A DNA stretch of 63,693 nucleotides, counting the filler, from Pelomyxa schiedti (taxonomy: Eukaryota > Protista > Evosea): NCBI GenBank assembly GCA_020536535.1. It is 12 parts of 12 records of this genome, joined end to end, with 100 filler letters (N's around TTAATTAATTAA, not from the genome) between each part and the next. Parts side by side here need not be neighbours in the genome. Positions count along the whole stretch, not along the records: positions 59,993 to 61,531 come from JAHLWZ010000342.1; 11 more parts are not named here. One strand, written 5' to 3'. How positions within the stretch are numbered: the stretch's first letter is position 1; each line of letters begins with the position of its first letter. The translations under genes and the position numbers were made by a program. Of this stretch, positions 1 through 63,693 are shown piece by piece. The notes under the pieces are model-generated. The model was not told the DNA's origin. It ran no database searches and was given only the letters and a program-made list of their open reading frames with translations.

Positions 1-370
1 GTACGTGCTTCCAAATCCATCGACTAAACGTGTTATGTGTATCAGGCTTGACTCATTACGTGATACCCTCATATGCAAATATAGTGCCATCAGGTGTATC
101 AATAAGCCCAAAGGAATAAATCTCTAAATATTGGACGTTTCAGTCAAAAAACGGCATAATGAATGAAAAATAAAAACAACCAACAAAAAACAAGTTTATC
201 CACTGGCGCACCCAGTGCATTTCGTTTGATTTTGATGATAGTTTTCGTTTTTTGTTTGTGTGGCTGGTTTTTGACTGAAACGTCCAATAAAAACCAGATG
301 TTGTTCTTATCTTTAGCACTTTTTCTTAAAGCCAAACCATTCCGTTGTTTTTTTACTTTTGGGACTCACA

Positions 371-1544
371 CTAAAAAATTCGTTGTGGTGAATCAGTGTT
401 GTTCTCAGTCGTGGGTGGATGGAAACATCTGCTCTTTTGGTACAAAAAGCCTAGTGCGGGTTCACTCTCGACCCCAAAGACTTTGTTATTTCTTTTGTTC
501 AACAGATGTTTTCCTGGAAATTGACTACTCGACCAGTGGTCGGTGACGGTGCCCATTTGACTTCAGCGTGGAAAAGCTTCATCCTACTCGATAATGGTGC
601 CTGATGTGGTGTACGGCTTAAATCGAGAGGGTTTATGTCTTGTCAAGTCGCGGCAATGTGCGAGTCTGCCTCTAAATTCAGTGGTCTCGGATGGCCGCAA
701 GGGAGTGGGCGTGGCAGTATACAACATGTTTGCCTACATGCAAATGTAAATCAAATGGGGAAATTTGCTTTAGTGAGGCACACTTCATCTTTGAATATGA
801 TTTCGGACGCTGCCAGAAGCTCCTGAGGTGATATGCCCATAGGATTGAGAAATTGGCTCAGAATTTTGTTCTCCGGTGTTCTATCTGACAATGGGAGCAT
901 ATGCGGTATTGGCGGGAAACTTCCGGTTGAGGGAAGGCCAAGACCCGGAACAAATGGCATCATTGGTGTATGTGGGAGTAAGTTTGGAGGCAATGTTGGA
1001 ACAGAACTACTTGCAGGAGATGGATTTGAGGCAGATGGAAAGTTTGCTGGATCTACAGATGGGGTGGTCTGAACCTCTGGTGTAACTTGAATTGTTGAAT
1101 CCTCTTGAAAACTCGACCTCCCTATGAAACATTTGGTTTTTGTTGTTACAAGGAAATTGATTCAATGTCCATGTATTACCCAACATGCTTGGATGCTTCA
1201 TCAGAAAATCCCTCTTCTTGTGTAATGTTGCAATCTCCAATTGAAGTCGCTCATCCGAGTCAGGCTTTTTATTGAGGCGATCCTCCAACTCAGCAATTAG
1301 CCGCTCAATGCACTTAATCTTCACCGCATCGCTGGCTTAGTGTGATACAAAAAAGATGAGCGCCACAAACCTTCCTATGCGGCCAACGAGGGATGTTGTT
1401 CTTGCGACAAATCTTCTTCAACACAGTGGGGCACACTCCAAGTTTACGAGCGGCATCATTTATCGGCAAGTGAAACACAGTCTTCAAGATCTCGATGGAT
1501 ATATCGTCACCCATTTGTATCACCGTCCCAACGCCTCGTGCCAC
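371..1544 (-). CDS. RWP-RK domain transcription factor (multi-exon)
   Basis: Exon 1 encodes ISIEILKTVFHLPINDAARKLGVCPTVLKKICRKNNIPRWPHRK, the canonical RWP-RK signature, with an intron after RK. Next exon IKCIERLIAELE... follows, then Pro-rich exons (ORFs 751-993, 371-556). The 3' exon structure is approximate. Confidence 0.85.
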
Positions 1545-1677
1545 CTACAATCGGTATTTTTTTTTTTCCTTTACAGAATTGCCCGCCGGCAGTTTAATTT
1601 GATACTGACATCTGCCAAGATATTTCCGGATACTCTCCGCCGGTGTTCTTCGATTTTTATTCACTATTCGGATCTTG

Positions 1678-2465
1678 ATGGCAACGGTCATGAACGGCAG
1701 CGGCGCTCCCGACACTGTTGTCAAGGAGGTGTTGGCACTGAGACAAAGTACTTTGCGATCTAACGAGTGATACCTACGTAACGCGGTATATAAGATCTGC
1801 ACGTTCCGAACTACACGTGCATTGCCGCTGTTGATTTGAATGACGGAATTGGCTACAACAATCAACTACCGTGGCACATTCCTCGTGGGTGTTGCGTTTT
1901 ATTAGTACTATTTTCTTTTCCTGCAAAACTCACAAATCGTAAGACGAGTTGAGATTCTTCTCACTTCTTACTTCCTACACAATGAATATTGGAAGTCATA
2001 ATGCTGTAATAATGGGTAGGAAGACTTGGTGTGCTATTAACCAAAAACCTCTTGCAAACCGAGTATGCGTTGTTCTTTCCAGAGATGTGACATGGTACAT
2101 CGAACCTTTTCCTTTGGCTGTACTAACAGTTTTACAGGCAAGCCACTGGGGCTAGTGTTGCGCCCAGTCTTGACAAAGCTCTTTCCCAATTGGCTGGAGG
2201 TTCAAGGCACCCCACTGTGGAGTCTATATTTGTGATTGGCGGAGCCGAAGTGTTCAAAGAAGCTTTGCAGGATCCACGCTGCACAATGCTACATATTACG
2301 AGAGTAGGCGCCAGCCACCTCTGTGACACCTTCTTCCCTCCACTGCCACCAAACGCCTTTCTCTCACTGTCACGTATTTCCTTGGCACCCGCCAGGGACC
2401 CCGATGGCCGCCCGGTACCTCTTGTCGTGGAGACTCTATTGAGAGCAAATGACACTGGTTTCTAG
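1678..2465 (+). CDS. DHFR: Dihydrofolate reductase, monofunctional (4 exons)
   Basis: Spliced translation: ...[28 protein letters not shown]...NAVIMGRKTW..I..KPLANRVCVVLSR...IFVIGGAEVF...LHITRV...CDTFFP. All hallmark DHFR motifs are present. Stop at 2463-2465 with no thymidylate synthase domain after it. Confidence 0.92.
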
Positions 2466-2827
2466 GGCACCGTTCTCTTGAACTCTCAGTGCCTTCTATT
2501 TCCCCTTGTTCGGGTTGAGTCAATTGACACACAACATGGTTGATCAACCCGACACGAGAACGAAGGCAAAGAAACTAAAAAAAGCGAGGGAAACTTAAAA
2601 AAGAAAGGGGAACCAACACAGAAAAGAACAAACGAAAAAATCAAAAAAAACCAAAAACTTCCTGTGAAGTCCAACACCAAGGACGCTGACAACAACGAAC
2701 GCTCATCGGTTCCTTTCATTTGTGTGACACCGTGGGTCGTTAGTTCGTTTTGAGTACCCACAGCCTCCAGGAACACCCATAATCAACAGCGCCCAACTCA
2801 CCCTCACGCACACAAAATACTTTGTAA

Positions 2828-5800
2828 ATGTCGACGCCAAACCAACCTCACGGGAACCCTGGCCAACCTCTGCATTTGGCCGTAAAAAACAAGGCGCCAG
2901 CACCACGGCCAGCCCTCGTCAATCCCATAATGAACCCCTCGGCCCTGGCTGCCATGGCCACCGCTGCCGCTGCAGCTACGGCGGCCATGGCAGCTTCTGC
3001 TGCTGCGGCCCAAACGGCCGCCGCGGCCGCAACTGCAACTGCGGCTGATACTTTGGCTGTGGCGCTGCAGCCTGGCGCCAAGCCCGGCGTCCTACTTATG
3101 GGACCGGCGGCCATAGCACCCCCGGTCAGGGCACCCTCTCCCAAAAAACCTTCAGTTGCACATCACGCTGCCTCACATTCTACATCTGCCCCACCGGTGG
3201 CCAGTGATCAGACTGCCCGTGGGCCGACTCAATCAGCACGGAATTTGAAAAGAGTTGTTACTCCTGGTGCTGCCAGTGTATCTTTAAGGCTGCTCACTTT
3301 ACATGATGCTTGTAGGCACTCTCAATATTTTTTTTTCCCCCATTAAGCAATCAATTTATGCATTCAACTTCTTGTTTACAGCTGCAAACTTACGTGGATT
3401 GTCACCTGGTTCTTCTTTGCTCTGGATTAATCTGGGTGAGATACCTAAGAAGGAGGGTGTTGATGAAAACTCACAACAGACCGTTGTTACCAAGTGCGAG
3501 CTGTGTTGCATTAATAATGTTGAATATGTAAGTACAGTATAGCTGACACCTCTTTTGCACTTGAACAGTTCCACAATGGTCAGTTATAAGTTGCGTACAG
3601 TTGTTCAGCACCGTCAGTTGAATCTCCCTGTTAAACTCCAGTTTGAGAAAGTTTTCTTCCTGTCTTTCCCTCTCGGTCCAACTAAAAAAAAACCAGAAAA
3701 AAGTCTTGGTGTTTAAAGCTGATTCCAAGACAATGACTCATGTTCATCGCCTACAATCTGTTTTCCTTCCCAATTTGGGAGAATTTCTCACTCAAGTTGC
3801 TCTCAATAAGAACTTTTTTGGTACCCTTCAAGACACATCTTGAATAATCCAACGAATTTTTCAGAGGAGCCCCTACCTCCAAAAGCTATACAAGAAGAAC
3901 TTGCAGGAAGGCGTTATATTGTGTATATGAACACTGGAAGTAGTGATCAAGTTGTTGTAAAAACTCGAAATGGGGTAATTATGGAAAGAAACTTATGTGA
4001 TCTTAGACGCGTTTAGGATTCCACTGAGACACTGGTGTTTGACATCAATTTTCATGATTGCGTTATTTCTTTCAGAACTGACAAAGATCAACCTACTCTA
4101 CTTCAAACGTCTTTTAATGACACCCTTCTTGGTACCTTTCTCCCTCTGTTACTCACATGCTAAACATTCTACAGGGTTCTTGGGTTTAGATCGAAATGAA
4201 AGGTATATAGTGTCTGCAGTTCTTGGTTATGATCCACAGTCAAATGACCTTCACCATGCAACACAGTTCCCCACAAGTTTCTTTACACCAAAGACAACTG
4301 CCAACAAATCGCAGTTACTCGAATCACTGTTGAGCTTTGTTGAAAACAAGAAGGTAAACTTTTTGAACTCTTTTCTTGAGTACGTTGCTTAAGTTAAATT
4401 CTTTCAGCCCGTTCACCATTATGACTATGATGCTGAGCTGGCCAGCACTTTGGCTGATTTACTTTACACAGTCAAAAAATCAGATGCTGCACAACTCAAA
4501 GTCGACTGGGTTAATAAGGGGCTCTTTGGAACTCTCCTTTCAGTTGCATCCGATTTTTTATCCTCATCTTTTTAATACTGGCGTAGATTGTGTGTGAAAC
4601 AGGGGTGACACAAAAAGAAATAGTCGTGGAGGTAAGGAACCTCTCTTTTCATGTCTTGTGTAACACGTTTCCCAGATTTTCCGCCAATTACTTTCACATA
4701 ATGATGGCGGGTGTAGAGATTTATCTTCAAGAATTTTAACACACCTACGCACACATGTGGAATGTGTGGCTGTGGCAGATTTACTATCATCACTTGTATT
4801 TGTATCTGATTTCCGTCGGGTACGTTCTACTCTGCATGTTCAATTACTGACAACATCAGGAATTTGTAGCAGTACTGGGAGTTTCAAAACTTTGTGAAAT
4901 TTATTTCAACGCTTCAGTTCAGATATATGGTTGAAATTGGTGAACAGATTAATACTTACAAAATTAATTAGGTGAACAAACTATAAGTGGGTTCGGGTCC
5001 TGCCCCTTGAGCACACCATCAGAGGAAACAAAAGAATCAAAGACTCCACAAGCAACAAATTCACTGGATTCAAAACCTTCAGCACGAGCAGTATTTCTAA
5101 CAGCATACTCTTTTATTCAATCAACAGTAAACAGGGACCAGGAAAACACCCACTTGTTCCCCGATTACGCATTACACCCAAAGGCTCTGACAATGGTACA
5201 ACAAGATTAGGACGCCGATTGAATACCTTTAGCACCGCTGCATACTGTACATATGCATTCATTAGTCATGCCCTTTAATTTGTGGTTAAGTCAGGGAATT
5301 GATTGCGGGCGCAACTGGCTGCACAGCCAAAGATACACCTCCAGTTGCCTCTGCCCAATCTCAACTTGCATCCTTTGGTGTAAAACTGGGGGAGTGTTGT
5401 ATGTTCAATATCTTTATTTATATAATATTCACGTCACACATCAGACTTGGCATCCCATCTTTCCTACATACTCGAGTATAAACGCATTGTTGAAGACTGG
5501 GAACTTCGTACTGGCATTGACACCAGACCCTTACATTTTTTGAAAAAATTCGTAGTTCAGGTTCGTTTCAAGCCAATTCTCGTGTTGCTGTGAATATTCA
5601 TGGAAGTAGAAAGACCCAACTCAGGACACTACTCCTGCTGACCAAGGAGTTTTGTCCCTACCTATACAACGTATGCGCTGTATACTATTGGAAACCCTTG
5701 CTTCCCTCACAGAGGTGTCAAAATATCTTGGAGCTTTCTACTTTAGTAACTTGCTTTAGAACCCAACCCAATTTGAAGGCGTCACTGGATTTCCTGTTGA

Positions 5801-7488
5801 GCTCCTTTATTCTGAGTTGCAGTTAAGTCACACAGACCCCAAACTTCGGGATGACACCAATTTTCGTGGTCTGGTTTATAGTGTTCTGTCCAACTACAGC
5901 AATTTTGTTGAACGAATTTACAAGTAACCTTCCAACAACTTTAAAAAATATTAAAAAAAAAAAGAGACAAGTGGAAGATTCTCACAAAATCAATGAGCTT
6001 GACAAGGAAGGAAAATTTCAGAAGGAAGTCTGATAAATTTCTTTGGTGTATAAGTATAAAAATAGGTGCTCTTATTCGTGCGGTGGGTTGCTTTCCTTTT
6101 CCGCTCCCTTTTGATGTTTTCTAACCTTTCTAAAGCCAGTTGAAGATTTAGTTCTTCAGTTACGTGTACTTGGTGAATATATTCAAAATTGCAAATCTCG
6201 AGTAATGCCTTTACAAGTAGCTGAAGTGTGCCTTGAACACCTGTTTCACATCAAAGTATGAATTTCTTCTCAATGCCTCTTATCTCTTTGAAGGATAGAG
6301 TCTTTGAATCGAAAATGGACTCGCCCGCTGACATCCAACTTATTCATTGGTTACTCTTTGTTTTTGATAGCATTGGTGCTCAAAGCACTCATCGACCTCT
6401 TGATAATCTTCTCCTTGGAATTTTTTTAATGAGGTTCGTTTTTTTTGTTTATGGATGGAACATTTAGTCCTTCAAGAAATGAGAACTTGGAATTCATCCG
6501 GAAATGGACCCAATTACTACTTCTGAGTGAACCTTTTGAAAAGAAGATGCATGATCTCCCAGGAGGAGAAGAATTATTGAAGCAGTATCGTTTGCAATGC
6601 CTGTTACACCATAAAGTATTTTCACTTGTAGGTATGTTCTTCTGAATACACCCACAGGTCTGTATTCAAATGATCAAACGAAATCTGAACCTCAAATTGG
6701 ATGTTGGGGATATGGACTCGTTGAGAATCGAGTTAAATAGCACACATGTAATAGACAAACTCGATTTCCTTCTGAACCCTGTGTGCTACTAACAGACTTC
6801 AAATAAAACTAACTGTTAAAAATTTTCCATAGACAACGGGCATTCTACTAACATTCTTACGGAATGGAGAATACATGGATCACTTCAATGTCAAACTGGA
6901 AATTCTATCATTTTTCCAGGAAGTATTTCAAGTCCCCCAATCTCTCTATAGGAAAAAACGCTACGTGGAAACCTATATAAGGTTTTTTATTCTTATTTTT
7001 GTACTGTGGTTTAATTTTTTTTGGGATAAATCCACCAGCTTTCTGTACCTCACGTTTATCAAGCTCTACCAAAATCCTGCCAAAGACTCGACAACACTTG
7101 AGATTTGCAATATGTATATTCGCGCCATGCTTGCCTTCACTGTCAACACAAATGAGAAATGCAGTCAGCAAGTAAAGTCTTCTTCAAATCCTGTTACTCT
7201 AATATTATCCAGTTCTTCAACATGAAAGTTATGGATTTCCTTGTAAGGGAAATATCTTTAGAATACCAAGAAAAGTATGAATGGGACAAACTATTGCATC
7301 CAGCCGGAACCAAACCTTTTTTTGAAAAACTTCTTGTGTACGATTTTCAGAACAACCTACCAATGAACTCATGGTGCTTGTAGACGACCAACCATCACCC
7401 TTCCTTCAAAAATGCCAACAGTCAATCCCAGTGTAAAAAATCTGGCATTACCCAAGCCAGCTTTGGGTGAGCTCTTTTCTCAAAAGCC

Positions 7489-7519
<31 letters not shown>

Positions 7520-10500
7520 CCAGGTGGTACTGGTGCCAAAGTTGGAATTCCTAAACTGAATATGGGTGTGTTGTTTTTTACAAAGCAATGACAAATAATC
7601 TTTTTATAGCTGCAACACTTCCCGCCCCAAAGCCTGATGCTGAACCTATTCAAATTGATCTCTCTTCATTAAACATTGGCTCCCTTCTTGGTTTGTGTCG
7701 CCTTCTCCTCTTATTGAATGTACACAACCTGGTGCAAACTGATGTTTATGCATAGCACCGCTGGCTGGAGGGATGCCAGCAAGCCAGCAATCACAAAAGC
7801 AAGGTGTACCAAAGTTAAACCTTAACATTGGGTCTCTATTGGGTACAAATTTCCTTCCTCCTTTTTTCCCTGATTGCACAAAGCCCCCCTTGCTGGTATT
7901 CCCAGTGAGAAACCTGAAGAAACTACTAAGCCACCCCTTAAGATGTCCATTCCAAAACTGAAAATGAGTGAGTACTCTTGTGTAATGTCCTACTTCATTT
8001 AACACCGTGCCAAAAAGGTGGCATGGGGATCTCTGACAGTGAACCAGAGAAACCTGCTCCCCCAAAGATGGCTATTCCAAAACTAAACCTTGGTTAATAT
8101 TCCCCTCCTCATTATTCACTTATACGTATCAGCAAAATCTGAGGCCCCGACGGAGAAACCGACAGCTTCCTCCCCACCAACATTGCAAACAAAACCGTCT
8201 GTACCCAAGTTGAATATTGGTTTGTCAAGTCCTTAGTCTTTCACGCATTTTACCGAGATATAGGGTCATTAGGGGGCCCTGAGAAGGCAGATGCTCCAAA
8301 ACCGGCAATCCCCAAACTGAACCTTGGTGTGAGCTCCTACTATCTTCATACATTTTTTTAATTTATCCCTTAGGGTCAAATGGACTACCTCCCCCAACCG
8401 AAACTGCTGCTGCCCCACAGCCTTCAGTACCAAAGCCGGGAATTCCCAAATTGAACATGTGTATGTTCCCGCACCACCAAGTGTCGTTTAACTACTTTCA
8501 GCAAGTATTTCCCAAGAGGCACAACCTGCAGCACAAAAACCAGGAATTCCCAAACTCAATATGTGTATGTTTAGGCACTAAGTAGGAGTTATCTAATCGG
8601 GTTTAGCAAACATTTCGTCTCAAGAGTCAAGCCAACCCGGTAAACCAGCCATACCAAAGCTTAATATCGGTATCTACAACTTGGTCTTTTCTCTGATAGT
8701 GACAATTTTTATTAGGTGCTCCACAAGCCGCTTCTAACAAACCGGCAGCACCAGCCAAACCAAAATTAGGTCTAGCAATTCCTAAACTTGCCATCACCCC
8801 TGGCCTTTCACTAGGTGCAAAAGAGGTAGGATTTATCCTATATAAAACAAAAAATCGCTGATTGCATTTCAGGAGGAAGTCAGCAACGAACCAGAGACAA
8901 CCGGACCTATGACTATGCTTCAACAACAGCTTACAAGCCATGGAAAATTGCAAATACAGTTAGATAATCCTAATTGGCAAGGCAAGACACCCGTTAGTGA
9001 GCCTGTGGACCAAGCCAAGGCTGGCCCCGTTCACAAAGAGTACATGAAATTGCGGGAGAATATAAAGCTATACTTGGATCCCCGTCTTCATACGTCTATT
9101 ATTGTCTTGATAACCAGCATCTTACTGACTAACATGTGTGCACAAAGAGTGTTTAACCTGGACTTAACCAAACTTGTACAGTGGTGGCTTCGACCAGACT
9201 TACAGTGACCAATTTCCATTAGAAAATAAAAAGCAAAATGTTACTTACTTGCTGGGAATGCGTATGTTCCTAAAATTTGTTAACATATGCCAAACAAACA
9301 ACAACAAAAAAGATCTGAACCACGCAATGAATGCCTCAATTATACCGCAATTGACAAGAGAGTTAGTGAAGCTCAGTGATGCACATTTTGGACTTCTAAA
9401 GCTTTTGTGTCCCACGTAGTACATCTGTAGGAGGAACGTTTTTTCTAAGGAAGGAATTTGTAGGTTTTTGAAGACGGATTTGTACCAAAATCATGTAGTA
9501 ATTGCTAGTGGCGCTTTTGGGACTGTTTACAAATGCACGGTGCAGCTAACTGAGGTTTTTTCCCTCCTTGTTGGCTGTAGGAATTAGTGCTAATCTACGC
9601 TGGGTAGAACATTGCCGACACTCAGCGCGCTACAGCGATCAAACTCATGCATACAGAAAGAAGTGTACACGATCGCTGTGTACTACACGATATCTTCATG
9701 GAAGTGTTGACATTGTATAGATTCAAGTTTGATCCAAGAATTTGTCATCTGTATGTCTATATTTGTTCATAAACCATAGTACTTAGTTGCTTAGTTACGA
9801 TTATGGTGTTGATGGTGAAAATTATTGGCTTGTGATGCGAGCTTATAAAACAAGTTTGAAGACATGGCGGCACAAGCAAACTCGACCTTGGGCCGAACTC
9901 TTGCCTCTGTATTTAAATGTTTTCTCCTTGGTTCTCTCAGCTGCACAATTTCTTATTGATTATCGTGAGTAACCTTAACAATTAAATGCAATAACGGTAA
10001 CCTGCAGGTATTAACCATTACGATATTAAGTGTGACAATATACTGTTAAATCCTCTTCCTGGCGTTTCAGAGGAAGAATTTTGGTCTCCCCCCTCTTCAC
10101 AACCCACATTTTCCGTCTGTTTTGCTGGTAGGGCATACTTCTGTACAACAAATACCCTCTTCTAACCAAGTGAAAACAGATTTTGGGGAGGCAAAGTTGT
10201 ACGGTAATGAGCTGGAGGGGTACACACTACGAAACAGAGGAACAGAGTACATTAAGAGTCCAGAGATGTTAAATGTCGCCTATGCATCGCAGAAAACCCG
10301 AGCCACCTACGATCGCAGAAAAAAAGTCTTTTGTTTTGGGTACCTTGGGTTTTGACTAAGCAATCACCAGATAGGAGCTAATCACGCTAGTGATGTGTGG
10401 TCTCTCGGCTGCCTGCTATTTGAACTGATAACTGGTGAATTTCTATTTTTTGAAAGTGACTGGGTGTGCTTTTTCATGAGGCTTACCTCAACAGCACAAG

Positions 10501-12019
10501 TATCTCTTCTGATTTCTGAATGAAACGGAATCACCGAAAAATAGGAACTAATAACTGAAGCCAGCAAAGCAAAGCTGAACCATAATCCCCATCTCATTGA
10601 TTTCTTTGAATACACCCTTGTACGGGAACCAATTCGAAGACACAGTCTCCGTGATGTGGCTATCAAATTTGAAAATCTAAAGAGCACAATATTGGGACCG
10701 AGTTCCAATGCCGCCAACAGACCTGCCGAAAGCAGTACAAGAGCAGTGACTACTGTGAACGCACACCCACCATCTGTGGTGTGGATGAAATGGGTTCAAA
10801 CAGACGAAAGGGACTACTATGATGATTCTGTGCCAGCAGATATGATAAACGAAGCAACGCAAATAACACCTGATGTTTACATTGGAGCTTTCAAGGCAGC
10901 CTCCAACCGAGAGTTTTTAACATCCGCTGGTAAATTCACTGCAATTTCTCACCTAATTTCTGTGAAGGGATTACACATGTTATAAACTGCACACGCCGCT
11001 CACACCCCTATCCATATTTCTTTGACTGCAGTCGCGCACCTATTGGCCAAGCACAATCAACTGAAGTTTTTCTTAAAATGATTACCGAGTCAATGGAATT
11101 CATTAGACTTGCCCACATACACCACGGAAAAGTAGCCTCCTCTTTCAGCTTTACAACTAAACTTTCTGTAGGTACTTATTTTCAGTGACTATGGCATCTC
11201 ACATGCTCCAGCACTGGCCATCGCCTGGATGATTGATTTTCAGTTGATGGGTTTTTATGAATCCTTCTTGTATGTGAGAGATCATCACTACATATGCCAA
11301 ATACATCCAGTCATTGTTCAACATTTATTCCAATGGGGAACTATCCAGGCCCACAAACGAGGATGCAAGTCTCTTTCTTCCCATTTTCCTCCTGATGAAC
11401 AACAGTACCTGAGAATGGTCCTAGTTGCTGGCCACTACCCAAGAAGCTCCATTTCTCTTGCCTGTGTGGGGCCAACGTATGCTCACTTCGAACCCCTCTG
11501 GACGAGTCTGTGTTCAAAAATCCCCGCCGATGCTCGTGCACAGTTGATCCCATTCCCTTCCAGTTAATTGTTCTAATTTTGCACCCAGTTGATGGATGCA
11601 AGCGATTGCCCACACACCGGAGCCGGTTGTTCACAATTCATTGAGTCTATGAAGCAGAAATACAAGTACTCAAAACCGGACACAGTTGACTGGGGATACA
11701 CAAACACCTCCAACTTGGTATCCGATTTCTCAGTCATCAAAGACAACAGTGTCTTGTATATCCCCACTAATTCCATTCTTGGAAGTACCTGCTAACACTC
11801 AACTTCAGGTGTCCGCCTCTGAAGGGTGTACCAACCCTGTGGCATTCACAAGTCAAGACAAAGGAATGGGAACTGTACCGCTGCAAATACTGTAAGTTTT
11901 TGACATTCGCATTGTATAAAGGCGCCAAGGCAATACCCCTTAGTGCCGCCACACCCACAAACACCTGCAACATCGCAATTGTAACCAACGTGAACCCCCG
12001 TGGTCACAGTTCTTGTTAA
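2828..12019 (+). CDS. Very large multi-exon protein: N-terminal region, PKLNx repeat tract, non-RD protein kinase, dual-specificity-phosphatase-like pseudo-enzyme domain, Cys-rich C-terminus
   Basis: Kinase motifs: IASGAFGTVYKC, AIK, HYDIKCDNILL, DFGEAK, RGTEYIKSPEML, SDVWSLGCLLFELITG. DSP-like motifs: TQITPDVYIGAFKAASNREFLTSAGITHVINCT...KVLIFSDYGISHAPALAIAW. C-terminus: FSCLCG...CSC...CP...C...YRCKYCKF, TAA at 12017-12019. Continuity of the N-terminal exons (2828-7400) with the kinase is likely, but not every splice was verified. Confidence 0.75.
7524..8826 (+). repeat. Array of mini-exons each encoding a [IV]PKLx[LMI] peptide motif
   Basis: Successive exons carry GIPKLNM, GVPKLNL, SIPKLKM, AIPKLNL, SVPKLNI, AIPKLNL, GIPKLNM, GIPKLNM, AIPKLNI and AIPKLAI, separated by short phase-1 GT-AG introns. 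Confidence 0.85.
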
Positions 12020-12342
12020 ACTTTGTAATTACCAAATAGAGGGAAAAAAAAAACAAAAAGTGAGTGAGAAGAACAATTTCTCTTAAAAATAAGTGTCCTA
12101 CAACTCCACTGTCTCTCGCCAGGCCATATAACCAGGGAAAAAAAAAATCAGACTCTGGTTTTGTGTTCTCTTCACAACGTTTCGGAAGCAGGACATGGTT
12201 TATCATCATTTAATTTGGCGATCAAACGTTCGGCAAGAAAAAAAACAGCGGCCAAATAAAAAAAGGTGACATTTTGTTGAGAAATTCAATTGTGGGTGTG
12301 GTGCATAATCAACTTACAAAAAGGGTTTGCCTTCCTCGAAGG

Positions 12343-14786
12343 CTACGAGTCAGAGGGTTGGCTTAAACTCTTGAGCATTTGTGCGAATCTTCTCCTCTCC
12401 ATCCTGTCACTGCTTGCTTTGCGTGTGCCCAAAGACTGTAATTCTTGTTTGGCCTGTTAAGGTATTGTTAGTGTGGCTATTGTGGTTCTTTTTCGGCGTA
12501 CTTCTTCGTTGTCGGGCTGTTTTTCCAGTGCCGTTGTGAAATCCTGTGAGGCACGTTCCCACTCACCAAGCGCGGCATTGCACCGGCCTCTTCTTATCCA
12601 TGCTTTCACATTACCGTTGTCCAACGCAAGGGACTAAAATGAGGGTTAGATGGCACTATTCAATTGAAGCTATTACGAAACCTTGTCGCAGTATTCATAG
12701 GCTTTACTGGGCATCTTTAGGGCAAGATAACATGCAGCACTGTTCAGAAGGCATTTGGCTCTTTGTTGAGTGACACTTTCTTTTTCCGCAGTACTCATCC
12801 CTTCCTCACAAGAAACAAGCTCCAAAGCTCGTAAGTATCTTGGTAAAGTATTAGAAAAAAGACACTAGACAGGAAGGTGTTACTTAGAAAGGGCTGCACG
12901 CATAAGTTTGTGTTGGTAGAGTTCGTTGCCTTGTAATCTCTTTTGCTCTGAACTTTTAATTCTCTCATCAACCGGCATCTTATCAGATGGAACAGGCTGC
13001 AGTAATCGTAAGATGATAATTTTTTTTAAATTACTCACTGGGCAGATATCCAAAAGGGCAACATAATATTGTAGAGGTATGCGTTTATCCGTACTTGTGG
13101 CATTCAATGATTTATCCAGAAATTCTTGATATTCGGGGGTAAGTGTTAGAACGCAAACATCCCCTCTTGCCATGGTCAACAATCCTGCCTCTAATCCAAG
13201 TGGCAGTTTACCTGGTAAGAGTGTTCGAGGTGTAGTTATACGAAGATCAGGCATACCTCCACCAATTGTACAGCTGAATTCTTTTGCTTCCATGACAAAG
13301 CCATTTACATCAGTGGCTTTGTAGTTGATAAGAACGTGGCAGTCATCTGAAACTTTGGGACCCCTTCCTTCCAACAAAATCTGTGTTTACCAGTTATTTG
13401 CTTGGCCAAGGCACACAACTGGAAAGATAGAATACCCGTTTGCTTATCCCACCATCCTTCACAACATCTGTTAGATCTTCTTCCACTGCAACAAGTTCTA
13501 CTTCGCATTGCAAGACGTCAATACCCACGGGCCTGACGAAGAGCTGCTTGGCATTTGGTGGGTGGGCAAAATATTGTGCAGTGCAAACAACGACAGCCAA
13601 TTCACCCTCTTTCATCCCTACTACAGCCTTTTCCAGTCCTTTGAACACTTGATTCATACCAACCTGGAAGGAACTTAATGAACCATTATACGGAAAGGGT
13701 TCATACAGTAAAAGATAATGGTTTAGCCTCTCGAGTAGAGAACAGCACGCTGTTGTCCGGGCGGTAAATGACCAAGTGGGTATATACAATGTCCTTCTTT
13801 TCGGGATTTCGCAAACCATACCCTTTCCTTAGAGTCTTGTACTTCACACCACCATCACTTGTCAAGGGTGAAAGATCAGATGTAGGAACAGCCAAAGCAG
13901 CAGGGAGAGTTTGTGGTTGCTGGGCAGGTGTAGTAGTTGCTTGCTGCGAAGTAATTGGAATCTGGCGTGTTTGTGCCTGGGAAGCAGGGGTGGTTTTTGG
14001 TGCACTAATAAGTATCAGAAAGAGGGAACAGTTGAGGTGTTATACCTTGAAGCCGCGCCGTGTGCTGTGGTAACAGGAATTGTGAATGTTTCTTGTTTTC
14101 CAGGTGTTATCTTGGGCAAAGATATCGTCAGTACACCATCAACCATCTTTGCTGTCATGTGTGTCCCATCGACATTTTTAGGAATAGCGAATTTTCTGGA
14201 GAAATTGCCCCTTGGGCGCTCTCTGGCAGTGATGCGATCTCCAGAAGCCAATGCCATTTCCATTATGTCCCCAGAAACGATGAGTGTGGATCTATCAGGT
14301 GATACCTCCAAAGAAACGTCTTCTTTCCTCACACCAGGTAATTCCATGACAATCTGAAGGATTGTAAATTAAATATAAAGCGTTCACATGCAAAGTGCCG
14401 TATACCTGAACGTGAGTTTGTGACTCACCAATATCAGCTGGAGGCACCCAAGGCTGACTCTCCTGTGCCTCACTTGTCACGCGCCTTGATGGATGTTGCT
14501 GAAGTGTGGGAATAGTTCTGGCCTGTTGTCTGGCGGGTCGATTGCGCTGTTGTTGGTTTGCCCTCTGGAGGGGCATCCTCGATTCTGGATTTACGAAAGA
14601 TCTTCTGTAGGAAGAGGGGTAGGATCTCTGTGGCACAGTGTCGTCGATGAGCATGTCTTCAAGATTTGGGTAGCCGTCGTTGCCGTAGTTTTCGTACTCG
14701 TCGTCATTGTCGTTGTAGAAGTCGTTGTAACCGCCACGAGACAGCGACGGCAAAAAACCAAAAGTGGGTTCCACAAGCCTCCTCAT
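12343..14786 (-). CDS. HSP20/alpha-crystallin - FKBP - FKBP - TPR fusion chaperone
   Basis: HSP20: WVPPADIGE...VMELPGVRKEDVSLEV...LIVSG...RERPRGNFSRKFAIPKNVD...TAKMVDGVLTISLPK. Linked in frame through a 41-nt intron (14045-14005) to FKBP1 (LTSDGGVKYKTLRKG...GLEKAVVGMKEGE), FKBP2 (DGGISKR...PLGLEAGLLTMARGD) and TPRs (KRLQGNELY...LNSAACYLAL...NVKAWIRRG). TAG at 12345-12343. Confidence 0.85.
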
Positions 14787-15177
14787 TGCTTTGTATTATG
14801 TGTGTTTCAAGATCTGTGTTGTCCCTTGCTTTCTTTGCTTTTTTTTGTTTTTATGTTGGAGCTTGGTTTCCTGGTAGAGCTGTGTGTTGTTGTCGTGTGT
14901 TTTTGCCTTCTGTTTTTTTTTTGTTTTGTTTCGGCGTTTTGGTTCTGTATTTTGTGCAAACACCAAACGTCCATTGGGCTTTTTGATGCCATTTCACTTG
15001 CAGCTCCTTCAGTTTTCGTCTGGGGTACGCGGCACATCCGCCCAAATACAAACGAAATCTCTTCTTTAATTTGCTTTCGTTTTTATTTGGATTTCTTGTC
15101 TTGATGGGTTCTTCTGAGCCTGTTGTGGTCCCGAGTGTCTTCTTCTTCTGTGGAGAACTCTTGCCCTTAGGTCTCCA

Positions 15178-16917
15178 GTGCCAGACCCCAAGCGAAACCA
15201 TCACAAAAAGTGGAAAAACAGCCATGAGATGAGCAGGGGGTCCATATCGGTACACAACAGACTCTCGTATTTGACGCGTTGTTTGCACACACGGCTGTCA
15301 CTCGATGCGTGTTTGGCTCAGCATGACAGGCTACTTTCATCAGGGACGGCCGGCCAGCCAGTTGTGCCTCAGAAACTTCCTAGAAAACTCAAGCCCCTGG
15401 AGGAGCCGGTGTTCTCCGAAAAGTTGTTTGCTCGCTGCGGGGACTGTGCCAGCGACCTCGCAGACAGGCTCGAGCACCTGCTGGACTACATCGGTGATTC
15501 GAGGAATCTCGTACCAGAGACAATTGTGAAGGTCTTTGTTCAGATCAGATACGACCTTATCGAGCACAGCGCGGTAGAGCTCTATGACGCCTACTCTTTG
15601 GGAAGAGTCTGCTTTGCTCTGGCAATGCCTGTCATTTGGTCCGAAATTCTGACTTGGCAGGACTTTGGAATTTCCGGCTTAAGCGAAGCGGATAGCGTCG
15701 GGCAAGTTCCTCAGAATAGTTCTGAACCGTTATGCCAAGGTGATGAGGCTGGGAGAACTGCGGCGAGGCCGGAAGGGGAACCAGAGAGGAAACCCGATTC
15801 CGCAGTTGGAAAATGGATTGCTTCAGATTGGTGTTGTGCTTGCGCTAACAGGTTCGCTACTTGGCGGGAGTTACTACGCGAAGCGAGGGGAGTATCTTTT
15901 TGTGACCACCACATATTCTGCGATTCATGCACGTCGGTTGTTTACCCGCTGCTGTTTCAGGCACTACAGGTCACGCCGGACCTGAAGAATTTCACCCTGC
16001 TGAAGTCCGTCGATGCGTGGAGTGAGTGTTTTCACACACTGGTGAGTGATGTTGTTGCACCGGCTATTATTCCAAGGATTAGCTCACTTATGGAGAATAA
16101 CTTTGAACCTTGTGACCCTTCTCGTGCACTGCAACCTTCTGATCAAGCCGCATTGCTGGAGACCCAACGAAATATCGCAGTGACTATTGCGGTGTGGCAA
16201 CCCAAATTGCAAAATCACCTCAATACATTCTACATGCTCACCTCGTCGAGACTCAGTAAATTCTTTTTGGAGTGCTCTGACCTGGTACTCATCAGGGAGA
16301 TATTTGTGATATGGCAGTCCTTGTTTCCACAGGAAATTACCAACTCCCTTCTCCTTCAAGGAATTCTGCCGCGGATTTCATCTGAATTGGTTGATATTCC
16401 CGTATTTGTTGAACTATCACCCCCGGTATCACTGTTGGACTCGAATAACCTCAAATCAATTCTGGTGTGGACCACCACTTTCGCTGAAGCCGGAAAAGAA
16501 TGCTGGAGTGAGTGGGTCACAATGTTTGAAAACTCTTTTTTTGCTAGATGGCTTTTGTCACTACAAGCCTGGCTTCAAAACGAAACTGCAACAGAAGTGG
16601 TGTCATCTTTAAGTGGACTTCACCAACCCAATTGGGGTTTGCTGGCCAACTGGTACAGTATGTGGAAGCAAGAGCTTTCTAGTACTTCAAGCCTAATGGT
16701 GTCCACGGATGGATTTCTTCTTCATTTTCATGTAAGTTACTCCTGTTTCTTTTTTCAATGCAAATGACATACGAACTAGACAGCTCTTCAGCTAATTGAT
16801 TCCGTCCTCGCGGAGCTATCGGCTGACGATGCAAGCACGAGGATAGAAACAGAAGAAGTGCAACCAACGACACCCACGCCCTGTGGTTCTAAGTTTCCAA
16901 CCCCCAAGTTGTCATAG
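15178..16917 (+). CDS. GCFC-domain protein, TFIP11/Ntr1 C-terminal-like; no G-patch seen
   Basis: MFENSFFARWLLSLQAWL...PNWGLLANWYSMWKQEL resembles TFIP11 FFPKWLQVLCSWL..PNYEEITKWYLGWKSMF. Last intron about 16732-16779, final exon TALQLID...KLS*. Start uncertain (first in-frame ATG 15229). Confidence 0.65.
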
Positions 16918-16991
16918 TTTCCCGGATGCGAATCTCAAGTCATAAACACAAAATTAAATACGCGACATTGTTCACCACGCGACGAGACGAG

Positions 16992-18037
16992 ATGGATACA
17001 GGATCTGGACAAAGAGGAGGATCACGTAAACGCAACAGCGCCGCAAGTACTACCACTACTCCGGCGACCGGAAATGCGCTATTGCCGACGCCAACTGAGC
17101 CCCCTGATAGGCACACTACCCACGTCGGCGTCGTAACTACCGCGTCGGAAACCGCTAGCGCACATCAGCAACAACAACGCCCGTCGCTGGCGGCACCACC
17201 CGCGGCGCACATAGTTCCAGTTGATGTGGGGACTAGTGGTTTGGTGGCGAGCGCGGCGTCTGTGGGTGGCGACAAATCTGCTTCGTATTTGTCAGGAAAG
17301 CACCCGTTGGGTCGCCAGTGGGTGATGTGGTATGACAAACCGGCAGCTGCGCAGACAGAGAGTACTTGGGGAGAAAACATAAAGCGGCTCATGCTTTTGA
17401 GTTCTGTTGAAGATTTTTGTGGGTAAGAGCGACTCTGATGGACAATTTCTCGCTCACCTTTTTTTAACCCCAGAATGTACAACAACATGCTAGCGGCTTC
17501 GAGATTACCACCAGGTGCTAACTACCATATGTTCAAGCACGGTATAGAACCCAAATGGGAAGACCCATCTAACGAAGGTGGGGGCAAGTGGGTGTTATCA
17601 GTTTCAAATAATCCCTCTTCGGGTTCGCTTTGTGATAATATATGGAGAGAAGTCGTGTGTACTTTCTCCCAACAAGGCGGCGGACCAACTAATAATGCTT
17701 TAGCTTTTCGCGTGCATTGGAGAACTGTTTACTGAAGAGACAGCTGCAGAGATATGTGGGGTTGTTGTTAGTACGAGAGCAAAATACATCAGAATTGGTA
17801 TCATTGAGACACACACTTTCTCCTTTCTGACAATTCCCTAGCATTATGGACCCGAAATGTAGATGAAAAATGTATAATGAAAATTGGGTGTGTTTTCCTC
17901 CAAGGCATTCCAGAAATTGTTAACGTGAACTCCCATTTAGTACTGAATTTAGACTCGTGTCCTGTGTACCTCTGGGGATGAAGCTCTCCTATCAATATCA
18001 CTCTCCCAGCAGTGGTCAGCCACAGTTTTCAGTTTAG
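16992..18037 (+). CDS. EIF4E: Eukaryotic translation initiation factor 4E family member
   Basis: HPLGRQWVMWYD...TWGEN...SVEDFCGMYNN...YHMFKHGIEPKWEDPSNEGGGKW...W...CIGE.F...ICGVVVSTRAK..RIALWT...IG...YQYH, reconstructed over about 5 exons. Confidence 0.93.
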
Positions 18038-18588
18038 CATGGCTCACGATTTTCTCATCCTGAGCAATGGCGGCTATTTATAGTCACCCTTCAATGCACA
18101 CGGATTGGAGATTGCTCGGCTCAATCACACAGCAGTCAATCCTGTGACAGCACACAAGAGTGTTTGCTCACTTTGCACATAGCAACTCCTACAACCCCTG
18201 TACTGGTTTTTTTCCTTTTTGCAAGAAAAAAAAAATTCCCCAACAGAATACAAAAATTTCTCCTTGTGGTTCTCGATAATCACCATCACGGGATCCTCAT
18301 CGCCTCGTTTGTTTTTCTACAGTTCGCCGTGCGACGATCTCCATCAACAACGATCGTGACTACCAAGTGGCGTAACTCACTTTTTTCCATCTACATGTGC
18401 TTCCTGTGCCTTTTCTGGAGAGTCGCGTTTCCACACAATTTCCCTGGTGTGAAGTACTTCTAATAATTCCATGGGAATGGAACTTTTTTTCTTTAGACGA
18501 ACGAAAATATTTCAAGAAAAGAAAAACAAACACCCTACGAACACTACGCCGTGGGACACAACACTATTTTTTTTGTTATCCTTTCGAG

Positions 18589-20114
18589 ATGTCAACACCA
18601 CACAGTGAGCCCCTTAAAAGGATGGGACTGGTTCTGCCTAACCTGACTGGGTTTGGGGAGCTCATATTTCCCCCCTGCATCGTTACACCTACCGAAAGTG
18701 CTCGTTCTAAGAAGCTACTGAGCAAAACGACGCACTGTTGCGTTGTCAAGTCGGGCACAAAGCGGGTTGTGAAGAAACCCAGTTCTAAAGACAGGTGAGT
18801 GTCTTTTTCTTTCTTTTTTTTTTTTTTTTTTCGGTAATTACGGCCGAAATTAATGCCGTTATTGCCGTTCGACGGTTTCGCCTTTTTAACTTCGGTTTTC
18901 AAAAGGCACTACAACCGCAAGCTACTTTCAGAGGCTTCAATAATGGTGAAGCTTAACTGTGCACAACACTGTGCACAGTTACGGGATGTTTGGCACAAAG
19001 GGAAAGGAGTACATTTGAAGGTGTGTGAAACTCTGTCGTGTTATTCCTCATTGTAATTCTCAGATGGATGCCGGCTTGCGAAATTTGCATCAAATTATTC
19101 ATGAACAGCCCAGTGCAATAACAAATGATGAATTCTGGGACAAGGGTCTAGATGTCGCACTGGTAAGTCTCCAGAGCATTACATACACTTCCTCATTGCT
19201 TGTAGGCAGTGAATGAATGTCACACAAAAGGGGTACTCCATATGGATATTAAGCCATCTAATATTGTTGAAACCAATCGAGGCTGTCTTATGTTGATTGA
19301 TTTTGGCCAGTCCATATCAGGTTTTGTTTTCGTCGCGACAATTTTTACAAGTTGTCTCATTATTGTAGCTCCCTGGGTCATAGACCGTGATGACGTTGAT
19401 TCCTATGGAGATGGTGCCTACCTTACTCCAGATTTTGGAACCACATGCCCCTCACCTGCCTGGGATATCTTTGCACTTGGGTAAACTTCCTTTTTTTCCT
19501 TCCTTTTTTCTTTGTTCTTTTTACTAACATGCCCTAGGGTAACATTCTTGGAAATGGCTACAAGGGCAGACATCAGGGCCAGTGGGGTTAGAGAATGCCT
19601 CAGAACTTCAACTTCAGCTGAAGACTTTTTCTCCCATGTATATCCTTATGCCCTCACCTTTCTGCCTTTGTCTAACGGAATACAGTTCACAGGAGCAAAA
19701 GAGCGGACCGCGAGGATTAAAAACCTCATATGGCACATGCTGCAGCCACAGCAATCACAGCGGGCGACCATGGCAGACATTCTCGCTACTCCAGAAATGG
19801 CACTGCGGCAAGCCACGAGGCTGGCATTTGTGATAGGCACCACAAGCCCCACTCTCACTCCTACCCCAAGTCCTTCTCCCAGTCCCTCTCTGACTCCCTC
19901 CGTCCCTTCCTCCACCTCTTCCTCCACTGACTCCTATTCCTCTTCTACCAACAGCAACAATAATGCGGTCACCGATGCAACTGCAACCCAATCTGCAACA
20001 ACACAGCCCACAAACGAAGAAGCTTCAGTAACCACCACAACCAGCACCTCCTCAGCGCAAGTTGCCTATCTAGGACAGCGCATTGACGAGTGCGCCAAGG
20101 CCGTCATGTCATGA
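18589..20114 (+). CDS. Wee1/Myt1-like protein kinase with S/T-rich tail
   Basis: LHMDIKPSNI (Wee1-type catalytic loop), IDFG, GDGAYLTPD (compare Wee1 EGDxRYxAxE), WDIFALGVTFLEMAT. The Gly-loop is degenerate. Multi-exon. Confidence 0.72.
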
Positions 20115-20531
20115 ATGACAGCGGCCGTCCTGTGATGCTCTTGAGCCTGTGCCGGATCCATCCATGTGGCCCCCTGTCTGTTCTGAATCAAGAAGCCCAC
20201 CACCACCCCGTTATGGGACTATTCTGGTCTTTGCTTGATTGGATTCCATTGTATTTCACTCACTGCTGGCCTGCATGGCATTGGTACTTTTTTTGGCTTG
20301 ATCTCAGGGCCCTGGTTGATGACATTATCTCCCCACACCACAGGATTCCTCTTCTCAGAGTTTTCTTTTACACAGCCTTTTGTTGGGTAATTTGTAACAG
20401 TAAAAATGTAGAGTTTCATTTATTGTCCAGTTGTCCAGTCTTTTTCAAGCTCCTCGCCATCAAGGAAATTAAAAAAGAAAGAACAAGAAAGGACAAACAA
20501 GAAAAAACAAACAAGAAGCAAGCGACAATAA

Positions 20532-20697
<166 letters not shown>

Positions 20698-20797
20698 NNN
20701 NNNNNNNNNNNNNNNNNNNNNNNNNNNNNNNNNNNNNNNNNTTAATTAATTAANNNNNNNNNNNNNNNNNNNNNNNNNNNNNNNNNNNNNNNNNNNN
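20698..20797. other. Artificial contig linker (N44-TTAATTAATTAA-N44). Same linker at 33582-33681, 37707-37806, 42525-42624, 46309-46408, 49792-49891, 52262-52361, 54996-55095, 56177-56276, 59893-59992, 61532-61631
   Basis: Identical 100-nt spacer with a six-frame stop cassette, repeated 11 times. Confidence 0.98.
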
Positions 20798-21098
20798 TAT
20801 ACAGACAATCCTGAAAGGGGAAGGTGCATAAAACACCTTTTATTATATTTCCTCTGGATAGGGGATAACCAACCAGTATTGTTACTGCACCATCATCGGT
20901 CCAAGGTCCATCATTTTCATTATAGAATTCAACCAATTCCCCTTCATTTACAAGTTCCATCACTGCTGCATCAAATGCCTTGGTTGTTGTTGAATGTGAG
21001 AAAACAAAGAGAAGAGAGCAGGTGCATTGGGCCACCAAGTAGAAACCTGAGCGAGTTGCTCGTCGCCAGACTCTGTGCCCCCCACGGTCCCAACGCAT
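20798..21098 (-). CDS. Hypothetical protein, 5' exons only
   Basis: Plausible exons MRWDRGGHRVWRRATRS / TTTKAFDAAVMELVNEGELVEFYNENDGPWTDDGAVTILVGYPLSRGNIIK, bounded by GT-AG. No family recognised. Confidence 0.3.
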
Positions 21099-21328
21099 AT
21101 CACCACCACCGCCGCATACAACACACAAACAACTCCCACATCCAATCCCCTTCCCCTGCTGTGCTTCCGCATCAACCCCCCGACTGACACCGCGATCAGA
21201 TCCCTCCCAAAACTTTCGATTCTCGACGGTTGAAAGGGTTCTTCGTTCCATCAAAAACCGCACAGTAGCGGCCCCAAGAGTGGGTGTGTGCGGCTCCTCG
21301 TAGCTTGACAACAACAACAACAATTGAC

Positions 21329-24300
21329 ATGTCCTTCGTGCAGCACCTCCGTTCCCTTTCGTCCTCGTCGTCGTCCACGTCCACTCCGTCCTCGTCGACC
21401 ACCACGCCTGGGGCTGGTCTGAGGACATCACCCGGTGGCGGCGGCGGTGGCGGTGGGGGGGGTGCCCCTACTACTACTACGACGACCACAACCCTTCCTA
21501 CGGGCGTAATCGTAGTTGGTGGTGGTACGACGCAGAATAATGTCGGTGGTGGCATCACTCCCCTGCATTCGAGTGGCCCTGCTACAACTCCATCTGCGTT
21601 CTGGCCCGCGTCTATTCTTCAAAGGCAACAGCAGCAGCCAGGTGCAACAAACACCACAATGGGCGTGCCAACTGGTAGTGTTGGTGGTGGTGGTAATACT
21701 AGTAATAATATTATGAACACTGGGGGAGTGGGTGTTAGGGCTACTACTCCCCCTGGGGCTGCGATTCTCCCACCGTCCTATTCATCATATCCCGCTGCTT
21801 CTAATATTAGCGGAGGTAGAACCTCCGCGCCGATGACCACAAACAATCCCCCACAACCTCCCCCTCCTCCTCCTCCTTCTACTCCGTACACTTTCACTCC
21901 TACTGCTAATTTGAATAGTGGTACTAGTATATCCCCTGCTGTATCACCACCTCTCACTTCCTCTCCTTCGCGCATTACTTCACCTTCTGCAAGTCAATTC
22001 TCCTCTCCTGTTACCACTTCTAGTATCAGCTCGGCTACTACACCCCCCTCTACGCCAACTGTGCCCTTGGTTCCCTCCCCAAGTTCTACTATCCAAGAGA
22101 GTAACATAAGCCCGAGTGTTACCCCAAAGATTGCAGAAAGTAACCTTACTGGCTCGGTTATTGGTGTAAGCAGCAGTGCATCTATGCTGGCAACTATTTG
22201 GCCTGCTTCACAAGGTGATGTGGGTGCCGGAAATGTGGGAGACTCTGTCACTGGCGGTGGAGAAGACCCAGAGAAACACAAGTTGAGAATGTACCTAGCG
22301 GTATTAAAACGTGGAGTGATACAGGAGCAACAGAAAAACAAAGAGCTGGATGAGGCCTTAAAACAAAAAGTAAATTCTCTCTGATCTTTTGCCCTCTTCT
22401 TATCATTCTCCGGTTAGGAAGTGTTATTGAGGACCTTGACAGAAAAAAATGATGTGCTAGAATTTAATAACAGCAGGTACTTCCTCTTTTTCTCCGGCTC
22501 TTTCAAACTCAATCTTCTTAAGACTGACAAAAAAAATTGCTGTGTTGGAGGAAGAAATGAGCCAGTCCAAAAAGGTTTGTGACCGCTCTATTTGAAGTAC
22601 TTCAACCAATTTCCTCTGAAAGCGAGGAAAAGGAGACAGCTGGTTCTCTGTTACTGCAAAGGGTGACCTCAACAAGGTTCGTGAGGAACTAGGCATTGTC
22701 TCCCATGAACTTGAGGAAAAAATTGCTGAAAATGGTGTCTCTTTTTTCTTTTCTTTTTTTTTTTCGTTTCCTTTTTACACCAACAAGAGGGTCTGCACAT
22801 GAAAATATTCGAAATGAAGCAGTCAGATCAGCAAACAATTGACCAATTAGAGACTCACATAAACGCACTGAAGCAAACAATAATGCAGTATGAGGTAATA
22901 AGCATTTTATTTTTCGCTCATTGTATTCAATATTAATTCAAACTGTCAATAGACTGAACTGGAAAGCCTGAAAGTTTCATTCAAAACAGAAACTGAAAAA
23001 TTATCCACAGAAAAAAGTAAACTTCAAGACAGCTTACTGGTCACTGAAAAACAAGCCACTTTGTAAGAATTCACCTTTCTCCCCAATTCCCACATTTTCC
23101 CAGTGATAAGGAGCTGTTTCTCCAGAAAGAGACTCTACTAAAACAAGAGAATAAGCAGCTACAAACAGGTACTACAACAGACATAGATTCTCTGACCAAA
23201 TTTAGATCTGTCCCAGAACAAAGATATCCTAAAGGAAAAAGTTCTGTTTAATGATACCGTCCAAAAACCTCTAAACATGATGAACATCCCTCCATTTAGC
23301 CCTTCTCGTTCTGTATGCTTCCCTCTATGACTTCCTTGCATGACTTCTTTTTCAGGAATCTATGAATTCCGCAAGAAGCAACCTTGTTTCAGCCCTACGG
23401 GAGGTGGTCTCAAGCATTGAAAGCTTTCATATCTCCCTTCGCGAAAAATTGATGCTCTGCAACCGCTCTCCTCTGCTTAGCCATTCACAAAAGACTGCAA
23501 ACACAAAGGAAAATTGTCCAATACTTCTTCTCTATTGTTAAACCATGTGTAGGTTATTGAAATTCTTCCAGAGTACAACAAGTACCTATTGGATATCTGT
23601 GAGTCCTGTTCCAAGCCCAAAATGGTTCCTTCCCCTGCTTTACTCACTTTACCTAATATTTGTTTTGTGCCAGCCGGAGCTCTCTAATAAACTGAGAACA
23701 TTTATTGAGTTTGATAAAACGGTCACGACTCTTCACATGGCAAGACTCACAGAAGATGCTTTCACTGCAGAAAGACAAGAAATCGAAAATAATCCCTCAG
23801 ATACAACATGCCCTGCCTCCGTTAATGCCAAACAAGTCGCTCAAGCACATTGCACACTTCATTCAGCACTCTCGTCATTTATTTCTGTAATTGAAGCAGG
23901 TTTTCCGTTCTATCTTCTTCAAACATTTTTCCCAATACTAATACCAACAATCCACAGAAAATGTTATCACAGAGGCTGTATCAAAAAAGATACTGCAAAA
24001 CTTCAATGAAATTGTATCAGCTTATTCCGGTGGGTTTTTCACCAAGAATATCTTTTCTACAACAACCTAATATAGGCAAGGTTTGGCACAACAAACAGAG
24101 CAAATGATTGAGGTTGATGACCAATACATCAACAGTGAGCGAATCAGCCACAATCAACGGCAACAACGGGCCCTCACAACAACTATTCAAGCATTGACAA
24201 AGCTTGCCACTTCATTGAGTGCACTCCACTCGATTTATTTTGGGCCTTCCTTCCCTGTCCGGGGTGCCTTAGTGGTCAGTATGAAATCGTCTCCTAATTT

Positions 24301-26164
24301 ATTTTACTGCTGTAGGCTGCAACCCACTTTGGCGCATCTCCTATTACACCAATGATTTCTTTCACAAAAGGCTTCCTTGCTAAAATAAATTCATCTGAGG
24401 TATGAAATTTTGCCGAAAGAATCGAATCATTTATCCCAAATAGATTACCCCAGGAGTTGGTTATAATGTGGCACTGAAAAATAGGGAAGAACTGACAGAA
24501 TTGACCCAGCAGTTCACTCAGTCCAAGCGTACGAACGAAAACTTACAAAGTAAGAGGTTTTTTCTTTCATTTGAGTTCAACGTCCAAAGGCGAAATTGTG
24601 ACGATGAGAAATCAGAACACACAACTTCAATCTAAGCTATCTTCAGTTCAAGTATTCACTTGCTTTCTTTTTTGTTTACCAAATGCTTTGTAACCAAACG
24701 GTTTTACTACAAATAGGAAGCTTACGCCGCAAAGATATTAGAATTGAACTTGATCACTGAGCAAACAGGGGCAGGGAAGCCCGCACCTGCCAGTCCTCCA
24801 CCGGCAATTAGCTCTGTTAGCAGCATAATTTCCACAGATCTTCTTAATGGCTCTCCCGTTATATCAGCAACTAAGCCTCAACCTCTAACAGAAGTGGCGG
24901 CACCTCAACCTTCTTCGCCGCCTTCCTCCTCAGATGCAATAGCACTTCTCCTGCAAGGAAACTTCACAGCACCTTCCCCAAAAGCGGACCCATCACTTTT
25001 TTTGGGTGACGATATATTACTCCCGGACAAGGCGGACAAGGCCTCCCCCGCTCCAACTTTAGGTAAGAGTTGGTTTACCGGTTCACATCAATAACACTGA
25101 TGCCAGGATTTAACCTTATTTCATTTGATGGTCCTGTTACTCCCACAAACACAAGCCGGCCAATTACTCCTCCAAAGCTACCACCACCCAAGACCGTTCC
25201 AGATGTGGATAACCTCCTGGATTTGTCTCCACCACAAACAACCTCTTCTATCATTCTCGGTATTTTTTGTTTCCCCTCATTCCAAACAAACTAATTCCCC
25301 TTTTTAGATACAGACACAAAACCCAAGGACTCCAGCTCATACTCTCTAGTTGTAATTGATGAATACGGAAACCAAGCCTCAGTGCGTAATTTCTCGCCTC
25401 TGGTTTTCAGCAGCCAACCAACAATTGATTCAGAAAATCGGGATGACAACAGAAGACCGCGAACGAGAGAATTCACTTCGCAAGTACTACGATAGTCAGA
25501 TTGTGCATCTCACTTCCCAGGTAAACTTATTATTGCCTATCCAAAAAATATTCAACTCCGCACTACTCACTTTTTCCACTATCCAAAATAAATGCCGTAA
25601 CAATTTCATTTGCCTATAACATTACACAGTTGCAAGCAGCCGATGCCAAAGCAGTCAGGCTACATGAGAACATGCACAAGGCACAGGATGAAATAGAATT
25701 ACTAGTAAGGAAGCGTACTGATGCCTGTGCCCAGTTAGAGTCCGCAAATTCCCAGCTCACAAATAACGAGGCCACAAAGGCTGCTTACGAGAAGCAGATG
25801 CAGGTTTGTGTTGTTGTTTGTTGTTTATATTTGAAGTGCAGGTGTATGAAAGCTAATTAAGTACGTAAACATGTTTTCTAGAAACCTGACTTGTAAACAG
25901 TTGCTCACGGAAACTTATATTGGCTTGAGTGAGCAAGTGGCTCAGAGAGAAGCGGAACTTCGTGACATCAAGTCGTGCCAAGTATGTTTTGAATGAAGCT
26001 ATTATACCGCGCATGCACAATTTTACTGACTACACTCCACAAAGGTTCAATGTGCTAAATGTAAAGTGTGGAACTCTGTAGGGTACTTGGTCACTGATGG
26101 GAAGAAAGGCAATCAGTGCTCCAAGGGTAACCATACCACCCTCACTTTCAAAGGTACCTCATGA
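21329..26164 (+). CDS. PPP1R21: PPP1R21 (KLRAQ-motif coiled-coil, FERRY subunit) homolog with long low-complexity N-terminus and C-terminal Cys/His extension
   Basis: KHKLRMYLAVLKRGVIQEQQKNKELDEALKQKE (KLRAQ domain); ELEEKIAENEGLHMKIFE; ERENSLRKYYDSQIVHLTSQLQAADAKAV; TKAAYEKQMQLLTE (TTKRSYEDQ domain). TGA at 26162-26164. Confidence 0.85.
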
Positions 26165-26281
26165 TAGAAATGTAAACTCCCGTAATTTGCGTAACCAATA
26201 AAGCCAAGTACTTCACTTATGAAGTTAACTCTATTTTTTCTTTGCACATCTGATATAACATACACACACCAGACCACGTCT

Positions 26282-28122
26282 CTAGTGAGATTCCGCACGT
26301 GGGTCGGTGCGAGAAATTATGTCTGAGACAGTGGCCTGGTTGAAGCCAGCAAACCCCGCTCCTCTTTGTATGAGTTCCAGATGACTGTAATTGTGTTAGA
26401 GGCACTCCTACCCTCATAGAGGAATACCTTCCAACAGCACCATCGGAGGCAAATTTGGAAGCCTGTGTGTTGCTGATTGTGTGGTTTTGTTCCAGTGATG
26501 CAAGTTTATCAGCCGGTATTTTCCACCTCTCACCCACAGTAAATGTCTGGTAGAGATAGGAGAAGCTGCTGAAAGGTTTCATGGACTTAACGAGGTGGTA
26601 TTCAGTGAGTCGTTGAACAGCATCATTAAACTGAACTCTGGCAGCCACGTGATGCAACCCGGAAGTAAGTGCACTCTCCCCATGTATTGCACACCACAGC
26701 CCAACAGTCCCTAGCGTTCAATAAGGAAAACACGAGTATGCACATACTCACCAAGGGTGGGACGTGCAGGAAGCGGTGTCGATGTGAAGTCACCTTCCAC
26801 CTCTTCCGGAGCAAGATCAACATCAGCAAACACGGCAAATCTACAAGCCTTCTGGATCATAACCTGTTCATTGTGAGTCTGCGGTAATGGCGGTAACCTT
26901 ACTCACTTGGGCACCCCAGCCGGCTTCGGCACCAGCATAGAAGCGTTCACGACATTCAAAACCCAGAGTCTTGAGGAATTCGATCAACAAGGGAAAAACG
27001 TTGCGACTTGATCTGAAGGTATGGTGATCATGGTTTGACCAACCAAGACCCAGTCGATCTTGCAATCCTTTTTGCACCTGGGGAAGGCCTTTAGTTTACA
27101 CCAAGAAATTGGAGGTACCTTTCCAGCCCAGTTTCTCTGCTCCCAGTATTCACGCTCAACAGAAAATATTAACCATGCCGCCGAGTCCGCACTGCCCAGC
27201 GCACTTACAATTTCTTTTGCTAGTGCTATTGTCTTAGTCATTCCCTCCACATTGTTGGCAAACGCCCGTTGTCTTATCCCAATTTTAGGCTTGATATAAA
27301 AGGGAAAACGGTACCTTTGTGCCCAAAGCTCCCGCTGTCGAAGGTAAACTTGTTGTGCATTAACAGACGGAGGCAGTTCAATGGGCTAAAGGAAACGATT
27401 AGAACTCATTCACACAGTACAAAGAAAGACCTTAAAACCAGTCCAACCCCTGCGCTCTACAATCCATATTTCTTTGTGATTTTCCTTCAATCACGTTGGA
27501 AAAAGACAAATTAAAGAGAAAAATTTTACCTTCCAACCAAGGCAGGAGCGATATGAACTAAATATACTTCCCTCAATTGAAGCACCAGAAATTCCGTTTG
27601 CCATCAAGAAGGAGGCTAAGATACTAACATTAGGGATATTCGGGTGACATTTATTTGTATGACATACAAATATCGTCAACAAGAATAGCCACGGCAACGC
27701 AAGCCGCCTCCAGCCGCGTGCTTGTACGAACGACAATGCGAGGAAATACCGCCCATGGGTGCCACATCACAACATCGCCCTCTCTCGGAGGTACTGCACC
27801 GCATTCGATCTCAAAGCCTGCACACGATTTAATAAAAGCAAGTAAGGGGACCATGCCATTCAACGGTCCCTGGGAAAAGGGGAAAAACATTACCTAGCGA
27901 CGCAAGAGACGCGGCGGCAGTGCCCTTGGCGTCGTCTTCCACAATAATATGGTCGCACACGTCGTAGACGCAAACGCAACACTCGCGCCTCATCCTGCCA
28001 TCAAGCGCGGAAAACGACGCGAAATCACGCGCCAGATCCCCCACATACACGTCCCTCACAAGGTGTTCGGCTTCTTCATGCACTTTAAAGTCAAAATGCG
28101 ACACCGATCTATGAGACGCCAT
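26282..28122 (-). CDS. Intron-containing homolog of a conserved bacterial hypothetical protein (NHDHHTxRSSR family)
   Basis: Spliced product includes IVERRGWTGF, FSVEREYWEQRN, QDRLGLGWSNHDHHTFRSSR, LGFECRERFYAGAEAGWGAQV, FADVDLAPEE, GLWCAIHGE, GSHLELIQR..GFNQ..VSDII.RTDPR*. Confidence 0.75.
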
Positions 28123-28460
28123 TCCCCTGTCACCCTTTTTTTTTTTCTGTTTTTTAAAGTAAAGAGCCTTTCTTTTGAGCTTTTTAAACGACTATGTTCC
28201 CTGATTGTTACGGGAAGAAAAAACGAAACGTCAGTGATGTAGACGCGAAACGAGACGAAAAAAATAGTAGGGAATTTGGGGTACTGTACTGTACAGGTGA
28301 TACATAGAATGTTTTTTTGGTATGTGTGGAATGGTGTATCTCCAGGGAGGCCTGACAAAAGACTCTCTGGGCCGGTTGAATACTGTTCGCTGATTAGTTT
28401 GTTGAAGAGCGGTGAGAATACTACATACAAGTACTGCGTGTATGATTGTACAGGGTGTTG

Positions 28461-31400
28461 TCATGTCCCATTGTATTCTTCACCATATTCATCCCTCCAA
28501 TGGTTAAGGTTATCCCAGGCCGCGCTTTCAAGAACTTGGAAGTTCGGGAATAAAGGTTCCAGAGCCCGGAGAAGCGGAACAACAAACAGCGGCACAAAAG
28601 TGTTCTGGGTGCTACATTAGTTGGAACCGGTAAGTGGCTTTTATAAAACCTGCAAGTCCAGGACAGTTGCCGTTCCTCCCATAAAACTAGAGGCAACCAA
28701 TCCTCGGGCCCTTTCATCGGCGCCTTGTTGGGCAAACTCTTTCATTTGCCGCGTTGCCCATTCTTTGCAAATAGACCACTGCCGGTAAGGATTGCTTAAA
28801 TCTGCAGCCTTCAATAGTAGCTGAAGTATAAGCAACTTTCCGGGCGATGTAGAGGATACAAAAGCAGCATGGTCCCTGGGAGGACCTCCCGTGGCTTCGG
28901 TAGTGCTTTCTGGGACCCAAGACTTGATGGCGTCAATAAGCTCCACATGTTTTACCATGTCTGTGGCATTGATAAGATTGAAAACCATCTCAATGACATA
29001 TTTCTGATGACGAGGAGACAAATCAGCAAGTGCTTTGCACTCCGGGTCAAGCAATAGTTTCTCAAGAGCATATGCAGCGTGTGACCTTTCCAGGGGTGAA
29101 TCTGCGAACTTGATATATGTTGGATGGAGTGTCTCACGAAGGAACACGTTGTTGCGTCCTGGGTGCCTATAATCATGTGCAGCTGCAGCAATAAAACATG
29201 CAAGACGGTCCAGTGGCGAAATAGTCTCTCGGAAACTTGGTGAGGCATATTCAGCCATTCCAAGTAGACAATGAAAAGCTTGCGTTACATCAGCTGCATG
29301 GTACTTGTTGTGATACGGATTTTCCTGTTTAGGAGAACTAGGCTCAGCTTGGGGATCCGCACAGTAATCTTCTTCGAGCTTTCCAATGAACTGCTGCAGC
29401 AATTTATAGTTAACTCTGTGTAACTTGAATGGCAGCTGCTGCTCCAGGATAGCGGAATAAAAAACAGACTGTAGGACGCTCTTTTCTCCAATAGTGTTCG
29501 CTACCTTAACATAATTTCAGAGAAGTATATGAGTATGTGCTGTACCTGAAAAACGTTGAACGCCCACTGATTAACTGGTATTCTTGTGACAGTGATAGCG
29601 TTATCTTCCTTGAGAGGTGTCACCTTATCACACTCATCTTGCCTACCAGAGCCAAGCCCGGAGTGTTGGTCCATATTTATGCCACAGTCGTGGACGAATT
29701 GCTTTTGGTTGGGATCGAGTTCCACAAGTGCTCTTACTCCTACTTAAATTAATACAATTGCCTGGTGAGGAACAACATACCTTGAAAATTTCGGTGTAAA
29801 AGAAGAATCCTGGCATTTCTGACTGCTTTAATATGCTCCTCTCTTAATCCCCTTTTTGGATTATCACTGATTTCACGTAGCACATCGGCAATCTGATGAG
29901 CAGTGAATGTATGTATCTTTACGACGAACACATACTTCCTTCAAATCACTTGTCAGAGCACTGACAGCAAGCAGGTCTATGTCATGCTGTCCAAGGTTTC
30001 CAGTTTGGAGTTTCCTTTCTTGAATTTCAAAATGTAGACCCGCTATTTTTGCGGTGAGACCAGCATACTTTCGCGTGACAACACTGTAAGCCCCAACGGC
30101 ACCAGCAGCAACAACCATGGTTGTTCCAAGAACTGCTGAGAGGCTGATCATGAGTACCACGGCACGCCTGTCATCTTTTGTAGCTTGCTCCTCATCAATG
30201 ACAGCAATTACAATCCACCTGGAGCGAGGGACAAATCGCCAAGAGATGAACCTCTTTCCAGTAACAAACTCGATGGAGGCCATGTAAGTTTCCCGACTGC
30301 TGTATTCGTCACAGGTTGGCTCGATTGCATTTGCAATGTACTTGTATCTCGGATTTGAAAAGATGTTCCATTCTGTAGAGTTGTAGCCGGGACTTGTGAG
30401 AATCTCTGAGTAGTTGAAAGCACCAACGTCAGAGAGATACGACGCATTGACCCAGTCCGCGGCCCCGCTCTCTTGGATCATCATCAGAGTTCCATCAAAT
30501 GAGGTCAGTACAACATATGCACCATCAGCCAAGTTGTTTGTCATCTGGTACACTTGTGCTACAATCGTTGTAACAAAAGCATCCATTCCACAGGTTCCGA
30601 CATCGCCGTTAGGATCAATCCTTGTGTCATTTAGATCAAGGTACACAGAAGTGACCCAGTTCCTTGTAACTTTATCTATATATGGGCCAACCCAGAAGAC
30701 CCCTCGGCTATCACGGGGAGTAATTTCTGGTGAAAGAAATGGAGGTATCATCAGTTGCACAGTGTATAGGGGGAAGAAGGGGTAGATCATTGAGTATCCA
30801 TTCCTTGCTGTGAAGTAAACCTGTTGAATAACATCTACCCACGCCGTCTCTATGTTCTTTATCAGTGGTCCCAATCCCCCAAGCCTCCAGAAGTACGTCT
30901 CTACAATTTCTTGCAGCTCAGTTGAATTGTGATTCTGTGCCATAAACAGAACCTGCGCCGGTCCTCCAAAATCAGTCATTGTTGCATATGCCTGGCAGCC
31001 GGGACAACTTGCTAGAGTATAATTCCTAAGGCATTTAATAGTTGCTTTCACAACGTTGGTAAAGTACCAGTACCCATAGGTATCAATCTCCTTGGAACTG
31101 GCCATGCGGGGAGTCGCAAGTGCATCCCCAATATCACTGCAATGTGCTATCAAAACTGGCTGTATGGTTTCACAAAAAGAAGATACAGGTCCTGAGTGTA
31201 ATTATAAGAAGATAGAAAGCTAAATCTCTGCATACCAGAAGCTGAAGCGGTAATGGATTCCACATATAACCTTGTTTGGTTCTTGATGCTTTCTACCACT
31301 TTTGCAGCAAAGACAGACACAACGATAGCCCCTGAGGCAGCAACCACAGCACAGGCAATAAATAGTCCCACTGCAACCCACCCACTTCCCTGCCCCTGGT

Positions 31401-33138
31401 CCTTTTCGTCTTGTACCTTTTTGCTGCTGTTCTTGTCACCAACTAAACCTCTAGTGTTGATGCTCTTTGTGGGGTTCCTATTGCGCCTGATAGGAACGCC
31501 AGGGTAATATTGTGTGGGTTTGTTGGTACTTTTGGCTGGTGATGATGATTTGTTCAGCGCATTCATAGGTATATCTTGGTTTTTATTCCCGGAGTTATTA
31601 TTAGGCCGCTGCTGATGCTTTTGATGGCCGTGATATGATGATAACGATGAGGATGAGGATGAGGAAGATTGTGGTGGGTGTTGTAGCTTGTCCTTTGCCA
31701 GCATCATTGCCCTTCTTCTTCTCTCGCTCTCCTTATCACTGTCCCCAGAATCTGACTCATCAGTGTGGTCGGTGACACACCCACCCTCACCATCATAGTC
31801 TCCAACATCCCCGCCATCAGTTGTACCACCATTATACAAGCTAGCGCACCCTCCACCGTACCCACTATACACATTGGCATGTACATTTGCATTTGCATTG
31901 ATGCTGATGTTGGTGGCTGCAGTAGTAGTAGTGGAAACATGAGCAGCCATCGTCACTGCAGTTGCATGTGCCGCTGATGCCGATGCCGATGCAGATGCCG
32001 AGGCCACAGAAGTTGTGGCTGCGATAGTGGATGCTGCTGTGTGCTGCACCACTCCTTGTTGTGTGGTCCTTGTTGCCGACGAGCTACAACCAGCATGGTC
32101 CTCCTGCTTCCTGTGAACGCGGGTGGATGACGACGAAGGGGGCGTCGTGGCAGGCTCCTCCTCCTGCTCGTGCAACTTGTTGTTGTTGGGAACAACACTC
32201 TGCTGGGTCTGCTGGTTGTGTGGTGGTGGCGGCGGCGGCGGCGGCACATCGGGGCTGCTGTGGCTGCGGCTTTGGCTGCGGCTGTTGCTGTGGCCGTGGT
32301 CGTGGCCGTGGCAGCGGTGGCGGCGGGCGCGGCAGCACCGGCAGTGGTGGCAGTGGTGGCAGTGCCCCCCGCCGCGGTGGGAGGGGCCGTGGGCGTGCGG
32401 GGGCCGTGAACGGGAACCACTACCTCCACCACCACCACCCTGGGAAGGCGATGGAGAGGGAGAGGAGGCGGGAGGGGCCCCGGTCGTCGAGGGGCAGGAA
32501 GGAGAAGACGACGACGAGGGCGAGGCCGATGAGGAGACAGACGGAGACATGCCCGGCGACAGCCCGGGCGACAGCGACGACGTAGACGAGGGCACCGCCG
32601 GGGACGCCCCGCCCGCCACCCCGCCCGCCGGGGACGACGACGTAGGGGTGGCGCCCCGGGCGGAAGCCGCAGCAGGGCGCAGCTCCGGCGGCTGCGGCTG
32701 CGGCTGCGTCTGCGCATGCGTATGCGGCAGCGGGTGCTGTGGCACTGCCGCTGCCACGGGGCCGCCTTTGGTGTGTGCCGGGGTGGGGGCGGGCGGGGGC
32801 AGGGCAACGCGGGGCCTGGGCCTGGGGCTGGACCGGCGGTACTCCACGTTGCTCGTGCTGCTGCTGCTGCCTTCGTCGTCTGTTGTTGTGGTTGTGGTGG
32901 TTGTGGTGCCAGAGTCATCCAGGAGTGTGGCATGTTGGTGGGGGGGTGGTGACGATGATGGTGGTGGGATGGCGTAGTGGTGATGTTGTTGGGTGTTTGT
33001 TGCTGTGGTGGTGGTATTTACACCGGGGTATCGCCCTCCCATCAGCCGGATACGCCTTCGCTCCTCCTGGGACGGCGACCACGACGTGGACGACCATGAC
33101 TCTCCTTCGTCTTCGTCAGCTAGGTCCATTCCATGCAT
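28461..33138 (-). CDS. Two-TM, extracellular Cache-like sensor, class I 3',5'-cyclic nucleotide phosphodiesterase
   Basis: PDEase_I motifs NPYHNKYHAADVTQ, AAAAHDYRHPGRNN, LERSH, INATDM, LLKAADLSNP...W...EF.QQG..E. TM1 WVAVGLFIACAVVAASGAIVVSVF and TM2 AVVLMISLSAVLGTTMVVAAGAVGAYSVV flank a region with Cache-like WVGPYID...GTCGMD. The ORF 31150-33186 exon splices in frame to the ORF 29873-31153 exon. Confidence 0.88.
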
Positions 33139-33681
33139 TGATTCACGCAGCGTTGTTGTTTCGCATTCGGCGTGATCAAAACTCACTTCAAGGAATCATT
33201 GCACCGACATGTTGTGGATTATTCTCCAATTTGGCAGTTTGGCTTTTGTGGCACTCCAGAATCATTTTGGATTTTACGTGGCTAGTTTTCAGACCCGATT
33301 TAATTATCGTTAATACGCCACATAGATCTTGGGAAAAAAAAGGGAATGGTGTACACCATTAGAAAGGCTGACGTAATAACGGGTTTAGATTTTCTATCCA
33401 AATATTTAGCTCACCACAGTTTTGTTCCAACAAAAAAAAAAGGTTGTTCTGGCTGTGGGTGATATTTATTGGGTTATTTGCTTGTGCAGGCACACGCAGC
33501 GGGTGCGGTCTAGGCACAACACTGCGGTGGCTGGTCTGGACTGTGGGACATGTGTTGGTGTTACAACATTCATGTGGGTGGNNNNNNNNNNNNNNNNNNN
33601 NNNNNNNNNNNNNNNNNNNNNNNNNTTAATTAATTAANNNNNNNNNNNNNNNNNNNNNNNNNNNNNNNNNNNNNNNNNNNN

Positions 33682-34693
33682 AAGTGCTACTGTTTGTGTG
33701 TAAGTATAATGTGAAACCAGTGGTTTGGTTGATGATATACCTTTTCTGGAGTGCCTGTCACAGTGGAAGCTGTTGTGTCTTTTTCGACTTGTTCAGTGTG
33801 TTTGGCAGTTTTTTCTTACCGTCTTTAGTTTTGGAGTGCTTTTTGTGGTTATCGGATGTTCTCTTGTTCACCTTGTCATTACTGGTCTCCTTCTTTTTCT
33901 TGTCTGATTTCTTCGAGTCAGTTTTCGTCTTACTTTTGGAGGACTTTTTCTTGGAGGTATCTTTTGACGAGGGTTTGCTTGCCTTTGGCTTTATTGTTCT
34001 TTGATTCTTTGCTTTGTTCCGGCTTTTTTTGTTCTCCTGTCGAATCGTTCAGAACATCAGCACACCGTGGTGCAGCAGGAGCTTTCAATAAAAGGGGTTG
34101 CTCGATTTTGTATCATGCAACTCAATTCTTTCAATCACTCAAGGGGTGTTTTTGGGAGATGAAGTCAGTCAGTATCACCTGATCCAAAGAGCTCACTGAA
34201 TCCTGTACATCAAGTTGTGGTTGCTCAGCACCACCACCCTCATTATCACCGTGATTAGTGGCGACTTGAACCCACCTTGGACTTTTCCACAAGTTTGTCT
34301 TTTACAGAACTTTCCCGCCATCACTCCCAACAGACAGAGGGGACTAGTATCACTGCTATCAACAGAGCTTCCCATTCCGATGCTATCTGACGTGTCCAAA
34401 GCAACTGCAACTGGGTCTGCCCCGGGACCGATTCCGGCGGCCGGGAGCGTAGGCGGCGTGGGTTTTGCGGCCGCGGCGGAGATTCGTGATTGCGGCGATT
34501 TGTGAGATTCCCTCAAGTGACGGCGCAGAGCCGACGCAGGTACCAATGACCCACACACAGGACAAAACTCCTCCGCCTCGTTTTCGTTATCGTCGGTGTC
34601 CACATTCGGGGGACGACCGTAGTCGTCGGCTTCACTGTCACCGCTGTCGTTAATTGGCTGAATAAAATAATCAACGGACCGGAACGCTGTCAT
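33682..34693 (-). CDS. Protein with a C2H2/UBZ-like zinc finger and a Lys-rich region (3' partial)
   Basis: FCPVCGSLVPASALRRHLRESH. Downstream Lys-rich reading frames; exon structure unresolved. Confidence 0.45.
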
Positions 34694-35094
34694 TTTCGTT
34701 ATCGTCGCTCAGGATCGGCGGTCCGGTGTTTTTTATGCAGCCCGGATTTCCGAAATCCGTTCAAGCGGTGACAGGTTGATTCCCCTGCATTGGAAAAGCC
34801 TGATTGATGAAGTTGGTAACAACGGCAATATTTCCGAGAGTGGTGGGAAGTTGGAGCGGCGAGCCGAGTCCCCCCCCCCCCCCCGCACGTGATGCACCAC
34901 AAAACAAGGCGACGACGAAGTGGGCACATTAAAAACAAACAACCTTCCACACCACAACACACTGCATAGTAAATGAACAAAAAGAAAAACCTTTNNNNNN
35001 NNNNNNNNNNNNNNNNNNNNNNNNNNNNNNNNNNNNNNNNNNNNNNNNNNNNNNNNNNNNNNNNNNNNNNNNNNNNNNNNNNNNNNNNNNNNNN

Positions 35095-36454
35095 GTATCA
35101 CACATGCAACTGGACGTTTCAGTACCTGCCTCGAAGTCTGCAATTACCGGAGCGTTGAACCTCCATGAAAATCGCATCACCACCATATAACCAACAATTC
35201 GCAATTACCCCGCACGTGATGCACCCCCTGAGCACGTTCGCCTGTCTTCGTCGTCGCCTTGTTTAGTAGTACTAAGTGGGTACATTAAAAACAAAAAAAG
35301 CCACGTTTACCCGTTCGTTCGCGTTCCCTTTTTTCTTTTCTTTGCTGCAGATCTGTGTCAGAAGGGGCGGCACCTCTCACACAGAGATCTTGCCTGGGCC
35401 CTTTGTCGTCTGTACCGCCGTTACCAACACACAGTGCCCCTTTGACCTGACTTTGGGAACCCTCAGTTGCGCAAAAATTTGCGAAATGTCGCCACGGGTG
35501 TCGCCACGGGGTGTCTTTATACTTCGATTTCTTCAAACAAATCATAAAAATAAAAAAAACCCAGCGGACCAACTCTACCGCAAGCATCTTCGTAGTCGTG
35601 CAACGCACGGAAGGTATTGCAATTCATTTTACATCGAGACGCTTTTGTTTTACACCTACGTATCGTGTAAGCACTAATTTACTACAAAATCACCTTACTT
35701 TACCTCCACGCCTAATATTGATTTGCAGAGAGGATGGTCTCTGTAGCTGTAGAAATTCCTCTGAGCAGTATAAATTTCCTTCCTACTATTAATCTTTTTT
35801 ACCTTGCACAGTGTATCATATCACATTTATTAACAACTACAACAAAATCTCCAAGGGTGGTTTTATTGCTGCAAAAGGTAAAACGTAGGTCTCAAAACAC
35901 ACCCCTTGGTGCCGATTGGCGCCAAGGGAACAAGGGAACAAGGGAAACACCCCTTTGGTGCCGATTGGCGCCAAGGGGGTGTTGTTTGCACGAGCCGAGC
36001 TGCTGCTGAGGTTATATCTCGCCGCGGACTTTGCAGATTACAGAGTCTCAAGTATTCCATTCACCTTACTTTACCTCCACGCCTAATATTGATTTGCAGA
36101 GAGGATGGTATTGGGAAGTATTTCGCGACGATCATTTTCGCGGATCCTGCTGTGGATAAAAAAATCAACGGAACCCCATTATTTTCTCTTTACAAAGCGA
36201 AGGCGTTTCTTTTATTATGCCAAGGTGTAGTGGTTTTTGGTGCTGGAAACGAAAGTTTCTGGGCGAACGAACATTCTGGGTCACACTTTAGTGGAAACGG
36301 TGTAAGGGGGTTATGTGGTGTAAAGGGATTTCTTGATGGGGTAATTGCGAATTGTTGGTTATATGGTGGTGATGCGATTTTCATGGAGGTTCAACGCTCC
36401 GGTAATTGCAGACTTCGAGGCAGGTACTGAAACGTCCAGTTGCATGTGTGATAC
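35095..36454. repeat. 117-bp perfect inverted repeat (35095-35211 / 36338-36454), probably assembly or amplification artefact
   Basis: gtatcacacatgcaactgg...gcaattacccc is the exact reverse complement of ggggtaattgc...gcatgtgtgatac. The left arm abuts a 100-N gap. Confidence 0.85.
35690..36109. repeat. 49-bp direct repeat (35690-35738 / 36061-36109) enclosing two tandem GC-rich hairpins (35902-35928, 35946-35983)
   Basis: tcaccttactttacctccacgcctaatattgatttgcagagaggatggt occurs twice. The hairpin core CTTGGTGCC-GATT-GGCGCCAAGG occurs twice (one copy has an extra T). Confidence 0.85.
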
Positions 36455-37163
36455 AGTCAAAAAGTCATCTCTACAAGATACAAAAGAACCTGTGGCCACC
36501 CTGTTGATAGTAATAAGAAGATAATGAGTTGAAAATGCCATCTTTTCATTGAGAAGATTGACATTCTCCTCTCAATTTCGTATTTGACAAGTGGCGGACA
36601 GTGCTTCGGTTGGAATATAGGCAAAAAAACAAGAAATCAAGTATGGATTCAACAGCCAGAGGATTGGAGCCAGAGCGTTACAGCTGAGGATCGACAGCAT
36701 CAGGTGTACATCGACGGTGAGATCAGGTCACCCGTCGTCTTGTTTGTCTGCGACAGATCTCATTTCTACGTTGTTCTTCCACGCTTGTCAAGGTGTCGTG
36801 TCACCTTGGAGGAAATTCGTTGTGACCAGGCCTCAAACAGATCGATCTGAAGAACCTAATGAGCAATGACCGTTGTACAAGGGACACGCGGCACCCATCC
36901 TCTACGCGGTAATCAGAATCGGGGCATTGTGGGTTGATGCTGAGGGAAATGTGGGGGGAGTGTGCTGTGTTTGTTTCTTCTGCGACTACTGCGATAGGAG
37001 ATCAATGTCAGAGTCCAGAACGCCAAGATCGAACGGTGCCTCCTCTGAATCATTTGATTCGGCGAATCTGGATATCGCCAAGACGAAGCGATGACGTCTT
37101 TGTGGGTGTTGGAGGAAAAAAGAAAAAAAAGCCAACAAAAGCGGTTTGCATACTAGTTGGTGA

Positions 37164-37706
37164 ATGGTCGGTTCCGTGGCGTTTGGTTTGGTATTTGTGG
37201 TGTTGGCACTGAGCACCGCCCCTGCAAATTGTGGGAGGGGCACAACCAGCACCAACTACGAAGGTGGTGCTAGTGTTGCTAAGAAAAATGTGGGAAGCTA
37301 TTGTGCAGGCACGGCGTTGCATTACCCACTTGGGACGTACCCTCTGATGAGTGGCACTGCTATTGTGAAAAAGAACATCGACGCTTATGGTATGAGTGAT
37401 GGAATGAGTATGAGTAATGGCTAGTGAATTATGGGATCAGGGGCTTGATTGGTGTACCTTTGATGGATTGGAAATGAATTCTTTTGGAGGATGCATAGAT
37501 AAATGTGAACAATTCAAACTAATCAAAGAAAAGTGGAATACCTTGCTGGGTCTGAGGCTTCCAACCTTGACATAGCTGCGTTCCCAGAGTGGGACGGGAT
37601 TTCTAGCGTGGGATTTGAACAGGATAACAGTTCAGCCATGGTGTGAGGTAATACTCACAATATTACTGGTCAAAAATAGAAAGTAATTACCATCACCAAT
37701 GCAGGA
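37164..37706 (+). CDS. Putative secreted protein, 5' partial or degenerate
   Basis: Signal-peptide-like MVGSVAFGLVFVVLALSTAPANC, GT donor at about 37389. Downstream frames contain stops. Confidence 0.3.
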
Positions 37707-37806
37707 NNNNNNNNNNNNNNNNNNNNNNNNNNNNNNNNNNNNNNNNNNNNTTAATTAATTAANNNNNNNNNNNNNNNNNNNNNNNNNNNNNNNNNNNNNN
37801 NNNNNN

Positions 37807-38008
37807 AAGAGGCCTTATTGGCCCTAGGTTTTATTGGAGTACCAATTCGCCTCAAATGGCCCTCTATCCCGCTCACACTCCCAGGTATGTTAGTTGCAAA
37901 TAGAGGTGGTGGTGTCCGTGCCACAATGCCACCATCAGCAGGGGGGGTCAAATAGTCCCCTGTCCCACCACCACCATCACCACTATCACCCACCCTGTTA
38001 CTCCTCAT
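37807..38008 (-). CDS. Hypothetical protein, 5' partial
   Basis: ATG at 38008 after an AC-rich leader. Open to the contig end (MRSNRVGDSGDGGGG...). Confidence 0.3.
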
Positions 38009-38403
38009 GTTGTTTACAAAGCACAAGTGGATGTGTTATATGTACACAGATAATTTTTCGTGTGTCCTGTTCAGCTCACGCACAGGGAATTTTTGTTGTT
38101 GGTTCTTTTTTCTCCCTCTTTGCGTGGCGTTTGAAAACATTCGTTCTCTGAACATCAACGCGAGGTGCATGTTACAGGGGCGTGTGTTGTTGATCAAGGT
38201 GACGATGTGGTGATCTTCCGGGGGCGAATCCGTTGTCGGTTGCGGGAATGAGCGTTTTGCCACTTCCGTAAACGGAAGGCTGCTGCGAATTGGAGTTTTG
38301 GCTCCTGGATCTCAGGGGCTGCGAAGGGGCAAAAGGCCTTGGGGGTGGTTCTGTGCAGGGTGAATTCATTCTGCTGTGATGTTTGTTGTTGATTGAACAA
38401 CAA

Positions 38404-41400
38404 CTAATGGCTGTTGGTGTGGTTGGTTGTGGGTTGATGATATGATGTACATGATGATGGGATTGTGGTTGGCTTGGATTGTGTTTGAAGTTGAAGCTTC
38501 TGTGATAGCTTTGTGGACCAAGCTGGTGGTGTGGAGGTATTGGTGAGAGAAGGTGGTGATGACTGACTAATTACAGATTGGGCGAGTGCTGCTGTGTTGT
38601 TGGCTGGGTTTATGTTGTTGCGGCGTGTGGTTACTGTGAATGATTGTTGTTGCTGTTGCTGTTGTTGTGATAGGCTGGTGAGAACCTTTTCTTTGAGAGT
38701 GGCAACTTTGAGCACTTTCTGTTCTAGTGCTGCGTTTCTTTGAATCAGCCGGTTGCATTCGGCCTCTGACTGTGAGAGCTTCTGCCTCAGAGATTGTAGT
38801 TCGTGGGCCTGTTGTGATGCTGTAGTTTCATGTTGCCGGACTTTGTCAATGAGGAATTTCTGTGGTTGCTGGACGAGGGAAAGTGAAGAGTTTGCTTGCA
38901 CGAGCTGTGCCGCGGTCGAGTCCAGCATATTCTTCTGCTCTGTGAGACTTTTCTCCAGGTCGGCAATCTTAGTTCCGGGTGAGTGAATATGGAATGGAAA
39001 AGAATTCTTGATGCGCAAACCTTTTTGGTCAGTGTTTGTGCTGTTCCTAAATTTCCGGCAAAGTACCCACTGTCATCTTGAAGCTGGTTAATGCGAGACT
39101 CCCGTTGCTGCAGCTGAGACATAAGGTCGTGCACTTGATTGTCATATGAAGCCTGGAGTTCTTTGAGACTTCCGGGAAAAAGACGGAATGCTTACCTGTA
39201 GTGAACGGTACTCTGAGGTCAATAAGTCCAGTTTCTTTCTGTATTTCTCGCATTCAATTCCGGCTCTTGCAGACTCTGATTGGGCAGCAGTATACTGAAG
39301 CATGACGCGATCCAATTCAAATTGCTTCACCTTGGCAGTATTGAGTGCCTCGGATAAACGTAACTCCAAAGAACTGGTGAGCTGAGAATGAGTATTATTG
39401 CTGTGCTCGTATTTTTCACGCCACGATTCCACTTCAAGTTTGAGACGTTTGCCCTCTGCTATTGCTGAATCCCGTGCCTGAGGAAATGTGAGCCACATTT
39501 TTAATAGTAATAATAATAGAGGCGGAGCAGACTTCGCGTAAAGCTGTTGTCTGCAGTTCCAGTGAATGTTGTGATTGAGCACGCATCTCTGTAACGTCAG
39601 AAATCATTTTTTTCTGGATCAAGTCAATTTCTTCATGCAGTCTCCTTTCATATTGTTGCCGTGGGGCGTCTTGCAGAGCATGAACCTGTGGACATTAAAA
39701 CCTCCAGAGTTTGAGGGTGAGTTTGTACTTGGTGAGCGAGATCGTCATTTCTCTGCTTGAGTGAGGCTGCTCTCACACGTTTCCTTGCCAAAGCCTCTTC
39801 CAGTTGCTCAATTTTCGCATTGCTCTCCTCAACTTGCTTGGTGAGGAAGTCTTTATCAAGTGTGAGCATCTCAGCTCTTTTGAGCAATGAATAGGGTGGG
39901 AAAATATAAGAGCACTTGCCTGCGACTATTACCAGCAGCATTGCTCTGTGTGGCACCCGCACTGGATTTTATTGATTCATTTTCGATTTCAAATGCTCTT
40001 ACTCGCCTCAGAGCTTCTTGCAGCTCGGTTTTGCACTGAGCAAGGTCCCCGCTTACCTAAGGAATTAGGTTTAGGAAAAAATCTTGGGGTTTGAGTACAG
40101 CTTTAAATTTTTCGGAATCAGTTTGAAGTGATGCCACTGTGGAATCCCTTTCTCTTAGATCCGCCAGCAGGTGGGAGTTCCTCTCTTTCAGTACATCCCT
40201 CTCCACTGTGCACCGATTTAAGTCGTCCTTGGTGGTTGCCAGTGCTGATTCGAGTTGTGTTTGCTCAGTTTTCATGTCTGAAGAAAGCTGGCGAACCTAA
40301 ACAGAACTTTTGTCAGCACAAAGATTTACGCTGTATCGGAGGATACCTGGCCACTTAGGGCGTCGTTCTCTCTTTTTAATTGATTTGTCTGTCTTCGAGC
40401 TGGTGCAACAATATTGTAAATTTTCAAAGCAATGAGGTCTGTCAGAGGCAGTTGTTCTTCTGGAACAACTTTCAGGGCTTGTGCCCTACAGATACGTAAA
40501 GATGTACTCATTTCTATTGAATGGTACACACCGCTCGTCGGAAATACAAATGGTTGTCACATCCGCCAGTGACTCGCGCAAGGTTTGCAGGCGTTCACTC
40601 AGAAGCGGGTGTTCTTGTTCGAGCCGTTTCTGTTTCTCTTGTAGTTCTTCAACTTGCAAGGAAAATTGCTCTTGTTCAGCAACAAATTGCTCATGGAGTT
40701 CGTTGAGCTCGGACTGAGACTGCATTTCTGGGCGGAATTGAGTTGAGTTCAGAGGAGGGAGCATTACCAATCAAGTGTTTTTCTCTCTCCAGGCGAGCAA
40801 CTTGGTGTTTCCAGTGACTAATTTGTCTTTTAAGTTTGACAATGTTTCCAAGTGTAGGGGGTACAATCTGACTTTCTGTACTCACAAAACTGTACGACTC
40901 GTCATCACTGTAATCACTGGTCAAATCAGTATAACTCTTGTGGTTGTTGGAATACATTGGAATTGGGATCACTGTGTTTTTTTGGCAAAAAAAAAAAAAA
41001 AAAACCCGAAATAAAAAGAATGGAATAGAAATATAATGAACAGGTGTGAAACTATCCACACACACCTCAGTCATTAATGTGCCACCGGTACTTGTGGCAT
41101 CCAACTGGGCACTATCTCTGGAAAATGCATGTATACTCCCCAAGTAACTGTACCCACGCCCAGTTCCTTCCCCAACATTCCCATCTCCATTCCCATTCCC
41201 ATTTCCATCACTCAATCCCAACGAAGCTCCAGTCGAACCCTGTTGGAAGGATGTTGATGTGTTTGTTGTTGCCAAACAACAGCCGTTGATATCCTCATCA
41301 TCATCCCCTCGTTGGTCACCACCACCACCACCACACCCATAATCACCACCACGGCCGGGATCGTTGTCGCTATCCCCCGCCACGTCGTCGGCCTCGCGTT

Positions 41401-41938
41401 CCCTCTCCTCGCTCACAGCCCCAACGATCCCACTGTGGTTTTGGTGCATAGCCCTGCGCCCGGTGCTGGTGAGTGCAGCCACGCCCCCCACCGCTGTGAC
41501 ATACACTGGGCTGGTGGCGATGGTGCTCGTGCCTGTGTTGGTTGCTGCAGCAGGACCACCTCCGCGGCGCGGGTGCTGCCGGCTGCCCCCTCCCCCTCTC
41601 CCTCTCCCTCTCCCTCTCGCTCTCGCTGTCGCTCCCCCACTGGCCTCCGCACTTTTCTCGATTGTTTGTTCCTGCGGCTGCCTGTGCTGGTGGTGGTGGT
41701 GGCGGGGATCTGCGCGGCGCTGCTCTGGTGCACTGGTCGTCGTACTCTCTCCAGGAGGCGGTCGTCGCAGCAGCCGCGGCTTGGTTGTGGCTGCGACCGG
41801 GTGGTGGTCGTGGTAGCTCGATTCGGCAGGTGTCCTCCGTCGTGGTTCCGGGGTGATGGTTGCGGTCGCGGTTGGGGGTTCCCCGTCCTCGTCGTCGGTA
41901 TCGCCTGCCGATGACCGAAACGGTGTAGCCTGTTTCAT
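38404..41938 (-). CDS. PIBF1: PIBF1/CEP90 centriolar coiled-coil protein
   Basis: LKVVPEEQLPLTDLIALKIYNIVAP, EMLTLDKDFLTKQ, ARDSAIAE, ECEKYRKKLDLLTSEYRSLQ and LVQANSSLSLVQQPQKFLIDKVRQ match PIBF1 blocks ([71 protein letters not shown]). Confidence 0.85.
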
Positions 41939-41992
41939 TCTTTGATCTGTTTCCGAGAAACTCTATGAAAATTGTGTCATACGACGTACGTC

Positions 41993-42524
41993 TTAACAGA
42001 TAAGACCGTTGGTCTGGTGTTTTTTTTCTTCTGCCAGATGGGTCATTTCCAACAACGAAATAAGCGGGCGCTCGGGCCAGGGAGGTGAATCGGGACGAGG
42101 CCGATGGTAAAATGGCCGTTTTGATGCCTCGTTTGAACTTGGGGTTCTGCGTGCCTCAGAGAGTACAAACAGCACTTTTCCAGTTCCAACATCTCGGAAA
42201 CTATGCAGACACAACCCAGGCCCCATTTCACAGGGTCTCTCGTCACAAACGAGTAGGTCACAAAAGCCCAGGGGAGCATGAACTCCTGATTGCTGAACAT
42301 GCAGTGGTGAACTTAAGTTCGCGATAGAGTAAATGCCACCACCAACGAGCAGGTGTGACGGTGGAAGAAACTCAACGTGCACGCGCTGATACTGATCGAA
42401 AGTTGACAAAAAGTTGACATAGCGACCAGTCAGCGTGTTGTAAACCCTGCCCCGCCCGCGGAAGTCTACATGCACTGTGAGAATTTCATCACGTGAAAGC
42501 CACAGAACTTCACGTAGACTCTTG
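41993..42524 (-). CDS. 3' part of a lineage-specific beta-rich orphan family member
   Basis: Open to the contig end. RVYNTLTG and FRDVGTGKVLFVL resemble the C-termini of other members in this window (FINTVTGE, ICDTITGKSLAVL). Confidence 0.5.
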
Positions 42525-43373
42525 NNNNNNNNNNNNNNNNNNNNNNNNNNNNNNNNNNNNNNNNNNNNTTAATTAATTAANNNNNNNNNNNNNNNNNNNN
42601 NNNNNNNNNNNNNNNNNNNNNNNNCTTACATGTGTGTCTCTGAGTCCCTCTGGTGACACACTCTTCACATCCTCCTGGGACAATTTGGTCAGGGTCTACA
42701 CATCCAATCCTTGACCACCAGCCCAAGAAGAGTCGTCTGTCTTGTAAAATCTGATTTTTTCGAAAAAAAGAAAAAAAAACATTGATTTGTTTATTTTCAA
42801 ATGGGTGAGTGAGTGTGCCAGTGTCAACTTTGCTGGCAACTGCCAAGAAAGAGAAGCATGTCGTCTGCCTGCCCACAGTGTCAATACTCGAGAAATCGAG
42901 TGGATGGATGACAGGGAAAAAAAAGAATATTTCAACTGATGTTCACCCCCTTCAAGTTCTTTTGGGAGATCCTTACCACTCTTCCAGACCAAGGGCTCTC
43001 GCCCGAGCCGACGTTGACCTACTCCGGGTGGGCCTTCTGACCTCCTAGGCATCGGACAACGTCAGGGACTAGAGCGCATCGAATCCCATTCGCCTATTCC
43101 AGCACGCACAAGGTATCCTTTGGTTATTCTTTCCCTTGTGTGGGTGGTTTTCGGTTCAAGGAGAGCTACTTTCGCCCCCTGCTCGCTTGAGATTAATTTA
43201 ATCAATGAAATGTGATTACGCCTTGGAAACGAGTGTTTTTGTGTAATTTTCGTGGTCCCTTTCTCCGATGTTTTGGACCGAAATTTCGCTCCGTGCAGAC
43301 TTATGGGTCGAGGTTTGTTCTTGAAAAGAAAAGCGAAATTGTTGTTTTTATTTTTATGGTATGGTTTGTGGGG

Positions 43374-44843
43374 TTATGGGGTGTGGTGGTGGTTGTTGTT
43401 GTGAGGGGAACTGAAAGAGAAACACCTGACGATGGAGGTATCAGTGTACCAATGTTGTATCAACTTCAGTCTGAAGAGTGGTCTGTTGTCCTCCACGTTC
43501 CTCACGTCGATGTGCTGGATGGTGTCCGAGTTGTTGTTGTTGTTGTTGTCGGCACTCTCCGTGGGCCCCACCACCTTCTTCTTCTTCTTTTCTTACATGG
43601 CCAACATGAGCCCGGTGTCTGTCTCCCATTCCACCGACATGAACCCTGTGGTGTCGACAGTCATCAGCACCTTCTCCGGCATGTTCACGTCGCGTAACTC
43701 ATATCTCCCATCGTATGTGATGCAGAACTTGGTTCCGTTCCCAATTGGGAACAAGTTCCTGGCCTCAGACCCGGCACTTTGGACGAGGTGAGGTGCTGAT
43801 GGATTCTTCCTCTTGATGACGTATACTCTGCCCATCGATGATTTGGCAACCACGACTGCGCCGTCGCCCAGGTTGCAGTTGCAGTCATCATCAGAGGAAC
43901 CAGACCTGATCACAAACGGCTTCGAAATAGTCTCACCTTCCCGGGGCTGCATCCCAGTCACCAGCCACCTCTCGATCTCGTGGAATCGCTTTCTCTCCAC
44001 TGACTTCTTAACATCCCAGAATATTATGTCATGCTCAGCCTGTGTGGAATTCGCGTTCGGCTTACGGGAAACAAGGAGCGCCAGGTGGGGCTCCCTCTTG
44101 CTCAGAGTGACCAGGGAAATCACGTGCCCTTCCAACAGGCCCAGTTCTTCTTGTTGAACTTTCAACAGGGAGGAGGAAGAGGAGGCAGAGGAGGAGGCAC
44201 TTCCAATTTGTGGTGGTGTGGGGGGAAGCAGGGCAGGCTCAACGTAAAATTCTGGTTCAGCTCCATAGTGATAAAGGACCCAGTGGCTGTTTGTTCTGCA
44301 GTGAAATTCTCGAGGGGGAGGGGTGGGGATCACCAGCAAGACCCTCGAGTCACCCGGTCTTTGCACGTTGCGAAGCTTGAAAATGGAAGGGGTTCCCGGG
44401 CCATTCTTCTGGTGAACGACGTAGTGATCCTCTCCGGCCCAGGTCACCAACCAGGGCTCTTCAGGGGAACGCCACACGGGATTGACTTCCAATTCCGAGG
44501 ATATGACACCCGCATCCTGCCAGAGTCCGAGCTTCAGGGCTCGCTCTTCAGGAGTTCCTTGACCGGTGCTGGTGCGGAGCACGATGACAAGCCTCTTCTC
44601 GGAGGCCCTTGCCAAAATGAAGACGGAATATAACAACGAGGGCGTCAGAAATCGCAGGGCAGAAGCACTTCCGCACCTGGGAAGAGTTCCCGCGAGCAGG
44701 CTCACCATCTGCTCTCTCAAGTAAATTCCTTCAATGTGCGGCTCCACGGAGCTTGTTGTCACTTGGAAGTTTCCAGAAGGAACCTTGGTGGTGGTGGTGA
44801 CGTGTTCCACCAGCGTTGCCACTCCTGTGGAAGCGGAAGTCAT
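43374..44843 (-). pseudogene. 'RCG..SPA' orphan family member with one in-frame TAA
   Basis: REQMVSLLAGTLPRCGSASALRFL motif. ORF 43593-44843 and ORF 43374-43574 are in the same frame, separated only by TAA at 43595-43593. Confidence 0.55.
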
Positions 44844-45487
44844 TCTTGTCTCTGCACTATTATTATCGGCTGAGGCTGCTGGGTTTTGGGGGATTGGGCT
44901 GCGTCACAGTGGGCTTGCGCTGGCTCTTTGTCACGGCACTTGGGGTGGAAGAGAAGGACGAGGACGAGGACGAGGAAGAGGAAGAGGAAGAGGAAAAGGA
45001 GCGGGTTTTGGTGGATAGTCGCTGTCTCGGCGACGATGAGGACGAGCGGGGGGGGAGCAGACGGGGAATGAGACCCCAAAGAAGCGCTTGTTGTGGATGT
45101 GGTTGTGGATGTGGCACAAGATGACGAGGATGATGCTGACGAAGCAGCAGCTTCGGGGGTGTTGTTGTCTGGGTCAGGAGTTGTTGATGATGATGATGAT
45201 GAACCCGACGCGGCGGAGGAGCTCCTGGCCGTGGTCGTTGTGGTTGGGGCGGCGGTGGCTGATGATGATGGTGATGATGATTGGTGCGCGCGGGTGCCCC
45301 TCCTGGGCCTCTTTGGCTGGGTGGTGAGGGGAGCACCGCGGGCGTCTCGGCCGAACGGTGCGGCCATGAGCAGAGCCTGGATGTCTTGCGGGAGACCCGA
45401 CAACTCGCGCTCCATGTCGGCTTCGCACGACGGAGCTTGGTGCGTGGAGGAGGCGGAGAGGGAGCTGCTCGTTTTGTTGGCCTGCAT
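44840..45487 (-). CDS. Low-complexity ORF, possibly the N-terminal part of the downstream family gene
   Basis: MQANKTSSSLS... Ser/Thr-rich. Its stop overlaps the next ATG (ATGA). Contains GAGGAC/GAGGAA repeats prone to slippage. Confidence 0.3.
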   Translation of the reverse strand: MQANKTSSSLSASSTHQAPSCEADMERELSGLPQDIQALLMAAPFGRDARGAPLTTQPKRPRRGTRAHQSSSPSSSATAAPTTTTTARSSSAASGSSSSSSTTPDPDNNTPEAAASSASSSSSCATSTTTSTTSASLGSHSPSAPPPLVLIVAETATIHQNPLLFLFLFLFLVLVLVLLFHPKCRDKEPAQAHCDAAQSPKTQQPQPIIIVQRQE

Positions 45488-45893
45488 GTCGACGATACCA
45501 AGGTAAGTTTCCGCACCTTCTTTCTTCTGTGTTTGCCTTTTTCTAATATTCGCAACTGCGGGCAATTGAATCAGATTGTGGAGATTTGAGAGAAAAGAGC
45601 CACCCGTTCACGGCGAAGTGGAACACTGGAATGGCCGTGGAACGACAACACCCACACACACTCCTCTAGTTCATTCACCCCAAAGAGTGTTCGTGAGGGG
45701 TGATCCATCATTTCCTGGAAAAAAGCATGGCAGCAGAACCAACTGTGTTCCAGAGACACCAAGACGTTCAGGCTCCGTAGTATAATGGTTAGTATGGGAG
45801 ATTTTGGCTCTCTTGATCTCAGTTCGATTCTGAGCGGGGCCATTTTTTGTTGTGCTAGTACTTTTTCGGTTGCATCTTTTGGTGGAATTTCGC

Positions 45894-46308
45894 CTAGGGG
45901 TTGGTGAGGGGCCTCCTCTCGTGTGCAGTGACGAGGGCGGGCTGGTAGAGGTCGTGTCTCTGCCAAAAGGCCACGTCTCCTGTCTCGGTGTTTTTGATGA
46001 AGAGCCGTAGCCACAGCTCGTGCTCTTGGTGGGGGTTCTCGCCGGTCTTGTTGACGGAAAAGTTCACGCTGGTGCTGTGGGTCCATTGGTTGGCCGGAGA
46101 CAGAACAACATCGAAGTCGGTGCTGGACAGGAGCGTTTCGGCGCATACGGTTCCAGGCATGGAGGTCAGAACCGCCGCGACGACGTGCAGGCTCTGGGTG
46201 AAATTTTCTATACATAATGAGGTGGCTGAGGGGAAATGAAACGATACCGCACTGGTATTCAGTGTGAAGGCAAAAAGGGAAGGCTCTGATTCGAGATCAA
46301 GTGTGAAG
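45894..46308 (-). CDS. Terminal exon of a hypothetical protein
   Basis: Open frame after an AG acceptor: CGIVSFPSATSLCIENFTQSLHVVAAVL...HELWLRLFIKNTETGDVAFWQRHDLY...TNP*. Confidence 0.35.
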
Positions 46309-46408
46309 NNNNNNNNNNNNNNNNNNNNNNNNNNNNNNNNNNNNNNNNNNNNTTAATTAATTAANNNNNNNNNNNNNNNNNNNNNNNNNNNNNNNNNNNN
46401 NNNNNNNN

Positions 46409-46679
46409 TGTTGTTTGTTGTTTGTTGTTTGTTGTTTGTGCCAAACTGAAACGCGGGGTTGTTTGGGCATAGAGGTTGGTGGCACACACAACACAAAGCA
46501 CACACAACAACGGCGTCATCGTCGTCGTGGGTGGTAGTGGTGGTGGTGGAACATACTATGAGGGAGTAGTGGGATGATGCGGAGAGTACGTCGGTGCCCA
46601 CGTACTCCTCGAACTCCATCACCACAAGCGTGGTCTCCTCGCCACCTTGCTCCCCCCCACGATCATCGTCGTCTTCCAT
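46409..46679 (-). CDS. Possible TFIIIC subunit 6 (GTF3C6)-like, first exon only
   Basis: Acidic start, then EETTLVVMEFEE...SHYSLI followed by a GT donor; reminiscent of the TFIIIC_sub6 N-terminus. Weak call. Confidence 0.35.
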
Positions 46680-46721
46680 CCCACTATTGATTTCAATTTT
46701 GGTGAAATAATAATGTTGTGG

Positions 46722-47984
46722 CTATAACATTAATAACAGAGAGGCGGTCCACCTGCAACATTGAAAACCAACACTAGACAGAGTGAGGATGTGTGTGCCT
46801 GTTGATGGTTCAATCACCTCCACATAAGTCCTCTCATCATGGCCGTGGTGAAACCCAGCTTTGATAATCAAGCCTCCCTCACAGAATGCTGACACATCGA
46901 CGCCAGTGCACCCAATCAACCTCTGTGGCCCTGTGGTGGCTGCGTTGATGTCCCAGATTTCGAGCTTGTCACATCTCTCTGAGGTGAAGAATGCAACAGA
47001 AAACAGAGAGTCACTCAGCTGTGAGACCACGTATCCTCCAGAACCGCAAAGGGGCAGAAGAGCCACTGAACAAGCTGAAGAATGTTGTTCAATGTTGGTG
47101 GGTGGTGGTTCCTCCACTTGGATGATGTAGCGTTTATTTCCACTTTCAGAAAAAAGTCCAGCAGAGAGGATGAAGACCTGACTGCCAGTCCTTTTGTACA
47201 TCAACAAAGTGGTGTCTATCCAGTCCACTTCAGCTTGGAACTTCGTGCTGCCCAGCACTGCGATCTTTCTTGTTGCCCAGCTTTGGGCAACTTGCACCCT
47301 TTTCAACTCAAACGTGCGAGAATGAGGGCTACTTCTGATGGTCATAATACCCTCGTCAGAGAACTTGGCGTCTCTGAAGAAAAATTGCACTCCACGCGAT
47401 TCAGGAATCTGCACCGTCACTGCAATGTTCTGTGGGCGTTGTTCTGATTCAATGTTTGCAATAAGCATGATTCCCCTGTAAGCCATGTTCACAATCCATT
47501 TTGCATTGATTGCAGGAAAGTTAGAGTGAACCCTGTCCACCAGGCACCAGCACTCGTGGCTCTTGATGTTCCTGAGGTACAGTCCAGCTGCAAGTTCCAC
47601 CATGTTACAGAGATTGGCAAAGATCAACCTCCGACTGCAGGCTTCAATTTGGTGCACCCAGTGAACATCACCCAAAACTGATCCCAAAACCTCAGACACT
47701 CTGAACTGGGCAACACAATTTGTTGGGCACTGTGAGAGCGGCATACAGAATAACCTTGTCACTTGGTGACAGTAATCCCACAAGAGCCTGATGGCCAGCA
47801 GCAAGTTTTGTTCATCACCACCACTCACTTGCAACGAGGGAGGTGGCGACGGCGACGATGATGGTGACGTCACCATCATTCCGTGGCCATGACCATTGCA
47901 CCGAGGGTGCGTCACCAGCAACAGTGAAACGAATTGGTCTCGTGCACAGAGGCATGACGCCACAACAACACCCGTTGAGTTCAT
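46722..47984 (-). CDS. Intronless 'ARDQ...HPRC' orphan family protein
   Basis: CARDQFVSLLLVTHPRC...IRLLWDY; C-terminal SQLSDSLFSV, LEIWDIN, EGGLII, VEVIEPSTGTHILTL. Confidence 0.75.
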   Translation of the reverse strand: MNSTGVVVASCLCARDQFVSLLLVTHPRCNGHGHGMMVTSPSSSPSPPPSLQVSGGDEQNLLLAIRLLWDYCHQVTRLFCMPLSQCPTNCVAQFRVSEVLGSVLGDVHWVHQIEACSRRLIFANLCNMVELAAGLYLRNIKSHECWCLVDRVHSNFPAINAKWIVNMAYRGIMLIANIESEQRPQNIAVTVQIPESRGVQFFFRDAKFSDEGIMTIRSSPHSRTFELKRVQVAQSWATRKIAVLGSTKFQAEVDWIDTTLLMYKRTGSQVFILSAGLFSESGNKRYIIQVEEPPPTNIEQHSSACSVALLPLCGSGGYVVSQLSDSLFSVAFFTSERCDKLEIWDINAATTGPQRLIGCTGVDVSAFCEGGLIIKAGFHHGHDERTYVEVIEPSTGTHILTLSSVGFQCCRWTASLLLML

Positions 47985-48025
47985 TTTTTTTCGCTGAATT
48001 GATTTCTTTGAATCGAGGGGAAACA

Positions 48026-48837
48026 ATGGCCACAGCTTCTGTAGCCACGACCACGAGCAGCAACCCAGGTGGCGTCGAGGGCGAGGGCAACGGCACCACG
48101 ACCGCGACGCCGCAGACAACGACCGGCGTCAGCAGCAGCAGCAGCAGCAACAACAACGGGGTCGCCAAGAAGGACTTTAGGAAGAAGCACGCGGGGAGCG
48201 CGACGGCGGTGGTGGTGCCGCCCATCGCTGACGCCGTCGCCGCCGCCGCCGTCCCGTCGTCAAGAGACCCATCCACTAAAACGTGTGTCTGTGTCTGTGT
48301 GTTTCACGCTTATGGGTTGGTTGCTCCAGAGGGGTTTTTTTATTTGTTAATTTATTATTTATTAGTTTATTAACACCTGACCAAAACATAAATCAAAAAC
48401 AAACCTCACACAACAGGATAGCATGCGGTGCTGCGCACGAGATTGCGAACCGTTTGGGAGTCACTCCATTGGAGGTGGGAGTGCAACTGGACCTTCTCAA
48501 CATCAGAATATGTGATTGCTCGATGGGGATATTCTCTTGGGGTCACAACAAACTCGAACCAATGTTGGACGTTCCTGCTGGTACCAAAAAAAAACAATTT
48601 GCTCACTTTTTTTTTTAATTGAATTTATTTTATTTTTAATAAATATTTATTCACTTATTAATTATTTTTAACACAGACCTGAGAGCGGCACTGGAATCCA
48701 CACAGAGTGAAGGCCGAATTTCATGTGCAGCACTGTGGAGGATTTCAGATGAACTCCACATCAACAAGTCCGATGCTGCAAGAGCGTGTGACACACTAAA
48801 ACTCCGAATCGCACCATGTCAACTTGGTGCGTTTTAG
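48026..48837 (+). CDS. Small two-repeat Cys protein (C..A..IA..L...G...D.L.I.I..CQLG.F) of anaerobic-prokaryote type, with 2 introns
   Basis: Spliced: ...RIACGAAHEIANRLGVTPLEVGVQLDLLNIRICDCSMGIFSW...DLRAALESTQSEGRISCAALWRISDELHINKSDAARACDTLKLRIAPCQLGAF*. Confidence 0.8.
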
Positions 48838-49006
48838 TGTGTAAGTAATAAATAAATAAATAAATGAAATAAAACCAAGAGAACATGAGGCTTGAGTGAT
48901 GTACTTTCTTGTTTTTTGTTTTTGTCTGCCAAAAAAAGGAAACCACCTTTTGTTGTTGAAAAGAGAAAATCAAAATATTATCTCTTACACAGACTGGGAC
49001 CAACAA

Positions 49007-49791
49007 CTATAACTGGTGAGGGTCGTATGTCAGCACTGCCAGCGACTTCCCTGTTATGGTATCACAAATGGAAACTTCCCTCAGTGTTGACGACGATGAG
49101 GTTGGAATCTGGGACATACAGTAGATTGACCCACACGTGGAGTGGCACTGTTGGACTTTCCAGTAGGAATCATAACAGCATGAGGGCTGACTCAAGTCTG
49201 ATGATGCACAATAGACCTCACACACTGCCAAGGGGTCGGAGGTACCACCCTTACGTGAGGCAGTGATGTGTGAAGGCCAGGCTGTGGTAACTTGTCTGTA
49301 CATTTCTGCAGCGAATACACGGACCTCACCAGTGACAGTGTTGATAAATCTGAAGTTACCACCCAGGTGACTTCTGCACAGAATGAGGATTGTGCTGGGG
49401 GATGCCCAAATCAGGTCACAAGGGCTTGAGTCTGGGAGAAATACAGTCTTCTTGGAAACCACCACCGTGACACCGGCTTCAATGCTCTTCTCAAGGTCAA
49501 CAAATGAGATTGTTGGCAAAGGCTGATGACCCTCAACTGGCTGCTGTTGGCCAACGAAAACAGTCTCATCACCACAAGGATCAAATGGAGATATCCTCAC
49601 AGCACCGCCACCCAGTGGTACAGTGCACTTCACAACAACACCGCTGGACACAGGCACACCATTGCTGTCCACCCTCCACACAATCAACTTCTTCACAGTT
49701 GCCAGGGGCTCAACCCTCACAAGCCACTTCTTGTTGCTGACCCAGAACCCAAACAAGTCGCACTGAGTGTCACCTTCCAGTTCCGCCACCA
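49007..49791 (-). CDS. Orphan family member, 5' truncated by contig end
   Basis: VSNKKWLVR, FVDLEKS, FINTVTGE and ICDTITGKSLAVL are shared with other members. Confidence 0.65.
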
Positions 49792-49891
49792 NNNNNNNNN
49801 NNNNNNNNNNNNNNNNNNNNNNNNNNNNNNNNNNNTTAATTAATTAANNNNNNNNNNNNNNNNNNNNNNNNNNNNNNNNNNNNNNNNNNNN

Positions 49892-50684
49892 ACTGGCTTC
49901 CTGTTGTTCCCTCAGAGTGCTCAACAACGATCACCGCCTGCGATGGAATCACTTTATTCAGCGTAAGGAACGTGGCTCTGTAAGAAGGATACGGAAGTGC
50001 AACAGAAACACCAGAATCCACCCCCGCCGTTGCCGTAGGTGCCACAACAAACAGCTTTCCACCACTCTTGAGGTTCACCAGCCAACTCCTGTTTGCACAC
50101 AAGTGCGAAATGCTCCCCTCCTCCCTCCGCCTCAGTACCGTTAGGGCACCACTCAACGCATCGACCATCTTGACCTCAGGCCTCCCAGCTGTGAGGCCAT
50201 CCACCCCAATGAACCTGTTCTCATCTACCCACTGTTGCTTCTCGAAGAAGTAGGCCAGGTTCGCCGTCACTTGCACGCCGCCACCCATAATCCCGAGAAG
50301 CAGAGGCGACACGGAAAACCTGAAACTGCACACGAGCTCCACAGCATCTGGTGATTCGTCTCTCACTGCAACACAGATGGCAACTACCCTCTGGCAGCCC
50401 ACGACCCAGTCGTCCCACAATTGCCTCAGCACGTGGGCTCCCAGCGCGCGGGCGGGCGACCGCGCCCCGCACCTCGCCGAGAAAACCGCGAGCGCCAGCG
50501 ACGAGAGCTGTGCGGGGGCGCTCAGTCCCCCGTCGTGGATGGTGACGTCGCCCAGCCAGTCTGGCTTCGTCACTTTGATCGGCGCAGCAACGTCCGCTTC
50601 CTTTTTTACTTGTGTTGTTGGTGGTGCTCGTGGTTGATCGATCCTTGGTCTCTTGTGCGTCGGTGACGTACGTTCGTCTGACAT
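49892..50684 (-). CDS. Orphan family member (ARCGARSPARAL), 3' truncated
   Basis: SAPAQLSSLALAVFSARCGARSPARALGAHVLRQLWDDWVV; tandem paralog of 50768-52008. Confidence 0.75.
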
Positions 50685-50767
50685 GGATGATGACTTTTTT
50701 TTTTTCCTAAGGGAATGATGGAAGCGATATCAGATTCACTTACAATAAGTACGTGTCCTTTGTAGTG

Positions 50768-52008
50768 TCACCACAAGAAAGATGTTTTGGGGGACAGACC
50801 AACAAACCACCAACCGGTGATACTAAATATCACCGGAATCAGTGTGGACGAAGCATCAATCACCTGAAGTGTTCTGCAGCAACTTTCAATGGCAATAACG
50901 AGGCCACTACCAACGAGGTATTGGGTCTCACTCTCAACTTGTGGGATGCACTTCACCACTGGCTTGTTTGTTGTGTCGTTGCAGTCCCAAATGTCCAGCC
51001 TCTTTTCCTCTTTGTGGAGGACTGAGAACATCGATCCACTCACTTGATCCAAAATGCAACCATTTCGATGCACATACAGGGCAGTCACCTCTCCGTTTGA
51101 TTGCACCGACCACACAAATGTGTCCCTTATGATGTTGGAAGCACTCACAAGGAATACGTTTTGGCCACACTTGTTCTGCAATGCCACAATGGTGCCCAAC
51201 AGATACCCCTCATCCAGATGCTGTTGAAATGGGGTTGTGCTCAAAACATGCAGTATTTTTGTGGCATAGCTCTTCCCAACATCAATCACCCAGAAATACC
51301 TGCGCATTCCACTTGCTATTAGAGCCACTGCAAGTGATGGGTTCGCCTTACTCAGTGCAAGCAAGGAAGCGCAGCACCGATCAGGAATCACAATTGTTAT
51401 TGGACCCTGCTTCCGTTCTCTCATGTCTGTGATAAATAGCTTGGATCCACTGTGCCCAATAACTTTGCATTTTCAGTGCATGACTTGGTTGAAATGGACT
51501 CAAATTCATCATCCCTGGCTCTCTGCCTCCTTCTGAGTCTTTTCCAAGAAATGGACTCGACCACACGCACGGGGCCCATAATCCCAAGCAGCAGTGGCGA
51601 CACGGCAAACTTAAAGGTGCACGACTGATTGGTGGCAGACCCGCAGGGCTTCACGGCCACGTCGACGGTGATGTGCTTTTGGCAGGCAACGACCCACTCG
51701 TCCCACAATTGCTTCAGCATGTAATTTCCCAGCGCGCGGGCGGGCGACCGCCCCCCGCACCTCGCCGAGACTACCGCGAGCGCCAAAGACGAGATCTGGG
51801 AACGCGCACTCACGCCACCGTGTATCTCGATGTCGCCCAGCCAATCTGGCTTCGTCACTTTGATAGCGTATCCACTCCCCACACAACTTGCTTTTGTTGC
51901 TGTTTCCGTTGTAGTTGTGGCCTCGCTTTGTTTGTCGGTGGCGTTTGGAGGTTCGTCGATTCTCGGTCTCTTGTTTGTTGGTTCCGCTGCCGCTTCGTGC
52001 CCCCACAT
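50768..52008 (-). pseudogene. Orphan family member with an internal frameshift near 51455
   Basis: N-half (ARCGGRSPARAL...LWDEWVV) and C-half (LDQVSGSMFSV, LDIWDCN, LSPKTSFLW) lie in different frames. The segment GSKLFITD continues upstream of the second ORF's ATG. Confidence 0.6.
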
Positions 52009-52361
52009 TTTTAGCTGAAATCAGAGTAAGATAAAAAGTGCTCGCGGAATAAAAAAAACACCAAGGTTCCTGTTTTGCAGGAGAGAGTCCAGAGATGCGA
52101 TTGAGGTCACTGATTCGCATTGCCGCCAGTTTGCCGTGTCGAAAACCTAAACGGGGTTTCTTAACTCACATCTTCTTTTTGAAGTATCACCACAAGAAAG
52201 AGGTGTCAGACATCACATCAGTTATCAACCACCCACTGATGCCAAAGGTGACTACAGTGTGNNNNNNNNNNNNNNNNNNNNNNNNNNNNNNNNNNNNNNN
52301 NNNNNTTAATTAATTAANNNNNNNNNNNNNNNNNNNNNNNNNNNNNNNNNNNNNNNNNNNN

Positions 52362-52581
52362 TTCAGGGCTTTTGTTTTCCCTTTACGGCAATGAAGTGAT
52401 GGTGATGGAACCACTCACAGGGTTCATTGTGTTCCGTGTCACTCTCCCATCGACACCATGCAATGAGCTTGAGTATGCCTTCACTGTAGTACACCTTTTC
52501 AAAAAAAAAGGAAGGAAGGCGTACCGTCGTCTTCTTGAAAACCATGACAACTTTGTCAAAGTCACGCGTGGGATCCTATGA
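52362..52581 (+). CDS. 3' end of a probable orphan family member
   Basis: QGFLFSLYGNEVMVMEPLTGFIVFRV matches the family C-terminal pattern (GGFIF...V.D..SG). Confidence 0.35.
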
Positions 52582-54955
52582 GTGGTTCGTTGCCGCGTGT
52601 GAGGACGACACCGACGCACTGCGGCGTCTGCTGGCCGCCGACCGCGACCTACTAAACTCTGTAAACAACGAACGAGAACGAGTGGTGTGAATGCGGGACC
52701 TCCTCTTTTTTTTTTACACGATAATAATTCGTTTTGCGCGGGGCGCACGCACACAGACAGCGTTGCATGCAGCCACGTGGGTACGGGTCAATTTATGACT
52801 TACTGCAATTTATCTCTCTTTACTTCGCTCTGTGGCATGTTTAGTATGTGTGTAACAGCTCCCAACCCTTTTTATTGCGTTTATTCCTCAATTTATGACT
52901 TGTTTCAATTTATCTCTCTTTGCTTCACTATCTGGCATGTTTAGGATGTGTGTAACCACTCCCAACCCTTTTATTGCGTTTCTGACTTTGCTTCAATTGA
53001 TCTCTCATTGTTTCACTCTCTGTGGCATGTTTAGCATGTGTGTAACAGCTCCCAACCCTTTTTATATTTATTGCGTTTATTCATCAATTTATGACTTGTT
53101 TCAATTTATCTCTCTTTGCTTCACTCTCTGTGGCATGTTTAGCATGTGTGTAACAGCTCCCAACCCTTTTTATTGCGTTTATTCATCAATTTCTGACTTT
53201 ACTTCGATTTATCTCTCTTTGCTTCGCTCTCTGTGGCATGTTTAGTATGTGTGTAACAGCTCCCAACCCTTTTTATATTTATTGCGTTTATTCATCAATT
53301 TCTGACTTTGCTTCAATTGATCTCTCATTGCTTCACTCTCTGTGGCATGTTTAGCATGTGTGTAACAGCTCCCAACCCTTTTTATTGCATTTATGACTTT
53401 GCTTCAATTTATCTCTCATTGTTTCGCTCTGTGGCATGTTTAGATTGTGTGTAACAGCTCCCAACCCTTTTTATTGTGTTTATTCATCAATTTCTGACTT
53501 TGCTTCACTCTCTGTGGCATGTTTAGATTGTGTGTAACAGCTCCCAACCCTTTTTATTGCGTTTATTCATCAATTTCTTACTTTACTTCGATTTATCTCT
53601 CATTGCTTCGCTCTGTGGCATATTTAGTATGTGTGTAACAGCTCCCAACCCTTTTTATTTGTTTATTCATCAATTTATGACTTGTTTCAATTTATCTCTC
53701 ATTTCTTCACTCTCTGTGGCATGTTTAGCATGTGTGTAACCACTCCCAACCCTTTTTATTGCGTTTATTCATCAATTTCTGACTTTACTTCGATTTATCT
53801 CTCATTGCTTCGCTCTGTGGCATGTTTAGCATGTGTGTAACAGCTCCCAACCCTTTTTATTGCGTTTATTCATCAATTTATGACTTGTTTCAATTTATCT
53901 CTCTTTGCTTCACTCTCTGTGGCATGTTTAGCATGTGTGTAACAGCTCCCAACCCTTTTTATTCTGTTTATTCATCAATTTCTGACTTTGCTTCAATTTA
54001 TCTCTCATTGCTTCACTCTCTGTGGCATGTTTAGTATGTGTGTAACAGCTCCCAACCCTTTTTATTGTGTTTATTCATCAATTTATGACTTTACTTCGAT
54101 TTATCTCTCATTGCTTCGCTCTGTGGCATGTTTAGCGTGTGTGTAACAGCTCCCAACCCTTTTTATTGCGTTTATTCAGCAATTTCTGACTTGTTTCAAT
54201 TTATCTCTCTTTGCTTCACTATCTGTGGCATGTTTAGCATGTGTGTAACAGCTCCCAACCCTTTTTATTCTGTTTATTCATCAATTTCTGACTTTGCTTC
54301 AATTGATCTCTCATTGCTTCACTCTCTGTGGCATGTTTAGCATGTGTGTAACAGCTCCCAACCCTTTTTATATTTATTGCGTTTATTCATCAATTTCTGA
54401 CTTTACTTCAATTTATCTCTCATTGCTTCACTCTCTGTGGCATGTTTAGTATGTGTGTAACAGCTCCCAACCCTTTTTATTGTGTTTATTCATCAATTTC
54501 TGACTTGCTTCAATTTATCTCTGTGACACTTTATATCATTTTTCTACCTGTTGGACAATTGGATCCTTTTATTACCATAAGGGAGTAAGTACACACTCCC
54601 TGGCAGCTTTTTGTTCTAACTTTCCGCTATTTTTCTGGTCTTTTGCACTGCTGCAGATTGTATGAACTCCACTCCTTGAATCTTTACTGTGCTTACCTTC
54701 TTATTTTTCAGGAAGTACAACTTTTTTTTTCTTTGTGGTGTTACTCATATATTTTTTGGGGGTATCTTTCAAATTGAAAGGGTGATGTACGTACCCACCC
54801 CCCAATATCCTTTGTTTTCTTTCCTTTAATTGATGCTTGACACAAAACTTTCTTTTCCTCTCTCTCAGATTGCACTTCATCTTGCCTGCAGAGAAGGAAA
54901 CGTTGCAATTGTGAAACAACTTCTGTCTTGTGTGGGTATTGGCACTCACATCAAG
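52544..54955 (+). CDS. Ankyrin-repeat gene, 5' exons, interrupted by a satellite array
   Basis: Exon 1 MTTLSKSRVGSYEWFVAACEDDTDALRRLLAADRDLLN; exon 2 (from 52757) TALHAATW; exon 54869-54955 IALHLACREGNVAIVKQLLSCVGIGTHIK. Confidence 0.55.
52788..54525. repeat. Tandem satellite, about 17 copies of a ~100-bp unit
   Basis: Unit approx. ctctgtggcatgtttagcatgtgtgtaacagctcccaaccctttttattgcgtttattcatcaatttctgactttgcttcaatttatctctcattgcttcact. 17 'gtaac(ag/ca)ctcccaacc' cores counted. No unique spacers. Confidence 0.97.
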
Positions 54956-55095
54956 GTTGTTTCCCCCCTATTTGATTGAAATTACTGTTGATTTTNNNNN
55001 NNNNNNNNNNNNNNNNNNNNNNNNNNNNNNNNNNNNNNNTTAATTAATTAANNNNNNNNNNNNNNNNNNNNNNNNNNNNNNNNNNNNNNNNNNNN

Positions 55096-56176
55096 CGGCG
55101 TCAAGTAGAATTTTGCAGAATTCAACCTGTTTGGTACTTTTCCTGACACACCGCAATGGGGTGTTGATGCAGCGTTCATATCCTCCGGAATCCCTGAGGA
55201 TATTTGGGGTAACCCCAGCAGCAAGCAACATCCTTGTGAGCTCGAGGTCTTCCAAGTCAAGTGCGAAATAGAGGGGATGCAAGGGTTTTCTGTGGCCGTA
55301 AAGGAAGCCTCCAATGGTGCCTGCCCCAGAAGACACTGCTGACACGAACCACTTTCTGAACGTCTCAGACATAAACGCCGGGGGGCAGTCATATTCCATC
55401 TTTGAGACACACGTCTTGATGAGTTTTCTCACCTCAGCCCTGTCAGTTGGGAGTATTCCAGCTTCCAACAAAATGACGTTGGCAGTTTCTGGGTCTGGTG
55501 CTTGAAAGAACAGATCGAACCAATCAATCTTTCCTCTCTCATCCGCATTAAGGAAGTTCAGCACAGCCTTGAAGAAGGCCTGATCGTGACTGGCTGCAGC
55601 AGTACTTACAGCAGTGCCAGGATCTCCTTCTCGCTCAAATCCATGCTTGGAAATGTGCGCAGTTACAACTTCAAACTGTGGAAGGCAAAGTAAGAATCCC
55701 AGTGTGACAAAATCTACTCACCTCTTTCATGCTGCTACAAGCTCCAAGAAAACTCCAGTTTGCTTTGACAGGAAACATCTCAGCCAAGTACTGGAAGAGA
55801 TCCACTTGATTTATGAACCTACACAGAATTCCTGGGGCAATTGCCTCAGCAGTGGATTTCTCTGGGAGCCTTCCTTCACCCGCAAGATCGAAAATAGCTT
55901 TTTCGATATACTTCACACCCTTCGAGAGGTAAAACTCACTGGGCACCGTTCCATCATAGGCCAGGAGCCAATGCAATGGGACTCTTTTGTTCAAGTTAAG
56001 CACAAAGATGAGACTTGATTTCACATACTTATCAAGGTTTTCAATTTCAAGAGCCTTGGATATTACCTCTGGGGATCCCCACTTAGCGACACAAGAGTAT
56101 ACTGACTTCCCGTTACGTTCCTTGATTCCTCCATGTGACTGGGCATAATTCAGAATCGTGAGTATCAATCCTCGAT
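55096..56176 (-). CDS. Ankyrin-repeat-like protein, internal fragment
   Basis: GKSVYSCVAKWGSPEVI, VPLHWLL, HPLYFALDLEDLELTRMLLAAGVTPN, TPLRC...CKILLDA. Confidence 0.6.
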
Positions 56177-56276
56177 NNNNNNNNNNNNNNNNNNNNNNNN
56201 NNNNNNNNNNNNNNNNNNNNTTAATTAATTAANNNNNNNNNNNNNNNNNNNNNNNNNNNNNNNNNNNNNNNNNNNN

Positions 56277-57775
56277 CCAGAAACTGAAGGAGGAACACAA
56301 CAGAGAGAGGGAAATTGAAAGAAATCAATGGAACACTGAAAGAACACAATTGCAGAACCTGCTGAACATTGCAGAAAAAAAGATAAAGGCATGCTTTGAA
56401 AATATAACATTTAGTTAGTAACCTCTCGTTTCACTCAAGCAAAATGAAGAAGCTGATGGAGTGCTTGGTGTTAATGAAACAAACCAGCAACAGCAAATGC
56501 GGTCAGAGGCACTTTGTGAGTTGTCCACTACATTCAAGGTGGCAACCAAGTTACGATCACAGTTGCAAAAAGCAGCACCTCTGTTGGTCTCACTTGAGAA
56601 TTCAGTTTCAATGCTGAAGCAGTTCCTTGAAAGTGCCACAGAAAGGAACCTATCACTTGAGGTTCACTTGAAGGACCTGTCAACTCTGAGGAAGGAACTC
56701 GAAAAAGCAGTTGAAGAGTCAGACACAAGGTGCAAGCAAGTTCTTGGGCAAACACTGACAGTGGAGAGCAGCGAGTCAGAGATACAGCAGTGCTCCAGGA
56801 GCCTCTCGTCATTGATGAAGAAGCTTCTGGAAATCAAGACATTGTCATCATCATCAGGGAACAATGAAGAAAAAGAACGAGGAACACGAGCAGTTCCAAC
56901 CAAAGGTAAATTCCAGCCACATATTTACCCAGTTTTCAACTTATACACATACAGACATCAACAACTTGATGTCTCTCAAACCATGGTTGCTTCTGAAACC
57001 TCTGGAAGCTCCTCTGCCCTCCTCTTCCTCCACCTGTGTCCCTTTCAGCTTGCTGTTGAGAGAGATCACAACTGACACAGTGTTGTCGACTCAAGGGGGG
57101 GGATGCAACGACTTCGACAAGTGCCACACGGTCATTGACCAACACACAGTGTTACACAAGGAGTGCACCTCCCAGGCAGCACTGGGTCAGAGGCTCCACA
57201 AGGAAATCGTGGATCTCCTTTCAACGTGCCAGGGGCTCAACGAGGTGCACAATTGCAAGTACATGCTCATGCGAGGACTCGAGGGTGACGAGCAGTTCAT
57301 GTCGCACCCTGATGTGTGGTCTCAGCTCTCTGACTTGTTCCCTCGTTCACTTCAGTCTGTCGTGGATGTGATGGTTTCCAAGAGCACTTCAGCCAGCATG
57401 AATTCAACAACAACAACAACAATGGCGACACAGCCAGGGTGCACTGCCTCTGTCGTTCCAGCAGGTCATTACACACAACATGCCCCCCAGCAACAACCAC
57501 AAACAGGGATTATTAGCGGTGTCAATAGCAGCAGCCCAACAGGAGGTAACGTGGTGATGATGTGCATTGACTGTGATGAGAGTCCACCAAACGTGCAGTT
57601 CCAACCTTGTGGTCACGTGGTGCTGTGCACTCAGGTATGTTGCTTTCTTTCTTTGATTCTTTGGTGGGTTCTGACAACACACACAAAAAACAAAAAACCT
57701 GTGCAGTGTGCAGCAAATGTGAGGAAGTGCACTCACTGCCGTGCACCAATCAAAACTAAAACAGAGATACCTTGA
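56277..57775 (+). CDS. Coiled-coil protein with C-terminal C3HC4 (IAP/MDM2-type) RING finger, 5' partial
   Basis: CIDCDESPPNVQFQPCGHVVLCTQ/CAANVRKCTHCRAPIK. An intron at about 56907-56953 joins the two ORFs in frame. Confidence 0.8.
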
Positions 57776-59171
57776 ACCACTGCCACAATCAAAAACAATC
57801 CACTTCCTGTTACAACTCACCAGGTGAGTTGTTTATGATGACATAAACATGCCTCTTGGCCACGTCCAAGCAAACCTCTCCTCCCTTGATGATGAATGAA
57901 TGAATTCCATTCGCATAAGTTATTGGGACAGCCAATGCTTTTCGGAGTACCCTTCAGAACCAACTTAGTTTTGGGAGTTTACTCCACAATAAATGTGGTA
58001 GGAGGTACAGAGGCCAAACCAGAGAAGTCACCAACATGGAACCCGCTGTTAGCTTCGAAGCCACGCTGTTGTCCAATTCTCAGTCGAGATTGCCTCAGAA
58101 TCAATCACCGCTGCAGTCCGCATTAGTGCGTTCCGTGTCTCATAAGATCATCGCTGCCTTATTCCAGTAATTCCATCAAGCCTGCATTGGATCTCAAGAG
58201 TCGAGATTCGTACAGAGTCCGCAGAGTGTCCATAGAGCTGAAGCTCGTGTACTTGCTAAAGTACACACCGCACTGCAATCATGCACCGCGAACTTAATTG
58301 CAGTGGCACGGCTGTGAGTCTCTGAACTGTGTGTTGTTGATACAATCAGCTGTGACTGAACCCTGAGGGAAGGAGCTGCCAAGTGCAAGGCACACTGAGT
58401 GTGGGAGGAGTCAATGTGAGGCTTCCCCCATTGTGGAAAACTTCAAAATATACAAAAAACCTCAACACAAACACACCCAAATGTATCCATCCATTCCAAG
58501 ATGAATAAAATACATTGTGCCTCTTTGTTCTCTTTTGGTGCAGTTTCCCACCCAAGGAAACATCTGGTGGAGGATGCGTGTTTTGACCCTCACAAGCACT
58601 TCAACATCTTGGATCTGATTGCTCTGAATCATCAAGATCGACATCAATCACAGTGACACCGCACATGGCTCGCTGTTGATACCATCTGGCTCACGCTGTG
58701 GACATGCTCTACATCATCTTGACACTGTTTCTCTTCGTTCATCGACGAATCGACATCATCGGCGATTATCTTCGCATCGGAACATTGCTATCACACAACG
58801 CTGTTTCTATTGGCATGCTACGTTCGAGTACTTCGACACCCACGCAGTGACATCGCATTCTGTTGCTTCGTTGCGTTACTCTGTTGCTCTTTTCATTCGC
58901 ATCATTTTGCAAGCATTCCGCATTGCACCTTCGTTATGCTTCATCGTTGTCATTATCTGTTCTATCTACTGTGGTGTTACTCTTGCATTACACACTCATG
59001 CATATCTACTTCGACGTTCTCATGGTTATACACTCGCGTCATTACCGCTCTTTCAGCAACATCGTTTTCCTGTTGTTTTCTTGCTCATTCTGTTCGTCAG
59101 TCGTTTGCACCAACGGGAGATGCTCAAGTGTTTTGGCAACGGCTCTGTCTACACGACATTGCATCTGTAAA

Positions 59172-59892
59172 TTACTTTGCACTGTGGCCTGGAAACCGCC
59201 TAGCAAGTTTATGTACGTGTCCAAGGGCAAGGTCCAGCATACCTACGACGGCGGCTGGAGCGACGGGCTGAGGAACGGGCGGGGGGTGCTCACATGGCCA
59301 GACGGTTGTACGTACGACGGTGAGTGGAAGAACGACGCCCAAGACGGGTGGGGTGTTCGGCACTGGCCAGACGGCTCGTTGTACGAGGGGCTGTGGCGTG
59401 GCGGGTACTGGTGCAGGGGGATGTGGCACGACTCCAACGGCGTAGACGTGAAGGAGGGCGAGTGGGCGCTGGATGCCTCGGCACAATTTCACAACATGCA
59501 AGGATGGGGAGTGTGGAGGAAGAGGATGATCAGGGGTGATGATGGGAGATACATCGAGGCCAAGACGACCCAACCTCCTCGTGGTGGTGGTGACGCGGTG
59601 GTGACACAGGCCGGCGCCACCACAGAGGCGATGGTGACTGTGTATGAGGGTGAGTGGAACAACGATCAGATCCACGGGTGCGGAATGTGGAAGAGTGAAA
59701 AGACAGGCACAATCTGGTGTGGTGAGTTGGTACACGGTGCTGGAAATGGAAAAGGGAGGATGCTCATTGGTGAGAACAGCCCCCACAACGACCCAGGAGG
59801 GAGCTACGTGGGTGAGATGAGGAACGGGAGGTTCCATGGGGAGGGTGTGAGGTTGTGGTCAAACGGTGACAGGTATCAGGGAAACTGGGTGG
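59172..59892 (+). CDS. MORN-repeat protein, partial
   Basis: YDGGWSDGLRNGRGVLTWPDGCTYDGEWKNDAQDGWGVRHWPDGSLYEGLW, YVGEMRNGRFHGEGVRLWSNGDRYQGNW. Confidence 0.9.
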
Positions 59893-60310
59893 NNNNNNNN
59901 NNNNNNNNNNNNNNNNNNNNNNNNNNNNNNNNNNNNTTAATTAATTAANNNNNNNNNNNNNNNNNNNNNNNNNNNNNNNNNNNNNNNNNNNNAGGCAACT
60001 GCCCGGCGCCGCAGCGTCTCTTACTGCGGCCACCCACCGCCACGATATCATCGAGTACGCTCGCTCGCGTCTGTTCGTTGGTTGTCATTCCCCTTTCCAC
60101 GAAATTTTTTACCCGGGTGACTTCGGAAAGTTCCGGATTTTAAAGCCCGGACACCAGGCAAGTTGGTGGGTCTGTTCAGAAAAACCAAAGTTTCACGTGA
60201 AACAGGGCCCTGTTTCTGTCCTCAGGGAACAAGGTCCGTCAGCGTAGTGGTTCTAAGAACCACATTGTCAAAGATGAAGGAGTCGACGAAAGTTTTTTGA
60301 AGACTCCACA

Positions 60311-61531
60311 TCACAGAGCGACATTGTCAAAGATGAAGAATTTGTATTCTGAGGCACGGTCGACGATGAGGAGCTGGTTTGTTGATGGAATCCACGATGT
60401 CAGCAGCACCAGGGTGCCTGAAGTAGGGAGTGAGTTTCTGTAAGTGTCATCATAAACACCAGTGGTGGTGTCATACACCCCGTCGATCTCCCTGCTGTTG
60501 TATGACTTTCCAAAGTAGAACCTCCCACACACAACAAATGCAAAGCCTGTCTGCGACTTGACGCGGGGCACCACCCACGTCTGCAAGATTGCGAGGGAGT
60601 CAGGGTCCACCCTCGTGATGTGTATGTTGCCGTGTTTGGGTGGTGCGTGGACCACGAACAGCACACCCCCTGCATCAACATACCAGCAAATGTCCGTGTA
60701 TCCACCCCAGTTCCAGCTTGATTGGCTTGAGTGGCCGGCGTTTGGGAGTGGTGCAGTTGCCACCGTTGACCCGTCGCTCACGCGCACCTTGGTCATCGTG
60801 GCTGCGTTGTGTGGGTTGCAGTACACGTGGCCGTTGTGCACTGCCTNNNNNNNNNNNNNNNNNNNNNNNNNNNNNNNNNNNNNNNNNNNNNNNNNNNNNN
60901 NNNNNNNNNNNNNNNNNNNNNNNNNNNNNNNNNNNNNNNNNNNNNNAGTGGCCGGCGTTTGGGAGTGGTGCAGTTGCCACCGTTGACCCGTCGCTCACGC
61001 GCACCTTGGTCATCGTGGCTGCGTTGTGTGGGTTGCAGTACACGTGGCCGTTGTGCACTGCCTGGTAGGTGCCGTCGGGGTAGTTGAGCACGTCCTTGAG
61101 CGTCAATTGCCTTGGGTTGGTGTTGTCGACGAAGTTGGTCATGTTTTGGAACTCTGTCAGTTTTTGGCGAAGGTAGTAGCTGTCCCAGTACACTTTGCCG
61201 GTGGCGTTGTCAACAAACAGCCTGAATGCCTGACGAGGTGTGATGGAGGGCACCATCGATGTGGCAAGTTGTTTGAGTGTCCTCGTTGTGGTTGTTGTTG
61301 TGGTGGATGTTGTGTTTGCCGCCTTTGACATCAGTGAACTCGCTGCCGAATTGTGAACAAGTTTTCCCAGTGAAGAGACTGCACCACAAACAGCAGTACA
61401 TATATTCTCAATCTGTGCTGTGAGAACTTGATTCACTGAAACAACCTCAACATCAGAGAACTGTGTGGTCGCCTGCTGTGCATATTCTTGTGCCATCTGT
61501 ACAACATTCAGCCTCTGATCACATCCCTCAA
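60311..61531 (-). CDS. Olfactomedin (OLF) domain protein with preceding helical segment, 5' partial
   Basis: GTYQAVHNGHVYCN...LPNAG...WNWGGYTDICWYVD..G.LFVVHA...GNIHITRVDPDSLAILQTW...K...GFAFVVCGRFY...YDTTTG. The internal N gap is flanked by a 117-bp duplicate (60730-60846 = 60947-61063); collapsing it gives one ORF. Confidence 0.85.
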
Positions 61532-61684
61532 NNNNNNNNNNNNNNNNNNNNNNNNNNNNNNNNNNNNNNNNNNNNTTAATTAATTAANNNNNNNNNNNNN
61601 NNNNNNNNNNNNNNNNNNNNNNNNNNNNNNNTGGCCACTTCCAGATGATGTACACAAGCATCAACCGCACCACCGTCGCACAAT

Positions 61685-62014
61685 TTGGATGACATGGCAA
61701 ATATCGGCAGTTGTAGAGGGGGTGGTGACGGGGTGGGAGGAGTGGTGGAGCCACGGCCCAAATCATTTCATATGTTCCAGCCAGTTTTGACCCAAATCAT
61801 TTCATATGTTCCAGCCAGCTTTTCTTCTTCTCTTCGCAGGGTTTGCCATGCATTCTGGGATTTGGGTGTGTGTATGGGATTCCCACCTTACAAGCATTTC
61901 CAGGGTGATGAATTCACAAGTGGTGACTGTATGAAGTTGATTTTCAGAAAAGCTTCAGGCACTGCTAACCTTCACGAACTGCTTGGCTTTTCCCCAAATT
62001 TCACATCAACATAA
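61685..62014 (+). pseudogene. F-box-like fragment with an internal 28-bp duplication
   Basis: VLTQIISYVPASFSSSLRRVCHAFWDL is F-box-like. cccaaatcatttcatatgttccagccag occurs at 61757-61784 and 61791-61818. Short ORF. Confidence 0.4.
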
Positions 62015-62076
62015 AGATACGTTTTGAATTCATTTACTTGGACAACTTTTTTATGCGATCAGATTAGATTATCAAC

Positions 62077-63378
62077 ATGGACGAAGAGCCCATTCAACAA
62101 CGACACCCACAATTGTGGCGTGGTGACATTCTCGTGGTTCAAGGGGTTTGGGCTGCAGACCAAGTGGCTGCGCTGGCCCTCGCCGGCCACTCGCCCCGCT
62201 GCGGCGCCAACTCCCCAGCGTGCGTTCTTTCACCGCACCTCGTCAACCAATTGTGGGACTCCTGGGTCATTGATTGCCTTCGTTCCGTAGTTATAGAGGC
62301 AGCCGTGGGAGACCAGGGGCCTACATTCCGCAGCTTTTCATCACCCAAGGTCTCGGTGATGCTGAAGCTGTCCCCTGTGCTTCTTGAACTTGTGGGTCGC
62401 GTCGATTGCCTGGGGGTTCCTGGGGATCACAAGCGGTGGGTGGACGACACCAGATTCTGTGTGGCTCGCGAGAATGCCACTTCCATGGTTACTCTCGGCC
62501 GAACTGGAATTGTGGGCGCTGGTGAGAAGTGTGGCAGCCGGGAGATGCCCCTGTTTCCACACAAGAACCTAGTTGAAGAATACTTTGTGAACCAGGAGTG
62601 GTGCCTGCAGTGGATAAATTATGGGAAGCCAACTGGTTTCTCGTTGGTTGTGAGGAGACTCCCACGAGGTGATGAGAGGGAGATGGTGGAGATCCAAGTT
62701 TATTACCAGCCTGTTATTGTACCGCTGCCTGCTTCTAAGTATTTCGGCGAGTCATTCGAATTCAGCAAGGAGATTCCGTCACGTGCGGTGATGATTGTGG
62801 ACGCTGGTGATAAACCAGGCACAATGTTGGTGGTGTTTGATGTTGCCAAAACGCATGCCACGAGAAGCCTGCAAGTTGTGAGCACAACTCATTGCGCTGC
62901 ACTTACTCCAGAGTGGCTTGACGGATTCCCCTTGTGTCGTCTTGCTCTGATGCAAAACAGAGCTGGCGAAATTGTGTTTCTTGTTCAGTCTTCTAGCCTT
63001 TCGTCTCCAAGTTTTGTTCACGCCGTGCAAGCAAATGGGGACACCACACAACTGTACTCTGGAATTGGCTCTTCTCCACTGAGGCAGGTGAGTGGATCAC
63101 TGTTCAGCATTTACCACAAGGGCACCCAAGTGTTGGATGTCTGGGACTGCAGTGATACTTCACCGTCGGCAACAAGTAAGCCATTGAGGAGCATCAACCT
63201 GGTCAAGAACTGCAGCTTCATTTCAGGTGGCGGTTTCATTTTTATTGTGGCAACCCCTGACTGCAAGCAACTTCAAGTTGTTGATGGAGCATCAGGAAAC
63301 ACCACAGCAACAATTGAGTTCCTTGCTTCTGGTTGGTGCATTGAGTCACTCAGCCAAACAACATCCTTCTTGTGGTGA
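62077..63378 (+). CDS. Full-length intronless orphan family protein (433 aa)
   Basis: WAADQVAALALAGHSPRCGANSPACVL...LWDSWV; NQEW; FDVAKT; LRQVSGSLFSI; LDVWDC; GGGFIF; LQVVDGASG; ends TTSFLW like 50768-51424. Confidence 0.8.
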   Translation: MDEEPIQQRHPQLWRGDILVVQGVWAADQVAALALAGHSPRCGANSPACVLSPHLVNQLWDSWVIDCLRSVVIEAAVGDQGPTFRSFSSPKVSVMLKLSPVLLELVGRVDCLGVPGDHKRWVDDTRFCVARENATSMVTLGRTGIVGAGEKCGSREMPLFPHKNLVEEYFVNQEWCLQWINYGKPTGFSLVVRRLPRGDEREMVEIQVYYQPVIVPLPASKYFGESFEFSKEIPSRAVMIVDAGDKPGTMLVVFDVAKTHATRSLQVVSTTHCAALTPEWLDGFPLCRLALMQNRAGEIVFLVQSSSLSSPSFVHAVQANGDTTQLYSGIGSSPLRQVSGSLFSIYHKGTQVLDVWDCSDTSPSATSKPLRSINLVKNCSFISGGGFIFIVATPDCKQLQVVDGASGNTTATIEFLASGWCIESLSQTTSFLW

Positions 63379-63693
63379 TGAACATTTTGGCACAGACAAA
63401 GAAATTTTTTAGCTTCTGAAATCACAAAACCACCAACTTGTTGGGGCAAGTCGATGTTTTTCCATGGGTGTTTCCAAACTCCTGTGGTACTGCTATCAAA
63501 TTCGAACGAGCCACCAACTTAATCAGACTGAAAGAAAAGAACTGCGTCAGTGGGCACAGAATGAGAGGCGACAAGAGAACTTCTTTTATGAAACACTTTG
63601 GACAAACAACCTCACTCCTGTTGTCATTGTGAATATCGGCAATCCAGATGCAAGATCAGAGACTTGAAATTCGGTCCCTTCCTCCCTCAGGGC

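Follow-up and report, generated by a model that had tools for sequence, protein, structure and literature searches.

Gene and domain organisation

The window, that is the whole stretch of 63,693 nucleotides of Pelomyxa schiedti DNA that was analysed, carries on contig C1085 the gene for a protein deposited as 'protein kinase [Pelomyxa schiedti]' (Table 1). The deposited protein aligns exactly with the window DNA (a 100% identity match in the exon search), and exon coordinates were obtained by exact mapping of this protein to the DNA. It comprises 1989 residues, encoded by 49 exons with 48 introns of 38-95 nt. From the N-terminus onwards, a helical solenoid is followed by a linker that is predicted to be disordered and holds the motif tract, a kinase domain, an MKP-like domain and a Cys-rich tail. 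Two AF2 models were used, one of a motif copy with the kinase, the DSP-like domain and the tail, the other of the solenoid with the whole tract.

Table 1 Features of the KAH3742472.1 locus (window positions)
Feature	Residues	Position	Strand	Remarks
Whole gene, KAH3742472.1	1-1989	3733..12019	+	contig C1085
N-terminal region	1-848	3733..7337	+	small alpha/beta domain, then ARM/HEAT-like helical solenoid
Separate N-terminal motif copy VPRLRI	343-348	5156..5173	+	after K-H-P-L, in disordered solenoid loop
Exon before tract		7384..7466	+	ends in phase 1, with degenerate motif copy L-P-K-P-A-L-G
11 consecutive phase-1 GT..AG introns		7467..8715	+	bound 10 symmetric exons
Motif tract	877-1156	7524..8825	+	ten K-x-[GSA]-[IV]-P-K-L-[NKA]-[MLI] copies
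Tract exon		7524-7565	+	42 nt, phase 1 to 1
Tract exon		7610-7690	+	81 nt, phase 1 to 1; degenerate motif variant (...LSSLNIGSLL) only
Tract exon		7756-7842	+	87 nt, phase 1 to 1; continues beyond motif
Tract exon		7884-7967	+	84 nt, phase 1 to 1
Tract exon		8018-8092	+	75 nt, phase 1 to 1
Tract exon		8133-8219	+	87 nt, phase 1 to 1
Tract exon		8264-8326	+	63 nt, phase 1 to 1
Tract exon		8374-8460	+	87 nt, phase 1 to 1
Tract exon		8502-8564	+	63 nt, phase 1 to 1
Tract exon		8607-8669	+	63 nt, phase 1 to 1
Last tract exon		8716-8825	+	phase 1 to 0; continues beyond motif
Unspliced contig, RNA library X3		8466..9068	.	colinear with genome
Protein kinase domain	1312-1609	9483..10658	+	Pfam Pkinase, E 1e-23
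DSP-like (MKP-like) pseudophosphatase domain	1682-1794	10875..11291	+	Pfam DSPc, E 1.5e-10
Cys-rich C-terminal domain, conserved		11406..12019	+	consensus Q-C-L-C-G ... C-x-C ... C-P-x-x-G-C ... C-x-x-C

In the AF2 model, the helices of the solenoid extend over residues 146-846 with pLDDT mostly 80-95, and Foldseek returned weak, generic solenoid matches (karyopherins, beta-catenin and CAND1). BLASTP HSPs match this N-terminal region in 40 orthologues, where it is thus homologous. The solenoid loop 306-374 (pLDDT ~32) surrounds a VPRLRI copy whose position is conserved in dictyostelids, Mastigella and green algae, with the consensus P-x-x-P-x-L-x-L-P.

The catalytic Lys, Glu, H-x-D, Asn and D-F-G of the kinase domain are invariant alignment columns throughout the family, and the domain is apparently active. 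Its closest folds are PAK4-6, DAPK1 and CDK2, and it is neither MAP2K-like nor STE7-like. The DSP-like domain finds its best solved relatives in DUSP8, DUSP16 and DUSP5, with STYX (2r0b) also among the matches. However, its catalytic loop at ~11181-11207 reads F-S-D-Y-G-I-S-H in place of the H-C-x5-R of an active dual-specificity (MKP) phosphatase, with the catalytic Cys replaced by Ser and the Arg by His; judged from these residues the domain is inactive, a pseudophosphatase that retains the DSP/MKP fold. Across 48 orthologues the Cys column contains Ser (18), Glu (12), Asp (7) or Cys (3), and the catalytic Arg is retained in some. A crude fewest-introns predictor mis-joined this loop. The original prediction, that kinase, MKP-like pseudophosphatase and motifs all belong to one protein, is thus borne out by the Pfam matches, the DUSP relatives and the Cys to Ser replacement. 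Pfam finds one Pkinase and one DSPc domain in KAH3742472.1 and no LRR. The Cys-rich domain is folded in the AF2 model, and RNA contigs bear out its exon junctions, among them that of a GC..AG intron (11365-11405).

Exon-intron structure of the tract

The tract introns measure, in order, 57, 44, 65, 41, 50, 40, 44, 47, 41, 42 and 46 nt, and the ten symmetric exons between them (42-87 nt) all have lengths of 3n. Eight motif exons terminate exactly one base past the motif. The about ten phase-1 mini-exons with [IV]PKLx[LMI] that had been predicted are present in the deposited gene model, as ten motifs and 11 phase-1 introns; the exon before the tract is annotated from 7384 and not from the proposed 7430, which corresponds to an alternative acceptor unused in the deposited model. 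Introns elsewhere in the gene fall into phases 0, 1 and 2 in 17, 11 and 8 of 36 cases, respectively, and given these phases the chance of eleven successive phase-1 introns is ~2e-6.

We considered whether the mini-exons might not be spliced as modelled, the region being instead retained or mis-annotated, divided between separate N-terminal and kinase products, or part of a decaying gene. RNA evidence consists of contigs from three single-cell RNA runs, which leave 7285-8466 uncovered, and the sole contig over the remainder of the tract is the unspliced one from library X3. This begins inside the predicted intron 8461-8501 and crosses those at 8565-8606, 8670-8715 and 8826-8872; it could be genomic DNA carry-over, which can occur in single-cell RNA libraries, or pre-mRNA. 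A model with fewer introns is also arithmetically possible, but the fewest-introns path through the tract, although open, reads introns as junk peptide and skips motifs, and was rejected. Against such mis-splicing, removal of twelve canonical introns in succession, all of typical size, gives back exactly the motif reading frame, while continuing an exon frame into the intron meets a stop codon within a few codons. The T content is 0.40 in tract introns as opposed to 0.21 in exons. Seven junctions seen in RNA contigs, all outside the tract, are identical to the annotation. Furthermore, solenoid, linker, kinase and DSP-like domain lie in a single protein among orthologues of many phyla, the motif copies are contiguous in a transcript-derived Mastigella protein, and the selection described below implies that the motif frame is translated. 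We regard this explanation as very improbable.

Selection on the motif

The [IV] codons of the ten copies lie at 7547, 7806, 7949, 8074, 8201, 8308, 8442, 8546, 8651 and 8778. Six-frame translation returns these ten [IVLM]PK[LM] matches, all on the + strand, and the sole other match in the window is an overlapping, off-frame one at 7533. A degenerate DNA pattern for [IV]PKLN occurs 36 times in the 52-Mb assembly; 8 of these lie within 1.1 kb here, and the remaining 28 are singletons, near the control count of 23. The pattern P-K-[LF]-N-x-G with the donor's first T next to it has six genome-wide occurrences, of which five are found in the tract.

Within [IV]-P-K-L-N, entropy over the ten copies is 0.25 bit at codon positions 1 and 2, compared with 1.36 bit at position 3. 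Almost fixed first and second positions beside a free third position argue for selection on the peptide. Introns and the non-motif parts of exons resemble one another no more than shuffled sequence does, in agreement with the original observation that linker DNA had diverged while the motif was kept. Adjacent exons are mutually nearest (8264/8374 at 0.71, 8502/8607 at 0.67, and also the pair 7884/8018). Tandem Repeats Finder found no array at the tract, since similarity between the DNA copies reaches only 60-80% over ~35 nt, and searches with single tract exons against Pfam and PDB sequences gave almost no matches, the pieces being too short.

A Lys is present at -3 in nine of the ten copies, usually as a lone Lys and not in a cluster, and the tract is rich in Pro, Lys, Ser and Ala. 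Residues 848-1200 have pLDDT ~30 and no secondary structure, as do 1123-1202 in the second model; the tract is thus predicted to be intrinsically disordered.

The motif across the protein family

Strict motifs number 148 in 114 orthologues, against 21 +/- 4.5 in shuffles. The core K-x-x-[VI]-P-x-L-x-[LIM] is enriched in the same linker in Amoebozoa, green algae and ciliates, where it is often present more than once, although linker length and copy number vary widely between orthologues. Counts of Phi-P-x-L-x-Phi in the pre-kinase linker, with expected values in brackets, are 10 (0.7) for Pelomyxa, 9 (0.6) for Mastigamoeba, 7 (1.2) for Cavenderia, 6 (0.6) for Physarum and 4 (0.1) for Cymbomonas. 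A logo of 244 orthologue instances has K/R at 0.32 at -3 and 0.23 at -4 (background 0.11), L at 0.85 at +3 and 0.59 at +5, P/G/S at +6 and few acidic residues; K/R lies within 6 residues in 75% of instances. P at +1 and L at +3 are the family's only near-invariant residues.

The copy in the last tract exon, G-L-A-I-P-K-L-A-I-T-P, aligns with the sole strict copy of Mastigamoeba balamuthi and with K-K-P-x-I-P-A-L-K-I of distant orthologues, and its proline (P1142) is one of two invariant alignment columns. Going by this alignment, the last exon holds the ancestral motif copy. A tract-only search (aa 871-1160) among proteins of 1094-3480 aa found KAH3742472.1 alone; the tract as a whole is without detectable homologue, and what is shared is the short motif only. 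The original prediction had missed that, on the alignments, the motif and its occurrence in several copies go back to the ancestor of a pan-eukaryotic protein family and are not private to Pelomyxa. We found nothing published on this kinase/pseudophosphatase family.

Origin of the array by exon duplication

What is particular to Pelomyxa, by comparison of the sequences, is only the layout of one motif per exon: in Planoprotostelium and Cavenderia the entire multi-copy linker lies within one exon. As orthologues keep their motifs in one large exon, Pelomyxa would have expanded the ancestral motif by exon duplication. The array would have grown in its lineage through repeated tandem duplication of one phase-1-bounded exon-plus-intron unit, which accounts for the position of every copy at the 3' end of a separate 3n exon. 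Introns of one phase, 3n exons and neighbours that are most alike are also the marks of classic phase-symmetric tandem exon duplication, and together with the codon-position pattern they uphold the earlier proposal of exon duplication under selection on the motif. In contrast to the classic cases, the unit is tiny (a 63-87 nt exon plus ~45 nt of intron), and encodes a single short linear motif and no folded domain, and orthologues carry the same array in one exon. We hold this anatomy and evolutionary origin with high confidence.

It had further been suggested that valency is tuned by alternative splicing. We found no support for this in the Mastigella transcripts or in the Pelomyxa RNA contigs, which leave 7285-8466 uncovered: a duplicated exon survives only if it is phase-symmetric, so that the symmetry is in itself no sign of tuned splicing, and two Trinity isoforms of Mastigella eilhardi are identical over the tract.

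Candidate partners of the motif

The linker between solenoid and kinase would be a multivalent docking array of an ancient, family-wide short linear motif. Each copy may lie as an extended, polyproline-like peptide in a partner groove, inserting three hydrophobic side chains (Ile/Val, Leu, Leu/Met/Ile) and the upstream Lys. We infer docking to some partner as the probable function of the array, with a fair margin of doubt. The best candidate partner would be the docking groove of MAP kinases; in that case the motif would act as a 2-spacing D-motif of DCC/Far1 type, and several MAPK molecules would be tethered beside the protein's own kinase and its MKP-like Cys-to-Ser domain. This identity of the partner is doubtful, and the composite statement, of a linker with an exon-duplicated motif array that serves in docking and has MAPK as best candidate, is tentative, falling somewhat short of probable.

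The basic...Phi-x-Phi form had been likened to D-sites, and it does fit the loose D-motif consensus of a basic residue, 0-5 residues, phiL, 1-2 residues, phiA, one residue and phiB (Zeke et al. 2015, PMC4670726). In the 2-spacing DCC class, prolines favour a polyproline helix and proline is preferred after phiB; R-K-V-K-P-A-P-L-E-I of GAB1 is a validated site, and D-motifs are known in MAP2Ks, MKPs and scaffolds (Zeke et al. 2015, PMC4670726). As in DCC/Far1 D-motifs, the Pelomyxa copies have an upstream basic residue and phiL, two residues, phiA, one residue and phiB (as [IV]-P-K-L-N-[LMI] in all ten), and they lie in a proline-rich, extended segment, disordered and accessible in the AF2 model, beside kinase and MKP-type domains. 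They resemble the GAB1 site, and orthologues often have Pro after phiB. All ten copies also fit what we take to be the ELM DCC-type pattern. The genome contains two ERK7/MAPK15-like loci (L008 and L010), and the adjoining MKP-like domain is a context that favours MAPK. Docking-type motifs in a disordered stretch N-terminal of a kinase likewise recall the one to few D-sites of MAP2Ks.

Several observations count against MAPK as the partner. The loose consensus is easily matched by a Pro/Lys/Leu-rich disordered segment. Classical D-sites often contain two or three basic residues, and most Pelomyxa copies have one Lys. Unlike MAP2Ks, the protein has a kinase nearest to PAK, DAPK and CDK, and spans ~2000 aa with solenoid, pseudophosphatase and Cys-rich tail. 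The reliance of the tract on predicted mini-exon junctions, together with the unspliced X3 contig, also weighs against our preferred explanation. The motif differs further from the DCC/Far1 class in the near-invariant Pro after phiL, often followed by Lys, in the usually single basic residue, and in the ten to eleven copies, candidate sites by sequence, in one chain; even a few D-motif copies per protein have been called unexplained (Zeke et al. 2015, PMC4670726).

D-motifs do not demand a proline as specific as the one that is near-invariant in the family, so the receptor could be some other, dedicated pocket, and the array might dock another conserved partner with a hydrophobic P-x-L pocket, such as a Cdc14-type phosphatase, which takes up PxL motifs through its catalytic domain, or a new receptor. 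The two near-invariant residues are exactly P-x-L, and the flanking Phi at 0 and +5 and K at -3 exceed the needs of any class checked. PMC13637742, citing Kataria et al. 2018, places PxL docking in a conserved surface pocket of Cdc14, and PxL is present in only 6-7% of Cdc14 substrates even in S. pombe. The PxL consensus is looser still than that of D-motifs, whose three-pocket spacing and upstream basic residue fit better, and nothing in the present data links the family to Cdc14; we consider such a partner unlikely. Other motif classes were set aside by reasoning: calcineurin PxIxIT (orthologues have Pro at the last position, and green algae, to our knowledge, probably lack calcineurin), SH3 PxxP (a second Pro at -2 in 26% of instances, the conserved Leu being left unexplained), EB1 SxIP (Ser/Thr out of register), PP1 RVxF (Phe and Trp being absent), the clathrin box (no acidic residue) and nuclear export signals (ten copies being implausible).

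The motifs might instead bind the protein's own solenoid, kinase or pseudophosphatase, giving autoinhibition in cis, or oligomers or condensates in trans with copy number setting avidity. Helical solenoids commonly bind extended basic peptides, the solenoid loop contains a further conserved copy, and motif and domains co-occur family-wide. However, neither AF2 model raises confidence at any copy (pLDDT ~30 throughout) or docks the motif in cis, which is weak negative evidence, and we judge self-binding improbable. Less probable still is a flexible spacer in which the peptide is kept for polyproline stiffness, protease resistance or as a modification site and not for binding. The composition and full predicted disorder of the tract would suit a spacer, as would the variable linkers of orthologues, but it leaves unexplained both the strong purifying selection on six residues amid randomised surroundings and the conservation of the core from amoebae to green algae and ciliates.

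Relation to other kinase and phosphatase proteins

Kinetoplastid kinatases, for which a scaffold role in signalling has been proposed, combine LRRs, two pseudokinase domains and an active DSP (Brenchley et al. 2007, PMC2175518). Like the group of kinatases and LRR-DSPs, the Pelomyxa protein unites kinase-like and DSP domains in one protist polypeptide, but it was rejected as a kinatase since it lacks LRRs (by Pfam), its single kinase retains every catalytic residue, and its DSP is dead. It shares with STYX and MK-STYX a DSP fold without the catalytic Cys. In STYX the substitution is Cys to Gly, whereas here it is Cys to Ser, in a domain fused to a kinase and a solenoid.

Implications

Detecting short linear motifs is difficult, and clear signs of selection seldom accompany them. 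Here, a six-residue core is fixed in ten copies amid randomised surroundings, and the same core recurs in the corresponding linker of orthologues that span at least four supergroups of eukaryotes. This fixed core and its family-wide conservation identify a conserved candidate docking peptide of a large kinase/pseudophosphatase family, from which a short list of candidate receptors follows, MAPK docking grooves first. The presence of the same peptide in relatives across eukaryotes makes an old docking site probable, with MAP kinases as a possible partner.

It is an unlikely, more far-reaching possibility that this uncharacterised pan-eukaryotic family of ~2000-aa proteins as a whole tethers several MAP kinases through linker arrays of DCC/Far1-type D-motifs. 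If true, the family would represent an ancient scaffold or regulator of MAPK signalling that had so far escaped recognition, with a naturally 'substrate-trapping' Cys-to-Ser MKP-like domain and a valency that evolves fast, from 1 to >10 copies, the increase in Pelomyxa having come through exon duplication. Should MAPK prove to be the partner, an old scaffold-type component would be added to MAPK signalling in protists and algae, and the array would offer a natural system for asking what purpose multiple docking sites per protein serve, a question that is open in the D-motif literature. Whatever its function, the tract shows cleanly how repeats expand when a very small unit of exon and intron is duplicated, the unit here coding for a linear motif and not for a domain.

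A recurrent motif in successive phase-1 mini-exons

A search of NCBI using a single exon as query recovered KAH3742472.1 ("protein kinase [Pelomyxa schiedti]", 1989 aa), from an anaerobic archamoeba. The protein maps exactly onto the DNA, in 49 exons separated by 48 introns that are 38-95 nt long (median 45). We found that 11 phase-1 GT..AG introns follow one another between 7467 and 8715, within the disordered linker ("the tract") that separates an N-terminal helical solenoid from the kinase domain. The ten exons between them are 42, 81, 87, 84, 75, 87, 63, 87, 63 and 63 nt long, while the eleventh tract exon (8716-8825) has its 3' end in phase 0. Given the intron phases in the rest of the gene (0:17, 1:11, 2:8), the chance of such a run is approximately 2e-6. 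Six-frame translation located ten [IV]PKL motifs at 7547-8778, all on the + strand, together with one extra, overlapping and off-frame match at 7533. The original prediction of one motif per phase-1 mini-exon is real. It had also placed most exon ends one base after the motif, which holds for 8 of the 10 motif exons. Exon 7610-7690 contains only a degenerate variant. Genome-wide, the [IV]PKLN DNA pattern has 36 matches: 8 cluster in 1.1 kb of the tract, and the remaining 28 are scattered singletons, comparable to a control count of 23. The motif followed by a donor-split Gly codon occurs six times in the genome, five of these in the tract. The motif array is real and highly non-random. The length of intron 7467-7523 is uncertain because it carries a 23-T run (7479-7524) at which the DNA-run contigs break exactly.

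The tract lies on contig C1085 of a 52-Mb single-cell assembly of 5337 contigs, and the surrounding locus is compact and ordinary. The assembly and a DNA-run contig differ at 8292, 8848, 9218, 11799 and 12119, likely owing to allelic or cell-to-cell variation; 8292 T>C leaves the amino acid unchanged (GAT to GAC), and 8848 (+A) and 11799 (+CCCCAA) are both intronic. Sequence searches of the spliced model used one exon at a time, with exons joined solely to compute frame and phase, and whole-protein searches used the deposited record. The P. schiedti annotation was built by Augustus, PASA and EVM with RNA data, and the genome has 7.43 introns per gene (PMC8887013).

Features of the KAH3742472.1 gene and its locus
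Feature	Position	Strand	Evidence
RWP-RK domain protein	1317-1544	-	Pfam match on open frame
Dihydrofolate reductase	1943-2462	+	Pfam match on open frame
Introns with RNA-confirmed junctions	6434-6476, 6982-7038, 7172-7212, 11132-11171, 11365-11405, 11543-11588, 11756-11808	+	Spliced RNA contigs
Pkinase domain	aa 1312-1609		Pfam
DSPc domain	aa 1682-1794		Pfam
FKBP with TPR-like part	12460-13828	-	Pfam on open frame; TPR part from open-frame translations alone
HSP20	14018-14368	-	Pfam match on open frame
GCFC-like protein	15118-16764	+	Pfam match on open frame
eIF4E	16893-17732	+	Pfam match on open frame
Second protein kinase gene	19206-19481	+	Pfam match on open frame
Ubiquitin, cut by contig end	20532-20696	+	Pfam match on open frame

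Exon duplication and selection on the peptide

With the ten copies aligned by codon, entropy over the [IV]-P-K-L-N codons is 0.25 bit at positions 1+2 versus 1.36 bit at position 3, and nine of the ten have Lys at -3. Introns and non-motif exon parts show mutual similarity no higher than shuffled sequence. At the protein level, adjacent exons are often mutually closest (8264/8374 0.71, 8502/8607 0.67, 7884/8018 0.52). Together, these observations bear the mark of old tandem duplications in which exon and intron were copied as one unit, and of purifying selection on the peptide alone; the structural and evolutionary reading first proposed, of exon duplication under selection on the motif, is right.

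Transcript evidence and splicing of the tract

RNA data consisted of contigs from three single-cell RNA runs (X1, X2 and X3) of one study. All seven junctions of the gene seen in these contigs are identical to the annotated ones, and X1 and X2 contigs over other introns of the gene are all spliced. One confirmed intron (11365-11405), with spliced contigs in two runs, is of the GC..AG type; such introns make up 1.59% in P. schiedti (PMC8887013). The contigs of the three runs leave 7285-8466 uncovered, and the sole contig over 8466-9068 (604 nt, X3) is colinear with the genome, crossing three predicted introns and starting inside a fourth. Since single-cell RNA libraries can contain genomic DNA, this contig may represent DNA carry-over, or pre-mRNA or intron retention. 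Support for the tract junctions is therefore indirect. Reading through the tract introns runs into stop codons, and removing 12 canonical introns, all of ordinary length, restores a single reading frame across the tract. The orthologues carry the same domains within a single protein, and in Mastigella eilhardi, like Pelomyxa a member of the Pelomyxidae, the protein deduced from transcripts has its motif copies contiguous. The further proposal that valency could be tuned by alternative splicing is unsupported: the tract is identical in two M. eilhardi isoforms, and phase symmetry by itself says nothing on regulated skipping, since any frame-keeping exon duplication requires it.

The motif across the family

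We identified 114 relatives of KAH3742472.1 (E-values down to 1e-175), including dictyostelids, Physarum, Balamuthia, Planoprotostelium, Mastigamoeba, Mastigella and Entamoeba, as well as green algae, ciliates, Carpediemonas, Trichomonas, Perkinsus and Corallochytrium; the N-terminal region is common to many of them. The strict pattern [IVLM]P[KR][LIVM]x[LIVMF] occurs 148 times in these relatives versus 21 +/- 4.5 after shuffling. The wider core Phi-P-x-L-x-Phi clusters in the pre-kinase linker, where most proteins have more than one copy, with counts (expected) of 10 (0.7) in Pelomyxa, 9 (0.6) in Mastigamoeba, 7 (1.2) in Cavenderia, 6 (0.6) in Physarum and 4 (0.1) in Cymbomonas. From 100 proteins, 244 instances give a logo with K at -3 and P at -2, followed by [VI], P, [K/S], L, x, L, [P/G/S]; acidic residues are under-represented. 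The final Pelomyxa copy lines up with the only strict copy in Mastigamoeba and, in distant members, with K-K-P-x-I-P-A-L-K-I. In the N-terminal-plus-linker alignment just two columns are invariant, and the proline of this copy is one of them. Another copy, V-P-R-L-R-I after K-H-P-L (5156-5173, aa 343-348), lies in a disordered solenoid loop; its position is conserved in dictyostelids, Mastigella and green algae, and R-S-x-R-R often follows.

Multi-copy linkers fill a single exon in Planoprotostelium (292 aa, 27-exon gene) and Cavenderia (351 aa, 12-exon gene), so the motif and its multiplicity appear ancestral or recurrent, and among the gene structures checked only Pelomyxa has one motif per mini-exon. 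Mastigella has three I-P-K-L-K-L copies, suggesting that the expansion to ten came after the Mastigella/Pelomyxa split.

Domain architecture

The original prediction of a kinase and an MKP-like pseudophosphatase in the same protein as the tract is supported, with Pfam matches to Pkinase and DSPc. The kinase Lys, Glu, H-x-D, Asn and D-F-G fall in invariant or near-invariant columns among 48 orthologues. The kinase domain is not MAP2K-like, and its likeness to PAK, DAPK, CDK and ULK kinases is generic only. The closest matches to the DSP-like domain are DUSP8, DUSP16 and DUSP5, all of them MKPs (E down to 2e-10). Its catalytic Cys is replaced by Ser and the Arg by His; because this Cys is absent in 45 of 48 orthologues, the domain is a pseudophosphatase family-wide. 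At the C-terminus, a Cys-rich domain (aa 1820-1989, 11406-12019) with C-x-C, C-P-x-x-G-C and C-x-x-C is conserved; it has no Pfam match, adopts a fold in the AF2 model and possibly binds zinc.

In AF2 models, the N-terminus forms a small alpha/beta domain and then a long helical solenoid, whose only matches, to karyopherins and beta-catenin, are weak. The entire tract (aa 848-1200) has pLDDT ~30 and lacks secondary structure. A strongly conserved helical extension (8873-9420, aa 1157-1305; family consensus including L-Y-C-D-Q, N-I-P-F and H-L-N-H-P) precedes the kinase. The deposited model deviates from consensus there, so one or two junctions may be mis-called.

A putative docking array

Three alternating hydrophobic positions and a Pro favouring an extended or polyproline shape would suit a peptide lying in a groove, as would the upstream Lys, few acidic residues and disordered context. 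The tract is probably a docking array of some kind. A MAPK is a tentative candidate for its partner, a reading that is reasonable but unproven. The motif fits the loose D-motif (MAPK docking motif) consensus, as originally proposed, and, within it, the narrower 2-spacing DCC/Far1 class described by Zeke et al. 2015 (PMC4670726); all ten copies match what we take to be the ELM DCC-type expression. D-motifs prefer proline after phiB, the last hydrophobic position, and a validated ERK2 site in GAB1 closely resembles the motif in sequence (Zeke et al. 2015, PMC4670726). Many orthologues here share the proline preference. MAP2Ks, MKPs and scaffolds are all known to carry D-motifs (Zeke et al. 2015, PMC4670726). 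The MKP-like nature of the adjoining domain raises the prior for a MAPK partner. MAPK-type genes are present in the P. schiedti genome: the paralogous loci L008 and L010 (contigs C306, C822) are ERK7/MAPK15-like, with Y-V-A-T-R-W-Y-R-A-P-E and an acidic N-P-D-E-E-P after H-P-Y. Two other loci, L007 and L009, encode CDKL- or MAK/ICK-type T-D-Y kinases.

However, the D-motif consensus is loose, and the near-invariant Pro is more specific than D-motifs need, making a receptor other than a MAPK quite possible. Candidates include a pocket that binds PxL, as in Cdc14, and the protein's own solenoid; docking of the motif onto the protein's own folded parts was not seen in either of two AF2 models. 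Across eukaryotes, the motif identifies a conserved but unstudied family of kinase/pseudophosphatase proteins.

Follow-up and report, generated by a model that had tools for sequence, protein, structure and literature searches.

Small heat-shock proteins (sHSPs) are thought to hand their substrates mainly to Hsp70/Hsp100, and to our knowledge a physical link between sHSPs and Hsp90 co-chaperones is not an established route. More distant relatives of the sHSP fold do meet TPR domains on the Hsp90 machine. DNAAF4/DYX1C1 has the order CS-TPR, SGT1 the order TPR-CS-SGS, and p23 joins FKBP51 on Hsp90; in these systems an HSP20-like beta-sandwich and a TPR domain are brought together in one chain or in a complex, and as an idea this pairing is not new. 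In the complex with FKBP51, Hsp90 makes contact through its C-terminal domain with the helix that follows the TPR. Other TPR proteins, such as FKBP38/FKBP8 and AIP/XAP2, have an inactive or weakly active FKBP domain.

Here we describe a locus of Pelomyxa schiedti (Archamoebae; an anaerobic amoeba) that compares most closely with FKBP51/FKBP52 (FKBP5/FKBP4) and the plant ROF1/FKBP62-type proteins. Its predicted product has their order of FK1, FK2, TPR and C-terminal helix, and differs from them in adding a whole sHSP and a linker (278 residues) at the N-terminus. The locus is most likely one real gene for a 674-aa chimeric chaperone, and we think it probable that the fused protein is real and that both of its halves function as modules.

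Gene model and deposited protein

The gene lies on the minus strand at positions 14786-12343 of the window, by which we mean the whole stretch of DNA analysed (63,693 nucleotides, filler included). It is carried by contig C1085 of a 52-Mb assembly in 5337 contigs. Using the reading frame and the placement of GT..AG boundaries, we find ten exons and nine introns (41-55 nt) that together give a 674-aa frame:

14786-14406, minus strand: exon 1, residues 1-127, with the ATG at 14786; sHSP N-terminal region and first alpha-crystallin strand
14405-14354, minus strand: intron 1, 52 nt, GTATAC..CAG, phase 0
14353-14046, minus strand: exon 2, residues 128-229 and a further 2 nt; most of the alpha-crystallin domain, with the IPV motif
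14045-14005, minus strand: intron 2 (the fusion intron), 41 nt, GTATAA..TTAG, with a branch-like CTGAT
14004-13707, minus strand: exon 3, residues 230-329; linker and N-terminal half of the FK1-like domain
13706-13664, minus strand: intron 3, 43 nt, GTATGA..CAG
13663-13436, minus strand: exon 4, residues 330-405; C-terminal half of the FK1-like domain and start of FK2
after exon 4, minus strand: intron 4, 55 nt
13380-13257, minus strand: exon 5, encoding the FK2-like domain together with exon 6
13256-13212, minus strand: intron 5, 45 nt, in frame and without a stop
13211-13039, minus strand: exon 6, encoding the FK2-like domain together with exon 5
13038-12997, minus strand: intron 6, 42 nt, in frame, just upstream of exon 7
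12996-12884, minus strand: exon 7, the first of four exons (7-10) for a three-repeat TPR domain and a C-terminal helix extension; the next intron is 45 nt
12838-12682, minus strand: exon 8, part of the TPR domain; the next intron is 48 nt
12633-12502, minus strand: exon 9, part of the TPR domain; the next intron is 48 nt
12453-12343, minus strand: exon 10, end of the TPR and helix part, TAG stop included

The coding sequence comprises 2025 nt (674 codons and a stop), the frame is preserved through all nine introns, and an in-frame stop lies three codons upstream of the ATG. A HMMER search of 1.84 billion representative proteins with the FK2 region as query returned a deposited P. schiedti protein of 674 aa (P0001) at 100% identity. 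All ten exon translations are found in order in P0001, interrupted by single residues at the three split codons and nowhere else, and after this exon-by-exon comparison P0001 served as our reference for the spliced product. The protein corresponds to the NCBI record 'peptidyl-prolyl cis-trans isomerase FKBP4 [Pelomyxa schiedti]', which has one member on one 20,697-bp contig and whose precomputed Pfam list already carries both PF00011 and PF00254. The P. schiedti genome paper, which used single-cell amplified DNA and Smart-seq2 single-cell transcriptomes and reports 7.4 introns per gene, mentions neither FKBP nor HSP20 (PMC8887013).

The join between the sHSP and FKBP frames

An earlier sequence-only reading of this stretch had the HSP20 exon end in TCA AG at 14046, followed by gtataa...ctgatacttattag (14045-14005, 41 nt) and then by T GCA CCA from 14004. 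The sequence agrees at each of these points, and the branch-like CTGAT that had been seen in the intron is present, 14 nt before the intron end. The same reading spliced the sHSP in frame into the linker and FKBP part, a join now upheld by the frame logic, by a gene model that had been deposited independently and by a single RNA contig in which it is spliced; removal of intron 2 gives the junction peptide ...HGAASSAPK.... One coordinate had to be changed: the following exon, given as 14004-13700 and as lacking an in-frame Met, indeed lacks one, and its end is at 13707 (donor GT at 13706-13705). The idea that the FKBP part has no start of its own also holds up. The exon contains no ATG, and one has to go as far as M332, midway through the first FKBP domain, to meet an in-frame Met past the junction. 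Upstream of 14004 the FKBP frame soon closes, at a TAA (14043-14041) in the intron donor region. The 52-Mb assembly has only one copy of the stretch from exon 2 through the intron to exon 3, and a retrocopy in this assembly is thus excluded as the source of the form with intron 2 spliced.

For RNA evidence we compared positions 11500-16000 with Logan contigs. Two single-cell RNA-seq runs and two runs containing the whole stretch were used, all four from one study. One 203-nt RNA contig (X1 record 3; depth 3.9, no mismatches) matches 13823-14004 and then 14046-14066, skipping between 14004 and 14046 exactly 41 nt that, read along the gene strand, begin with GT and close with AG. The sHSP side of this contig is 21 nt only, which is below our 31-nt rule for calling a bridge; a chance match of an exact 21-mer at precisely the predicted exon end is very unlikely. 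At the RNA level, then, the sHSP-FKBP join is thinly backed, by one spliced contig with 21 nt on the sHSP side. Further along the gene, introns 7, 8 and 9 are removed in X2 record 4, and X1 record 2 keeps intron 3 unspliced and is either pre-mRNA or contaminating DNA. In the runs examined, no RNA contigs cover 14067-14786, which is the part of exons 1-2 beyond the 21 nt.

This gap in coverage, together with a bridging contig that reaches only 21 nt into exon 2, is what would be expected if the locus made separate products: the sHSP from its own mRNA and the FKBP-TPR part from an internal promoter, with a start at M193 or M197, both of which are in frame, or else a rare read-through 'conjoined' RNA. 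Of the sHSP, an FKBP-TPR protein started at M193 or M197 would retain no more than the last strand and the IPV motif, and in the read-through variant the rare RNA would have been adopted by the gene predictor. Against separate products, the stop reached by reading into intron 2 (14015) and the FKBP frame (14004) lie ~10 nt apart, so there is no room for a terminator and a promoter between two genes, and the FKBP exon is without an ATG. Intron 2 also resembles the other introns of the gene in donor type (GTAT..) and size class. We therefore regard separate products as unlikely, and a single spliced transcript as the better description of the locus.

A second alternative keeps one gene and gives it two products. 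As the sequence-only reading had proposed, retention of intron 2 leads to a stop at 14015: read-through gives ...AASRYNTSTVPSF, with the TGA at 14017-14015. Splicing of intron 2 would then yield the fusion, and its stress-induced retention a stand-alone 242-aa sHSP ending ..AASRYNTSTVPSF. Heat stress increases intron retention in many eukaryotes, and unspliced material of this gene is found in the RNA library (intron 3 in X1 record 2). However, the sole contig across intron 2 is spliced, and a canonical heat-shock element has no match in the upstream region 14787-15177, its count over the window being at chance level. The retained tail is atypical as well. At the ten other sHSP loci of the genome with a readable C-terminal end, the stop comes 1-3 residues past IxI (for example, after ..KVEIH, ..KINIS or ..IIPIQAP), whereas the fused gene runs on from IPV for 8 more residues to the splice and for 20 if intron 2 is retained. 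We find no support for the stress switch, and we judge such a two-product gene improbable.

The two halves and their relatives in the genome

Judged by its sequence, the N-terminal part of the protein (229 residues) lacks nothing of an sHSP: an N-terminal region precedes the alpha-crystallin domain, and an IPV motif follows in the tail. In Pfam, HSP20 (PF00011) covers residues 119-221 of P0001 with 62.1 bits against a cut-off of 20.8 (E 5.7e-17), and exon 2 alone scores 60 bits (E 2.7e-16). ArsA_HSP20 is a weaker assignment of the same domain, and the CS family (PF04969) is absent among the Pfam hits of P0001 at E <= 0.01. In the PDB, the alpha-crystallin domain matches solved non-metazoan sHSPs (E 4e-12). 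The 112-residue N-terminal region ahead of the domain begins with an aromatic sequence, MRRLVEPTFGFLPSL, and includes a disordered-looking stretch rich in Q, R and N; the aromatic motif is like that of the genome's sHSP paralogs and of S. pombe Hsp16. The first alpha-crystallin strand in exon 1 reads WVPPADIGESQTHVQ, and the IPV (IxI/V) motif occupies residues 219-221 (14080-14072) within ..ETFTIPVTT...

We count 14 alpha-crystallin matches in the genome and 12 contigs with FKBP matches; the two occur together on C1085 only. The closest sHSP paralogs are ~40-45% identical to the fused gene in the alpha-crystallin domain. Several sHSP paralogs share a feature with the fused gene past intron 1: an open frame starting shortly before ..ELPGV. 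This is consistent with an intron in about the same place at those loci.

Past the junction, a 49-residue linker rich in T, A, P and Q (residues 230-278; 14004-13860) leads into the FKBP-TPR half. Residues 279-670 align in one stretch to residues 29-418 of human FKBP51 (E 4.4e-35), and the same half aligns to FKBP52 with E 2.7e-32. Pfam finds FKBP_C twice in P0001 (E 4.4e-20) along with TPR_1/TPR_2, and finds FKBP_C on exon 4 alone at E 7e-5. Among the structure matches of this half is PDB 7L7I, which we take to be the Hsp90:FKBP51:p23 complex.

To assess FK1, we took the PPIase/FK506 pocket of FKBP51 FK1 to be Y57, F67, D68, R73, F77, V86, I87, W90, Y113 and F130, and read the corresponding residues from the FKBP51 alignment. 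The pocket is mostly replaced. Y57 corresponds to L307, F67 to L317, D68 to F318, R73 to a gap and F77 to L326; further along, V86 corresponds to V335, I87 to F336, W90 to L339, Y113 to A362 and F130 to C382. Because the pocket residues are largely replaced, both PPIase activity and FK506 binding of FK1 are doubtful, and the domain is probably neither an active isomerase nor an FK506 binder. The label 'immunophilin' that had been given to this half is thus an overstatement. Canonical FKBP-TPR genes on two other contigs (C41 and C110), ~30% identical to the fused gene, keep the pocket better where they can be aligned: C41 retains HY and FD at the first three positions, and C110 retains W. In both paralogs the frame is broken by inserts at the places of introns 3 and 5, and the insert of the C41 gene at the position homologous to intron 3 fits a shared intron.

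The TPR domain gives a different picture. Its carboxylate clamp is kept in the alignment, with R524, N528, N574, K604 and R608 at the positions of FKBP51 K272, T276, N322, K352 and R356 (R524 being K in FKBP51), and the predicted clamp for an EEVD-type Hsp90/Hsp70 tail is intact. The C-terminal helix extension after the TPR (..RRRFAQMLKSLSQ..) is also retained, matching the helix-7 extension segment of FKBP51. A candidate partner is present in the genome: its two cytosolic Hsp90 genes both encode a KMEDVD end, which differs little from MEEVD.

These comparisons also bear on whether the FKBP-TPR half could be a decaying pseudogene behind an sHSP gene, or the adjacency of the two halves a chimera of whole-genome amplification. 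The loss of most catalytic residues from FK1 and the weak FKBP_C exon match in the genome scan (28 bits) would suit decay, and the assembly does derive from amplified single-cell DNA (PMC8887013). But ~445 residues (230-674) stay open over eight exons with no splice site lost, conservation extends to the TPR clamp and the C-terminal helix, introns 7-9 are spliced in RNA, the junction itself appears in RNA from a separate library, and all sampled words of the stretch occur in both of the DNA runs. Decay or chimerism is therefore highly improbable, and we continue with an intact fused gene.

Proposed working, origin and comparison with known systems

A reasonable case can be made that the protein passes substrates from an sHSP holdase to Hsp90, based on the intact TPR clamp, the kept C-terminal helix, the MEDVD-ending Hsp90 genes and the complete sHSP with its IPV motif. 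In such a scheme, the sHSP module would dimerise or oligomerise and hold non-native proteins, and the long flexible linker would give this module reach. The TPR clamp and C-terminal helix would dock the assembly on the MEDVD tail and the C-terminal domain of Hsp90, and possibly on Hsp70 too, so that sHSP-bound substrates would be placed beside an ATP-dependent chaperone. The FK domains would act as a scaffold; since most pocket residues are lost, FK1 would probably be a scaffold or a client-contact surface, and not a prolyl isomerase. This hand-off mechanism is plausible from homology, and we offer it tentatively, as something we would not yet bet on. The same caution attaches to the wider view of the gene as a 'Rosetta stone' fusion, in which an oligomeric sHSP would have acquired its own Hsp90/Hsp70 docking module and might deliver directly through a catalytically dead FKBP scaffold; we see this as possible, though with more doubt than confidence. 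Under that view, some free sHSP could also be made whenever the 41-nt intron is kept.

As for its origin, the most likely course is that the usual stop just past IxI was lost from an sHSP gene and that a short intron came to link this gene to a diverged FKBP-TPR paralog downstream. As far as sequence comparison can tell, the relatives found in this genome agree with such a history, in which ordinary sHSP and FKBP-TPR genes of this lineage would have been the sources.

We also looked for the same architecture elsewhere. The HMMER search of the 1.84 billion representatives returned no ortholog, only P0001 and repeat or low-score noise; its query was the FK2 region (residues 406-541 plus the two in-frame introns), a poorly conserved region, so that finding nothing with it counts for little. 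In the word index we queried the whole protein and, separately, its alpha-crystallin and FKBP-TPR regions. No second fusion came up; the matches were P0001, an unfused 440-aa FKBP-TPR protein (P0006; 26% identity; on a 1.6-kb Logan contig) and SPAG1-type TPR proteins. The reach of these searches for a diverged protein is short, as even human FKBP4/5 were missed. By features, the ESM Atlas gave ordinary FKBP+TPR clusters only and nothing for the junction region, a scan of JGI metagenomes gave one match, which was TPR-only, and a literature search gave no report of an sHSP-FKBP fusion. Thus no second example of the sHSP-FKBP-TPR architecture was found by these searches, which worked by sequence and not by domain architecture and whose blanks are weak evidence.

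The fusion is already in GenBank under a misleading label, and it offers a testable natural link between sHSPs and TPR co-chaperones. The name 'FKBP4' conceals the sHSP half, and this annotation could be improved. A single chain with a complete sHSP and an FKBP51/52 body with an intact TPR clamp is a ready-made natural test construct for an sHSP-Hsp90 link. If that link is true, there would be a direct route from sHSPs to Hsp90 through a TPR co-chaperone, and maybe also one between separate proteins in other eukaryotes. The gene is of further interest as a fusion made through a very short intron. The case comprises one species and one locus with thin RNA evidence, and we present it as a lead and not as a result.

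Comparison with known systems places each part of the protein. FKBP38/FKBP8 and AIP/XAP2, both among our PDB matches, likewise combine a degenerate FKBP pocket with a functional TPR, but each has just one FKBP domain and lacks an sHSP module, and FKBP38 is also membrane-anchored. In contrast to the CS/p23-type proteins, the beta-sandwich of the P. schiedti protein is a true alpha-crystallin domain with sHSP flanks, and its TPR partner is an FKBP51/52 body. With non-metazoan sHSPs (S. pombe Hsp16, wheat Hsp16.9, yeast Hsp26 and Xanthomonas HspA) it has in common a variable, aromatic N-terminal region and the IxI/V motif, and its alpha-crystallin domain has the long loop that carries the beta6 strand in those proteins; unlike them, it continues past IxI into a 445-residue co-chaperone body. 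Compared with FKBP51, that body is low in identity and has its FK1 pocket replaced, whereas the clamp positions and the helix-7 extension are kept.

Introns of the fusion gene

Intron 3 of the fusion gene (13706-13664) is unspliced in one contig assembled from P. schiedti single-cell RNA-seq (X1 record 2, window 13489-13743). Because this contig keeps the intron, the libraries must contain pre-mRNA or genomic DNA, and the meaning of "presence in RNA" is therefore limited here. Two further introns are multiples of three and have no stop:

13256-13212, intron 5, 45 nt
13038-12997, intron 6, 42 nt

As both are in frame without stops, the region of FK2, the second FKBP-like domain, resembles one 165-aa ORF (12880-13377). 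If retained, introns 5 and 6 would add 15 and 14 residues, respectively, to the protein without truncating it.

Neighbouring genes

A gene convergent with the fusion gene (window 11500-12039, plus strand) has two introns confirmed by RNA:

11543-11588, plus strand, 46 nt
11756-11808, plus strand, 53 nt

The fusion-gene stop lies approximately 300 nt from the end of this neighbour's contig. Upstream, the divergent neighbour occupies window 15178-16767 and 16926-17423 on the plus strand. It consists of a 529-aa open frame, whose GCFC-domain match is weak (25.5 bits, below the cut-off), and a following exon that matches the start of an eIF4E domain, also below the cut-off (21 bits).

Related chaperone genes in the assembly

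Both cytosolic-type Hsp90 genes on contig C197 (62425-64012 and 2114-3717; loci L025, L026 and L029) end in KMEDVD, the usual terminus being MEEVD. An FKBP gene adjoins an Hsp90-family gene, approximately 2.5 kb away, on two contigs (C907 44212-48860; C1089 13322-17970). Each of the two genes gives identical scores from both contigs, which are probably duplicated or allelic.

Lastly, we find a subfamily of single-exon small heat-shock protein (sHSP) genes at loci L001, L002, L003 and L005 (contigs C104, C223, C2156 and C1986). The N-terminal region of these proteins is long, acidic and rich in Ser, Pro and Glu, and their shared ending is PESHKVEIH. Typical sHSPs are far shorter than these open frames of approximately 280-300 aa.

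Follow-up and report, generated by a model that had tools for sequence, protein, structure and literature searches.

The window analysed here is a 63,693-nt stretch of Pelomyxa schiedti DNA in which 12 contigs are joined with spacers, and a gene encoding an olfactomedin (OLF) domain covers most of the 1539-bp contig at 59993-61531 (Table 1). The minus strand of this contig carries two open frames that are parted by a 100-N gap, and 117 bp are repeated exactly at the gap edges (60730-60846 is identical to 60947-61063). Because of this exact repeat, the two open frames are halves of a single reading frame with an assembly overlap, and the true gap distance is negative. A tandem duplication was rejected as the source of the repeat and an assembly overlap preferred, since the paralogs described below have the stretch only once. 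No stop codon or frameshift occurs in either half of the frame at 60311-61531, and the gene is truncated at the right contig end, within a coiled coil. The initial annotation had taken 60311-61531 as one feature, which was correct in that the OLF gene lies there, but the gap and the overlap interrupt the frame. Another inner gap of 100 N's was seen in the window at about 34995-35094, within 33682-37706, and its flanks have no overlap.

Table 1. Features of the OLF gene on the contig at 59993-61531.
Feature	Position	Strand	Evidence
C-terminal end of TRIM coiled coil; 5' part of the gene, which in paralogs encodes RING and B-boxes, is off the contig	61374-61529	-	43/44 residues identical to P0004 289-332; helix in model
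Ser/Thr-rich linker; 20-codon in-frame deletion just upstream, at about 61397	61293-61373	-	Low pLDDT, residues 42-59
OLF propeller, N-terminal part (from P0003 residue 70)	60947-61292	-	Pfam OLF 30.8 bits; structural match starts at residue 69-70
100-N scaffold gap with 117-bp exact flank repeats	60847-60946	.	Flank comparison
OLF propeller, C-terminal part, and stop codon	60311-60846	-	Pfam OLF 78.9 bits; myocilin E 4e-19
Cys198 at calcium-ligand position Asp380 of myocilin	60686-60688	-	Alignment to myocilin
Phe246 at calcium-ligand position Asn428 of myocilin	60542-60544	-	Alignment to myocilin
Ser295 at calcium-ligand position Asp478 of myocilin	60395-60397	-	Alignment to myocilin-like rows

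The motifs from which an OLF domain in a non-animal eukaryote had been proposed were all found, in OLF order, on the minus strand, and the domain is real. The database's joined model of the window copy (P0003) matched Pfam OLF (PF02191) with 99.9 bits (E 2e-28) against a curated cut-off of 23.9 bits, which each half also clears alone (Table 1). An AlphaFold2 model of the window OLF, built from a 40-sequence alignment that included animal OLFs, had a mean pLDDT of 83 and matched noelin-OLF (6qhj) with a Z of 33.5 and an rmsd of 2.0 Å over 244 aligned residues; ranks 1-39 of the structure search were all OLF entries, and the next row, a non-OLF structure, had a Z of 15. Judged from this model, the window copy encodes a predicted complete five-bladed OLF propeller. 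The same fold is found in the animal OLFs of noelin/olfactomedin-1 (6qhj, 6qm3), myocilin (4wxq), latrophilin-3 (4rmk, 5afb), and gliomedin (4d77), at Z 30-33.5 and about 2 Å over about 240 residues, and in noelin and myocilin the OLF is C-terminal after a coiled coil, as it is in Pelomyxa.

The calcium site differs from that of the animal domain. An alteration of the DIDLAVDE calcium motif had been recognized initially, but the change is not confined to that site: the calcium triad of myocilin is Asp380/Asn428/Asp478 (PMC6719662, accessible part), and all three positions are changed in the window copy, to Cys198/Phe246/Ser295 by alignment. Across eight Pelomyxa rows the triad was Cys/Phe/Ser in six and Cys/Tyr/Ser and Gly/Phe/Ser in the remaining two, and Cys followed by an aromatic residue at the first two positions was also found in four myxobacteria-type rows. 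The N-terminal disulfide Cys is absent as well; model residue 70, a Thr in a threonine run, is aligned with residue 203 of latrophilin-3, the disulfide Cys with which that chain starts (PMC4396693, accessible part). Loss of the triad and of the disulfide Cys fits a cytosolic protein without proving a cytosolic location, and gliomedin-OLF, according to the accessible text of PMC4488277, has neither calcium nor disulfide and is yet extracellular. As a natural calcium-free and disulfide-free OLF, the Pelomyxa domain could serve as a comparator for studies of myocilin stability.

The window gene belongs to a family. Of 837 candidates in a search for longer relatives, 11 proteins were returned, every one labelled P. 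schiedti and the window model included, and with P0014, P0016, and P0019, which carry the same label, there are 14 gene models in total, spread over contigs of nine distinct sizes from 1.5 kb to 163,912 bp. Several models are on same-size contigs, which suggests tandem clusters. RING, B-box 1, B-box 2, coiled coil, and OLF are all present in six paralogs (P0004, P0006, P0008, P0009, P0012, and P0013), in which the B-boxes precede the coiled coil in the order of the TRIM layout. A B-box exceeded its Pfam cut-off in 9 of the 11 proteins; the RING exceeded a curated Pfam cut-off in only one of the six paralogs, and P0012 had no RING match, while the C3HC4 pattern with all eight zinc ligands is intact in 6/6. 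The N-terminal half of P0004 had TRIM28, a poor or inactive ligase, as its best RBCC match in the PDB (E 1e-12), and it also matched the RINGs of TRIM2, TRIM3, and TRIM56. Since the window copy shares 43 of 44 residues with P0004 at the coiled-coil end and 94% identity in the OLF, its sequence reads as the 3' half of a gene for a TRIM with OLF at the C-terminus. NCBI's automatic naming calls several paralogs 'TRIM71' and applies 'Olfactomedin-like domain' to some of the models. P0011 ends in a RasGEF tail and P0007 in an ankyrin/SNARE-like one, both likely gene-model fusions.

The initial annotation had stated that OLFs often follow a coiled coil and are generally extracellular. The first expectation was borne out by the match to P0004; the second probably does not carry over to the Pelomyxa family. 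Since this coiled coil belongs to a TRIM layout, in which a RING and two B-boxes come before it, the OLF is likely intracellular. Furthermore, a hydropathy scan found no signal-peptide-like N-terminus in the six full-length paralogs, whose RING stands right at the start, and the N-terminal maxima of this crude scan were 1.27-1.75 in the six as against 1.97-2.95 in four secreted-type controls. Thus a TRIM with an OLF head is likely a cytosolic protein. Compared with animal OLFs, those of Pelomyxa lack a signal peptide, are set on a RING and B-boxes, have a Cys/Phe/Ser triad and no disulfide Cys, and form a separate clade.

Neither of the TRIM types that come closest accounts for this architecture. 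TRIM-NHL proteins (class VII or Subfamily C: TRIM2, TRIM3, TRIM32, TRIM71, and Brat) have, like the Pelomyxa proteins, an RBCC followed by a C-terminal beta-propeller, but the Pelomyxa propeller is modelled as a five-bladed OLF rather than an NHL domain (the Z for Brat NHL was only 12.4), and Pfam gave no match to NHL repeats or filamin in the 11 proteins. Moreover, Subfamily C TRIMs are described as animal-only in the accessible text of PMC3503706, and the host here is amoebozoan. TRIM37-like Subfamily A proteins, which include the single Dictyostelium TRIM, resemble the Pelomyxa proteins as RING and B-box ligases of a protist, but the latter have two B-boxes and an OLF instead of one B-box and MATH, for which Pfam gave no match in the TRIM-OLF proteins, and form an expanded family rather than one gene. 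The Pelomyxa family belongs to the OLF family and has the RBCC layout, but it falls with none of the animal, the secreted, or the calcium-binding OLFs and is neither TRIM-NHL nor TRIM37-like. In the accessible parts of the literature, OLF is presented as an extracellular module of multicellular organisms whose ligands are largely unknown (PMC4488277, PMC6719662), and the TRIMs found outside animals are only those of the MATH-type Subfamily A, with olfactomedin never mentioned (PMC3503706). The word olfactomedin is likewise absent from the accessible main text of PMC8887013, the accessible part of PMC10084454 holds nothing on non-animal OLFs, and none of the literature matches listed dealt with TRIM-OLF, BTB-OLF, or OLF of protists, in a search mostly of papers outside subscription. 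The Pelomyxa proteins are TRIMs with two B-boxes from an amoeba, their C-terminal class is likely new and their OLF likely cytosolic, and the family contradicts both the view that OLFs are only extracellular and the view that non-animal TRIMs are only of the TRIM37/MATH type.

A profile of 10 Pelomyxa OLF domains was compared with 1.84 billion representatives and gave 387 matches at E <= 0.001, of which 150 were listed; the animal or prokaryote label of most rows was inferred from domain architecture and N-terminal sequence. Among these best 150 of 387, the nearest matches outside Pelomyxa were Cys-rich-stalk proteins (E 1e-61 to 1e-51), one of them named Myxococcales, and these were followed by BTB-BACK-OLF proteins and further surface proteins of prokaryote type. 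Myxobacteria-type OLFs (P0018/L001 from Myxococcales and L002 from Polyangiales) are predicted surface lipoproteins on a Stig1/MXAN_6577-like Cys-rich stalk, in contrast to the Pelomyxa OLFs, which by layout are likely cytosolic ligases. Their propellers are nevertheless the closest, the four nearest rows being 39-43% identical to P0003 as compared with 27-32% for the BTB group and 22-27% for 15 animal rows, and they have the DIC(F/W)Y motif and the aromatic residue at position 428 in common with Pelomyxa. In a GTDB scan 3 of 22 candidates were confirmed (one genome each of Myxococcales and Polyangiales, and an uncultured archaeon); none of 33 pattern matches in viral contigs and none of 37 in JGI metagenomes were confirmed, with Pelomyxa-specific patterns that say little about absence. 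The nearest ESM Atlas clusters were chordate OLFs, in an index restricted to clusters of at least 50 members, and only animal clusters were returned. As separate observations, P0064, P0073, P0094, P0096, P0115, P0119, P0137, P0141, and P0148 form a clade of bacterial-type secreted OLFs, most with PEP-CTERM tails, and a second prokaryotic set (P0033, P0038, P0041, P0060, P0066, P0072, P0075, and P0079) with MopE, Stig1, Ig, or T9SS stalks has kept Asp/Asn from the calcium triad; its branches lie around the base of the animal OLFs, and the animal domain may have come from it.

Two other protist lineages also set OLF on ubiquitin-ligase-type scaffolds. BTB-BACK-Kelch (KLHL) proteins are Cullin-3 adaptors whose propeller binds the substrate, and P0028 (from the cercozoan Mataza sp., EukProt) and P0029 have the same layout with OLF replacing Kelch, so that a propeller would again form the substrate head of a ligase scaffold, on BTB-BACK where the Pelomyxa family uses a TRIM. 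P0027 and P0037 clustered with these two in the tree, and a word-index search with P0029 gave no match besides P0029. Lower in the profile ranking were five RING-less proteins with B-box, B-box, coiled coil, and a divergent OLF (P0100, P0118, P0144, P0151, and P0159); P0167 of the ciliate Nyctotherus ovalis is a relative of them, and the six are likely a ciliate family, in which B-boxes were detected and no RING was matched. The calcium triad is missing in all three protist groups (Pelomyxa, BTB, and ciliate-type). Transcriptome-derived protist records could include prey sequence, yet the BTB-BACK and B-box scaffolds are eukaryotic.

The OLF clade of Pelomyxa is not an animal one. In a FastTree analysis of 142 full-domain rows (24 of 166 proteins were dropped as short, partial, or later additions), animal and some prokaryotic OLFs fell on one side and Pelomyxa on the second, with a support of 100. 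A mixture-model tree of 58 chosen rows, unrooted and with near-duplicates and animals thinned, joined Pelomyxa with myxobacteria-type and BTB rows (99/95, in no firm order among the three), ciliate-type with bacterial PEP-CTERM rows apart from Pelomyxa (99/88), and animals with MopE/Stig1/T9SS prokaryote rows (100/99). In AU tests under LG+F+G4, a model that somewhat more often rejects true clades, Pelomyxa with animals (p=0.0002) and a single all-eukaryote OLF clade (p=0.0013) were rejected, and the groupings of Pelomyxa with myxobacteria-type rows (p=0.66, the same as the free tree), Pelomyxa with BTB (0.40), the three protist groups as monophyletic (0.19), and Pelomyxa with ciliate-type (0.15) were not. 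Because animal OLFs group with a different prokaryotic set, the all-eukaryote clade is rejected and plain pre-metazoan descent is disfavoured, and because the tree separates animal from protist OLFs, the domain would have entered eukaryotes, or crossed between eukaryotes and prokaryotes, more than once. The initial annotation had suggested a pre-metazoan origin or a lateral acquisition; descent shared with animals is unlikely, and a transfer from bacteria is the best tree beside protist groupings that survive at p=0.15-0.40. A bacterial donor of the Pelomyxa OLF is thus favoured by the sequence data, though without proof. A bacterial symbiont as the source of the contig itself was excluded by the eukaryotic RING/B-box scaffold.

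It is also conceivable, though doubtful, that an old protist lineage of intracellular OLFs, comprising the TRIM-OLF of Pelomyxa, the BTB-OLF of a cercozoan, and the B-box-OLF of ciliates, was inherited vertically and widely lost, with the bacterial proteins derived by ancient or reverse transfer. The three protist groupings that survive the AU tests allow this, and all three groups have lost the calcium triad and have ligase-type scaffolds. However, the free tree puts ciliate-type rows with PEP-CTERM proteins and Pelomyxa with the myxobacteria-type and BTB rows, the scaffolds of the three groups differ, and the distribution is very patchy among the 150 matches listed.

The Pelomyxa paralogs vary mainly on one face of the propeller. 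When loops were allotted to the two faces from the strands of the model, mean entropy across 10 paralogs was 1.04 bits on the long-loop face as compared with 0.34 on the other face and 0.40 in the strands (loop-level p=0.0003), and 28 of the 37 high-entropy sites lay on the long-loop face. Mean identity within Pelomyxa was 57% on that face, 84% on the other, and 81% in the strands; four control OLF groups, all far more diverged than the Pelomyxa paralogs, had no such deficit (62/58/59, 53/45/51, 50/45/49, and 37/43/35% in the same order). The window copy differs from its nearest paralog, P0004, at 14 positions, 10 of them on the long-loop face (p=0.004). Read-contig variants gave 20 nonsynonymous to 3 synonymous changes on this face and 4 to 7 in the rest of the domain (p=0.005), a count taken from 40 of 91 rows after removal of 2 that lay outside the domain and 4 counted doubly through overlap. 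At 20/23, nonsynonymous changes on the long-loop face are not more frequent than the neutral 76% (p=0.16), and relaxed constraint therefore fits too. The pattern, in sequence and model, is that of a putative variable binding surface, which falls short of showing positive selection. We take the long-loop face to be the one used for FLRT binding by an animal OLF. In latrophilin-3, the channel entrance lies beneath long loops, and blades II-III bind FLRT (PMC4396693).

Taken as a whole, we consider it reasonably probable (roughly 60%) that the contig carries the 3' half of one gene from an expanded Pelomyxa family with RING, B-box, B-box, coiled coil, and OLF, the product likely being a cytosolic TRIM ubiquitin ligase whose propeller, likely derived from a myxobacteria-type surface protein, is the predicted target-binding head. 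The accessible part of PMC5758549 describes TRIMs as binding substrate by the C-terminal domain and as having roles in cell-autonomous defence and autophagy. By analogy with TRIM biology, the coiled coil would dimerise and present two propellers, the long-loop face would bind a target, and the RING would recruit an E2 and tag the target for proteasomal or autophagic removal. The most speculative step is that the targets are microbial (prey, symbionts, or viruses); a repertoire of paralogs with a variable face would then make sense. Pelomyxa is a phagotroph with several endosymbionts (PMC10579272). A broader scenario, which we regard as a rather long shot, is that OLF is a prokaryotic surface-binding module captured several times by eukaryotes, with animals keeping one lineage extracellular, phagotrophic protists (Pelomyxa, armophorean ciliates, and a cercozoan) putting a second on TRIM/BTB scaffolds, and Pelomyxa turning it into diversifying cytosolic microbe sensors, a TRIM5-like cell-autonomous immunity in an amoeba with obligate endosymbionts. 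Attachment to a ligase would make the question of OLF ligands testable, because ubiquitination can trap substrates.

Alternatively, the proteins may be non-catalytic TRIM-like scaffolds or receptors, either autophagy receptors or RNA-binding regulators like Brat/TRIM71, with no ubiquitination of their own. RINGs usually have an Arg linchpin directly after their last cysteine, where the paralogs have His or Gln; the ciliate-type relatives with B-boxes and no RING match point in the same direction. TRIMs can, moreover, serve as ubiquitin-independent autophagy receptors (PMC5758549, accessible part). We nevertheless find this unlikely, as all eight zinc ligands are kept in every full-length paralog, and a hypervariable face would be poorly suited to RNA-motif binding.

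The ligase reading concerns the family, and the window copy itself may be defective, with its RING and B-boxes off the contig and 20 residues deleted. Compared with P0004 its linker is 6 residues longer, and an in-frame stretch of 20 codons is missing at about 61397. Read pieces from paralogs show loose ends at 61396-61404, the deletion site, and a 419-bp read contig covers 61038-61456, this site included, with zero differences, and the deletion is therefore present in the read data. Because the halves meet in a stretch that is identical between paralogs, and no gap-spanning piece was among the 32 read pieces listed (160 more exist), a chimera of two paralogs may be involved. That the family is real and this copy a decaying duplicate or an assembly chimera would be in keeping with the 5' truncation, the deletion, and the gap join, but it seems improbable to us, since both halves are open and the deletion keeps the frame, spares the propeller, and is seen in reads.

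The family is likely transcribed, since two single-cell RNA runs of one sample contained 18 and 10 contigs that match the window contig at 90-99%, and a control contig had GT-AG splice joints in both RNA runs and none in a DNA-type run; the RNA pieces match paralogs and not clearly the window copy. That the contig is animal-derived, or its OLF taken from an animal, is barely credible, for although the contig is short with an intronless visible coding part and the closest ESM Atlas clusters are chordate, there are 14 models labelled Pelomyxa on contigs of nine sizes, the grouping with animals was rejected, and the GC3 of the two halves (0.59 and 0.67) is within the 0.42-0.73 of other window ORFs (one ORF left out).

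Elsewhere in the window, long ORFs at 62068-63378 (+), 43593-44903 (+), 46722-48128 (-), 49836-50729 (-), and 50768-51472 (-) have a common N-terminal motif around 'RCG...SPA' and similar C-termini and are apparently members of a large lineage-specific family, with no Pfam match in the one that was scanned. An ORF at about 59210-59892 (+), cut by a contig end, is presumably MORN-repeat-like, and one at 28641-33195 (-), downstream of a membrane/sensor-like ORF, we take to be cyclic-nucleotide phosphodiesterase-like.
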